Below are positions 1-64,000 of a stretch of 64,000 bases of DNA, piece after piece. Numbering within the stretch: position 1 is the first letter of the stretch; every line of letters begins with the position of its first letter. The DNA lies in NCBI GenBank assembly GCA_951406725.2, contig OX597817.1, positions 151,900,001-151,964,000 on the forward strand, written 5' to 3'. The translations under genes were made by a program, and so were the position numbers. Under the pieces are notes generated by a model. The model ran no database searches. It was not told the origin of the DNA and saw only the letters and a list, made by a program, of their open reading frames with translations. The stretch comes from Octopus vulgaris (taxonomy: Eukaryota).

Positions 1-301
1 TAGCTAAAATTTTTCACAGCATAAAATATTGTAATTTATATGAAAATCGTTCGTGGATATTATAGACAGAATAAGTAGAAAGAGTGAGAACACCTTATCA
101 CAAACTATGTAGCACCTAAGGCTGTTCTGTTTAGGAATCAATATCCCAGCATTTTATAACATTTAGTCAAATCTTCTAGAACTTTCGATAGACCTATTTA
201 GCAGGAAAATGCACAAAACATAACTCTCAGGTTTACTGATTATTTGGTTATGTACTAGCTGATCTGATTTATCAAACCACGTTCCCGTAGGTATTAATGT
301 C

Positions 302-435
302 CAGTAACGTAGCTGGGAGCGAGCAAAGGAGCTACGCATATGGCTCTGCTGTGTAGACATGTACAGGCTTATGCAAGGCCCCAGGGGTGGCAAACTCAAG
401 AGCTGCCCGTGTGGCACACACATTAGCTACACTTT
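302..435. mobile_element. Degraded hAT-like MITE (same family as 40993-41165)
   Basis: Starts CAGTAACGTAGCT; shares internal CAAACTCAAG...GGCACACAC..TAGCTA with the 41 kb copy. Confidence 0.5.
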
Positions 436-626
436 AGTTAATGCGCTTTATGTGGTAAAAGAGTTAAACCGTGGTCCTAAACTGGAGAATCTGAGATGAT
501 GGTTCAAAATTTAGTAGAAACCTCGCTTTGAGAATTTAAGGTTAGGCTTTGGATTTAGGATTAAGGTTAGAATTAGGTTTAAGATTATGATTATAAAATT
601 TAATAATCCTTTTAAAACTAACAATA

Positions 627-1030
627 GGCGTAGGAGTTGCTGTGTGGTAAGTAGCTTGCTTACCAACCACATGGTTCCGGGTTCAATCCCACTGAGTGGC
701 ACCTTGGGCAAGTGTCTTCTATTATAGCCTCGGGTTGACCAAAGCCTTGTGAGTGTATTTGGTAGACGGAAACTGAAAGAAGCTCGTAGCATATATGTAT
801 ATGTCTGTGTGTGTTTGCTCCCACCCCACCCCACCCAACATCGCTTGACAACCGATGTTGGTGTGTTTACGTCCACGTAACTTAGTGGTTCGGCATAATA
901 GACCGATAGAATAAAGTACTAGGCTTACAAAGAATAAGCCCTGGGAGTCGATTTGCTTGACTAAAAGCGGTGCCCCAGCATGGCCACAGTCAAATGACTG
1001 AAACAAGTAAAAGAGTAAAATAATAAAGAG
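627..1030 (+). mobile_element. tRNA-derived SINE family A, full length
   Basis: Head GGCGTAGGAGT.GCTGTGTGGTAAG...GGTTCAATCCC (A/B-box like), internal (TA/TG)n, tail GACTGAAACAAGTAAAAGAG; more than 20 similar copies in the window. Confidence 0.9.
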
Positions 1031-1309
1031 TAACATTTTAACAGTTTTCTATTTCAAACAGGCTGTACTCGCTATTTCATAACGTTATATGTTTTTTATC
1101 ATGGCTTGACACGCTGTCTGCTTTTCTAAACGTCCGTCTTTTTAAAGGTGCTCCAACCATGACCAATCCATCACTCTATTTTCTTTTTCTTGCATGTTTG
1201 CAGTTTAGCGCTTCTTCAAATACCGTTGGAACTGTGTTTATTTGTAACTTTTTAGGGTACTTTTTGGTTATCTCACCCTCATTAAAAAATTACCATTAAA
1301 AAGATTTTA

Positions 1310-1627
1310 GTCGAACGAATCGACCCCGGTACAATATTTTGCGAGCCTGGTACCTATTCCATTGAAATTTTTTGCTGAACTGCTAAGTTACAGAGACGTA
1401 AACAAACAAACACCGGTTGACAGCCAGTAGAAAGGAACAAACCTAAACACACGCGCACACACATTCATATGACGGCTTCAGCTTCCGTCAGCTAAATTTA
1501 TTCACAAGGTTTTGGTCGGCCCAAGGCTGTAGTGGAAGGTATATGCGCAGTGGAAGGCATATGCACAGTGGAACTGAAACCGGAACCATGTGGTTGTGAA
1601 GCAAACTCCTTACCACACAACTGCCTG
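1310..1627 (-). mobile_element. SINE family A, old diverged copy
   Basis: Reverse-complement similarity (GGAACCATGTGGTTG...CTTACCACACA). Confidence 0.75.
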
Positions 1628-1665
1628 CTTGAAATACACACCAAACATACTTAAACTTTAAAAGT

Positions 1666-2053
1666 GGATGGAAGCACTCCGTCGGTTACGACGACGAGGG
1701 TTTCCGTTGATCCGATCAACGGAACAGCCTGCTCGTGAAATTAACGTATAAGTGGCTGAGCACTCCACAGGCACGTGTACCCTTAATGTAGTTCTCGGGG
1801 ATATTCAGCGTGACACAGAGAGTGACAAGGCCGGCCCTTTTGAAATACAGGTACAACAGAAACAGGAAGTAAGAGTGAGAGAAAGTTGTGGTGAAAGAGT
1901 ACAGCAGGGATCACCGCCATCCCCTGCCGGAGCCTCGTGGAGCTTTAGGTGTTTTCGCTCAATAAACACTCACAACGCCCGGTTTGGGAATCGAAACCGC
2001 GATCCTACGACCGCGAGTCCGCTGCCCTAACCACTGGGCCATTGCCCCTCCAC
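1666..2053 (-). mobile_element. tRNA-derived SINE family B, full length with TSD
   Basis: Head TGGCCCAGTGGTTAGGGCAGCGGACTCGCGGTC...GGTTTCGATTCC on the minus strand; CTTTAAAAGT repeated on both flanks. Confidence 0.9.
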
Positions 2054-2170
2054 GCTTTAAAAGTAACAATTAAATAAAAAGCAAAACGGCAGACAGGGAG
2101 AAAAAGAAAAAAAAAACATTCAAAAATCGGGATCTTTTTAATTTTTTAATGAAAACAATGACTTTTTACT

Positions 2171-2425
2171 GTGGAGGCGCGTGGCTTAGTGGTTAGAGTG
2201 TCAACATCATGATCGTAAGATTGTGGTTTCGATTCCTGGACCGGGCGACGCGTTGTGTTCTTGAGCAAAACACTTCATTTCACGTTGCTCCAGTCCACTC
2301 AGCTGGCAAAAATGAGTAACGCTGTGAAGGACTGGCGTCCCATCCAGCTGGAGAACACATACGCCACGGAAACCGGGAAACGGGGCTCCATGAGCCTGGC
2401 TAGGCTTTAAAAAGGGCGCATTTAT
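2171..2425 (+). mobile_element. SINE family B2
   Basis: GGCGCGTGGCTTAGTGGTTAG...GGTTTCGATTCC head; near-identical copy at 61033-61282. Confidence 0.85.
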
Positions 2426-2430
2426 TTATT

Positions 2431-2697
2431 GTGGAGGTGCAATGGCCCAGTGGTTAGGGTAGCGGACTCGCGGTCAGAGGATTGCGGTTTCGATTCCCGG
2501 ACCGGACGTTGTGTGTGTTTATTGAGCGAAAACACCTAAAAAGCTCCACGAGGCTCCGGTAGGGGGGGTGGCGACCCCTGTTGTACTCTTTCGCCACAAC
2601 TTCCTCTCACTCTCTCTTCCTGCTTCTTGAGTAACGCTGCGATGGACTGGCGTCCCGTCCAGCTGGGGGGAACACATACGCCACAGAAACCGGGCGA
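2431..2697 (+). mobile_element. SINE B head and body with a B2-type tail (chimeric variant)
   Basis: B head, then switches to GAGTAACGCTGCGATGGACTGGCGTCCCGTCCAGCTGG as in B2. Confidence 0.8.
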
Positions 2698-2726
2698 CGT
2701 TTATGGTTTTTTTTATTACTTTCTAC

Positions 2727-3260
2727 TAAGTAACTTTTCTTGCTTCTTTATTGGCAAATTTTTCAATGACATTGCAAAATTTATTTCGTCTGTCGATTGT
2801 CGCTAAGATTTCTAAACTGTAAGGTGTTCGTTGTAGATCTTAAATCATTTTTGATCAGTTTTAGTTCTGAAAAACTCCTCACACACGTAGCAATACTAAC
2901 ATCAACTGTGAGGAAAATCTGCTGCGTTGTTATATTTGGAACCGAGCTTCTAATGTTATACATTTGAATAAACTGCAGAAGTTTAATCGGGCATTCATTC
3001 AACGTTTGTTTCCCATCTTTAAAAGTAACCACAGAGATAAAATGCCGAAGTAGTTTTCTGTCAATGATGAACTCCTCTTTAGCAATATTGTTATGACCTT
3101 TATGTGCTTGACACTCATTATCATCATCCAAAAAATTCATTGTCAACGGAGAAAACGTCGCTGTCCCCAATCGTATGGCGATTGAGTTTCTTGTGATCCT
3201 TCGTCAAATATTTGTTGCTTCATTTTGGGTTGACGCATTGCAAATTTCTTTGGCATTATT
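2727..3260 (-). pseudogene. hAT transposase C-terminal dimerisation-domain remnant (ZMYM1-like class)
   Basis: IFLTVDVSIATCVRSFSELKLIKNDLRST fits the hAT motif LTxPVxxAxxERSFSxLKxIKNxLRST; frameshifted end NVIEKFANKEARKVT*. Confidence 0.8.
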
Positions 3261-5404
3261 AACTCCTTTACTTACTAGCTTGTCCCTTTCGATACACCCT
3301 ATAAGTGTATGTACAGCATAACTAAAAGTGTGGACCGTCCCTCACTCTTCGTCCCCTCACTCCGTTACGTTACTGTCAAAAGGATAGGTTTTTCTTTTTT
3401 CTTACTTTGGGGCCATTATCCGCTTGCACACTACTGAAAATATCGTTTATTAAAGCTACAGGCCGTCCAAAATGTTTATTATAACTACAGGTCAACCAAA
3501 GCCGAGTAACTGAAAATTTGGCGTGAAGAGATTGTGTAGCACTCTGTCAGAGAGAGTGTCGTTGGTCTTGGGAGGTAGACTTAATGCCTCGTGTTTAAAA
3601 TTTAAAAAAACCTCATGGATACTGGGCATCTGTATCTCAGAGGAGCCCACCCTGTTGCAATTATTTGAGGCTAACTTCCATCCTTGTTCCACCACTTTGG
3701 ATTGCTCTCAAAAAGGATTACGGACGTTTCTTTCTTCTCTGATTAAATGATAAAATTAAAAATTGAATTTAACTTTCGATGTTTCTGTTCTTCTTCGTAC
3801 TCCGATATATTCCACAATTAGCTATTTTCTTTAATTATATTTATAGCAATTCACTTAAAGTATTTTTAATTCTGGATAATTTTAATAACTTACGTCACAG
3901 CAGAATTTGCAAATTAGTTCCAGTTCACAGTTGCTTTTGTGAATTTCTAGGACATACATCTGTTCGTGCAGACTTACAACAATGTAAGTAGTTAGCCGAC
4001 CGAATCTATTGCCTCATGTATACAAATCAGAGTCTCCGAGAGAAATTTGACCAGGCAAAACACAACTGCTTTCGGGCCACCGAATGGGTCTTTACTCACA
4101 AAATTCAAGGTACTTATAAATCTTTTCTTTTCTTAGTTTTTGGTACTGTTGAGTCTGGAGAATGGTGGACGTGAAAGAATATTTCAGATTTAAAAGTTTG
4201 TTTCGTGCAGAGTCGCTGCTTGCAGATTTTTCCATGTGCATTTAATTTAACAGACTATGTTATTTTACCGTTTTCTGTGTATTTCTATCGTTGTGGCCAT
4301 TTCGTTTTATTTTTCTTTCTTTTATTTATTTATTTTAATACGAATGAGGGAAATTTGCAAGAAACTTGGCGATTGTTTCTAAGAGATCAACTGGCTATGC
4401 AAAGGCTCCTTCGTAGGCTCGTCAATTAACAGTTTTGTTTATATTTAATTTTATTAGTTTTACACGTTACGTTTTTGTATCGCGAGATCTCAACCACATG
4501 ATGTCGCGCCTTGGCGACTGCTTCAACTGACGATACCGTCAGTCGGCGTTTTTCCGTGCAACACCTTTTATTTGTTCAAATACATGTTATTGGCTTGTAG
4601 TGACGCCTGGTTTCGTATTTTTGTGTCTAACTACCAGCCCTGCTGCTTCCACACCAAGACATCCAGGCTACCGATGTCCAGAGATGAAATGTTTATACAG
4701 GCGAAATAAATTATTATTGTCATTTGTTCGGAGAGATCTTGTCCTCGCCTTTTCCTTCCATGAACTATGTATGGAATTGTGAAGCACCCATCCAGTGCCA
4801 ACTCATTTCCTACAAGCTCAATCGTTTTGTCATTCTGTTAGTTCTAACGTGTCGTTTGTTGACTGGCCTCAGGTTAGTCCTCATCGACCAATGGTCAAAG
4901 CCACAAAGGTTTCGACCTTTTTTTTTTTTTTTTTTTAGAAATAGTAAATACCTTGGTCTTCGTGATTCAATGTTTCCTTTATCAAAGCGGCTAAACCTAA
5001 ATTTAATCTCCAAAACAGAAAATTTACAAAATGAAAATTTAAGTTGTTTTGTATACATTCGAAAATATGCATTTCTAAAAAGGGGTACTTTTTGGTCATC
5101 TCAACCCCATTAAAAAATTGAGTTATCTCCCCCGCCCCCGTTTTATGAGAAATAGCGGTACTTTTGGTTATCACTTTCAACTAAAAAAATTGTTTGACCC
5201 TCAATAAAACAAACAAAAAATGAGTGGCTGTGTGGTAAGTAGCTTGCTTACCAACCACATGGTTCTGGGTTCAGTCCCACTGCGTGGCACCTTGGACAAG
5301 TGTCTTCTACTATAGTCTCGGGCCGACCAAAGTCTTGTGAGTGGATTTGGTAGGCGGAAACTGAAAGAAGCCCGTCGTATATATGTATATATATATATAT
5401 ATAT

Positions 5405-5700
5405 AATGGGAAGGTTTACGAAAATAAACAAAAGACGAAGGCAGGTGGAGTACAAACAAACAAATGTAATAGTATGGCGCTCAGGAATAGAAATAGAACA
5501 AGTCTTTCACGTTTCGAGCCTACGCTCTTCGACAGAAAGATACACAGAAAAAAATAACAAGGAGAGAAAAATGCGTGTAGGAGCTAACAATCTATCATGG
5601 TGTTCTGACTTCAGGTAGAGGTCAGATGTTAGACGCTAGAGGGACAGTAGGGGAGATAACAGGGTCAAGTGACTTCCAAAATGAAGGTGGCCCCAACACA
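5405..5700 (-). mobile_element. Penelope-like/retrozyme-like terminal module in (TA)n, copy 1 of 3
   Basis: Homologous to 23571-23815 and 38240-38430; all abut (TA)n or (TA)n(GA)n and carry a hammerhead-like motif. Confidence 0.65.
5503..5540 (-). ncRNA. Minimal type I hammerhead-ribozyme-like motif (variant core CUGUCGA)
   Basis: Minus strand: ucuuu CUGUCGA a GAGC guag GCUC GAAA CG UG aaaga; stem I ucuuu/aaaga, palindromic ACGU stem III; G at the cleavage position, so probably inactive. Confidence 0.6.
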
Positions 5701-6296
5701 AAGGTGTGTGTGTGTATAAGAGAGTATGTATGTGCGTGTGAAAGAGGGCTGGTGGTCTGGACGTGTGTATGTATGTATGTGTGGGTGTGGAGATATGGGG
5801 ATGGGTGTCTGGGTGGTGTGTTGTGATGTGATATGTGTAGGTGTAAAGATGTGGTGATGGGTGTGGTGTGTGTGTATATGTTTGTGTATCTGTGTTTGTC
5901 CCCCCACCATCGCTTGTGTGTTTACGTCCCCGTAACTTAGCGGTTCGGCATAAGAGACCGATAGAATAAGTACTCGGCTTACAAAGAATAAGTCCTGGGG
6001 TCGATTTGCTTGACTAAAGGCGGTGCTCCAGCCTGGCCGCAGTCAAATGACAAAACAAAAGTAAAAGATAAATCATATTTGAGTATGTGAAAGTAATATT
6101 ATAACGGTACCCATGGTAGTTACTAATAATTTGGTTTGATTTTGTTATTACAAATGATATGACTTGATGTAAACACTAACCCTCCTCTCCTAACTTCATT
6201 TACGCGGATTCTTTGGCCAAGATTAGGGGTAGTTTGTTGCATTTAACTTGAGTCGAAAACTCTAGTACAGTGCGTCGCTTCTAAACAACACACAAT

Positions 6297-6461
6297 GGAG
6301 TGGCTGTGTGGTAAGTAGCTTGTTTACCAACCACATGGTTCTGGGTTCAGTCCCACTGCATGACACCTTGGGCAAGTGTCTTCTACTATAACCTCAGGCT
6401 GACCAAACCCTTGTGAGTGGATTTGGTAGACAGAAACTGAAAGAAGCCCATCGTATATATG

Positions 6462-6492
<31 letters not shown>

Positions 6493-6780
6493 CTGTGTTT
6501 GTCCCCCCAAAGCCTTGTGAGTGGATTTGGTAGTCGGAAACTGAAAAATGCCTGTCGTGTGTGTGTGTGTGTGTGTGTCAGTGTTTGTCCCCCCAACATC
6601 GCTTGACAACCGATGCTGCTGCGTTTACGTCCCGGTAACTTAGCGGTTCGGCATAAGAGACTGATAGAATAAGTACTAGGCTTACAAAGAATAAGTCCTG
6701 TGGTCGATTTGCTCGACTAAAGGCGGTGCTCCAGCCTGGCTGCAGTCAAATGACTGAAACAAGAAAAAGAATAAAAGAAT
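6297..6780 (+). mobile_element. SINE family A with internal tandem duplication of the central block
   Basis: CCAAAGCCTTGTGAGTGGATTTGG...GTTTGTCCCCCC occurs twice (about 6403-6507 and 6507-6594). Confidence 0.85.
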
Positions 6781-6859
6781 ATATATATAAATATTTATTT
6801 ATTCATTTATACGCATACATATATGCATACTTACATACATACAAACAGACAGACAGACA

Positions 6860-7956
6860 GAAGAGAAACTGTGTACTGTTGTAGAAATTAGCTGCCCAGT
6901 GGATGTTAACATAAAGCTAAAGATCAGTGAAAAAGAGAATACTTAGGCTGAACTATTGAGAAATCTGCAGTTACTCTATCTAGGTTACAAGTTCAGGTTT
7001 ATACCTGTAATTATTGAGGCCCTGGAATATGTAACACTGCCTAAATACCAACCTTCTCAAAACCAGAAAGGAGAAAGCTAATTCGAAGACTATAGATCCA
7101 ATCCATCACTGCAACTGTAAAAATCTGTAAAACTTTCCAGAAGTCTATCATTTAAATATATATAAGCATGTCTAGATATGGAAGTATATGCATGAGAATA
7201 CATACATACAGCAAAACGTACAAATCTGCACACATACATACATACATACATACATACATACATACATACATACATACATACATACATACATACATACATA
7301 CATACATACATACAACTACAGCTACTCTATCCAGATTACAAGTTCAGGATTATACCTGTAATTATTGGAATTCTGGGATATGTAACACACAGCCTAAATA
7401 CCAATCTTGAGAAATTAGGCTTCTCAAAACCGGAAAGGAGAACGCTAATTCGAAGGCTACATACAGATCCAATCCATCACTGGAACTGTAAAAATCTGCA
7501 AAACTTTCCAGAAGTTTATCATTTAAGTATATATGAGCATGTCTAGATATGTAACTCTATCGTGGCACTCCGTCGGTTACGACGACGAGGGTTCCAGTTG
7601 ATCCGATCAGCAGAGAAGATTCAGCGTGACACAGAATGTGACAAGGCTGGCCCTTTGAAATACAGGTACAACAGAAACAGGAAGAGTGAAAGAAAGTTGT
7701 GGTGAAAGAGTACAGCAGGGTTGGCCACCATTCCCTGCCCGAGCCTCGTGGAGCTTTAGGTACTTTCACTCAATAAACACTCACAACGCCCAGTCTGGGA
7801 ATCGAAACTACGATCCCACGAGTCTGCTACCCTAACCACCATTGCACTTCCACTATGAAACTCTAGGCATGAGAATACATACATAAAACAAACAAATCTG
7901 CACATACACACATACACACATACATACATACATACATACATACATACATACATACA

Positions 7957-7990
<34 letters not shown>

Positions 7991-8225
7991 CATACAATCA
8001 AAAATACCCTGTTGTTGATGTTGAAATTCCAATGAAGGAGCCTTGAATTTAGGTTAGAAACCGATTCTTTCTCTGTTGGCAAGAAATCTTGAAATAAACT
8101 GAATAATGACATACATACATACATACATACATACAAAAATACCCTGTTGTTGATATTGAAATTCCAATGAAGGAGCCTTGGATCTAGGTTAGAAATCTTG
8201 AAATAAAACTGGTTAATGACATACA
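6860..8225 (+). mobile_element. Stack of 5'-truncated R4/Dong-like (RLE) non-LTR retrotransposon 3' ends in (CATA)n
   Basis: Decayed translation TVVEISCPVDVNIKLKISEKEN..ELLRNLQLLY..YKFRFIPVII.AL...LEKLGFSKPERRKLIRRLQIQSITGTVKICKTFQKFII*, a restriction-like endonuclease C-terminus; 3' UTRs end in (CATA)n. Confidence 0.75.
7565..7852 (-). mobile_element. SINE family B, internally deleted, inserted in the R4-like 3' UTR
   Basis: Matches 1666-2053 with a deletion; AACTCTA on both flanks. Confidence 0.8.
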
Positions 8226-9029
8226 TGGAGAGAGTCACGTATGTATGTTGGCCAAGAATTAAATACGTACATCTTCGTGTGGGGTGGGAGATGACAATTA
8301 AGAATGTCCTGTTTCAGTACCTAGAGAATTGAGAATATTGCGTTCATGGTAGACGAATGATTCTTTTTAACCCAAGGTCGAGCAGCCGGCCAAGAATCCT
8401 GTATTTCTCTCTCTTCTCAGGAACGTCTCTCAACCTGTATTTCATGCATCTCGTCTCTCTGCACACGCAAGCTTGGCGCGCATCTCAATTTAAGGTCATA
8501 TTTTGGCGGGAAGCCACGGAATACTAAACCTACTAAATTAGGAGGTTCTCAATCACATATATCTTTGATTAATGTTTTATTCCGGTGGCCTCTCATAACC
8601 ATTCAATGTTTAAAAACTAGTTCTATAGATACTTCTTTTAAAATTTCCTATTTTGTCTTTCACGCCTTAACTTGTTTAAGGTGAACTATGTTCGATAAAG
8701 AAACCTAGCTGTTTTCGTAATACATACCAATACACATATCTAAAGCAAAAGTTTTTTCAGGGGCCCTCAAGATATTATTGTTGATCCCAATTTGCTATTT
8801 TGTTGCATGGAAACTCCCCCACCACCACCACCAAAAAAGAAATCTTTTTTGGACCCTAAGGGGCCATATAGACCCTGGTTGCGAACTACTGTACTAAACA
8901 ATAATTAAAAGAGTAGGTAACTCGGTTAATCAAAGAGCTAAAAGATTCCTCACTAAAACCGACAGAGATCCATTTATGTAACTTGATCAACAAATATCAA
9001 ATTTCCTTTCCATGTCATACAGATTTATA

Positions 9030-9184
9030 AGGGCTGGTTTCCCAGTTTCCATCGAGTATAAATTTCCCACCTGGACGGGACGCCGGTCCATTGCAGGATT
9101 ATTCATTTTTGCCAGCTGAGTAGACTGGAGCAACGTACTCAAGAACACAACGCGTTGCCCAGTCCAGGAATCGAAACCACAATC
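9030..9184 (-). mobile_element. SINE family B2 fragment
   Basis: Reverse complement of the 2171 copy (GCCAGCTGAGT.GACTGGAGCAACG...GGAATCGAAACCAC). Confidence 0.75.
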
Positions 9185-9197
9185 TTTTTTTTTTCAT

Positions 9198-9784
9198 ACT
9201 CTAGGCACAAGGCTCGAAATTTTTGGCGAGGGGGTTCAGTACGCAACTGGTACTTAATTTATCGACCTCGAAAGGATGAAAGGCAAAGTCGACATGGTGG
9301 AATTTGAACTCAGCACGTAAAGATAGACGAAATACCGCAAAGCATTTCGCCCGATGCGCTAATGTTTCTTATTTCTTTATTTCCACAAGGGGCTAAACAT
9401 GGCGGGGACAAACAAGGACAGACAAACGGATTAAGTCGATTACATCGACCCTAGTACGTAACTGGTACTCAATTTATCGACCCCGAAAGGATGAAAGGCA
9501 AAGTCGACCTCGGAGGAATTTGAACTCAGAACGTAACGACAGACGAAATACCTATTTCTTTACTACCCACAAGGGGCTAAACACAGAGAGGACAAACAAG
9601 GATTGACAAAGGGATTAAGTCGATTATATCGACCCCAGTGCGTAACTGGTACTTATTTAATCGACCCCGAAAGGATGAAAGGCAAAGTCGTCCTCGGCGG
9701 AATTTGAACTCAGAACGTTGCGGCTAACGAAATACCGCTAAGCCTTTCGCCCGGCGTGCTAACGTTTCTGCCAGCTCGCCGCCT
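9198..9784 (-). mobile_element. SINE family C, three stacked units
   Basis: Repeated CGACCCCGAAAGGATGAAAGGCAAAGTCGACCTCGGCGGAATTTGAACTC; head GGCGGCGAGCTGGCAGAAACGTTAG at the right end. Confidence 0.88.
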
Positions 9785-9903
9785 TACACACACACACACA
9801 CATACACACACACACACACGTATATACATTATATAAATGTGTGCGAAGGTGTGCTTGTTGAGGGTGCGTGCGTCCGCGCGTGTGCGTGTGTATGTTGTGT
9901 GTA

Positions 9904-10317
9904 GGCGTAGACCTGGCGGCTGTGTGGTTAAGTATCTTGCTTCCTAACCACGCGGTCTTGGGTTCAGTCCCACTGCGTGGCACTTCGTGCCAGTGTCTTC
10001 AGCTATAGCCTCGGGTCGACTAAAGACTTGTGAGTAGATTTGATAGATAGAAACTGAAAGAAGCTCGTTGTATAGGCGCGCGTGTTTTTGTGTGTGTGTG
10101 TGTGAGCGCGTGCGTTGTTTTGTCTGTTCCCCACCACCGTTTGACAAGTGATGTTGGTTTGTTTACATCCCCGTAACTTAGCAGCTCGACACAAGGTGCC
10201 CATAGATTAAATGCTAGACTTCAAAAGATAAGTACTGGAGTCGATCTGTTTTGCGAAAACACTTCGAGGCTCTAGCATGGCCGCAGTTTAATGTCTGAAA
10301 CAAGCTAAAAGATAAAA
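9904..10317 (+). mobile_element. SINE family A, diverged
   Basis: Colinear similarity to 627-1030. Confidence 0.8.
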
Positions 10318-10717
10318 ATTATTCCATCCCTTTTTACAACCTTTTACAACCATAACCCCTCCCCACTACACACACACACCTTTCTTCGTCTTTAGAGACT
10401 TGGATTTTGTTTACATTCCTGCTTTTGTGTGCGGTGGGTGGAATATACACAGCCATGTGTCTGTTTTCGTTTTCTATCATTGATAAAAACCCCATCAGCC
10501 AACCGATGAAGCCGTCAATGGGGCTCCAGCTGTTTTTTTCTTCCTCTTTTTTCTTTTTCTTACTCACAGCGGGGTTTGGAGCAAAAAACATTTTGGTGGG
10601 GGTTTGTGTAAAAACTAGAAAAATTTTACTCAAGAAAAAAAATGTTTTTTATTCTAGTAAATAACTGTACATATTTGTTTTAAATCTCTGAGCGAGATAT
10701 GCCTAGATATGCAAGTA

Positions 10718-11555
10718 CTAGCTGACGTACCCGGTAATTCCCGGGAAAGAGGGGCTTATCTCTTGGTTCCGTTTTCATAATTGTTTCGCTAATCCAATAA
10801 TAACAATACAAAGTATATAGCCCTTTAAATGGTTTTTGTGCATTTACAGAGTATACTGAAATGTCTTACACAGTATTTCGTTTCTAGGAAATCCCAATAA
10901 ATTATGAATACCGAAATTGTGAAGACAGTTATGTAATAACATGAAATTTGTTACCCGATAGTAAGAATCCAAATAAAGTAGATCCGAAAAGGGCTTTAAT
11001 GCATTCCCAGACTATATAGAACTTAGGAGGAAATACTAATAAGGTATGTCTACTAAAATCGCGAAGCATGTTACGCAATAACAGGCTAATCAGATATGGG
11101 ATAATAATTCAAAGTAAATAACTCTGGAAAGGGGTTTTTTGCGTTCCCAAAGAATATTACCCTCAGCGGCGCTAGTGTTGATATATTCGTGAATAAGTCA
11201 CTAACCGAAATAAGTGGATCTATTGTTTAGGAAAATACTATTTAGTTGTTTCAGTGTTGCACTGTATAAATTGCGAAAACATCTCAGTTCAAATACTAAG
11301 AAATAAGCATACTCAATTTGATTTATACCAAATGATTTAGGAAAATGAATGGGTTATTTCCCTTGGCTATATATAAGGACCTCTTCCGGGGTCCCTATTA
11401 TCGATTGTTTTCAACAATCTGAGTATGCTATGAGGTTTCCAGACATGACTTCTACTCACGCGTCAAGTTTCATCAAAATCGATAAAACGATATAGAAGTT
11501 AGCTATCAACTCCACAAACACACCCACAGACATAATTTCCCTCTTATGTAGTAGA
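10718..11555 (-). mobile_element. Non-autonomous Helitron
   Basis: Minus strand 5'-TC...CCCGGGAATTACCGGG hairpin...CTAG-3', A|T target, no TSD; splits an R4-like 3' UTR (CTAGATATGCAAGTA | TATGCA). Confidence 0.7.
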
Positions 11556-12164
11556 TATGCAACATAAAACAAAACATGCAAATCTGCACATATACATAAC
11601 ACACATAACATACGTACATACACACATGCATACATACATACATACATACATACATACATACATACATACATACATACATACATACATACATACATACATG
11701 CATGCATACATAGGTTTCTCAAAACCAGAAAGGAGAAAGCTAATTCGAAGACTACAGATCCAATCCATCACTAGAACTGTAAAAACCTGTAAAACTTTTA
11801 TCATTTAAATATATATGAGCATGTCTAGATATGCAACTATATGCATGCGAATACATACATAAAACATACGTACTAACAAAAATATCTTGTTGTTGATATT
11901 GAAATTCTAATGAAGGAACCTTGAATCTAGGTTAGAAACGGGCTTTCTCTATTGGCAAGAAATCCTGAAATAAAACTGAACAATGACATACATACATACC
12001 TACATACATACCTACATACATACATACATACATACATACATACATACATACATACCTTGTTGTTGATGTTGAAATTCCAGTGATGGAGCCTTGGATCTAG
12101 GTTAGAAATTGACCCTTTCTCTATTGGTAAGAAATCTTGAAATAAACTGGTTAATGACATACAT
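11556..12164 (+). mobile_element. Second stack of R4/Dong-like 3' ends in (CATA)n
   Basis: GFSKPERRKLIRRLQIQSITRTVKTCKTF plus repeated 3' UTR matching 6860-8225. Confidence 0.75.
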
Positions 12165-12359
12165 GTAGAGAGTCACGTATGTATGTTGGCCAAGAATTAA
12201 ATACGTACATCTTCGTGTGGGGTGGGAGATGACAATTAAGAATGTCTTGTGTCAGAGAAGTGATATTGTTTAAACTACAGAAAATTGTTAGGCAGGACTA
12301 GTTTGGAATTTTGTTTGTTTGAATTATCTCACAGGTTTTATTTTTAAAATTCTGCATAA

Positions 12360-12639
12360 CATGGCTATGTGGTAAGAGGCTTGCTCCCCAACTACATGGT
12401 TCTGTGTTCGGTCCCATTGCATGGCACCTTGAGCAAGTGCCTTTTACCATAGCTTTGGGCCGACCAAAGCCTTGTGAGTAGATTTGGTAGACGGAAACTG
12501 AAAGCCGCCCGTCGAATATATATATATATGCATGTATATCTATGTGTATGAGTCTTTCGTATGTGTTTGTCCCCCCCCCCACCACCGCTTGATAACTGGT
12601 GTTGGCGTGTTTGCATCCCTGTAACTTAGCGGTTCGGCA

Positions 12640-12640
<1 letters not shown>
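12360..12640 (+). mobile_element. SINE family A, 3'-truncated, runs into (TG)n 12642-12731
   Basis: Similarity to family A. Confidence 0.8.
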
Positions 12641-12734
<94 letters not shown>

Positions 12735-14060
12735 TGAGTTAGTGAGTGAGTTAGTGAGTAGGTTTGTCAGCCTTCTTGCATAATGTTGAAACTTCATTCA
12801 TTTTAGAAATTCTACCGTATTTATGATATTCTCTATTTCACTGCTTGCTGTGTGGAGCGCCAATGGTGGAGTATCTCAGTCTGTTCAGCTGTCTTTCGAC
12901 TCATTCCGAAGAACAAAAAGAAAACCTTATTCTTAATTTATAGCCAATCACGTTGCTATACATCACGTACTATACAATATTGTTTATTTTGCTTCTGTCA
13001 GATTTAGAGGATGCACTTGTGGTGGTTAATTATATATTGTTCGTTGGTTGTTCACAATGTGAGGTAGGTTGTGTGTGAAGACAATGACCCCACTAAAGTT
13101 TAATTTTAATTGAGTTTTCAAATATCTTATTAACCCGCCTCGTTATATTTACAAGTATACATCCAATATATTAATGGATCAAAGTTCGACGAACATAAGG
13201 ATGGGGCAACTTTTGTTTATAACTAACTGGATAATATTATGAAAGTATTGCAAGGAATTTAGATTTCTACTTATAATCAATGTGCATTACTCGACATAGA
13301 GTTTAAGATTGATGCCTTTCGTCCAATACGATATGAGCATGTTACATAAGAGAATTCAAAGAAAGGAAGAGAGAGCATTTTACTGGAAAATATCTCTAGC
13401 CCATTAAACAAAGTGAATAGGTTAGTGTGATGAGGGACTAACGTACAGAAGGAAAGCAATATGATTCGTGTAAATCTGAGGTAGTTCTTCCTAAAGTTGA
13501 ATTCTCCTTTTTATTACTGTTGGCCTAAAAGTTCTAGAATCTTCGGTCAAACTGTTTGGCGAGAAAACTTGCAAACTTCTTTTGAAGTATGCTGCATCAA
13601 CCATAATAAGTCAGCCAGTACGGAGTGGTTGAACCATATTCCCGTAGGTGTAAATACTGTTTATGGTGACATTTTCCCTTTTATGGAGATGCATTGGGTC
13701 GTGGTTTTGGACGAGGAAAATCTAAGAGCTATGGTTCAAAACGCAGCAGGGACATCGCTACTGTTTCGACGTTGAAAAATGTTTTTTAGAATGATTTGCC
13801 TTACTTTTTTAATAAGTGTACAAAAGGAAATATAATTTTATTGCTTTTGTCTTATTTGAGCGCAGAGATATTTTCAGAAAATTTTGAAAGACAGATTTTT
13901 ATTAATATCCTGTAACGATAAGTATCCCAGGTTTTTCGTCTGAAAGTAGTTCTTTGAAATCTTTTTTAAGAGATATATTTACTGTTTTATCAAGCAGCTC
14001 AACCATTGTTCACCAATTTTAATTTGTTTTTGTAAGGAGAAGAACGATTGATTTACTTAC

Positions 14061-14130
14061 TAGACAGTAAATTTTCTTATGAATCTTTGAGATATCTTTG
14101 AGAAATTAGGTACATTTAATCATGCCTTGT
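14061..14130 (-). other. Candidate 70-nt non-coding (UTR/lncRNA) exon
   Basis: Acceptor tctttcatttcatttttcag| and donor CTA|gtaagt, both near consensus; stops in all three frames. Confidence 0.4.
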
Positions 14131-14761
14131 CTGAAAAATGAAATGAAAGATGAAGAAAATCATCTTGGCTGATACATTTCTAAAGAATGTATCATTAATT
14201 TCTCAAAAGAGTAAAAGTTTAGTTTCTTTTATACAGTGTTTTCAATATATCAAGTCGAAAAGTCTTAAGGTGAGTTTCTAGGCTTTCAAATGATGCCATA
14301 TAATATATTTTCTCACGTGGCTTGGGATGAAGCTTTAGTTTCTAAATGCGTAGTTAATGTAAATGTAGCATCGAATGTGAATGATCGTGATGCAAAATAA
14401 CATTGATATGTCATAGAGTTATTTACAATCTTTGTCACCAAAAGATAGCAGGAAAAGATTTAAGAATCTATCTACTGTCGTATAGATTTTACTCATGTTT
14501 CTGTATGCTAATGTTAAAGAAGAATGTACGTTCAATGAAATTAAGCTTAACAACACTTTAAGTAGATGAAGGCTTAAGGTAAATGGTGCGTTGTCCTTCT
14601 CTCATTACAATAACACTGAAAGATATAGAGCCAGGATATAAATATATGTTACCAAGGAACAAGTTAATGAGTGCAAGGAAGGCAGCCACGAAGTAAACTG
14701 TAGAATATTTCGTCCACAATATTATAGCATTGGACGTGTTAAATGGTATTAAAGGCGTGAA

Positions 14762-15213
14762 AGGTGGCGAGCTGGCAGAAACGTTAGCACGCCGGGCGAA
14801 ATGCGTAGCCGTATTTCGTCTGCCGTTACGTTCTGAGTTCAAATTCCGTCGAGGTCGACTTTGCCTCAACCACATGGTTCCGGGTTATGTCTCACTGCGT
14901 GGCACCTTGGGCAAGTGTAGCCTCGGGCCGAGCAAAGCCTTCTGAGTGGATTTGGCAGGCGGAAACTGAAAGAAGCCTGCCACACACACACACACACACA
15001 CACATATATGTTTGTCTGTCTGTGTTTGTCCGCCTCCATCGCTTGACAACCGATGTTAGTGTGTTTACGTCCCCGTAACATAGCGGTTCGGCAAACGACA
15101 TTGATAGGATAATTTATCAGGCTTACGAAGAATAAGTCCTGGCGGCGATTTGTTCGACTAAAGGTGGTGCTCCAGCATAGCCGCAGTCAAATGACTGAAA
15201 CAAGTAAAAGAAT
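14762..15213 (+). mobile_element. Chimeric SINE: family C 5' part (14762-14866) joined to family A
   Basis: ...GGTCGACTTTGCCT | CAACCACATGGTTCCGGG... junction. Confidence 0.8.
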
Positions 15214-15406
15214 ACCGTTCCTAATGATGTTTGGCTATAAAAATATAAGATTTTTTAAACATCGAATGGCAATGGAGGTCTGTCTGAGTAAAATAATCAA
15301 AGGGGTTCCCAGTTTACAAAAATGGTTGCGAGCCACTGATATAAGTATTGTGCTGTAAACCATATACCATTTTTGTGAGGCCTCCACTTCCTTTGATACC
15401 TAAACA

Positions 15407-16440
15407 CGACCCCGAAAGGACGAAAGGTAAAGTCGACCTCGGAGGAATTTGAACTCAGAACGTAACGGCAGACGAAACACTTATTTCTTTACTACCCACA
15501 AGGGGCTAAACACAGAGAGGACAAACAAGGACAAACAAACGGATTAAGTCGATTATATCGACCCCAGTGCGTAACTGGTACTTATTTAATCGACCCCGAA
15601 AGGATGAAAGGTAAAGTCGACCTCGGCGGAATTTGAACTCAGAATGTAACGGCAGACGAAACACTTATTTCTTTACTACCCACAAGGGGCTAAACACAGA
15701 GAGGACAAACAAGGACAAACAAACGGATTAAGTCGATTATATCGACCCCAGTGCGTAACTGGTACTTATTTAATCGACCCCGAAAGGATGAAAGGTAAAG
15801 TCGACCTCGGCGGAATTTGAACTCAGAACGTAACGGCAGACGAAACACCTATTTCTTTACTACCCACAAGGGGCTAAACACAGAGAGGACAAACAAGGAC
15901 AAACAAACGGATTAAGTCGATTATATCGACCCCAGTGCGTAACTGGTACTTATTTAATCGACCCCGAAAGGATGAAAGGTAAAGTCGACCTCAGAGGAAT
16001 TTGAACTCAGAATGTAACGGCAGAAGAAATACCTATTTCTTTACTGCCCACAAGGGGCTAAACACAGAGAGGACAAACAAGGACGGACAAACGTATTAAG
16101 TCGATTATATCGACCCCAGTGCGTAACTGGTACTTATTTAATCGACCCCGAAAGGATGAAAGGTAAAGTCGACCTCGGCGGAATTTGAACTCAGAACGTA
16201 ACGGCAGACGAAACACCTATTTCTTTACTACCCACAAGGGGCTAAACACAGAGAGGACAAACAAGGACAAACAAACGGATTAAGTCGATTATATCGACCC
16301 CAGTGCGTAACTGGTACTTAATTTATCGACCCCGAAAGGATGAAAGGCAAAGTCGACCTCGGCGGAATTTGAACTCAGAATGTAACGGCAGACGAAATAC
16401 CGCTAAGCCTTTCGCCCGGCGTGCTAACGATTCTGCCAGC
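15407..16440 (-). repeat. Tandem array of SINE C-derived 184-bp units (5 full units plus head)
   Basis: CGACCCCGAAAGGA at 15407, 15591, 15775, 15959, 16143 and 16327, an exact 184-bp period. Confidence 0.95.
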
Positions 16441-16725
16441 GCTGTCCTGGGGCGAGCGACAGATGATTTCTTGTCACAGTCACTGACAGAAATGTAGCCA
16501 ACTAGTGATTATCTTATTGGAAACCAGTAACTGATGCGATTGCTTACCAAATAGTCATATGAAATACATGAAGCATAACTCCTTTGGGGTGAGGTATTGA
16601 CGTCATAATTCTCAATTTCCAAACAGGAAGTCAATAAAACTGATTAGTTTTTTGGTATTTCTTATCATAAATTGTATTTTATTTACTGCTTTAGAGAATA
16701 GGATAAATAGAATAATAACGAAATG

Positions 16726-16986
<261 letters not shown>

Positions 16987-18125
16987 TCATCCCAGCCTAT
17001 CAAATGGGAGCTAACGTGTGCCTTTGCACGCATACATATGAAAATCAAACCCTCGAATATAAATAAGCTATAAATAGTCAAACACTACAGAACCTAAGTA
17101 TCAACTATACTTTTGGCGGATAAAAATACCTCACTGCTTAGTTGATACGATCTATCATGAAGAAGAAGAAGATGAAGATGAAGATGATGATGATGATGAT
17201 GAACGGCAGTGGTAGTCTGTATGGATGCCAGTGTCGACATCAGCAGTCTAAAGAAATACAAGCCTGACATTTTTCGTTGAGTCTATCTAGTTCCTTCTGT
17301 CTTTCATACTTACTGAATTAAACTGTTTGATAACTTAGATATATTTCCATGTTATTTAGTAATGATGTCGTTGTCATTGCCGTTGTTGTTATTGTTGCTG
17401 TTATATCTGAGGTTGTTGTTGTTATATCTTAGGTTGTTGTTGTTGTTGTTGTAATAAACGCAATACAAATCTTGTTTATATACCAATGGAGTTCTTGACG
17501 TATCAACTTCCGACATTGGCTCCGCAGCCATAAATAAGAGCAACAAAAATAAACAGAACGGCTGTGTATTCCCCTTTGAATATATATATCTGTGTTTATC
17601 TTTGATAAGACGACGTAGGTTTTTAAGCAGATCACTCATCTTGCTTCCACCGTATCTCATTCAGTGACCGTCATTAGGTTAAAGGTTAAAGGTGTATAAT
17701 GTCAATAGGTCGTGCCCCAATAAGTAATATAACTCGCATAAAAATATCTGAAGAGCTTTCACGTCATTTAGAACACTACCAGTAGCTTTCTGCAATTTGA
17801 AATTCGCTTTGAATCGAGTTATTTCAGGAGGTCTCTAGAGATTGGTAGACCGATAATTGGCACTTCATAAATGCACGTGTTTGATGCTGGGAATGTCCTT
17901 GTGCTCGTTCCACTGCTTGCTGTTGTTTAGCCCTAAAACAACCCTGGCCGAATAAGCCTATAATTCAAAAGCGTTGCAGCCGTGACAATCTCGTCTTAGT
18001 CTATATCTAGGATTTTTGTCTATATATATATCTCCTCTCTCTCTCTCTCCCTTTCTTTCTTTCTTTCTTTCTTTCTCTCTCACCTTCTCCGTCTCTCTCT
18101 CTCTCTCTCTCTCTCTTGCAATCGC

Positions 18126-18193
<68 letters not shown>

Positions 18194-18399
18194 CCTGTCA
18201 TATTTAAGGACATTAGATATTGCCTCTTCCTTTCTTTAAGACATTAGAGTGTGTTTAGCGCAAGGCTACGCTGCTACTTCTAGCAATCATATCTTCCCCA
18301 AGCGTCCTCGTTGATGTTAGATTGACCCAAGATGAGAATGAACCGGAATACATTAAAATTCCTGCATTAACATCTTCACACGCATAGACATGAACTTCA

Positions 18400-18692
18400 T
18401 AACGTGGATATAGCGTGGGAGTAGCATGAACATAGCATAAGCATTACATAAGCGTAGCGTGGGCGTAGCGTGGGCGTAGCGTAGGCGTAGCGTGGGCGTA
18501 GCGTGGATGTAGCGTGGGACTAGCGTGGGACTAGCGTGGGCGTAGCGTGGGCGTAGCGTGGGCGTAGCGTGGGACTAGCGTGGGCGTAGCGTGGGACTAG
18601 CGTAGGCGTAGCGTAGGCGTAGCGTAGGCGTAGCGTAGGCGTAACGTAGGTGTTGCGTGGGCGTAGTGTGGTCATAGCGTGGTAATAGCGTT
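18400..18692. repeat. GC/CpG-rich 11-bp minisatellite (AGCGTGGGCGT)n with variants
   Basis: More than 20 tandem units, degenerating at both edges. Confidence 0.95.
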
Positions 18693-19078
18693 GCTTTTGG
18701 CAACCTTGTACGGCAGTTGAATTGTCCACTCCCAGCGACCGCCCTTGTATGGTCTGCACACTCCACACTACACCACTGCTTCATAAGCTAATTTAACAGT
18801 GATAGTCGACGGCATTACTAAACGACTGAAGAATCTAAAAACTCGCTGTCGCACTTTCCAATCACTTAATAACGTCAGATGGCCTCATACAATGTAATGT
18901 TACGCATTGTGATCTAGATTTATGATAAAATTAAAGAACAAGTTTAATTAAGATCTAATGTCATACTAATAAAGCAAGTTAAAGCAACAGATTTAATCCC
19001 GAATACCCAGGTTTATTCACCATTAATTCAGTTGAAGAGTAACAGTGAGAAACTGAATAGAGGCGACTATATTTGAAT

Positions 19079-19383
19079 TGGAGGCGCAATGGCCCAGTGG
19101 TTAGGGCAGCGGACTAGCGATCGGAGAATCGCGGTTTCGATTCCCAGACCGGGCGTTGTGTGTGTTTATTGAGCGAAAACACCTAAAAGCTCCACGATGC
19201 TCCGGCAGGGGGTGGTGATCCCTGCTGTACTCTTTCACCACTCTTTCTCTCACTCTTTCTGCTGTTGGCCTGCTCGCTTAGCCAGCGGGGTGGCGTCGTT
19301 CGAAGGCTAAATCAATGCGAACGCATTGTGACCAGCGATGTGTAGCAACATCTGATGGTCTGGTCGGTCACGTGATCACGTGA
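19079..19383 (+). mobile_element. SINE family B with an alternative 3' tail
   Basis: B head and body; tail ends CACGTGATCACGTG; TSD ATATTTGAATTG. Confidence 0.85.
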
Positions 19384-19567
19384 TATTTGAATTGAGGACA
19401 GCGCTGTCTTAAGGCATACACACTGGCCAATTGGATGGGAGCCCCGCGTATCTAAGAGTCCAATGTTAATCTGTGTATGCTGTGGTTTGCTGGCGGTGTA
19501 TAATACTACAGATATTGTTTTGCCCAGAGGTGGTGCTGCAGAGATGTTGAGATAGCCCTAAATGAAG

Positions 19568-19710
19568 GTGACAGTAGGGGGTGTACACCACCGCTGTATA
19601 GCCCTAGGAAGCATCGACGCCTCCTGATGGCTTTGACACATTTTTCCCTGTGTCCTTATATACATTTACGAAGGGGAGACAAACACCCCCGGCCGCCGGA
19701 GTTGCATCTG
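19568..19710. repeat. Dispersed repeat, second copy at 27639-27778
   Basis: GTGACAGTAGGGGG..ACACCACCGCTGT.TAGCCCTAG.AAGCATCGACGC...GGGGAGACAAACACCCCC shared. Confidence 0.8.
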
Positions 19711-20069
19711 TAATTTTAATGAAGCTGCTACCGGGGAATTCAGCTGGAAGTATTCTTCCAGAATGTTACCAGCTCAGCAATAGGGTCTCCTTGTGCATTT
19801 CAGATGCATTATTGTGCTAACTCCAGCAGCTCATCAATAGATAAACTTATAATGGAATCGAAGGTTCATGATACCTGTGGAGTAACACCTTCTCCCATTA
19901 CAATTATTTTCTGTAGTCTTAGGATCTGGAACTCGAAAGAAGAAACTTACAAGCTGATGCAATTCAATGGTTGTTTATTTTAGTTCTTATTCATGTGGCT
20001 CGTTCCCGGTGACCATTTGTATGGCAGCGCGCGGTTGCGCTATTGCGCTGCTCACGTGAGGTACACCCT

Positions 20070-20475
20070 TTCTCTTCTACTCTTTTACATGTTTCAGTCA
20101 TCTGACTGTGGCCATGCTGGAGCGCCGTCTTTAGTCGAGCAAATCGACCCCCAGGACTTATTCTCTGTAAGCCTAGTGCTTATTCTATCGGTCTCTTTGC
20201 CGAACCGCTAAGTTACGGGGACGTAAACACACCAGCATCAGTTGTCAAGCGATGTTGGGGGAACAAACACAGACACACAAATATATACACACACACACAT
20301 ATATATACATATATACTACGGGCTTCTTTCAGTTTCCGTCTACCAAATCCACTCACAAGGCTTTGGTCGGCCCGAGGCTATAGCAGAAGACATTAGCCCA
20401 AGGTGCCACGCAGTGGGACTGAACCCGGAACCATGTGGTTGGTAACCAAGCTACTTACCACACAGCTACTCCTAC
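20070..20475 (-). mobile_element. SINE family A, full length
   Basis: Reverse complement of family A. Confidence 0.9.
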
Positions 20476-20559
20476 ATTACCTCAGGAGATAACGGGTAAA
20501 GTTAGAGCAGGATAAGAATCCACCGTGAGCTGCCAGTTTGCAGTGTTTCTCAGCGCAGC

Positions 20560-20830
20560 GAGAAAGAGAAGAGAGAGATCGAATTCCTTAATACGCCTGC
20601 TTAAATAGATGTTGCCCACGAGAGTCTCGCTGTGGTCTCGCGCATGGCAACATGGTTGTAGGCAAGATCTCGCTTTTGTCTCGAACATTGTAATGGCTGC
20701 CGGCGAGATCTCGAACAAAATGGCGCTGACTTCTTGTGTCACTCTACAAACTCTTACCATGTGACTCGGTCGACTCTTTCACATTTTGCATTCGACTTTC
20801 ATTGGCCATTTCAATGACGTCACTGATGAC
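20560..20830. promoter_or_regulatory. Candidate CpG-rich promoter-like segment
   Basis: Unique sequence with repeated TCTCG/CGAGATCTCG, AAAATGGCG (YY1-like), ATTGG, TGACGTCA (20815-20822) and a minus-strand ATG|GTAAGA donor near 20757. Confidence 0.3.
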
Positions 20831-21179
20831 AGCAAGCAATAGTAAAATTACAGGAAATCATTGCATCCTTCTGACCATAACTTCTGATAATCAATTCTCA
20901 TTTACTTTATCCTAGCCTGCTTTGGTATTATTTATGGATGGTAGTCTCTGATAAATTGTTTATTTTCTCTCTCTCTCTCCCTCTCTCTCTCTTTCTTTCT
21001 TCTTCTTCTTCTCCTTCTTCTTCTTCCAGTAAGTTGCCCAAAAGTGTGACAAAGGTAGTAGACCTTGATATTAGAAATTACAGTCGCCTTCTCCACCTCC
21101 TTCTCTTCACCTCCTCCTTCTCTTCACATCCTCCTTCTCTTCACCTCCTCCTCCTTCTCTTCTTCTTCTTCTTCTTCTT

Positions 21180-21298
21180 CCATACATACATATACACGCA
21201 CATATAAACATACATACATATATACATTCGTATGTCTATATATATATATGCATACATACATACGTACATACATATATATATATATGTGTGTGTGTGTG

Positions 21299-21333
<35 letters not shown>

Positions 21334-21458
21334 GTACATCCATACATATATATATGTATGTATATATATATATACATACATACACACACACGCGTATATA
21401 TACATATATATATGCATACATATATATATATACATACACACACAGATACATACATACA

Positions 21459-21491
<33 letters not shown>

Positions 21492-21518
21492 GCATGCATA
21501 CATACATACATACATACA

Positions 21519-21602
<84 letters not shown>
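21180..21602. repeat. Compound (TA)n/(CATA)n/(TG)n microsatellite preceded by CT/CTT-rich tracts
   Basis: Seen directly. Confidence 0.97.
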
Positions 21603-21603
<1 letters not shown>

Positions 21604-22260
21604 TACAGTCCAAGCATCATTGATTTAGAACTTCTAATATTTTATATATGTATATATATGCTGCTGTAAGAATGCTAAACATGCTAACCCTGACCGGATC
21701 AATATTGATCGGAGCACATTATAGTAAATTCTATAAGCGAAAGTCTCTACAGACTTGCTCCGATAGCTGTATCTATAAAGATGTTTAATCTTCTCTAGAA
21801 CCGCAACATACCACTTTCTGATATGAAGTATTGTAAAGATTATGAAATATTTTGGTACGAACTTTTGTCGAAAGTGAAAACAATCATTTTTTTTTTTTTT
21901 TTTTTCAGAGACGTAATCGAATGGCAACACCACTCTAACTAAACGAATCTCCATTTTTGGTTCTTTCCTTTGGTTCAATGATAGAAATATTTCGTATTTT
22001 AGGAAAGAGGAAATAGGATGTGTGTTCGTTTATACCACTTTCAATTTCAAAAGCAACGTGATTGAAAGAATCGAAAAACGCATCGTGAACTCTATTTTTC
22101 TGTGAGTTCACCTAATCAGGCCGGCTGGAAGTGCTAACCACGAGCCCGGTCGTTCTGGATGACTCATATTTGGCAGGGTGTCACATTATGTTTGAGTTCT
22201 TCGAAATAAAAGGGGAAATAAAATGAAAGAAAGAAAGAAAACAAACATTTTATTTTTATA

Positions 22261-22629
22261 CTAGCAGTATCGCCCGGCGTTGCTCGGGTTTGTTTCGACA
22301 CTTTAGAATTGAATTTTTGAAAAGCAAAAATTTTGCATTAAGTGAACATTTTTCTGGTTGAAATACACTGAAAAATGGCGACACAGCAGTCAAAAAATCG
22401 TAAAAACTAGGGATTTTCATAGAAAAAAACCCACCTTTTTTATGTAAATAATTTTTGGTATTAAGATGGTCCGATTTAAATTTTATCTTCTATGGAAGGA
22501 AGAGCAAGCCTTCTTCTATCATACTCTCAATTTTGGTCAACTTGCGCCGCAGGGTCTCGGAGGAGATAGTGTTAGTTGAAGGTTACCAAACCTGTCACAC
22601 ACAGACAACTTCAGCTTTAAATATATAGA
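22261..22629 (-). mobile_element. Non-autonomous Helitron
   Basis: Minus strand TCTATATA...CCCGAGCAACGCCGGG hairpin-CGATACTGCTAG; A|T target; same 3' end as 37410-37802. Confidence 0.8.
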
Positions 22630-23321
22630 TTAATAAATTATAATGAGCACTTTACGCTGATTTTTACCGGTTTAACACCATACGAAAAATAAATTTTTAA
22701 AGTTTACTTGTAAGAGCGCCGAGATTAAGCTTACCCGGGTGCAAGCTGGGAACGGCTTAAGTGCATTGCTGGACACTTGAGTATTTTTATTCATTGTCAG
22801 TAAGTCACAGTATGCATAGCTAAGCAATAGGCCTTTAAGCCCGTATCACCCACTCCCGAACAACTATTCAGTACTTCCAAGCTGTAAGACGCAGTTGGCG
22901 TCAGCGACTCTAGCACTAAGCAACCAGATTAGTCTTGCTGTAAATGCGTTTTTTTCCCCTATAATTTAGAAATATCGTTAGTCAAAATAAAATAGTAAGA
23001 AAAAGTAGTAAACGATTATGACAGACACGTAGTATAAAGTAAATACAATATCGATCGGGTGAGAGATAGCAAACATTGAAATTAAGATGTGAAATACACA
23101 ATATACTTTCCACCACAACAATGGCAGAAAATCTCAAAGATTTTATAAACATTGGCGTAGGAGTGGCTGTGTGGTAAGTAGCTTGCTTACAAACAACATG
23201 GTTCTGGGTCAGTCTCACTGCGTGGCACCTTGGGCAAGTGTCTTCTACTATAGCCTCGGGCCGACCAAAGTCTTGTGAGTGGATTTGGTAAACGAAAACT
23301 GAAAGAAGCCCGTCGTATATG

Positions 23322-23405
<84 letters not shown>

Positions 23406-23411
23406 AGAATT

Positions 23412-23570
23412 GGCGTAACTCCAGTATAAGTACCGGAAAGTACCGGATCCATTTCAAGATAGTATTTTTTTATATATATGGGGGGGGTAGGGTTAAGGGT
23501 GGGAGAAAAGGGTTTCTGTTATCTTCAGAAATGTAAACAAGGCCTCCGGTACTTATACCGAAGGATCGCC
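23412..23570. mobile_element. 159-bp MITE, GG...CC termini, perfect 8-bp TSD (Merlin-like)
   Basis: TIR GGCG....TCC.GTATAAGTACCGGA / TCCGGTACTTATACCGAAGGATCGCC; TSD GGAGAATT at 23404-23411 and 23571-23578. Confidence 0.85.
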
Positions 23571-23815
23571 GGAGAATTCACGAAAAAAATATAAGACGAA
23601 GACAGGTGGTGTAGAAAACAAAAACAGATATATTAGTATAACGCTCTGGAATTTCGAGCCTACGATCTTCCACAGAAAGGAACACAGAAAGAAACAAGGA
23701 GAGAAAAACAAATGTGTGTAGTGGCTACCGGTCTATCATGGCGAATGCCGGACAGAAGGGTCACACAGGAGAGCGAAGAAGTAGGGGAGATAACAAAGTT
23801 GTAGTGATCCCAAAA
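23571..23815 (-). mobile_element. Penelope-like module, copy 2 (hammerhead motif partly deleted)
   Basis: AAGACGAAG.CAGGTGG...TTTCGAGCCTACG.TCTTC.ACAGAAAG shared with the 5405 and 38240 copies. Confidence 0.6.
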
Positions 23816-23817
23816 CA

Positions 23818-23860
<43 letters not shown>

Positions 23861-24126
23861 ATATGTTTGTGTGTCTGTGTTTGTCACCCCCAACATCGCT
23901 TGACAACCGATGCTGGTGTGTTTACGTTCCCCGTAACTTAGCGGTTCGGCAAAAGAGACTGATAGAATAAGTACTAGGCTTACAAAGAATAAGTCCTGGG
24001 GTCGATTTGCTTGACTAAAGGCGGTGCTCCAGCATGGCCACAGTCAAAAGTAAAAGAGAGTATATTTTTTTAATAATCGTGAAGTAAAAAAAAACAAAAC
24101 ATTACATTGTAAATATAGTCTCTCCA

Positions 24127-24278
24127 GGCGTGGCTGTGTGGTAAGAAGTTTGATACCCGACCACGGGATTCTGGATTAAGCCCTACTGTTTAATACCTTG
24201 GACAAGTGTCTTCTACTATAGCTTCGGGTCCATCAAAGCCTTGTGAGTAGATTTGGTAAGGGGGAAATGAAAGTGTGC

Positions 24279-24316
<38 letters not shown>

Positions 24317-24420
24317 CTTTGTTTCTGGTTTGTCCCCCACCACCACTTGACAACCGGTGTTGGTGCGTTTACGTCTCCATAACGATTCGGTAAAAGTGCC
24401 CGGTAGAATAAGTACCTGGC
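24127..24420 (+). mobile_element. SINE family A, diverged
   Basis: Similarity to family A. Confidence 0.75.
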
Positions 24421-24442
24421 GTGAAAAATATAAGGACTCTCT

Positions 24443-24851
24443 CTTTTTACTCTTTTTACTTGTTTCAGTCATTTGACTGCGGCCATGCTGGAGCACCGCC
24501 TTTAGTCGAGCAAATCGACCCCGGGACTTATTCTTTGTAAGCCCAGTACTTATTCTATCGGTCTCTTTTGCCGAACCGCTAAGTTACGGGGACGTAAACA
24601 CACCAGCATCGGTTGTCAAGCAATGCTAGGGGAACAAACACAGACACACAAACATATTCACACACACTTATATATATATACATATATACGACAGGCTTCT
24701 TTCAGTTTCCGTCTACCAAATCCACTCACAAGGCATTGGTCGGCCCGGGGCTATAGCAGAAGACACGTGCCCAAGATGCCACGCAGTGGGACTGAACCCG
24801 GAACCATGTGGTTGGTTAGCAAGCTACTTACCAAACAGCCACTCCTGCGCC
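24443..24851 (-). mobile_element. SINE family A, young subfamily
   Basis: Shares diagnostic changes (AAGGCATTGG, CAATGCTAGGGG, GTTAGCAAG) with 40101 and 53089. Confidence 0.9.
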
Positions 24852-24966
24852 TATGGGGGCGATTAATTCAATTTTAAAAAATTCTTGAAGCCGGTGCCCC
24901 AGCATGGCCGAAGTCTAATGACTGAAACAAGAAAAGGATAAACGATATTTTTAAATCGTCGTCGTA

Positions 24967-25342
24967 GCACTCCGTCGGTTATGACGACGAGGGTTCCAAC
25001 TGATCCGATCGACGGAACAGCCTGCTCGTGAAATTAACGTGCAAGTGGCTGAGCACTCCACAGACACGTGTACCCTTAACGTAGTTCTCGAGGAGATTCA
25101 GCGTGACACTATGTGACAAGGCTGGCTCTTCGAAATACAGATACAACAAAAGCAAGAAGAAAGAGCGTGAGAATGTTGTGGTGAAAGAGTACAGCAGGGT
25201 TCGCCACTACTCACTGCCGGAGGCCTCGTGGAGCTTTAGATGTTTTCTCTCAATAAACACTCACAACGCCTGGTCTGGGAATCGAAACCGCGATCCTACG
25301 ACCACGAGTCCGCTGCCCTAACCACTGAGCCATTGTGCCTCA
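24967..25342 (-). mobile_element. SINE family B
   Basis: Colinear with 1666-2053. Confidence 0.88.
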
Positions 25343-25587
25343 ACTTATTTTTAAATAATCAATGAAGTAAAAGAAAATTACTTTATGAATATAGTTTCTT
25401 CATTGATTGTTCGGTAAGTAGAAAAGCAAAAGTACATTTGTGTGTTATCTCGTTCGGTATGGGGAATGAAATTCTTTTGGTGGCGGCATAGTTGAACAAC
25501 AGTAAGTTCTTGGTAATGTAAATAAAAGAATTCGGTTTCGATTCCCAGACGATAACACATGAATCTGACTGCCTATAATTCTGAAGC

Positions 25588-25883
25588 TATTGAGCGAAAA
25601 CACCTAAAGCTCCACGAGGCTCCGGCAGGGGATGGTGGTGATCCCTGCTGTACTCTTTCACCACAACTTTCTCTCACTCTTACTTCCTGTTTCTGTTGTA
25701 CCTGTATTTCAAAGGGCCGGCCTTGTCACTCTCTGTGTCACGCTGAATATCCCCGAGAACTACGTTAAGGGTGCACGTGTCTGTGGAGTGCTCAGCCACT
25801 TACACGTTAATTTCACGAGCAGGCTGTTCCATTGATTCGGATCAACCGGAACCTTCATCGTCGTAACCGACGGAGTGCTTCCA
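25588..25883 (+). mobile_element. SINE family B, 5'-truncated
   Basis: Body and tail to GGAGTGCTTCCA; TSD AATTCTGAAGC. Confidence 0.88.
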
Positions 25884-25898
25884 ATTCTGAAGCGAAAA

Positions 25899-26130
25899 GG
25901 CGGCGAGCTGGGGAAACGTTAGCACGCCGGGCGAAATGCGTAGCCGTATTTCGTCTGCCGTTACGTTCTGAGTTCAAATTCCGCCGAGGTCGACTTTGCC
26001 TTTAATCCTTTCGGGGTCGATAAATTAAGTACCAGTTACGTACTGGGGTCGATGTAATCGACTTAATCCGTCTGTCTGTCCTTGTTTGTCCCCTCTGTGT
26101 TTAGCCCCTTGTGGGTAGTAAAAGAAATAT
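25899..26130 (+). mobile_element. SINE family C monomer
   Basis: Complete head-to-tail unit; TSD AATTCTGAAGCGA. Confidence 0.9.
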
Positions 26131-26208
26131 ATAATTCTGAAGCGACAACTCACAGGTTCTTATTGAGGAATACACATAAACGTACAAGCAAGGCACATAC
26201 GCGAACAT

Positions 26209-26250
<42 letters not shown>

Positions 26251-26404
26251 GATACACACACAAAATACACACATATGCCATATATACTTGCATAAAATTG
26301 CCCTATTTTATACTTGATTTAAACTGAAAAATCTGGGGTACAGCTTACACACGAGTAAATACTGTATAGGTACATGTTTGGATGGATGGATGGATGTATG
26401 CATG

Positions 26405-26657
26405 CAGGGTCGGATTTGGACCTATATGATAGATTGTTTTCGGATTTGGCACCGCACCAATAGAGAGTCCTGCACACATGCTCGAAAGGAGGACGCTATG
26501 ATGGATTTTTAGCATATCGTAGTGGCTAATGTCTTAATCCCTCAACGCTTTTTGGCTGGGACTAGCCTAATATACTAAGCATAAAACATCAATATTTAGC
26601 TTTTGTGGAGTAGAGGGGCCCCACTGATAGGGCCTCGCACTTTTGAGCACCGGCCCT
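26405..26657. mobile_element. hAT-like MITE
   Basis: Termini CAGGGTCGGAT / ACCGGCCCT, subterminal GGGCCCC. Confidence 0.5.
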
Positions 26658-26660
26658 CGA

Positions 26661-26874
26661 TGTGGTAAGAAGCTTGCTTCCCAGCCACATGGTTCCGGGT
26701 TCAGTCCCACTGCCTGACACCTTGGGCAAGTGTCTTCTATTATAGCCTCAGGCCGACCAAAGCCTTGTGAGCGGATTTGGTTGACAGAAACTGAAAGAAG
26801 CTTGTCGTACGTGTGTGTGTGTGTGTATGTGTGTGTATGTGTATGTGTGTGTGTGTATGTATGTGTGCGCGTGT

Positions 26875-26949
<75 letters not shown>

Positions 26950-27137
26950 TGTCTCCCCGCCATCACTTGACAACCGATGCTGGTGTGTTTATATCACCTT
27001 AGCGGTTCGGCAAAAGGGTCCAATAGAATAGTATTGGGCCTACAAAGAATAAGTCCTGGGGTCGACTTCTTCGACTAAAACCCATTAAGACGATGCTCCA
27101 GCATGGCCAGTCAAATGACTGAAACAAGTAAAAGAAT
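26661..27137 (+). mobile_element. SINE family A with expanded (TG)n
   Basis: Similarity to family A. Confidence 0.87.
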
Positions 27138-28027
27138 ATATGTAAATATGCATGTAAAATACGTACGTATATATTCTTGTATAATTAGGTTCCGATGAAG
27201 CTATAAGACGTCGCACCAAAAGTGCGGCAACGAAATTAGCTTAAGGGGGTACAGACCCCAAGACCAACCTAAGATGTTCAAAACATTTTCATGGTCCACA
27301 AAAATTTCGGGGTGGGGTGAGGTGGAGTAGGGGTGGAGTGGATTACACTTCCTGCAGCCCTTGTTCCCAAGCCTGTGTGTTACACTGACACTCAACTCTA
27401 GGTGCACAGTTCCTAGTAACCCAAAATGCTGTATGTTAATGATAGGTGGTTTCGTAACACCTGTGCTTTTGTCAATTATCTATCAATTGATTGATATATA
27501 AATCCAATCCAAATCGAGTTAGGTATAGTGAGCAAATGATAATATCAGATCAGAAATATTAAATTTCTAAATCTCTCATAGAGATATGTACGGTGGTGGG
27601 GCGATAGAATGGTTATATACTGTCGATCTAACGTGAACGTGACAGTAGGGGGTTACACCACCGCTGTTTAGCCCTAGAAAGCATCGACGCTTCCTGATGG
27701 CTTCGACACATTTTTCTTGTGTCCTTATATACATTTACGAAGGGGAGACAAACACCCCCAGCAGCCAGGCCTGCATCTAGAGACACGCATGTTTCAGGAT
27801 CATTGTCCATCATCGGTCTAGAGTAGCAGACGCCCGTCAGCCGCGGATATCTGTCCTGATTCGCAAATGTATATATCTAATTTTCAGTGAAGTTTATTCA
27901 CCTGAGAAACATTTTTAAATCTCTGTAAGAGATACAAATAGTAACCATGGTGAAAACTAATGTTTGATGTCACTTCAGTTTGGCTGTTCCATACAGAACT
28001 ATGATACTACATCTTAACCTCAGGCAA

Positions 28028-28258
28028 GGCGGCGAGCTGGCAGAAACGTTAGCACGTCGGGTGAAATGCGTAGCCGTATTTCGTCTGCCGTTACGTTCTG
28101 AGTTCAAATACCGCCGAAGTCGACTTTGCCTTTCATCCATTCGGTGTCGATAAATTAAGTACCAGTTACACACTGGGATCGATGTAATCGACTTAATCCG
28201 TTTGTCTGTCCTTGTTTGTCCCCTCTGTATTTAGCCCCTTGTGGGCAGTAAAGAAATA
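28028..28258 (+). mobile_element. SINE family C monomer
   Basis: Complete unit; TSD TACAT(C/T)TTAACCTCAGG. Confidence 0.9.
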
Positions 28259-28322
28259 TATACATTTTAACCTCAGGAAAACATCATTTCCAGCTTGTTA
28301 ACGACACACAACCTATGTCTGA

Positions 28323-28466
28323 TATATTGCGAGTAAGGGAGCGAATCGCTCCCCTCCAGCGTGACAAGACCAGTAGACCAGAACTGGTTTCAGGGTCTTA
28401 CTCTTCCTCAGTTCTGGACACTTGCCTGCTAGAGATGGTAGTCATTCATCCCTACTCGCAATATAT
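28323..28466. mobile_element. Small fold-back MITE
   Basis: TATATTGCGAGTA.GGGA / TCCCTACTCGCAATATA, with imperfect pairing further inward. Confidence 0.6.
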
Positions 28467-28555
28467 AAACAAATAAGCGACAATCAACATTCAGTCAGTA
28501 TTAACATACTTTCAGAAATCCAGAAAAAACAGTCGACACTATGTTATCAAAATAC

Positions 28556-29487
28556 ATATGGTTCATGAAAAATATGTTAAACGATATAAATTTATTTAGA
28601 AAATGTTACAAAATATCAATTATAAGCTGGGTAACGACGGTTTGATCTTTGCCTCACAGGGAAATATAGTTCATTGTTTCAGAGAAGCACCTCTTAAATA
28701 CCGCTCACAATTAACTTATTTCTGTAGTCACATATCAAAATATTTTATGAAATATTTTTAACAGCTAATAACTGAATAGTTGCATAACAGTCGCGTAATA
28801 GATGGAAGTCGATTAATCGAATATTTTAATACAAGCGCTAGACAAATATAGCATTTTCTTTACTTAACGTGCATCGAATATCCGTTATTTTTGCTGTTAC
28901 ATATGAAAGGCTAGCGAGTGCTCAAAGACAGCTTTGTAAAAGTCTGTAAGATAGTACAAGCAGTATGAAGATGTTAGACGTTAACGAAAGTGATATTTCT
29001 CGTAATGACTTGAGAAATGATCTTAACGTCAAAGCATCAGCCATTTCTGAATGATGCAATTGTCAATTTCATAATGATGCCATTATAGTTTCCAATCAAG
29101 GAAAATTGCCTTAAATAAAACATTATTACATTTTTATACATTTTTTTTAATGAAGCAGATTTGAAACAAGTTTACTAATTTTGAGGGCGAATCGAACGAA
29201 CGGGAGAATCGAATGAACAGCAGCTAGAAAAGTCAAATATACAGAATTAAAATTTTGACATATTTTATACATTTATTGTTAAAAAGAAACTAGAAGGAAG
29301 CAAATTTGAAATAACTTTACTAATTTTATCGTTAATGCATTTATTATTAAAATTTATTATCTAAAACAATGAACTATATTTCCATGTGAGGCAAAGATCA
29401 AACCGTCGTTACCCAGCTTATAATTGATATTTTGTAACATTTTCTAAATAATTTTATATCGTTTAACATATTTTTCATAAACCATAT
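28556..29487. mobile_element. Non-autonomous TIR element with ~125-bp inverted termini
   Basis: 28556-28679 is the reverse complement of 29364-29487; no internal ORF. Confidence 0.75.
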
Positions 29488-29839
29488 TATCTAATAGAAG
29501 AAATTAGACTGAAGCTTTGACACACGAACAGACATTCCACTTACGCTTCATACTCTCTAACCAGACATTCTCTCGAAACCGATAGAGGTGTTTTCCTTGT
29601 TCTTGATAAATATAACTTTTCTTGTAGATCACATTATAAATTGTAGATCTCACATACCAAAAGCAGTTTCATGACACGTAGATCGCATACCAAAGTGTCA
29701 CTGCTTACTCTCTGTAGCAGGGTTGATGTTTTAAGCCACCATGTATCATTCTGAAGATTTGTCTGTTGGTTCCCAAATCTGAATCCTTCTATATATGGGT
29801 GTACACACACAAATATATCTATTTATACACGTATATTTT

Positions 29840-30075
29840 ACACGTGTGTTAATATTTGTATAACATCTATAATATAGCAAACAAGAGTATGAAACAGCTG
29901 TAAACGTATATAACACACACACACACACACACACATACACACACACACATATATATATATATATATGTGTGTGTGTGTATGTGTGTGTGTGTGTGTGTGT
30001 GTTATATACGTTTACAGCTGTTTCATACTCTTGTTTGCTATATTATAGATGTTATACAAATATTAACACACGTGT
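29840..30075. repeat. Palindrome centred on (CA)n(TA)n(TG)n; partial third copy at 30757-30885
   Basis: Arms ACACGTGTGTTAATATTTG...CAGCTGTAAACGTATATAAC are exact reverse complements. Confidence 0.9.
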
Positions 30076-30295
30076 GAGCTGGCAGAAACGTTAGCACGCC
30101 GGGCGAAATGCGTAGCTGTATTTCGTCTGTCGTCACGTTCCGAGTTCAAATTCCGCCGAGGTCGACTTTGCCTTTCATCCTTTCGGGGTCGATAAATTAA
30201 GTACCAGTTACACACTGGGGTCGATATAATCGACTTAATCCGTTCGTCTGTCCTTGTTTGTCCCGTCTGTGTTTGGCCCCTTGTGGGTAGTAAAG

Positions 30296-30299
<4 letters not shown>
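30076..30299 (+). mobile_element. SINE family C monomer
   Basis: Similarity to 25899-26130. Confidence 0.88.
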
Positions 30300-30348
<49 letters not shown>

Positions 30349-30350
<2 letters not shown>

Positions 30351-30757
30351 CGTAGGAGTAGCTGTGTGGTAAGTAGCTTGCTTACCAACCACATGGTTCC
30401 GGGTTCAGTCCCACTGCGTGGCACCTTGGGTAAATGTCTTCTGCTATAGCCTCGGGCCGACCAAAGCCTTGTGAGTGGATTTGGTATACGGAAACTGAAA
30501 GAAGCCCGTCGTATATATGTATATATATGTATGTGTGTGTGTATGTATGTGTGTCTGTGTTTGTCCCCCCAACATCGCTTGACAACCGATGCTGGTGTGT
30601 TTACGTCTCCGTAACTTAGCGGTTCGGCAAAAGAGACTGATAGAATAAGTACTAGGCTTACAAAGAATAAGTCCTGGGTGTCGATTTGCTCGACTAAAGG
30701 CGGTGCTCCAGCTTGGCCGCAGTCAAAAGACTAAAACAAGTAAAAGAGTAAAGAGTA
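30349..30757 (+). mobile_element. SINE family A, full length
   Basis: Similarity to family A. Confidence 0.9.
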
Positions 30758-30792
30758 TAGCAAACAAGAGTATGAAACAGCTGTAAACGTAT

Positions 30793-30882
<90 letters not shown>

Positions 30883-30899
30883 ACATTCTGGCGCTCTTT

Positions 30900-31145
30900 C
30901 AGTTACGCCGACGAGGGTTCCAGTTGATGCGATCGACGGAACACCCTGCTCGTGAAATTAACGTACATGTGGCTGAGTACTTAACACAGATGCCAGGGAG
31001 AGTCAGCGCGGAACAGAATATGACAAGGCCGGTCTTTTGAAATACAAATACTACTCATTTTTGCAATGTGAAATAAAGTGTCTTGCTCAAGTAACAACGC
31101 ATCGCTAGGAATTGAACTCACAACCTTGCGATCGTGCGCCAAACA
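30900..31145 (-). mobile_element. Diverged SINE with a B2-type head and B-type tail
   Basis: CCTGCTCGTGAAATTAACGT...ACTCATTTTTGC...GTCTTGCTCAAG. Confidence 0.65.
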
Positions 31146-31551
31146 ACCAAGCCACGCACCTTCATATGCAGATTTAAACTATAACTACTAATTATTAAAT
31201 ATAAAATGTACAAATATGCAAATCGCATACTAAAGTAGAATTTGACTCTTGTAGGTCATGCTGGCTTCGTAGATCGCATACCAAAGTAGCCCCGAGTAAG
31301 CTGACTCTCTACACAGACCCACAGGCGATAGATATACTCAGCATGTTGGCATTCATGCTGCACAAGTACGGGCAATTTATAGTTATATCAGTTTTTTGGT
31401 TGATAATATACGGTTTGACTTCAAATCCGGGAACTTACTCTTTTACACAGAGTGAATTGTAATAATTTCTGGAGTATCCATGTACAATTTTAAATTTGAC
31501 ACATTTTTCAAATAGTCTGCTCGTTAAGCAGTTCTGTGTGTATATGTACGC

Positions 31552-31601
<50 letters not shown>

Positions 31602-32169
31602 TCGTGTGTGTGTGTTTTTGTATGTATTTACATATAAGTGTATGTATTATATATATATATATATGAAGAAAAGTAATGCTGGTTGCAACTTAAACATGGC
31701 TGTTTTGTACGGCACTATGTTACTACCATTTATTTATTATTTATTTTTTTTGTTTTTGTTTTTTACATGAAGAAAGATTTTCTTAAATCTAAAAAATTAC
31801 CAATTGTACACAAAAAATATAGTAAATAAATTTTTAATTTAAGAAAATCTTTCTCCAGATATTGTGACTATATCGAGAATTTTTTCTAAAAGCTTTTTTT
31901 TTTTTTAAATATATATAAGTATACACACATAGACTTCAACTCCAACAGTGTTAAAATTCAAAAAAAAAAAAAAAAAAGAAAAAGAAGAACTTTGATATTT
32001 TATCAGATTTACTTAGATATCAAATAACATTCAAAATCACTGACATTTTTAATCAGAAATCAGGAAGTGATAAAATATAAAACGATGCGGAATGCAGCAG
32101 TTGCCTAATATGTTATTTTGAGCTCTGCTGCTTTCTTTATATAACTCCGGGTTATATTGCTTTTAAATT

Positions 32170-32905
32170 TTAGTCCAAGGCTACAAATTTGGTGGGAGGA
32201 GATAAGTTGATTACATCGACCTCAGTACTCAACTGGTACTTATTTAATGGACCCCGAAAGGATGAAATGCAAAGTCGACCTCGGCGGATTTGAACTCAGA
32301 ACGTAAAGATGGACGAAATGCCGCAAAGCATCTTGTCTCGGCGTGCTAACGATTCGTATTTCTTTATTGTTCACAAGGGGCTACACACAGAGGGGACAAA
32401 CACGGACAGACAAACGGATTAAGTGCGTAACTGGTACTTATTTAATCGACCCCGAAAGGATGAAAGGCAAAGTCGACCTCGGCAGAATTTGAACTTAGAA
32501 CGTAGCGACGGACGAAATACCTATTTCTTTACTACCCACAAGGGGCTAAACACAGAGAGGACAAACAAGGATTGACAAAGGGATTAAGTCGATTATATCG
32601 AACCCAGTGTGTAACTGGTACTTATTTAATCGACCCCGAAACGTTCTGAGTTCAAATTCCGCCGAGGTCGACTTTGCCTTTCATCCTTTCGGGTTGATTA
32701 AATAAGTACCAGTTATGCACTGAGGTCGATATAATCGACTTAATCCGTTTGTCTATCCTTGTTTGTCCTCTCTGTATTTAGCACCTTGTGGGTAGTAAAG
32801 AAATAGGTACGACTTTGCCTTTCATCCTTTCGGGGTCGATAAATTAAGTACCAGTTGCGTACTGCGGTCTATCTAATCGACTGGCCCCTTCCCCAAAAAT
32901 TTCGG
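32170..32905. mobile_element. SINE family C cluster: minus-strand units switch to plus-strand units at 32640
   Basis: Junction CGACCCCGAA|ACGTTCTGAGTTC. Confidence 0.85.
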
Positions 32906-33079
32906 GAAAGTAGGAAAAAATAATAATAATAATTCAAACTTCATTATTGTTACACATATTTCTTATGATTCATTTTAAGTTGCAAGGACACCATGCACAC
33001 ACAAACACAGGGCCGGATTAAAACCCATAGATGCCTTAAACACTTAAGAGATTTTGAATGATGGTGCCTCGTATATATT

Positions 33080-33365
33080 CTTCTACTCAAGAGCGGATAA
33101 AGTTCCTTAGTTTCATGGACGAGTTCTCTCCAGCAGTCTTTGTCCCGCATCATCGCTGCCATGTCCTGTGTCTCCCAGAGACACGTGTCTGTCCTTAGGA
33201 CATCAACGTATGTCATCCTCAGTCTCTTCTAGTGTGTCCGTGTAGGGGCTCCCACAAGTGCACTGAGTGCAGTATCAACTCTGAATGACGCTGAGCATGT
33301 CCAGCTACCCTCAGTCTCCTCTGTGTTATTTTCAAGCTAACTTTTGGATGAAGAACTCAGAGCTG
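33080..33365 (-). pseudogene. RTE-X-like LINE RT C-terminal fragment
   Basis: KITQRRLRVAGHAQRHSE...LWEPLHG...TYVDVLRTDT...MRDKDCWRELV. Confidence 0.7.
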
Positions 33366-33588
33366 TACGAGAACCTCGTATATATGTAATTCAAAGTATA
33401 ACAATAATAAACCATAAAATAATTTAATATTTTTAAAAATGAAATAAAACTGACTGCAACATGGAAAATAATGTTTATTTTCGTATACTTCCATTTAATT
33501 TATATTTGAAAAGCTTTCTCCGACTTCTTTTTAATTGCAAAGTTTTTGACCAAATCCTCGATATGACACCGTAAACACTTCAAAATTA

Positions 33589-34100
33589 CCGTAAATCCTC
33601 GAGTATAGTCTGCCCTTGAATATAATACGCAGGAGATTTTTAGGGGGCTGTACCTCTGAAAAACCTAAACCTTGTGTATAATACGCACCCCTTCTCTATC
33701 TTGAGTCAAGGAAGTCTATATAACATCCTTGGTTTGTAAAACTGTATACGGTAACGTCCTTTATTATTATTGTACATATAACATAATGCAAACGTGTAGC
33801 TTTTTTGTGCATTTTGTTTGCAGAAAATAAAGAAATAACAGTAATAAAGTTTAATAAATGTTGCTTATTGCAAGTTATGGAGGATTCTTTTATGACTTCA
33901 TTGCTTTCAGGTTTAGCTTAAGGTAGTTTCGTGTCCGACATCACAAAATGCGTCTGAATAAACATTGCCGGACAGCAAATAGAGACTCGGACATTGCTTA
34001 GAAAATATATTTCATTTTTAACCTCGTGTATAACACGCACTAGGGATTTTGACCTTTAAATTTTGGGGAAATAATGCGGATTATACTCAAGGATTTACGG
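33589..34100. mobile_element. Tc1/mariner (pogo/Tigger-like) MITE
   Basis: TIR ta|CCGTAAATCCTCGAGTATA / TATACTCAAGGATTTACGG|ta. Confidence 0.8.
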
Positions 34101-34344
34101 TACTTCCATTTAATTTATATTTGAAAAGCTTTCTCCGACTTCTTTTTAATTGCAAAGTCTTTGACCAGATCCTCGCTATGACGCCATAAACACTTTGAAA
34201 TTATATTTCTGATCATGTAAACCACTTCAAATATTATTTTAGCAAGTTTTATGGAATTTCTTTTGTACTGTAAACGTTTTATCATTTATTTGGTGCCCCA
34301 TTCCCTTGATGTCCTAAACGCGCGCTTATTTTGCTTAATGGTTA

Positions 34345-34440
<96 letters not shown>

Positions 34441-34591
34441 ACACACACACCCACACACACACTTAAATAAACGTGAACAACCAAAAACGCCGTCTTTGTG
34501 TAACACAATCAGTTGCACGTTGGATGCTTTTAGAAGAGTTCGCTTCGTTGCAAGCATTCAAACCAGATCCCAACAGTCTCACCTATTTTTT

Positions 34592-34622
<31 letters not shown>

Positions 34623-34687
34623 TTTTTATTTATTTATTTATTTACCTATCTTTTTTTTTTCTTTTTTTCTTCGGGTATTGGACTTAC

Positions 34688-34920
34688 CGATATTCAGTCT
34701 GAAAGAGCCCTGCAAGGATCAGAGGTAGCGCCCTTCTCCTCACCCTTCTTCTTCCTCTTCTTCAACTTCTTCATCTACTCCTCCTCCTCCTCTTCCCCAC
34801 TACTGCTACTACGATTACTTCATCCCCCTCCCCTTCTGCCTTCATCTTTGCGTCTTCCTCCTCTGCCAAACCTGACACATGTATGTATACTCTGTGTGCG
34901 TGAGCGTGTGCGTGTGTGTA

Positions 34921-34959
<39 letters not shown>

Positions 34960-35000
34960 ATGCCTATATGCACGCTCACGTATTGTCGCCATTTTTCATT
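34688..35000 (-). promoter_or_regulatory. Candidate first exon / 5' UTR of a minus-strand gene
   Basis: AAAAATGGCG at 34996-34987, GA-rich body, consensus donor TCG|GTAAGT at 34688/34687. Confidence 0.35.
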
Positions 35001-35500
35001 GGAAGCAGATCATGATTATTGTTTTGTTTCTTTCTTTCTTGGTTTGTTTTTGTCAGTTATTTTTTTTTTTTAATATATATATTTTCTGATAATTCTGCAG
35101 GAGTGTTAAGGATGAGACAAAATACCGAAACCAGCAGCATTTTCGTTTGCTGATAAGATAACATTTAAACATGAAGCAAATTTTCATTGGTTAAAGCGTT
35201 TTGTAAATCATGAACTTTTAAATTGAACAGGACCTTATATTTGTAAAAGAAAAAAATATTTAATAGTTTTCAAATAAACAAACGGAGGATATTTTGGTCG
35301 TATAAACAAATTATATTTGGTTAGCGCATTTATTTTTACACCATTCATTTCCAAATTTCCAAATCTAACTGGAGAGGACCCAAACATAAATCACAAACAT
35401 GAAACTATTTAATGATTTATTGTGAGGATCCTGCAGAGTTTTGAACCATTGCGTTCAGGTTTTGAAGGGCAGGGTCACGGCCTACTATACTGCTTAAAAG

Positions 35501-35645
35501 TATTAGGTTGTCCCAAAAGTTCGTAAACACTTGCGAAAATTGAATTTTTACTCGCCAAGTACTAACAAAAACAACAAAAATTATTCCTCAAAATAAAGAC
35601 CATTATTTTCCAAGACTTTCTACGAACTTTTGGGACAACCTTATA
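35501..35645. mobile_element. Mariner-type MITE (MADE-like)
   Basis: TATTAGGTTGTCCCAAAAGTTCGTA / TACGAACTTTTGGGACAACCTTATA, TA flanks. Confidence 0.85.
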
Positions 35646-35859
35646 TTTAAAGAGTGCCAAAAAAAAATAAGAGAAAAGAATATTTGTAACGAATAAAGCA
35701 AATTGAATTTATTCGCTTTCAGGTTTCCATAATAACAATATACATGAAGCATTGAAGCTGAAGGCTGTTGTACTGAATGTCTTATGCAAAAACAAAATTC
35801 CCGACTAAAATTCCTTCTTGGTTGAAGAAAGTAAACGAGAGCCTAATGACTATTGCTAG

Positions 35860-36200
35860 CAGTCCATAAAGAATTAGGAAAATGTATTCCGTCTCCCTCT
35901 CTTTCTCTCTCTTCCTTGGCTTCTTCTCTTCGGTTTTCCAGTTGTCAAATGCTTAAGGCTTTGTCTTCTCATGTGGTGTCCAATGAACCGAGCCTGTTGT
36001 CTCATATGTTATTGAGAAGTTCTCTGGTGATCTTTACTCGTCCAGAAGCCCCAATGCCTGTCACAGTATCTGCCAGCTTAAGACACTTTTAGTTTTCCTC
36101 TTCGCAACCACATCTCTGCTGCATTGGTATGCACTTTTACTTGTTCGTTGATGTTCCATGTCACACAACCATATGTGAGAAATGGTTCTGTGCATCTCCC
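35860..36200 (-). pseudogene. RTE-clade LINE RT C-terminal fragment
   Basis: PFLTYGCVTWNI...AAEMWLRR...RQQARFIGHHMRRQSLKHLTTGK...SQGR. Confidence 0.72.
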
Positions 36201-36398
36201 TAGGAGTTTTTACGTCTCACCCTTATCGATAGCAATTATTTGACTTCACACACACACACACATATATATATATAGTGTTAGAGATAGAAACACCCACGAC
36301 TTCATCAACTCGGAACGGTATTAACTCAACCAAGCCATAAAATATTAAATATAATACTTACTATTTCTATTCATAATCCCCAAATTTTCCATATTACG

Positions 36399-36494
36399 GA
36401 CTACACGTGTTTCATTAGGGTACGTATGGTATTATTAAGACACAAAGTCTCATTCAAAAACTCATTATGTTTACGCACTCCCAATTGTCAGGTC
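36399..36494 (-). ncRNA. Hammerhead-like motif with long stem II
   Basis: gac CUGACAA UUGGGAGUGCGUA...UACGUACCCUAA U GAAA CACGUG UA guc; G8A change consistent with CpG decay. Confidence 0.55.
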
Positions 36495-36611
36495 TACTTT
36501 CCCCACATTTATAAGTATAACTACTCCTTATATGTAACACTGTTTTGATATATATGAATTCATTATTGAGAGTAATTCAATTTAATATTTTTAATTTGAA
36601 TGTCTCATGTA

Positions 36612-36651
<40 letters not shown>

Positions 36652-36784
36652 CATACATACACACATGATCTCACCATAAGCAGCCTTAGTCTCATCAACC
36701 TTTGAAGGAATATAATTCAAGCAATTGAGAATTAATTTTACAAAGTTAATTTACACGTCTAGAGAAAGGGCTGCAAAGGGCAAC

Positions 36785-36822
36785 TATGAACATGTTTCAG
36801 CCTATTAGACTTCACCAGCATA
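36785..36822 (-). ncRNA. Minimal type I hammerhead-like motif
   Basis: uaug CUGGUGA AGUCU aau AGGCU GAAA CAUG UU caua; all three stems present, one core change (A6G). Confidence 0.65.
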
Positions 36823-37271
36823 CTGTAGTCTAACAGCCTGTTGATCAGTTGACAAGAATTTTTACATGTAGGAAAAGAGTTCAAAAATATTTTTTGAGCT
36901 GTATAAATTTACATAATTAACAATAAAGTGTACCAAGGGAAATAACTAAAGTAGACCATTGGCTTGAATTTAAATAATTAAGTTGAAGGGTGACGTACTG
37001 AATGCCTTTTCCCTAAAAATTCTTAATTAACTGAAATTTCAATTAATTAAGAATATAATTTCTATGTACAACATTCAGCGCTGTAACCTTTGACTTCATT
37101 ACTGTATCATGCCATTAGTTTATTTCAGTTATTTCCCTTAAACGAACAGGTATTTTTGTTTTGTTTTGTTCTTTCTCTCACTCTCTCACTTTCTCTCTCT
37201 TTTTCTCTCTCACATACTCTCTCTTTTTCTCTCTCACATACTCTTTCTTTTTCTCTTTTTTCCTCTGTCTG

Positions 37272-37303
<32 letters not shown>

Positions 37304-37409
37304 GCTGTATAATACCTAACTATGAGTAAAATAACCAAACAAAACAATTATAGTAAAAACTGCTGTAATTGTCCGGGAGCAGTTTAATACTTCTTTGCTA
37401 TTACGATTA

Positions 37410-37802
37410 TCTATATATATAAAACTGTAGTTGTGTGAGTGTCTGTCCCCTTCGATTTAGATTCCTAACTACTCCCACATTTTGCGGTGCAGTTTAACCA
37501 AAACCGGGTATCTTATAGTCGTGATTCATATCGAGCCCTTCTAGGTATTAGCGCGCGTCTACGATGAGTCTACGATTTTTTAAATAATTTACCATCATTT
37601 TTTTCCATTTTCATGCATATATTTTTAAAGGGAAGTAACTCTCTAAAAATGTCTACGATGAGTTAACGATTTAAAAAAAATTTACCATCATATTTCTTCC
37701 ATTTTTAATGCATTTTTTAGCTATTTTTTGGCTATAACTCTCTAAAAATGCTGTATAGTTATTTCCCTTACAAACCCGAGCAACGCCGGGCGATACTGCT
37801 AG
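37410..37802 (+). mobile_element. Non-autonomous Helitron
   Basis: a|TCTATATA...CCCGAGCAACGCCGGG-CGATACTGCTAG|t; internal tandem duplication. Confidence 0.85.
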
Positions 37803-38158
37803 TTTTCAATAATCATAAAGCGATAGTCACTTCGAGAAAGAAAAACTCCTCATTTTACATATCAAACATAATATTTTACATCTAATTTGAACGATTTACC
37901 AAAAGTAAAACTGTGAGCCGGGAACTACGGAATCCACTCTCTTCCTTCCTTTTTCTTCTTGCTTCTCCTTCTCTTAGTAAGCAAATGTAACACGGGGTTC
38001 CGCTGCCACTATATCGCCAGACAAATATATTAGAAATTTAATTATTAATTTATGAATATACATATAGTGAAATGATTCGATAAATTTTTTTTTCACGCGG
38101 TGAATTGTAGTGTAAAACATAAAAAGAAGCAAAATGCATAGAAATTTTATGTTGGACA

Positions 38159-38239
<81 letters not shown>

Positions 38240-38242
<3 letters not shown>

Positions 38243-38430
38243 CAAATTTATAGAAAAACAAAGACGAAGGCGGTTGTAGAAACAACAATCAAGTGTATTA
38301 GTATGACGCTCGGGAAAAATGGAAAAGTCTTTTATGTTTCGAGCCTACGCTCTTCGACAGAAAGGAATGAGATGAAATAAATAGAAAGCGAATGAAAAAA
38401 ACGCTGTTGAGTTCAATGGTCCAACATGTC
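38240..38430 (-). mobile_element. Penelope-like module, copy 3, with hammerhead-like motif at about 38327-38364
   Basis: cuuu CUGUCGA a GAGC guag GCUC GAAA CA UA aaag; abuts (TA)n. Confidence 0.65.
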
Positions 38431-38432
38431 GA

Positions 38433-38516
<84 letters not shown>

Positions 38517-38845
38517 ATGTATGTACGTATATATATATATATATATATCTGACGGATTCTCCCATCGAAGCTGACGTATGAGTGTTCAGCTTTTGCCGAA
38601 TGACTTGCACAAATGATTTGTTATATATATATATTATTTTATTAAATAAAATATTTACATACTCGACCGGCTTCGCTTGTGTTAATCATGGCTAAGACAT
38701 TAGTGCTAATGTTACAATTTCATGCTATCATAGGAAGTTTTCATTCCATGTTAGTAGCAGGATTCTCCAGGTCAAAAATTACGAATATTTCTATATATTT
38801 ACCCAATGATTCCTTCGCTACCACTTCAGTGAGCTGTGGAGACTG

Positions 38846-38897
38846 TATACTTCGCTGATGAAGGTCTCAAAGAGGTAGAAACATGTCCAAGGGTGTA
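38846..38897 (+). ncRNA. Type I hammerhead-like motif, intact core, imperfect stems
   Basis: CUGAUGA (38855-38861) aggu CUC aaa GAG gua GAAA CAUG UC (38878-38887). Confidence 0.55.
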
Positions 38898-39163
38898 TCC
38901 AGTACTCATCATATTATACATGTTATTACTAATACTATTCTTCTTTTTCTTTCACCGCATATTTATTTCAAGCGTAGATTCTACTCTTTGATGGCACTGT
39001 TCCAGTATGACTACAGTTCATTGACTGAAAGCAAGAAAGGCGCAAAACAGAACGTATTGCGGTGGAAATATTCTGCAAGAATGATTTGTCGATAGGTGGG
39101 ATGTATATGCTTCAGCAGGGTTGTTATAGAGTCTTGAACTTCGGAGAAAAATAAAATAGTATA

Positions 39164-39568
39164 GGCGTAGGAGTGGCTGTGTGGTAAGTAGCTTGCTTAC
39201 CAACCACATGGTTCCGGGTTCAGTCCCACTGCGTGGCACCTTGGGCAAGTGTCTTCTGCTATAGCCTCGGGCCGACCAAAGCCTTGTGAGTGGATTTGGT
39301 CGGCGGAAACTGAACGAAGCCCATCGTATATATGTACATGTATATATACGTGTGTGGATGTTTGTATGTGTGTTTGTCCCTCCAACATTGCTTGACAACC
39401 GATGCTGGTGAGTTTACGTCCCCGTAACTTAGCGGTTCGGCAAAAGAGACCGATACAATAAGTACTAGGCTTACAAAGAATAATTCCTGGGGGTCGATTT
39501 GCTCGACTAAAGGTGGTGCTCCAGCATGGCCGCAGTCAAATGACTGAAACAAGTAAGAGTAAAAGAGG
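39164..39568 (+). mobile_element. SINE family A, full length
   Basis: Similarity to family A. Confidence 0.9.
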
Positions 39569-40100
39569 GTGTAACGGATATTTTTTTCCTTCTTTAAATT
39601 TATTTAATGTTTTGCTCTGGAGGCCGCCGAGACCGGTGAAGTTAATGATTCCCATGGTCAGCATTCTACTTAAAATGAACAACGTGGAGATTCTAAAGGA
39701 ATGATGCTCTAACATCATTCCTTTCGGTTAAGTGCTTGGTGCGGTGTCTGGCTCTGTTGGCGCTGTCTCCTTGGTGCCTATATTTGTGACAAGGAGAGAC
39801 GAGTGAGTTTAAATGGGACTGGATGGAGGAAGCGCAAGACCAGCCAGTTTCGAAGAGCGAAGTGAGGAGTCAGCACCACATCTTTGTGCAGAAGTTGAAA
39901 AGTGATTGTGAGCGTCTCCACGTCAATTAGTCGGGAAGCATTTCTTCGGTGCAGTTGTGCGTACCGTTTCAGCATCGTTTGGGATGTGGAGAGCAATACG
40001 CGTTTGAAGGTTTCATTTGAGCTTTGTAAAGGACTTGAACGATGGAGGCTAACTAGTTCATGACTACACAGGTGGGCAAGTATACATGTGTACGTATGTA

Positions 40101-40505
40101 GGCGCAGGAGTGGCTGTGTGGTAAGTAGCTTGCTAACCAACCACATGGTTCTGGGTTCAATCCCACTGCGTGGCATCTTGGGCAAGTGTCTTCTGCTATA
40201 GCCCCGGGCCGACCAATGCCTTGTGAGTGGATTTGGTAGACGGAAACTGAAAGAAGCCTGTCGTATATATGTATATATATGTATATATGTGTATGTGTGT
40301 GTTTGTCCCCCTAGCATTGCTTGACAACCGATGCTGGTGTGTTTACGTCCCCGTCACTTAGCAGTTCGGCAAAAGAGACCGATAGAATAAGTACTGGGCT
40401 TACAAAGAATAAGTCCTGGGGTCGATTTGCTCGACTAAAGGCGGTGCTCCAGCATGGCCGCAGTCAAATGACTGAAACAAGTAAAAGAGTAAAAGAGTAA
40501 AGAGA
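40101..40505 (+). mobile_element. SINE family A, young subfamily
   Basis: Diagnostic variants as at 24443. Confidence 0.9.
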
Positions 40506-40992
40506 GTATGTGTGCATGCGCGCCCACGTGAGCGTGCGTGTGTATGTGTGTGTGTGTGTATTAATTTGCTTAACCATGGGTTTAGACCAGTGGTTCTCAG
40601 CTTTTTCCCGACCATCACCCCCTAAAAGCTGTTTTTGACGTAAGCTAATTGGTAATATTACACCAAAAAATCATAACAAGTATTCTTTTCTACTCTAGGC
40701 ACAAAGCCCGAAATTTTGAGGGAGGGGGCCAGTCGATTAGATCGACCCCAGTACGCAACTGATACTTAATTTATCCACCCCTAAAAGATGAAAAACAAAG
40801 TCGACCATAAATATTATGTAATTAGGACTAATCAACACTAAAAATATGTCCTTTCGGTATGATGTGATTTGAGGAATTTGGTTACTATTTCTGCCAGATC
40901 GAATGATTACACAGAGGTTATCTCGACTTGTATGAGTGAATATGTGAGTACCTGTACATATTTCATACATACAGCTGACTCCAGATTATAAC

Positions 40993-41165
40993 CAGTAGCG
41001 TAGCTGGGGTAGGACGAGAGGGTAGTACACTCCGTGTTACGCTTTTACAGGAGCGACTGTCTTGGGTCTGTTGTATAAGCCAGCATAGGATTGTAGGGGC
41101 TCGAGTGAGTGGAACAACAAACTCAAGCACTGCACCGGGCGGCACACACTCTAGCTAAGCTACTG
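40993..41165. mobile_element. hAT-like MITE
   Basis: TIR CAGTAGCGTAGCT / AGCTAAGCTACTG; imperfect 8-bp TSD ATTATAAC/GCTATAAC. Confidence 0.7.
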
Positions 41166-41181
41166 GCTATAACAACCTATA

Positions 41182-41656
41182 TAATAAATAATAATAATAA
41201 TGAAATTATTGTATACAGTGCTCAGGTGCACCACAACTTGTCAAAAGTGCGCATAAAGCATATGCAGTAATGTACAAATGTATGGGAAGTGAACAGTGTA
41301 TGAGTCAGATACATGCTTGTGTGTGTATGGAGGGGAGAAAATCAGGTGTAGTGTTGGCGAATCTCAGGAAGCATGGAAGTTTTGAAGGATGCAGTGCTCC
41401 GACAACTAACAACTGATGCCAGCAGTTGTTCCATGCTTCAGCAACTCTTAGCGTGAAAATATGTTTCCGAAAGTCATGGGAGCTGTGCTGTTTTCTGACT
41501 TTGTAAATATGTCCATGGGTGTTAGACAAGTGGAGTTTGAAAAGGTGCTCAGAATTATTGTTAGTAAGATGATTAATAATTTTATGGGTGTCTGCCAAGT
41601 CAGCTGCCAGATGTCGGAGTTTCAATGTATCTATGCCCCATAGAAAGCCACGAAGA
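41182..41656 (-). mobile_element. 5'-truncated CR1-clade LINE 3' end
   Basis: LRHLAADLADTHKII...LF...THGHIYKVRKQ...DFRKHIFTLRVAEAWN motif, 3' UTR, (ATT)n tail, possible TSD AACCTATA. Confidence 0.8.
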
Positions 41657-41824
41657 AACCTATACATGGTTAGCATCTACCTAAAATCTTACCCAACCAT
41701 CCTGGAAAAGAAAACGACGAATCGGTGTAATGTACTTTTGCTTGTTTCTAAAAAGATGAGAGTTGTTGTCAGATTTTCTTCGTCGGAAATGACTTGGGCC
41801 TGCCTATAACGAAGATGGTTAATG

Positions 41825-42195
41825 GGAAGCACTCCGTCGGTTACGACGACGAGGGTTCCGGTTGATCCGAATCAACGGAACAGCCTGCTCGTGAAATTAA
41901 CTTGTAAGTGGCCGAGCACTCCACAGACACGTATACCCTTAACGTAGTTCTCGGGGATATTCAGCGTGACACAGAGAGTGACAAGGCCGGCCCTTTGAAA
42001 TACAGGTACAACAGAAACAGGAAGTAAGAGTGAAAGAAAGTTGTGGTGAAAGAGTACAGCAGGGATCACCACCATCCCCTGCCGGAGCCTCGTGGAGCTT
42101 TTAGGTGTTTTCGCTCAATAAACACACACAACGCCCGGTCTGGGAATCGAAACCGCGAGTCCGCTGCCCTAACTACTGGGCCATTGCGCCTCCAC
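41825..42195 (-). mobile_element. SINE family B
   Basis: TSD AGATGGTTAAT. Confidence 0.9.
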
Positions 42196-42766
42196 AGATG
42201 GTTAATAAGGGAAATGTGGAAATGGATATATAACTTGAGATGAAATGAACTGGTAAGCGACTATTTATTCTCCGTTATAAAATACAATGATTGCCATACA
42301 TGAAATAAAATAACATTAACAGGTTACAACAAGGATGCAAGAGAGGCTCCGTAGTTAGGCTGGACTGATCTTGTAAACAAAGTTGACGCACTGTCTGGTG
42401 TGTAGAGGCAGCCGTTGGTCTGTTGGTCATACAGTGATGCAATGATTTAGACGGGTGTCTGGTGAAAATGAAAACGGAGACAGACGGGTGGCAGAACATC
42501 GTTGCCGAAGACGAGTTGCTTGTGGTTAATGGCGCGTGCCAAAGACCTAGAACAGTCGCGAACTGCCGTTCTTATAGGGAATAATAGGCTCCCAGAAGTT
42601 AGAGATTAATTTCCCGCGTAAGGAAAAGTAAACTGTTGCGCCAACACAATTGGACAGCTAGAACCCGACTAATACAAACAAAAGGTTTGTTTAATCACTA
42701 GGTCATGTGACCGCTGGACCGAAAAGGCCTTGTGGAGTCGATATTGGGGTATTTAAGCCTAGATGA

Positions 42767-43056
42767 GTGGAGGCACATAGCCTAGTGGTTAGAGCAGCGG
42801 ACTGGCGGTCGAGGGATCGCGGGTTCGAATCTCAGACCGGGAGATGTGTGTGTTTATGAGCGAAACACCTAATCTCCACGCGGCTCCGGCAGAAGGTAAT
42901 GGCGAACTTCTGCTGACTCTTTTGCCACAACTTTCTCTCACTCTTTCCTCCAGCATCTTGCAGCTCACCTGCGACGGACCGGCGTCCCGTCCAGGTGGGG
43001 AACCTATACACCAAGGAAACCGGGAAACCAGCCCTTATGAGAAGGAACAAACAACA
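42767..43056 (+). mobile_element. SINE family B relative with a distinct tail
   Basis: tRNA-like head GGTTCGAATC; TSD AAGCCTAGATGA. Confidence 0.85.
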
Positions 43057-43783
43057 AGCCTAGATGAATCAAAACGAAAACACCTCATACAATGACAGTG
43101 TAAATCACTTCTGCTACAGGCCTCAAAAATAAAAACTATTACAATTCATGAACCAATTTAATAATTAAACCAAATTTTAGTCATAATTCCGTCTATGTCA
43201 TATGGGATTTATATACACCAGCACTTTATTTTCTAACCCGTCACTGAGAGAAAAGCTAGGTTGCCCACTGTGAGATTTGAACTCAGAACGTAAAGGATTC
43301 AACAAGTTTGTCCAATATCCTCATGATACCGTTAATTCGTCACTTAGCTTTGATCGTTCTTTCTGTTTTCCTTTTCCCCAAGTTTTAACTATTTTCTGGT
43401 GATATCGTATGATTTTAGATTGTGTTCTTCCAGTCACATTCGATCGTTACTCTCAGTATATTTTATTGCTGTGGGAATGTCATTCAGAAATATTCCGTAA
43501 TGAAAAATATAAAAAACGCGTTCCTTTTTTGATTTGGTTCAGATCTTAGAGGATTTAGTGATAACTGGAAGTCATGTAGACAATAGATTATTTTATTCAA
43601 ACGGAAATAAAGATATTCGAATGGAGCTCATGCATAAACATCTGCTATAGAACTTATCACAAACCATTGTGTGAGTTTATCTATGGTCGTTGACCTGCTG
43701 AAATAGCAGGTCTTGCTATCGTTTCCAACAAAACACATCCTAACGTCTTAAAAATTGAAGGACACATTAAATAGTGTAGTTCT

Positions 43784-44175
43784 GTGGAGGCGCAATGGCC
43801 CAGTGGTTAGGGCAGCGGACTCGCGGTCGTAGGATCGCGGTTTCGATTCCCAGACCGGGCGTTGTGGGTGTTTATTGAGCGAAAACACCTAAAAGCTCCA
43901 CGAGGCTCCGCCAGGGATGGTGGTGATCCCGGCTGTACTCTTTCACCACAACTTTCTCTCACTCTTACTTCCTGTTTCTGTTGTACCTGTATATCAAAGG
44001 GCTGGCCTTGTCACTCTCTGTGTCACGCTGAATATCCCCGAGAACTACGTTAAGGGTACACGTGTCTGTGGAGTGCTCAGCCACTTACACGTTAATTTCA
44101 CGAGCAGGCTGTTCCGTTGATTCGGATCAACCGGAACCCTCGTCGTCGTAACCGACGGAGTGCTTCCATCCATCC
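43784..44175 (+). mobile_element. SINE family B, full length
   Basis: TSD AGTGTAGTTCT; (TCCA)n tail. Confidence 0.92.
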
Positions 44176-44417
44176 AGTGTAGTTCTAGATCAACAAAAAT
44201 ACGAGTGTAATGCTTTTAATCGTAGATCTGAGCTGACCTGGGGTTAAACAACAGCGACAAACGAAAGTCGTTTAAACTATTACAAATAAAAGAAATTTAC
44301 TTTGATATTTATTTGAGGTTGGTCATTTTAATTCATGAATTCCAATATTTTTTTATTATTATTTATAGTAAATAAATGTAATAAATGTGTTCTTTATTGA
44401 AAGCCAGTAATTGATCA

Positions 44418-45257
44418 GGATCTTTTCCTTTTGAACGGCACTTTGTAACATAATTTCTAGGTAACTAAAAAGTTTTAAACTTCGTATTCTGGTAGAATGT
44501 GTTTATAAAACATCATTTTTCTTGGCTTTATTGAGTAAATTCTATATGTTGTAACATATTTCGTCTTTAATTTCGAGCATTTCGGCAATTTTAACCAATC
44601 GCTGACGTCCATTTAGGTAAATAACATTCTGTGCATAATGAATATGTCCCCCCTTTAAGAAACAGATTGGGTTTATTTACATTTGTGAAGAAAAAAGATA
44701 CCCTTCCCCTACTCCTAACCCTAACCCTAACTAACCCTAACTCTAATCCTAAATCTAAAATAGATTGAAATACAATAGATCGATACTAGGGTTATAATTA
44801 TGTGTGACAATTTCATACGACACCGCTACGGAAATGGGATTTTTTTCTAGCGGTGTCAAATGAAAATGTCACCCATAATTATGGACCTACTATCGATCTA
44901 TTGCATTTCAATCTATTTTAGATTTAGGGTCAGAGTTAGGGTTAGGGCTATGGTTAGGGGTTGGGGAAGGGTATCTTTTTTTTCTTCACAAATGTAAATA
45001 AACCCAATCTGTTTCTTAAAGGAGGGACATATTCATTATGCACAGAATGTTATTTACCTAAATGGAGGTCAGCGATTGGTTAAAATTGCTGAAATGCTCG
45101 AAATTAAAGACGAAATATCTTACAACCTATAGAATTTTCTCAATAAAGCCAAGAGAAAATGATGTTTTATAAACACATTCTACCAGTATACGAAGTTTAA
45201 AACTTTTTAATTACCTAGAAATTATGTTACAAAGTGCCGTTCAAAAGGAAAAGATCC
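44418..45257. mobile_element. 840-bp palindromic dimer of a ~410-bp Merlin-like MITE with telomere-like (CCCTAA)n
   Basis: Arms 44418-44828 and 44847-45257 are inverted; TSD ATTGATCA/ATTGATTA. Confidence 0.85.
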
Positions 45258-45806
45258 ATTGATTATACAAAAAATATTACTTTAGAAGCAGTTGCAGTGG
45301 AACTGTTATTCTATTAACACTTCATGGTTTGATAAATTAGGTTTTAAAATACTTTTATTTCAGTAAAAAAAAAGTTGGGGTGGAAAACTTCCAAATGTTC
45401 AGTAAAATTGCGTTTTGCCTTCTGCTTGCGCAAAAACTGTATAACATTACTTAGGTGGTTTCAGTCTCCACTTATCTAGCCATCAGATAGCGAAAGGTCA
45501 TAGTTTTATCACCACTAGTCGCCAAATACGACATTATTAAGAACCACGCTGTCGCGAGATTTGTTTGCTTTTCAAAGTCCTCTTTTAGGCCTCCTCCAAT
45601 CTACTCGTGTCCAGCTGAGAAAAACAGTTGGGTGTTGAGATTCAGATAGTATATATAAATTAGTGGAATTATATTTTTAAAAAATGCCCTGTGTGAGTAG
45701 CTCTTGGTGCCTTAGGAATACAGACGAGATAAATGAGCTCCAAAACCTCGGTTCCGTATACCATCGAATCACATGTGAATGTAACTACGGTGTTGTTGTC
45801 GATTAC

Positions 45807-46210
45807 GGATCTTTTCGGTTAGACCGGCAGTTTTTTTTAAATAATTTCCACGTAACTAAACACTTTTAAACTTCGTATACTGGTAGAATGTGTTTATAAA
45901 ACATCTTTTTCTCTTGGCTTTATTGAGAAAATTCTATAGTTTGTAAGATATTTGTTGTTTTTTTCTTCAATTTCTGCAATTTCAACCAATCACTGACGTC
46001 TATTGAGTTAAAAAAAAACATTCTGTGCCGTATGAATATGTCCCTCCTTTAAGAAACAGATTGGGTTTATTTACATTTCTGAAGAAAAAAGTACCCTTCC
46101 CCCAGCCCTAACCCTAAAACAGATTGAAATGCAATAGATCGATACTAATTATGGGTGACAATTTCATAAGACAACGCTAGAAAAAACTGCCGTTCAAACC
46201 GAAAAGATCC
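45807..46210 (+). mobile_element. Merlin-like MITE monomer
   Basis: TIR GGATCTTTTCGGTT.GA.CGGCAGTTTTTT / AAAAAACTGCCGTTCAAACCGAAAAGATCC. Confidence 0.85.
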
Positions 46211-46629
46211 CGCACCCCTAACTTAGTGATAAATTTTGCTACCAAATTTTTGCCTTCATAGTTTTAGTTTTACCCCGTGTTTAAGTCGCTCTCCAGTTCT
46301 CTCAGTTAAAACCAAGTATAAAATAGAGCGGCTTATACACGAGTAAATACGGTAGCTTTCTCACTTTGTGAGACCCACAGCAAGCTTCCGTTACGTGGTC
46401 GAGTTGTTGTAGTTCCCTTTACTACGTCCATCTGGTCTTCATACATTTGAAGTCTTCCCAAAATGCTAGGTGTTTGTAGGCTAGTCCCTTTTCCTTTTTC
46501 TTTCTTCCGATATTCATATCATAGAAGTCATTACATGCCAAGTGGTTAGTAGTCACAATATAGGACCTTCCAAGCGAAACCGAGGCAGCACTTTGGTGTT
46601 TTGCAGTGGTTAGGTATTGCTTCACAAAC

Positions 46630-47086
46630 GCGGCGAGCTGGCAGAATCGTTAGCACGCCGGGCGAAATGTGTAGCTTTATTTCGTCTGCCGTTACGTTCT
46701 GAGTTCAAATTCCGCCGAGGTCGACTTTGCCTTTCATCCTTTCGGGGTCAATTAAATAAATACCTATTTCTTTATTACCCACCAGGGGCTAAACACAGAG
46801 CGGACAAACAAGGACAGACATAGGTATTAAGTCGATTACATCGACCCCAGTGCGTAACTGGTACTTAATTTATCGACCCCGAAAGGATGAAAGGCAAAGT
46901 CGACCTCGGCGGAATTTGAACTCACAACGTAACGCAGACGAAATACCGCTAAGCATTTCGCCCGGCGTGCTAACGTTTCTGCCAGCTTGCATACCAGTTA
47001 TGCACTGTAATTGACTTAATCCGTCTGTCTGTCCTTGTTTGTACCCTCTGTGTTTAGCCCCTTGTGGGTAGTAAAGAAATAGGTAT
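46630..47086. mobile_element. SINE C copy with a second, antiparallel SINE C inserted in it
   Basis: + 46630-46759, - 46760-46988, + 46992-47086; outer TSD TAGGTATTGCTTCACA. Confidence 0.85.
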
Positions 47087-47407
47087 TGCTTCACAGAAGA
47101 ATTCCTTCATTTGTGATTCTATTTCGTCTGATGACTTTGAGAAGCTTCCACTGTTAGTGAAATATATCCAGCTTATTGGCCTACTTTACTGCCATTTTTT
47201 TTTCTATGTTCCATTTCCGCAAGGAACTATTTACAATAGTAAAACTATATTTCACGCACTTTGTGCCTTCTACTTATACGATGATGTGCTAAACTACTGA
47301 GACCCAAATGTCTTTGTTATGGACTCAATGCTGCAGCATCGGTAACAAGATACAAACCAGCAACTCTTTACGACCTAATCCACTCGGTTATTTATAGCAT
47401 TTACTTC

Positions 47408-47823
47408 AGATCTTTTCGGTTTGAATGGCAGTTTTTAACATAATTTCTAGGTAACTAAAAAATTTTAAACTTCGTATACTGGTAGCATATGTTTATAAAA
47501 CATCTTTTTCTCATGGCTTTATTGAGAAAATTCTATGGTTTGTAAGATATTTGCTGTTTTTTTTCTTCAATTTCAGCAATTTCAACCAATCAGTGACGTC
47601 TATTGAGTTAAAATGCATTCTGTGCCGTATGAATATGTCCCTCGTTTAAGAAACAGATTGGGTCTATTTACATTTGTGAAGAAAAAAGATGCCCTTCCCC
47701 CCACCCCTAACCCTAATACTAAAAGAGATTGAAATGCAATAGATCGATTCTAGGGTCATAATTATGGGTGACAATTTCATATGACACCGCTAGAAAAAAC
47801 TGCCTTTCAAACCGAGAAGATCC
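47408..47823 (+). mobile_element. Merlin-like MITE monomer
   Basis: Same TIRs; degenerate 8-bp TSD TTTACTTC/TTTATTTG. Confidence 0.85.
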
Positions 47824-48261
47824 TTTATTTGTTTGGCACATTAAAAGTTTAAATATTTTATACCCATTACTGCTCTCATGTGTTACTTTCCCTGCCTGAG
47901 GTTACCGTGGTCTTTTCCGTAGGCTTTTCTTTCCACGTCCACACCTAATCTGTTTTACATTTTTACCCCGCTTTATTTTGCTGTTTACACGTCCCAAACG
48001 CTTTTGATCCCTTTCGATCGCATTTTATTCCTTCTTTCTTTCTTTCAAAAAGAAAAGTTCTACATTGTATTGTCCCCTCTGTGTTCGGCCTTGCGTGGCT
48101 AAAAAAGAAAGATATATTCCTTTGTCAATAAGTTTAAATGACTCTCGCTATTTTTTCACCTCTAGGTTCCCTACATTCGGTAATCTGGTATAATCTCCAC
48201 GTAGCTTTCACAATCCTTTGTAAACTCGGGAATTTTTCGGCGGTGTCATGTTGCTATTCTA

Positions 48262-48428
48262 CGCAGGAGTGACTGTGTGGTAAGTAGCTTGCTTACCAAC
48301 CACATCGTTCCAGGTTCAGTCCCACTGCGTGACACCTTGGGCAAGTGTCTTCTACTATAGCCTCGGGCCGACCAAAGCCTTGTGAGTGGATTTGGTAGAC
48401 GGAAACTGAAAGAAGCCCGTCGTATATA

Positions 48429-48484
<56 letters not shown>

Positions 48485-48702
48485 TGTGTGTGTGTTTGTC
48501 CCCCCCCCAACATCGCCTGAAAACCGATGCTGGTGTGTTTACGTCCCCGTAACTTAGCGGTTCGGCAAAAGATACCGATAGAATAAGTACTGGGCTTACA
48601 AAGAATAAGCCCTGGGGTCGATTTGTTCGACTAAAGGTGGTGCTCCAGCATGGTCGCAGTCAAATGACTGAAACAAGTAAAAGAGAGAAGAGATAAAAGA
48701 GA
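48262..48702 (+). mobile_element. SINE family A
   Basis: Similarity to family A. Confidence 0.9.
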
Positions 48703-48780
48703 AATTTGTATTTCAAATCATTGCAACATGGAAAGAGTTTACTCATCAGTAAACAACGATCAATGTTACTGTCGGCCTCA

Positions 48781-48960
48781 TCTATTATATAAAATCCGTT
48801 CTGTCTGTGTGTGTGTGTGTGTGTGTTCTGGCATCTCGGGCATCCTCCATCCGATTGTGCTCAAATTTGATGTGTAGATACCGACGGTATCAGGACGTAT
48901 ATAAGTCTTGAAAAAATTACAAAAATCTATTCCAGGTGAGAATGCGATCGATAAAGTGAA
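48781..48960 (+). mobile_element. Helitron-like 5' fragment
   Basis: a|TCTATTATATAAAA...CTGTCTGTGTG start like the other Helitrons; no 3' CTAG hairpin seen. Confidence 0.45.
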
Positions 48961-49061
48961 TAAAATCGTTTTTCTTTGGAATAGAAAAAAAGTCTGTCTT
49001 TATTTCTTCTTTTCCTATATATATATATATATTAGAAGGTTTGGAGATGAGGTACAGGTAT

Positions 49062-49314
49062 TATATATTAGAAGAAATAAGGTACTCAGAAATCTGGATG
49101 GTTTTATATTTACAGATATTTATTAATATGTCACATGTTTTTATAAATCATATATCACCGCTTGCGTCCACTCTAGTGGAGTTTTCAGTTTCTGAAGACT
49201 CCACTAGAGTGGACGCAAGCGTTAATATATGATTTATAAAAACATGTGACATATCAATAAATATCTGTAAATATAAAACCATTCCGATTTCTGAGTACCT
49301 TATTTCTTCTAATA

Positions 49315-49318
<4 letters not shown>
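49062..49318. repeat. ~257-bp imperfect palindrome between (TA)n tracts (Penelope-like inverted terminus)
   Basis: Arms are reverse complements about centre 49190; CTGAAGA plus hairpin starts 2 nt from the centre. Confidence 0.88.
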
Positions 49319-49345
<27 letters not shown>

Positions 49346-49348
49346 ATA

Positions 49349-49438
<90 letters not shown>

Positions 49439-49509
49439 TTAGGGAATAAATCCAAATTTACAGGGAAAAATCAGATTTATGATTGAATCCAATTTTATAG
49501 TAAAATATT

Positions 49510-49710
49510 ATATAATATTAATTAGAGACAAAACCACTATTATGCAAATCAAACAAAGAAAGACTTAATCCAATACATAAAAATTTTTATATAAATTAAA
49601 TAGAATTAAATTCGCCATTCGTGTCTCTTCTAAGGACATTCATGTTTGATTTGCATAATTGCATGTTTGATTTGCATAATAGTGGTTTTGTCTCTAATTA
49701 ATATTATATA
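49510..49710. repeat. 46-bp inverted repeat next to (TA)n/(TAA)n
   Basis: TATAATATTAATTAGAGACAAAACCACTATTATGCAAATCAAACA and its reverse complement. Confidence 0.85.
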
Positions 49711-50299
49711 TATATATACTTACACACACACACGACGGGCTCCCGTTTTTTAACATTATTTTTATTTACGCCAATTTGAAGAAACTGCTTCTAATGCTAG
49801 ATATGAATATTGAACTCCTGAAACATGCTGTTCTGTTGGAATTTCTTCTTTTCCAACGAACGTCAGCGACAAGTATTTTGCTTATAACTTCAGTGAACGG
49901 ACTAGCATTCAACTGACTAGGATATCGTTATCTACTCGGAGCAATCTGAAATCCATCAAATATTATTACATAGATCTCGAATATTCATAAGAGATTCTCA
50001 GTATATCTGAGTCGGAGTATTATAAAGAAAAATTCAGATTTTTTTTTGAGCTGGGAGAAATAATGATAATTGGAGGAGGCTAATTGGGAAATCATTTGAA
50101 TTCTAACAGGTTTGTAGTTTGAAGAGAGAAATAAGCAGGCGGTGACGTTATAGATTTATGCTATTCTGAATAAGAAGAAATGCTCAAAGTATTTATAACA
50201 CCCTAGAGTTGACGTTAAGGATGGGAATGACCTAAGAACATCAAACACGTTTAAGTAAAGGAGACAATCTATTGATACTACTGATTTATAGATTTTTTT

Positions 50300-50683
50300 G
50301 GAAGCACACCGTCGGTTACGACGATGAGGGTTCCGGTTGATCCGAATCGACGGAACAGCCTGCTCGTGAAATTAACGTGTAAGCGGCTGAGCACTCCACA
50401 GACACGTGCACCCTTAACGTAGTTCTCGGGGATATTCAGCGTGACACAGAGAGTGACAAGGCCGGCCCTTTGATATACAGGTACAATAGAAACAGGAAGT
50501 AAGAGTGAGAGAAAGTTGTGGTGAAAGAGTACAGCAGGGATCACCACCATCCCCTGCCGGAGCCTCGTGGAGCTTTAGGTGTTTTCGCTCAATAAACACT
50601 CACAACACCCGGTCTGGGAATCGAAACCGCGATCCTATGACCGCGAGTCCGCTGCCCTAACCACTGGGCTATTGCGCCTCCAC
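50300..50683 (-). mobile_element. SINE family B, full length
   Basis: Colinear with 43784-44175. Confidence 0.9.
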
Positions 50684-51243
50684 GATCTATAGATAGTGGC
50701 GTTTTAAGGCATGGATACAGTGGGAAGTTTCCCAGGGTCTTCACGGGCATAGGGAAACAATTCTGATCTATGTATGATGTGGCTTACAGTCAATGTACTC
50801 TTACAACAGTGCATTGGTTTTTTTCTCGGGTGGGGCTGCTCTAATGTTGCTAAGACGGTCCTGTCTATGGGCTAATATGCCCTAGAGAGTTCAGATAGCA
50901 AATTAGATAAGAATCTCAGTTGTAAGAGTTTTGTTGTATCACTAAAACCTTTGAGGGTAGAATATTTATATTAAAGCAAAAACGTTAAAGACGCAAAATA
51001 TCTTCAAGTGACAAGCGAGAATCGCTCTCTTCAAACTTTTATGTTTCGTATATTATATGCAAATGTATGTAAATAATATGTATATTATATGCATACGTGT
51101 AAATGTGCGCTTGTGTGAGAGCGTATGTTTTAATGCTGGGTGTGTCAGTGTGTGTGTATGTGTGTGTGTGTGTGTACTTTGGACATTTAAATATATGCTG
51201 CTGTAGATACATTCATGCACACATATAATATACATTCACACTC

Positions 51244-51683
51244 GTATGTATGCATGTATGTATGTGTGTATGTATTTACGTATGTATGTATACCTGTATG
51301 TATGAATGTATGTATGTATGTATGTATGTATGTATGTATGTATGTATGTATGTATGTATGCATGTATGTATGTATACATGTATGTATGTGTGTATGTATT
51401 TACATATGTATGTATGCCTGTATGTATGTATGTATGTATGTATGTATGTATGTATGTTATGTATGTATGTATGTATTTACATATGTATGTATACCTGTAT
51501 GTATGTATGTATGTATGTATGTATGTATGTATGTATGTATGTATGTATGCATGTATGTATGTATGCATGTATGTATGTGTGTATGTATTTACATATGTGT
51601 GTATGCCTGTATGTATGTATGTTATGTATGTATGTATGTATGTATGTATGTTATGTATGTATGTATGTATGTATGTATGTATG
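51244..51683. repeat. (TATG)n microsatellite with higher-order duplicated variants
   Basis: Seen directly. Confidence 0.97.
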
Positions 51684-52263
51684 CAGAGAATAAATTAATA
51701 GATCTAAATGATAGAATTCTAGACACTTCAGCCTCTAATTTGCAGCTTTATAATTGTTTCTTCAAATATGGTTGAGACAGACTTCGCTTATCATCTTAAA
51801 CAGGATCAATTAAATAAATACGAATGAATTACTGAGGTTGTCATTTAGCCCCAGGTCAGCTGTAATCTGGCAGAACTATGATGAAAGACGTTTCAGTCAA
51901 AACCACTTCGTCTTTTATTCAGATATTAATTCATCTAGGACAAAGTTGCATTTCTTTTTCTTAACAGTAGAGTATGATTTAAAGCGAGACTGAGCTGATA
52001 TTTCTAGCAGTCCGAGCGACCACGTAGAATCTTACTCGTTCGTTACTGAGGAGTTTGGGTGTATTTGCTAATCCTCAAAAGACACGAAGTCAAAACTTAT
52101 CTCAGCTGCAAAGAATCTCAGTTGTAAGAGTTTTGTTGTATCACTAAAACCTTTGGGGGTAGAATATTTATATTAAAGCAAAAATGTTAAAGAAAGATGT
52201 AAAAGATCTTCAAGTGACAAGCGAGAATCTCGTTAAATTATTCTCTCTTTATTTACACACAGA

Positions 52264-52886
52264 CAGGGTGGGTGCTGAAAAGTTCTTGACTTTAAGGGTG
52301 TCGCGAAAGGCCTGGCTGGAGGCTCAACCTTCCGAATTCTTTCATACGGCTTAGAAGAACTGAAGAATTGTCGCCATAAAAGTGTGAATCTAAGAGGGGA
52401 ATATACACTTTTATTCTTTTACTTGTTTCAGTCATTTGACTACGGCCATGCTGGAGCACCGCCTTTAGTCGAGCAAATCGACCCCAGGACTTATTCTTTG
52501 TAAGCCTACTACTTATTCTATCGGTCTCTTTTGCCGAACCGCTAAGTTACGAGGACGTAAACACACCAGCGTCGATTATCAAGCGATGTTAGAGGGACAA
52601 ACACAGATACACAAACATATACACACACACACACATACATATATACAACGGGCTTCTTTCAGTTTCCGTCCACCAAATCCACTCACAAGGCTTTGGTCGG
52701 CCCGAGGCTATAGTAGAAGACATTTGCCCAAGGTGTCACGCTGTGGGACTGAACCCGGAACCATGTGATTCGTAAGCAAGCTACTTACCACACAGCCACT
52801 CCTACGCCTATGTTGAATACAATCGTAAATGATTCTCCTGTATTTTCCTTTACCCAAAACCAGGAACTTTTCAGCAACCCCTCGTA
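52264..52886 (+). mobile_element. Non-autonomous mariner with transposase C-terminal remnant, split by a SINE A
   Basis: TIR GGGTGCTGAAAAGTTC / GAACTTTTCAGCAACCCCTCGTA; remnant GLEELKNCRHKSVNLRGEY|VE. Confidence 0.7.
52408..52809 (-). mobile_element. SINE family A
   Basis: Reverse complement of family A. Confidence 0.9.
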
Positions 52887-52901
52887 CAATTATGTGCGTG
52901 T

Positions 52902-52966
<65 letters not shown>

Positions 52967-53088
52967 GGGGGTTTATTTCCACACAGAAAAGAATAAAAGA
53001 GAGTCAGTTTGTGGGGTTGAAAATGAACTTGAGTCTTAAAATGAATTGTAGTTTTTAAGTTTTTTGATAAATTTCTTAAAATACTACT

Positions 53089-53460
53089 CCATGCTGGAGC
53101 ACCGCCTTTAGTCGAGCAAATCGACCCCGGGACTTATTCTTTGTAAGCCCAGTACTTATTCTATCGGTCTCTTTTGCCGAACCGCTAAGTGACGGGGACG
53201 TAAACACACCAGCATCGGTTGTCAAGCAATGCTAGGGGGGCAAACACAGACACACAAACATACACACACGCACACATACATATATATATACATATATACG
53301 ACAGGCTTCTTTCAGTTTCCGTCTACCAAATCCACTCACAAGGCATTGGTCGGCCCAGGGCTATAGCAGAAGACACTTGCCCAAGATGCTACGCAGTGGG
53401 ACTGAACCCGGAACCATGTGGTTGGTTAGCAAGCTACTTACCACACAGCCACTCCTGCGC
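53089..53460 (-). mobile_element. SINE family A young subfamily, tail missing
   Basis: Diagnostic variants as at 24443. Confidence 0.88.
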
Positions 53461-53857
53461 CACTCCACGCAGCTACTCCTGCGCCACTACACCGGTATTT
53501 CATTTTTCTTTTCTTTTCTTTTTTCTTTTTTCAATGGTAAATTAAAAAAACATTGCAAAGAAGTTGGAGAGACAGGAGAAAATTCGATGAAACCTGCTTT
53601 AAAAAAAGCCAACAAATGTTCATACAATTTCAAGTATTCAATAATAGAATATAATAAGAGTTCGAATGTTCGATAAACTTCATAACAATAATGCATGATT
53701 GAAAGTTCGTGGGTTTCGAAGCAATAACTTATATTAATTAGATACGATGAAACTAGAAAAACATTACTTTTTCTTATTTCTTTATTGCCCACAAGGGGCT
53801 AGACATAGAGGGGGCAAACAGGACAGACAAAGGGACTAAGTCGATTACGTCGACCCA

Positions 53858-54801
53858 GATATTTGTCGAGATAACTTTCAAAAGTGAATTGTTAATGGTT
53901 TCAAATTTTGCCATAAGGGCAGACATTTTGGGGGATGGGATAAGTCGATTACTTCGACCCCAGTGTTTCACTGGTACTTAATTTATCGACCCCGAAAGGA
54001 TGAAAGACAAAGTTGACCGCAGCGGAATTTGAACTCAGATTGTAGCGACAGATGAAATACCTATTTCTATTATTTTACTACCCATAAGGGGCTAAACACA
54101 GAGAGGACAAACAAGGACAGACAAACGGATTAAGTCGATTATATCGACTCCAGTGCGTAACTGGTACTTATTTAATCGACCCCGAAAGGATGAAAGGCAA
54201 AGTCGACCTCGGCGGAATTTGAACTCAGAACGTAGCGGCAGACGAAATACCGCTAAGCGGTTCGCCCGGCGTGCTAACGTTTCTGCCAGCTTACCGCCTT
54301 ATGCAACCAAGTATTTTAAGAGCATTATAAACCATTATTGTGCCCCGCCTGTGTTAGCAGTATTATTAATTCGCTTTGGAATGCGGAGAGCTGGCAGAAT
54401 CGTTAGAGCAATGGACGAAATGCTTAGCGGTATTTCATCTGTCTACGTTCTGAGTTCAAATTCCGCCGAGGTCGACTTTCGGGGTCGATTAAATAAGTAC
54501 CAGTTACGCACCGGGGTCGATATAATCGACTTAATCCGTTTGTCTGTCCTTGTTTGTCCTCTCTGTGTTTAGTCCCTTATGTGTAGTAAAGAAATAGAAA
54601 TAGGTATTTCGTCTGTTGCTACATTCTGAGTTCAAATTCCGCCGAGATCAACCTTGCCTTTCATCCTTTCGGATAAATTAAGTACCAGTGAAACACTGGG
54701 GTCGAAGTAATCGACTTATCCCATCCCCCAAAATGTCTGCCTTTATGGCAAAATTTGAAACCATTATCAATTCACTTTTGAAAGTTATCTCGACAAATAT
54801 C
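53858..54801. repeat. Large inverted duplication of a SINE C dimer plus flank
   Basis: 53858-54292 versus 54388-54801; includes non-SINE flank GATATTTGTCGAGATAACTTTCAAAAGTGAATTG. Confidence 0.88.
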
Positions 54802-55547
54802 CTGTAACGGTTTTTAAGATACAGGTCAAGTCCTGACCAGTTATAAACTCAATGAAGTCAATTGTTTCCGCCCACCTGTGGATCAGAATTCTGGTTGGCC
54901 ACTGTCTCAATACGTCATACGTTTCTGGGGGGTGTTCTAATCACATAATCTAGTTTGGCAATGGTTCAGTGCTCTGGTTGGTTAACTTTTTGGTGATAAC
55001 ATTTGTTTATCAACTGTTTTGATCATTTGTTTTTGTCCACTAGTGGTCCGCTGTTCTGGTTAGTTGATCTTCTACATACGTCATTTGTTTATTTTCGTCT
55101 CTCATTTTTGACTGTTCCCTTATGATATCACTTATTTTTCTTAGGTCTCAGTCAGCTGAATGTTTATTTCTTATTTCTGGGAGTCCTGCTTAGACCATAA
55201 ATAAAATCTAACTGGTTAATCCTAAGGTGATGCATAAGATGTAATTACACAATGTAACACATGTTTTGTTTATCTGTATTTTTTAATGTTCATATATGCA
55301 TTTTTTGCCACTAAATTCAAAAATCACATTCATTTTGACGTAACATCGATAGTTATTTATTTATTCCTAATTTCATATTTGCTCGTTATATTTGTAACTT
55401 TTCTCTACAGCACTTTGTATTGTAAGGATAATTACACAACATTTAGTACTTTTTCATATATTGAAAGGTATTTAGGAAGTATAATATTAGTTAGAACAAA
55501 AAGAAACAATAAAACTCTGCACTGTAAATGCCTTGTTAACTTTTTTC

Positions 55548-56180
55548 TTAACATGAGAAGTGATTTGACGATCGAGATTTTCTGGAGTGTATACCTTCAT
55601 CTTTTCTTACTAGAGACCATATATGGTCATCATAGCATCATAGCAGTATCCCATCGTCCTTGGTATCTTCTTTCCATAGTTGCAATGTCCTGATGAAATC
55701 TTTCACCATGATCCTCACTTCATGGCGTTTCCAGTACACAGATGTCTTGCAGTCTTCCCGCAGTAGATTCCATTCCTTCAACCTTGATGAAAGAAGTTCA
55801 GCTCCTGATTTAGTAAAACCCAGATCCCTGATTAAATCATCTAGCTCACTCTGATTTGGAAAGTGAAGCTCTGAAGTCGTTCTTGGTACGAAAGCTTCCT
55901 CCATTTCTTGGTTGGTGCTACTTGTTGACTCTTCAGATGAAATATTTTCTGGTAGTAGTGGTACTCGTAAACTGTCATCATGTGAGACAGGTGCTCTAGA
56001 TGATGGTATGTCTGGATACTGAAGAGTTTGTCTTCTTTTCACTTTTCTGTACTTTGTCACATTGATCATACAAAAGTAACAGTCATCGTGATGGTTCTTT
56101 GGCTCTCTGCATACCCTTGGAATGGCAAAAGGCATTGACCTTCCTGTACCTCTTAACCATCCTTCTAGAGTAGACCGACA
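55548..56180 (-). pseudogene. Internally deleted DNA transposase, Chapaev3-like (CMC superfamily)
   Basis: N-terminal WLRG..RSMPFAIPRVCREPKNHHDDCYFC...ELDDLIRDLG.TK..AELLSSRLKEWNLL joined out of frame to C-terminal HGERFHQDIATMERRYQGRWD; family name recalled, not searched. Confidence 0.75.
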
Positions 56181-56296
56181 GTAAAGTGTTCCGAATACGA
56201 TGATCTAAAGGGAAAACTTCAGGTGCCAATATGTGTGTGTGTATGTATGTATGTATGTATGTATGTATGTATGTATGTATGTATGTATGTATGTAT

Positions 56297-56670
56297 GTCT
56301 CTTCTATTTTTTAATTATTATAAATCTCCCACTGAGGAGGGAGCCGGTTTCCAACAAAGATACAAGGCTCCATATCTGGGATGTAGTTAACACTGACAAA
56401 TTCACATTTGGTACTTGAGAAAAGTCTTGCACATTTTTACTGTTCCACTCACAGATTGCACTTGTTATGTACGAATTAGCCGGTCGATAATCCCAGTTTA
56501 TCCAGATTCTCCTCTAAGCATTTACTAACGAAAACTAGTGCTCCAATTATTATTGGTATGAATATGAATTCATAGTCTGGATATAGAAGCTGGAGGTTTC
56601 GAAGCAGTTGTCCATATATATCCTCTTTATCTTTGATTAACAAAGAGATATTTATATCTGCAGGGCAATG
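56297..56670 (-). mobile_element. R4/Dong-like 3' end, second subfamily, ending in (CATA)n
   Basis: CPADINISLLIKDKEDIYGQLLRNLQLLYPDYEFIFIPIIIGAL...LDKLG, homologous to 6860-7150. Confidence 0.75.
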
Positions 56671-56704
56671 CATGTATGTACACACACACACACACACACA
56701 CATT

Positions 56705-56842
56705 GAAGGCGTGTGGCTTAGTGATTAGAGCATTCAGCTCATGACTGTAGGATCTGAGTTCGATTCCCGACGGCGCATTCTGTCCATGAGCAAGACACTT
56801 CATTTCCCGTTTCTCCAGTTCACTCAGCTGACAAAAATGAAT
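56705..56842 (+). mobile_element. SINE family B2 5' fragment
   Basis: GGCGTGTGGCTTAGTG...GTTCGATTCCC...CACTCAGCTGACAAAAATGA. Confidence 0.7.
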
Positions 56843-57079
56843 TAAACTTATAAAATCCGTTTAGAAGCTCTCTAAGCTCTTCTTTATCCATTGCTCTGGT
56901 TTTCTGCCTCATCCTGCCTTCCACTTCCAGTTCTTGGCTAAGCTGTTACCATTACTGGAAGAATGCCCAGCTGTAAAAACACTAACTTCAAAAGTATGCA
57001 AATGTCGAAACTTTCAGACTCTGTCCACTCTGATACTCGAATGGAAAAGTAAATTTAAAATACGAAGATTGTGTTACTC

Positions 57080-57313
<234 letters not shown>

Positions 57314-57385
57314 TCCACACACGCGTATTTAAAAATTGTCGCTTCAAATCAGAGAATATATACTATGATATATTATTATACAGTG

Positions 57386-57426
<41 letters not shown>

Positions 57427-57427
57427 G

Positions 57428-57592
57428 ATAATTTAGGGTATCTAAGAGATACCACCTACGTTGGAAATCGCAGCCAAAACTTGACTCTAAAATCACATTA
57501 TATGTTCATACATGAACATTTAATGTGGTTTAAGAGTCAAGTTTTGGCTGCTATTTCCAACGTGGTGGTATCTCTTAGATACCCTAAATTAT
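57428..57592. repeat. 165-bp imperfect palindrome between (TG)n and (TA)n
   Basis: ATAATTTAGGGTATCTAAGAGATACCACC... / ...GGTGGTATCTCTTAGATACCCTAAATTAT. Confidence 0.88.
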
Positions 57593-57682
57593 AATTTTAA
57601 TTATAATTATTACCTTTGAAGGTTTTTATTCCCATGTTAGCCACCTTATAAGATCAGTATTTAAATAAAGATATTATCCTTA

Positions 57683-57727
<45 letters not shown>

Positions 57728-57771
57728 TTGTGTGTAGGTATATGAATGTATGTATGTAGGTATGTATGTAT

Positions 57772-57823
<52 letters not shown>

Positions 57824-57825
<2 letters not shown>

Positions 57826-57986
57826 CGCAGGAGTAGCTGTGTGGTAAGTAGCTTGCTTATCAACCACATGCTTCCAGATTCAGTCCCACTGCGTGGCACC
57901 TTGGGCAAGTGTCTTCTATTATAGCCTCGGGCCGACCAAAGCCTTGTGAGTGGATTTGGTAGACGGAAACTGAAAGAAGCCCGTCG

Positions 57987-58036
<50 letters not shown>

Positions 58037-58219
58037 TTTGTGTGTCTTTGTTTGTCCCCTCAACATCGCTTGACAACCGATGCTGGTGTTGTTGACGTCC
58101 CCGTAACTTAGCGGTTCAGCAAAAGAGACCGATAGAATGAGTACTGGGGTCGATTTGCTCGACTAAAGTCGGTGCTCCAACATGGCCGCAGTCAAATGAC
58201 TGAAACAATTAAAAGAGTA
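57824..58219 (+). mobile_element. SINE family A
   Basis: Similarity to family A. Confidence 0.88.
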
Positions 58220-58279
58220 TATATATAGATATCGTCACTTTTATCTTTGAGTGCGCAACTCGTAGTCATTTGCAACCTG

Positions 58280-58351
<72 letters not shown>

Positions 58352-58447
58352 CTGTATATATTCATTCATATAGATATATATATATTACAATCTGTATATA
58401 TTCATTCATATAGATATATACAGTTGTTTGCAATGCATACATGCATC

Positions 58448-58505
<58 letters not shown>

Positions 58506-59999
58506 CATTTGTCCATACACACATAAGTACATATATCATCAACATTAACGTCCGTTTTCCATTTGTGTGTTTATATAAACACATATACACACACGTGCAT
58601 AAATGTATGTATGTGAATACACTTGTTTTTCTTTTATTTACACATGAAGCTGTTTTCATTTCGCCGTTTCCGTATATAAAACACGCAGTTGATTTATGTG
58701 TGTGAATTTAAATGTGTGTCTATGTATGTATGTATGTATGTATGTATGTATGTATGTATGTATGTATGTATGTATGTGTAAATATGTGTATTCATGTGTA
58801 TGTGTTTAAGAATATACTGTTGTGTGTATGTGTTGTATGTTTCATTTAAGGATTTATCTTTATATTTTGATTTCCTCCTCATCACCACCATCACACACTA
58901 TCACAATCGCCGCCACCATCGCCACTATCACTACCACCCCAACCACCACCACCACCACCACCACCACCACCACCCCCAACAGTCACCTATTGGTTCTGTC
59001 TGTATACTTTCGAAGAAATCTGATAACACATTTCATGCTGGAATTTTGTGAAAGGCTGGACTATTTGTCAAAGGACTCCCTTCAGTTCTACCAAAATTTG
59101 ATACTGTTTACGATTTAGTTACAAATTTGATTTGTCAGTTTTTGGCACACCTCAACATTCCAAAAAACATCCCTATATTTAGGCTGACTTGAAGAAGTCT
59201 GAAAACCAGTAATCTCTCCAAGAACTAACTGGACAAGCCACACACTAAATTATTTATCAATATCATTTATTTTGTCCCATTTTTCAATTTAGCAGATAGC
59301 TTTTTTTTTTTTAATTCAATCATTTTCACAAATACAGTTTCTGAAAACTTATAATTTTCTGAAACTCTATTATATCTAAATAATTCCTTTTGAAAAAGAA
59401 TACACCCACACACACACACATACACACATACATACACACACACAGGACATACAGATACACATTTCAAAAGACACAGACAGGTGAAACATTTTAACAGAAA
59501 TACAGATATTGGCAAGAAGAAATAACCAAAGACATTATCAAAATTACAACAAATTTAAAATATTATATGGAGAAATTTGAAAATTTAAAAACGGATATTT
59601 CAAAAATAAATTCATATTAACCAAAATATACGTAAGTAATTTTTTTATTTTTATTCAACTATTTATATATTCCCTGGGGTTGTTAAACAGTACTTTGGTT
59701 AATTTGCTATCTTTGGATTCTAATTTCAATTATTTGGACAGGGAGATATTTTTTAAGAATTTCATTATTACTTTTTACGACTTCAATTTTTTACAGAAAC
59801 GTAAATGTTGTTTTATCATTAGGTAGACATAGCCTATAGCTACTGTCTTTCTTTTTTTTTATCTTGGTAGATGCAAAACATTTTTGTTTCTAATCAGATG
59901 CATTACTTGTGGATTATTATATTAAAAATAATGGATTGGTTTTGAACAACCAATTTATATAGTTTGAGTTCAATTCTAATGCCAGCATTTGATTACACT

Positions 60000-60500
60000 C
60001 ATCGTTTAACATCCGCTTTCCATGCTAGCATGGGTTGGACGATTTGACTGAGGTCTGATTTGACCATGCTAGCATGGGTTGGACGATTTGACTGAGACTC
60101 CAATCTGATCTGGCAGAGTTTCTACAGCTGGATGTCCTTCCTAACGCCAACCACTCTGAGAGTGTAGTGGGTGCTTTTACGTGCCACCGGCACGAGGGCC
60201 AGTTAGGTGCCGGTACGTTCTGGGTTCAAATTCCGCCGAGGTCGACTTTGCCTTTCATCCTTTCGGGGTCGATAAATTAAGTACCAGTTACGCACTGGGG
60301 TCGATGTAATCGACTTAAACCGTTTGTCAGTCCTTGTTTGTCCCCTCTGTGTTTAGCCCCTTGTGGGTAGTAAAGAAATAGGTACTGGCAACGACCACAC
60401 TCAAATGGTGCTTTTTATGTGCCACCTGCACAGGAGCCAGGTCAGTGGCACTGGCAACGACCTCGCTCGAATGTTTTTTCACATGCCACCAGCACAAGTG
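60000..60500 (-). mobile_element. Additional retroposon family (LINE-like tail) split by a SINE C fragment at 60214-60384
   Basis: CATGCTAGCATGGGTTGGACG and CTGGATG.CCTTCCTAACGCCAACC motifs, internal tandem repeats. Confidence 0.55.
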
Positions 60501-61032
60501 CTACAAAATTTCTTTTTTTTTTTTTTGTTTTTGGTCAGTAAGTGTTATTGCCAATTTGCTTCTATCTAAAAATCAAAGGAAATGGCTATTATTCCCTTCA
60601 AACCTCGCTTTTGTGACCTGGTCATCAATGGTTTGAAACTGACCTATTTTTCCATTACGTTTCAGACAGATTCAACACTGAGTTGCTGAAGCAGAAATAT
60701 CATTATAGCAAATATCCCACCCAATACTACAGATTTGCTTGTCAGTTGCTTAACCCGTAACCACTTAAGCATGTCCATTAGTGGCTGACAATATGTGCAT
60801 ATCTGATCATGAGCAAGAGTAGTGGGGGAGCATCGTAGCCATATGTTTTGAGAGGGATTGTCTGGGGCTTGAATAAATATAAGAAAAACAATGTTTGAAG
60901 TAAATATTAGCCCTTTTTCATACATTCTAGGGGTAAGCAAATAAGATATAACAGTTGCTACCCAAGGACGAAAATCGTGTCACACAGTGTTACATGTTGA
61001 TTGTGATTTATTTGGTTGTAAATCTAATTATG

Positions 61033-61285
61033 TGAAGGCGCGTGGCTTAGTGGTTAGGGTGTCAGCATCATGATCGTAAGATTGTGGTTTCAATTCCAGG
61101 ACTGGGCGACGCGCTGTGTTCTTGAGCAAAGCACTTCATTTCATCTTCCTCCAGTCCACTCAGCTGGCAAAAATGAGTAACGCTGCGATAGATTGGTGTC
61201 CCGTCCAGCTGGGGAACACATACGCCATTGAAACCGGGAAACCGGGCCCATGAGCCTGGCTAGGCTTTAAAAAGGCGCATTTATT
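61033..61285 (+). mobile_element. SINE family B2, full length
   Basis: TSD TAAATCTAATTAT. Confidence 0.88.
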
Positions 61286-62354
61286 TTTTTTAAATCTAAT
61301 TATATGTCTTACATTACCAGGAAGAAAGCAAGCTGGCAGAATCGTTAGGATGTTGGACAAAGTGCTTAATGACATTTCCTCTGACTCTTTACATTCGGGG
61401 TTCAAATTCCACTGAGATCAACTTTGTCTTTCATCCTTTGATAAACTGCCTATCAAATACTGGAGTTGATGCTACCAACTTGCACCTGCCCCTCAAATTG
61501 CTGGCTTTGTAGCAAAATTAGAAAGGATTATTTAAACCCAGTTCACTCTATAGTGAGGCTATAGTAGAAGACACTTACCCAAGCTACCATGCAGTGGGAC
61601 TGACCCAGAACCATGTGGTTGGGAAGCAAGCTTCTTATCACACAGTCACGCCTGCGCCTGTAGAATTCTAACTGCCAGCTCATCTCCTGTGACAACTTGA
61701 TAAATTTGAAATAATTTTATTCAATACATTTTTCCTGAATACCTTTCGATAATTTTGTTTTGACGTTCTTCATTATCACTTTTAATTATAATTTCGAGAA
61801 TTTATAATTGCTATTTTCTTTTTTTATTATGATAAAAATTTATGTTAAATATTTCAATATTTCATTTATCTTTTCTTTCCAACAAATTTAATCAATTTTC
61901 TTTATTATTTAATTACAATTCTAAATGGTTTCGTTTTATCTGGAAATATATTTGATTGTCCACAATTAACATTTTAATTAGTCTTTAAGCAGAATCATTT
62001 AGAATGACAGACAAAATGCCTTGCAGTGTTTAGTTACATACAACTACTTGATTCTGAGTTCAAATGCCACTAATGTTGACCTTGCGTTTCGTTTTTCCTC
62101 TGGTCTACGACATTCAGTCTTTTTAGCTTTCTTTCAATCAAAACCTTTCCATTCTTCATAGTCCTTTATGCTACAGTGGCCTCAAGCCTTGTTTGGGACA
62201 GAATCGTATCAAAAATCGTTTGATACAATACAGAACCAGTCAAGTACTGGCTCTCATTTTAAGTGATTACACTTTGCTTCAAAATTAATGGCCTTGTGCT
62301 AATGTTAGAATTCAATACATTAATCTGTTTTTTTATATTTGTTTTAACCAATAG

Positions 62355-62735
62355 GCTGTGGCCATGCTGGGGGACTGCTTGAAGAATTTTTGTTTAATTG
62401 AATGAATTGACCCCATTATTTTTTGTTTATTAAGCCTGGTACTTATTCTATCAGTTACTTTTGCTGAACCACTAAGTTGCGGGGGATGTAAACACACCAA
62501 CACCGGTTGCTAAGCAGTGACGGGAGACAAACACACACACACACACCCTCACATATATATAGAGAGAGAGAATGGAGTTTTTTCAGTTTCCATTTACCAA
62601 ACCCACACACACAAGGCTTTAGCTGGCCTGAGGCTACAGTAGAAGGCAGCTTGTCCAAGGTGTCACACAGTGGGACCGAACTTGGAACCATGTGGTTGGG
62701 AAGCAAACTTCTTACCACACAGTCATGCCTGCACC
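62355..62735 (-). mobile_element. SINE family A, diverged
   Basis: Reverse-complement similarity. Confidence 0.8.
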
Positions 62736-63385
62736 CATTAATATGTATTTAAATCTGAAGTTGATTTGAAGTCTATCTGAATATGATATTCCATCATGGC
62801 GACATCACGGTGGCTAAAAGAAACTAAAGAACTATTAATGAATTAATAATTTATCAAATTCCCTAAACCAGTGTGTAGGGATCGGGTTTTTTTTGGCTTC
62901 GCTCAATAGTTACACTTGGGAGACAACAGCGTTGGTCTATCAGCCGAAAAGTCAAATGACAAAGAAGATTATATTAGTTCATTCAATTTCCTACAAGAAT
63001 ATATGTAGCTTTATATATGTAAAGTAATTACTTTGTTTTTTTACAATTTTTGTTTTGAAAAATGGGTGCGTACTTTTTGTAGTGCTTGTGAAAAGGGTTC
63101 TGCCTTCTTGGCACTGAAACTCCAAATGAGGCTCCAACTCCAAAGGGTTAAAATGGCTAAAATGTGATTTTAGATACTCTTTTAATTGTTTCTGTCATTT
63201 GACTGCAGCCATGCTGGAGCACTGCCTTTAGTCGAGCAAATCGACCCCAGGACTTATTCTTTGTAAGCCTGGTACTTATTCTGCCGGTCACTTTTTGCTG
63301 AACCACTAAGTAACGGGGATGTAAATACACCAGCATTTCTTGTCAGGCGATGGTGGGCGGGACAAACACAGACATACAAACATAT

Positions 63386-63454
<69 letters not shown>

Positions 63455-63474
63455 ATTTTATTTTATAGAAGGAG

Positions 63475-63521
63475 CTTCTACAGGACTAGAACTGTTTCAT
63501 TCAAATGAAATCATCAGGAAG
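63475..63521 (-). ncRNA. Mirror-image copy of the same hammerhead ribozyme
   Basis: Exact reverse complement of 63523-63569 about centre 63522. Confidence 0.72.
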
Positions 63522-63522
63522 C

Positions 63523-63569
63523 CTTCCTGATGATTTCATTTGAATGAAACAGTTCTAGTCCTGTAGAAG
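63523..63569 (+). ncRNA. Type I hammerhead ribozyme, complete core
   Basis: cuuc CUGAUGA uUUC auuu GAAu GAAA CAG uucuaguc CUG UA gaag; stems I, II and III all form; predicted cleavage after GUA (63565). Confidence 0.75.
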
Positions 63570-63905
63570 CTCCTTCTATAAAATAAATTAATTTACTCTG
63601 CTATGTATTGAGTACCTTATTTACTGTGGTTAACCCCGACTCAACCCGGGACCTACATATATATATATATATATATATACATATATACATATATACGCCG
63701 GGCTTCTTTCAGTTTCCATCTACTAAATCTACTCACAACGCTTTGGTCGGCCTGAGGCTATAGTGGAAGACACTTGCCCAAGGTGCCACACGGTGGGACT
63801 GAACCTGGAACCATGTGGTTGATAAGCTAGCTACTTACCACACAGCCACTTCTGTGCCTTTGCTTTGGCACAATGATAGAAACATGTATGGCTTTGATTG
63901 GTACA

Positions 63906-64000
63906 GGCATAGCCGTGAGTTTAAGAAGTTTGCTTCCCAACCACATAGCATCAGGTTCAATTCCACTGTATGGTAATTTGGATAAGTGTCTTCCATTATA
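63906..64000 (+). mobile_element. SINE family A 5' end, cut by the window edge
   Basis: AAGAAGTTTGCTTCCCAACCACAT...GGTTCAATTCCACTG. Confidence 0.7.

Follow-up and report, generated by a model that had tools for sequence, protein, structure and literature searches.

Head-to-head hammerhead motifs in a (TA)n tract of Octopus vulgaris: a probable gene-less end pair of a Penelope-like element

What kind of element leaves a perfect palindrome with a hammerhead ribozyme motif in each arm inside a (TA)n tract, and how would its mirror arm have arisen? The question is raised by a locus centred on position 63522 of the window, that is, the whole 64,000-nucleotide stretch of Octopus vulgaris DNA analysed here. 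We consider it probable (about 0.75) that the locus is a gene-less stub of a Penelope-like element (PLE), probably of the Hydra clade, in which two ribozyme-bearing terminal repeats stand head to head in (TA)n, inserted by the reverse transcriptase (RT)-endonuclease of a full-length relative. The palindrome, the hammerhead motifs, the (TA)n target, a multi-copy family, variable centres at one axis and two classes of 3' end are all directly seen.

The palindrome is an inverted repeat with 65-bp arms (63457-63521 and 63523-63587) and no mismatches around the single base C63522, as the initial annotation had described; looser pairing extends the arms to 69 nt (99%, one mismatch). The arms of the element as a whole are unequal, with 70 nt on the left versus 133 nt on the right. 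The short inverted arm (63453-63522, minus strand, centre base included), delimited by repeat analysis and contigs, comprises a hammerhead and an AT-rich stretch and ends a few bases short of the equivalent of the downstream hairpin. On the plus strand, the right hammerhead (63523-63569) is followed by an AT-rich stretch (63578-63594) with AATAAA at 63582, to which a short 3' end class of the contigs maps, by a hairpin of the form ACTC...GAGT and then AC (63595-63615), with TGAGTACCTTATTT at 63609, and by a 3' extension confined to the long arm (63616-63655), which together with the hairpin forms a tail of ~65 nt. The AATAAA and the second motif had been noted before and are present, but the direct run into (TA)n ascribed to them is not, as 33 nt (63623-63655) separate TGAGTACC from the right (TA)n tract. 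Terminal inverted repeats at both ends were not found, the right end (63593-63655) being without a partner. No ORF is present at the locus, which supports its earlier description as an ORF-less ribozyme insertion of Penelope type. Classification as a MITE was rejected, because the arms are unequal, the right end is unpartnered and the centres differ between copies.

The target of the insertion is (TA)n, of which a left tract (63397-63451) and a right (TA)n/(CATATATA) tract (63657-63696) remain on either side. These tracts lie within a common SINE-like host repeat, which is interrupted at this locus into a left part (63181-63396) and a right part (63697-63860). Within the window, blastn returned 21 and 23 matches to the two parts, 19 of them paired in order with this locus included, and the middle of the host repeat measures 300 nt here versus 15-116 nt in the 18 other copies. 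A target-site duplication is not readable in such sequence, and the same remark is made in PMC8557442. The absence of differences over 65 bp bounds the divergence between the arms at ≤4.5% (95%); the insertion can thus be called young, but not necessarily "very young" as the initial annotation held.

Both arms share the anatomy of a type I hammerhead: CUGAUGA, a stem II of U.U plus 3 bp, GAAA, stem III ACAG/CUGU with an 8-nt loop, GUA and stem I. The core motifs are located at 63527 (+) and 63517 (-) for CTGATGA, at 63546 for GAAACAG and at 63563-63565 for GTA, so that the two cores are only 10 nt apart. In the right arm stem I is CUUC/GAAG, the loop of stem III carries the palindrome CUAG, and the cut is predicted after 63565; the left motif (63474-63522, minus strand) has a 5-bp stem I and a predicted cut after 63479. 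A hammerhead descriptor run on both strands of the window recovered two sites only, these two arms, compared with 1 match in 100 shuffled windows (mean 0.01 per window). Descriptor and core motifs together, aided on the right by the motif alignment, confirm the hammerhead motif proposed for each arm. The Rfam hammerhead threshold was not reached, none of the 15 matches with E of at most 1 being to a hammerhead family; standard descriptors are known to miss short variants of PLE type (PMC4209133). A miRNA gene was also considered and rejected, the Rfam miRNA matches being sub-threshold (best MIR5649, 67 bits vs 100) and attributable to generic hairpin noise. Stems I and II covary over 12 aligned motifs, a set biased towards structure since the presence of stems was a criterion for choosing its rows and the search pattern prescribed stem III.

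Folding predictions assign the active fold a share of 0.0002 of the ensemble in the right arm and 0.005 in the left. In the predictions, a competing 8-bp hairpin (63562-63580, plus strand; -6.3 kcal/mol, z -4.8) ties up the cut site together with the stem I 3' strand, and its inclusion lowers the stem I pair probability from 0.04 to 0.00. For a read-through transcript, a long hairpin of -118 kcal/mol is predicted together with a stem I pair probability of ~0, in line with the earlier suggestion that a dsRNA hairpin would compete with the ribozyme fold. As modelled, the hammerhead at this locus would mostly be off. Since the motifs stand head to head on opposite strands, one transcript holds a single sense hammerhead and a dimer requires two RNAs; such a dimer is possible through the CUAG of loop 3, for which a self-dimer is predicted at -12.8 kcal/mol. 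A bacterial promoter scan was empty and has no bearing on this element.

The element is not a singular occurrence. At least half of 13 sampled words were found in 20 of the 24 listed public sequencing runs (12 studies, 6 organism labels), one of which may be the source of the window itself, and the positive runs include contig sets of just 35-60 million letters. Four runs (X1, X4, X5 and X12, at most 3 samples from 3 studies) were compared at 85% likeness, and 379, 1815, 256 and 97 contigs, respectively, fitted the element. No RNA run is listed among those carrying the words, although X12 may be one. Identity was ≥99% for 45%, 43%, 46% and 53% of these contigs, and nearly all exceeded 90%. This indicates many related copies, summed depth not being a copy number, and the homologous copies expected from the initial annotation are borne out by the 97-1815 variant contigs per run. 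Both a short and a long 3' end recur in the family: the sequence passes into (TA)n after 63585-63592 in X4, X5 and X12 contigs, and after 63655 in X1 contigs. At site 63581 an alternative letter accounts for 35-74% of the depth in the family; the two arms in the window are identical there. An exact 26-mer gave 0 matches in metagenome, prokaryote-genome and viral contigs.

The contigs also bear on whether the left arm could be an assembly or library fold-back artefact. In its favour, the window contains a further perfect palindrome of 236 bp on (TA)n at 29840-30075, and the exact 1-nt-centre junction of the 63522 locus is absent among the 32 pieces listed (2527 others being unlisted). What was found instead are contigs crossing the axis with 63522 omitted (2, 2, 4 and 1 in the four runs) or with 63523-63524 omitted (1, 2, 1 and 1). 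X1 record 2 bridges the axis with at least 31 letters on each side, and four further listed pieces do so with shorter sides. The commoner listed form amounts to 3.5%, 0.2%, 22% and 0.5% of the depth at 63522, and the two listed forms make up only a small part of that depth. Because each of the four runs, from three studies, again shows head-to-head junctions with differing centres at this axis, the architecture is not an artefact of assembly. The recurrence of the short-arm end with (TA)n, the asymmetry of the centre base, which matches the family letter on one arm only, and the diverged arms of another element, at 49020-49320 (with 6 mismatches apart from the centre, impossible for an artefact), point the same way, leaving the artefact scarcely credible.

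A non-LTR retrozyme, i.e. a tandem repeat forming circular RNA that was here caught as an inverted pair, would likewise account for the hammerheads, and we regard it as very unlikely. A type I hammerhead with U.U at the base of stem II is known from axolotl HHR_Amex2 (PMC7229834), and retrozymes have been argued to derive from PLE ends (10.64898/2026.07.22.740005). Against this, the unit is ~135 nt and not ~300, both ends run into (TA)n, and a head-to-tail copy is absent from the window as well as from the 9 listed joints in the runs.

The contigs further locate the turn. Just past 63522 the depth drops from 41457 to 1596 in X1, from 333958 to 3066 in X4, from 247 to 66 in X5 and from 13175 to 85 in X12. 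As it runs through 63522 before falling, the centre base is the letter that the family carries in the left arm; there, stem I gains from it a fifth pair, G-C. T is the first letter of the loose ends past 63522 in each of the four runs; in X4 (23 contigs, agreement 0.58) and in X12 (2 contigs, agreement 0.84) they open with TAGCT. This suggests that stem I of the family comprises 6 bp (AGCUUC/GAAGCU) and that a short stretch at the turn, AGCT, is self-complementary; the 6-bp stem is likely, judging from these mixed consensuses (agreement 0.58-0.84). With a fifth and, in the family, a sixth pair, the axis lies inside stem I, 5 nt before the CUGA core, and not exactly at its 5' edge as had been stated.

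A second pair of PLE ends in the window, at 49020-49320, is likewise arranged head to head with (TA)n on both sides. Its centre is at 49190, 2 nt before the core, which is CTGAAGA with a degenerate GCAA for GAAA in both arms; the arms show 6 mismatches beyond the centre, TGAGTACCTTATTT is present on both, and a tail of ~35 nt is present on the left arm only. Its sequence marks it as an older element of the same plan as the 63522 element, with arms that have diverged.

Could the ribozyme structure, namely stem I, then determine where the turn is made, as the initial annotation had proposed? Both window elements turn 2-5 nt before the core (5 nt at 63522, 2 nt at 49190), the family junctions cluster at the same axis, and the intron end of Penelope in Drosophila virilis maps to the 5' end of helix I (PMC4209133). 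On the other hand, stem I is weak and should, according to the predictions, lose to competing folds, the RT would have copied the 3' strand of the stem before arriving at the 5' strand, and published junction palindromes measure 18-38 bp and lie at the 5' ends of pLTRs (PMC3846280). Seven metagenome loci of another lineage (L019, L043, L081, L091, L093, L104 and L106) are head-to-head palindromes of ~200-360 nt, apparently ORF-free, with the axis 64-82 nt upstream of the cores, and a partial eighth twin-hammerhead palindrome (L077) has 62 nt between axis and core. Centres differ between loci of this lineage, and some of the seven may be one locus assembled repeatedly. The 63522 locus is thus not alone in having a twin-hammerhead palindrome, and a turn at stem I is no general rule, so that the ribozyme structure is not a general cause of the fold-back point, and we consider this explanation unlikely. 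At the two window elements, turn and stem I may still be linked locally.

Other inverted or PLE-like sequences in the window are recorded here in their own right. The 236-bp palindrome at 29840-30075, centred on (TA)n, is without a hammerhead core and could reflect either folding back during assembly or an inversion mediated by the microsatellite. An 840-bp inverted repeat at 44418-45257 (91%) has short (CCCTAA)-like runs in each arm and is either MITE-like or another head-to-head insertion. At 57421-57599, a 180-bp hairpin (92%) adjoins (TG)n, and no hammerhead core was seen in it. A minus-strand open frame of 188 aa with a Cys/His cluster (55638-56204) is presumably a fragment of a DNA transposon. 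Finally, 28481-28758 gives a weak, broken match to the endonuclease end of a Hydra-type PLE (tblastn E 0.029; profile E 0.001) and is possibly an old PLE remnant.

Assignment of the 63522 element to a PLE lineage was approached through metagenome contigs, in which a degenerate core pattern found at least 113 matches at at least 111 loci; among the matches listed, 17 have a stem I of at least 4 and a stem II of at least 3. Three loci (L039, L098 and L076) share one order of parts, a hammerhead, an AT-rich stretch and a GCTC...GAGCAC hairpin 37-38 nt past the predicted cut site, and in L039 and L098 the start of a PLE ORF follows. At the equivalent place, the long arm in the window has ACTC...GAGTAC, the counterpart of the Hydra-type hairpin as judged by eye against the supplement of PMC8557442. 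Among the matches listed, with duplicates and 4 short-flank matches removed, the hairpin is present downstream of 3 of the 13 that are fold-competent and of none of the 68 others, and it is found in 3 of 1278 background tiles. Six hairpin-motif sites are present in the window, and the one at 63608 is alone in having a complementary arm together with an upstream core. The competing hairpin over the cut site is weak in L039 and absent from L098 and L076, and so is not a general feature. The downstream hairpin is missing at nine further loci (L022, L031, L033, L042, L052, L055, L064, L069 and L075), whose type I hammerheads are fold-competent and share the core style.

An nhmmer profile of the downstream segments of the three hairpin-bearing loci did not pick out the window element and gave no significant match in the window; the link to Hydra consequently rests on motifs and their order rather than on significant sequence homology. 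Insertion into (TA)n combined with a canonical hammerhead is a feature of Hydra, though not exclusive to it, and (TA)n is also favoured by Neptune and Naiad PLEs, as it is by the 63522 element. The hammerhead lies within the pLTR, and the 5' inverted copy is shorter, head to head and accompanied by a one-ended tail, as in PLE (EN+) elements. No parent ORF was found beside the 63522 hammerhead within the window; in L039 and L098, the same end anatomy is joined to an ORF of RT + GIY-YIG type. L039:1-2936 is a full-length Hydra-type PLE encoding 713 aa. A search with this protein returned 3185 homologues, and among the best 120, in which together with L039 the motifs RWK, DKT and CxCx5C were examined, one is named (from a bivalve) and none is named as octopus. 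No relatives were confirmed among 78 viral and 417 prokaryote contig candidates, and Pfam gave no family for the L039 protein or for three of four homologues, the exception being one weak GIY-YIG match in P0005. Taken together, we consider it very likely that the 63522 element is a PLE end, and its features make membership of the Hydra clade probable.

How, then, would the two arms have been made? We propose that a PLE protein would bind the RNA near the downstream hairpin and nick (TA)n. The RT would begin at the long end (63655), copy the hairpin and the ribozyme, and halt within stem I; the cDNA end would then fold back on AGCT, be recopied as far as the AT-rich stretch and join the other end of the target. 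The mirror arm so produced would be shorter yet identical, and the centre would vary among copies. The hammerhead would be a passenger here, and in the parent it would process tandem transcripts, probably as a dimer or assisted by protein.

The main rival to fold-back is that, in the same element, both target strands were nicked and each primed the RT on its own RNA, one from a long and one from a short start, the two cDNAs being joined through AGCT microhomology. Such two-strand priming is supported by work on a purified PLE protein, a predicted dimer with two start sites, in which both strands were nicked and extended (PMC11167929); (TA)n presents the same target on both strands, and it follows both 3' end classes in the contigs. 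Conversely, the arms are identical over 65 nt including 63581, though about half of the family contigs are <99% alike, an objection that is weak because one master locus would also give identical RNAs. We regard two-strand priming as plausible, at somewhat less than even odds. The identity of the arms at polymorphic 63581 mildly favours one template, i.e. fold-back, over two.

The locus is real, repeated and explained by known PLE biology, and its head-to-head arrangement has already been published (PMC3846280, PMC8557442, PMC4209133). Residual value lies in an abundant miniature family whose junction varies but stays tightly clustered, and in a conserved hairpin that is possibly undescribed; no published description of this repeat family or of the CTC...GAG(C/T)AC hairpin was found in a search of openly accessible literature. 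Tentatively, the family may be an abundant gene-less mini-PLE of ~135 nt (hammerhead, AT stretch, hairpin and tail) that would spread by way of its own RNA and whose mirror arm would be rebuilt at each insertion within a few bases of stem I, with the hairpin as a cis signal bound by the PLE protein. If so, its many copies would serve as natural replicates on how inverted PLE ends form and on any role of the hammerhead; the origin of head-to-head ends and the role of the hammerhead are both stated as open in PMC3846280, PMC8557442 and PMC11167929. As the family is short and abundant, its junctions vary at a single spot and both arms contain a polymorphic site, one good assembly would allow fold-back and two-template formation to be distinguished. 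In genome annotation, such stubs can easily be mistaken for miRNA hairpins, MITEs or assembly fold-backs, which they resemble.

Among known systems, minimal metazoan PLE hammerheads (PMC4209133) share the short stem I, an extra base at the 5' end of stem II and a palindromic loop 3 that allows dimer formation. They differ in that stem III is 4 bp here and G10.1-C11.1 is replaced by U.U and then U-A. The same paper reports hammerhead pairs on opposite strands in Schistosoma, with ~100-700 bp between opposite-strand partners compared with 10 nt between the cores here. Non-LTR retrozymes (PMC7229834) are also non-coding, with a type I hammerhead and many copies, but consist of head-to-tail repeats of ~300 bp that make circular RNA, whereas no tandem is seen at the 63522 locus. 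For the PLE RT itself, initiation at two internal sites and a protein requirement for ribozyme cleavage are described in PMC11167929. In a paper on Octopus vulgaris repeats, recently active Penelope families are listed, the main text being without ribozymes or palindromes, and its supplementary library may hold this family (PMC13282606).

In Adineta vaga, the head-to-head inverted pLTR with a junction palindrome is the commonest form of Penelope, and self-priming on an antisense template was proposed at such palindromes (PMC3846280). The junction at the pLTR 5' end, the shorter inverted copy and the one-sided tail are shared with the 63522 element; the Adineta elements, however, are low-copy and mostly attached to an ORF, whereas the 63522 family is abundant and two ends alone make up the insertion.

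The closest correspondence is with PLEs of the Hydra clade (PMC8557442). Among the published Hydra hammerheads (Files S1 and S2), many rows have an extra U on each side of stem II and several have ACAG/CTGT-A; (TA)n is the target of nearly all. Shared with the window element are a 4-bp stem I, a short stem II flanked on both sides by the extra U, ACAG/CTGT-A, a (TA)n target and a downstream CTC...GAGCAC hairpin. By eye in the supplement, the same hairpin occurs near the ends of the Hydra-2_Amil and Hydra-2_Ajap consensuses and at the start of Hydra-1_Ajap, and Hydra-1_Ajap and Hydra-1_Obim stop 30-40 nt after the ribozyme; the 63522 hammerhead differs in sequence from that of Hydra-1_Obim. Conversely, the 63522 element has no ORF, a turn inside stem I, T-A in place of C-G in the hairpin, a loop 3 of 8 nt versus 1-3 nt in the Hydra table, and a tail of ~65 nt versus the usual PLE tail of 30-40 nt. 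Its two 3' ends can be likened to Hydra ends, which lie either 30-40 nt past the ribozyme or 25-40 nt past the hairpin, and Penelope-13_HM, also of the Hydra clade, has a 5' inverted copy with a ribozyme on both strands, as is seen at 63522.
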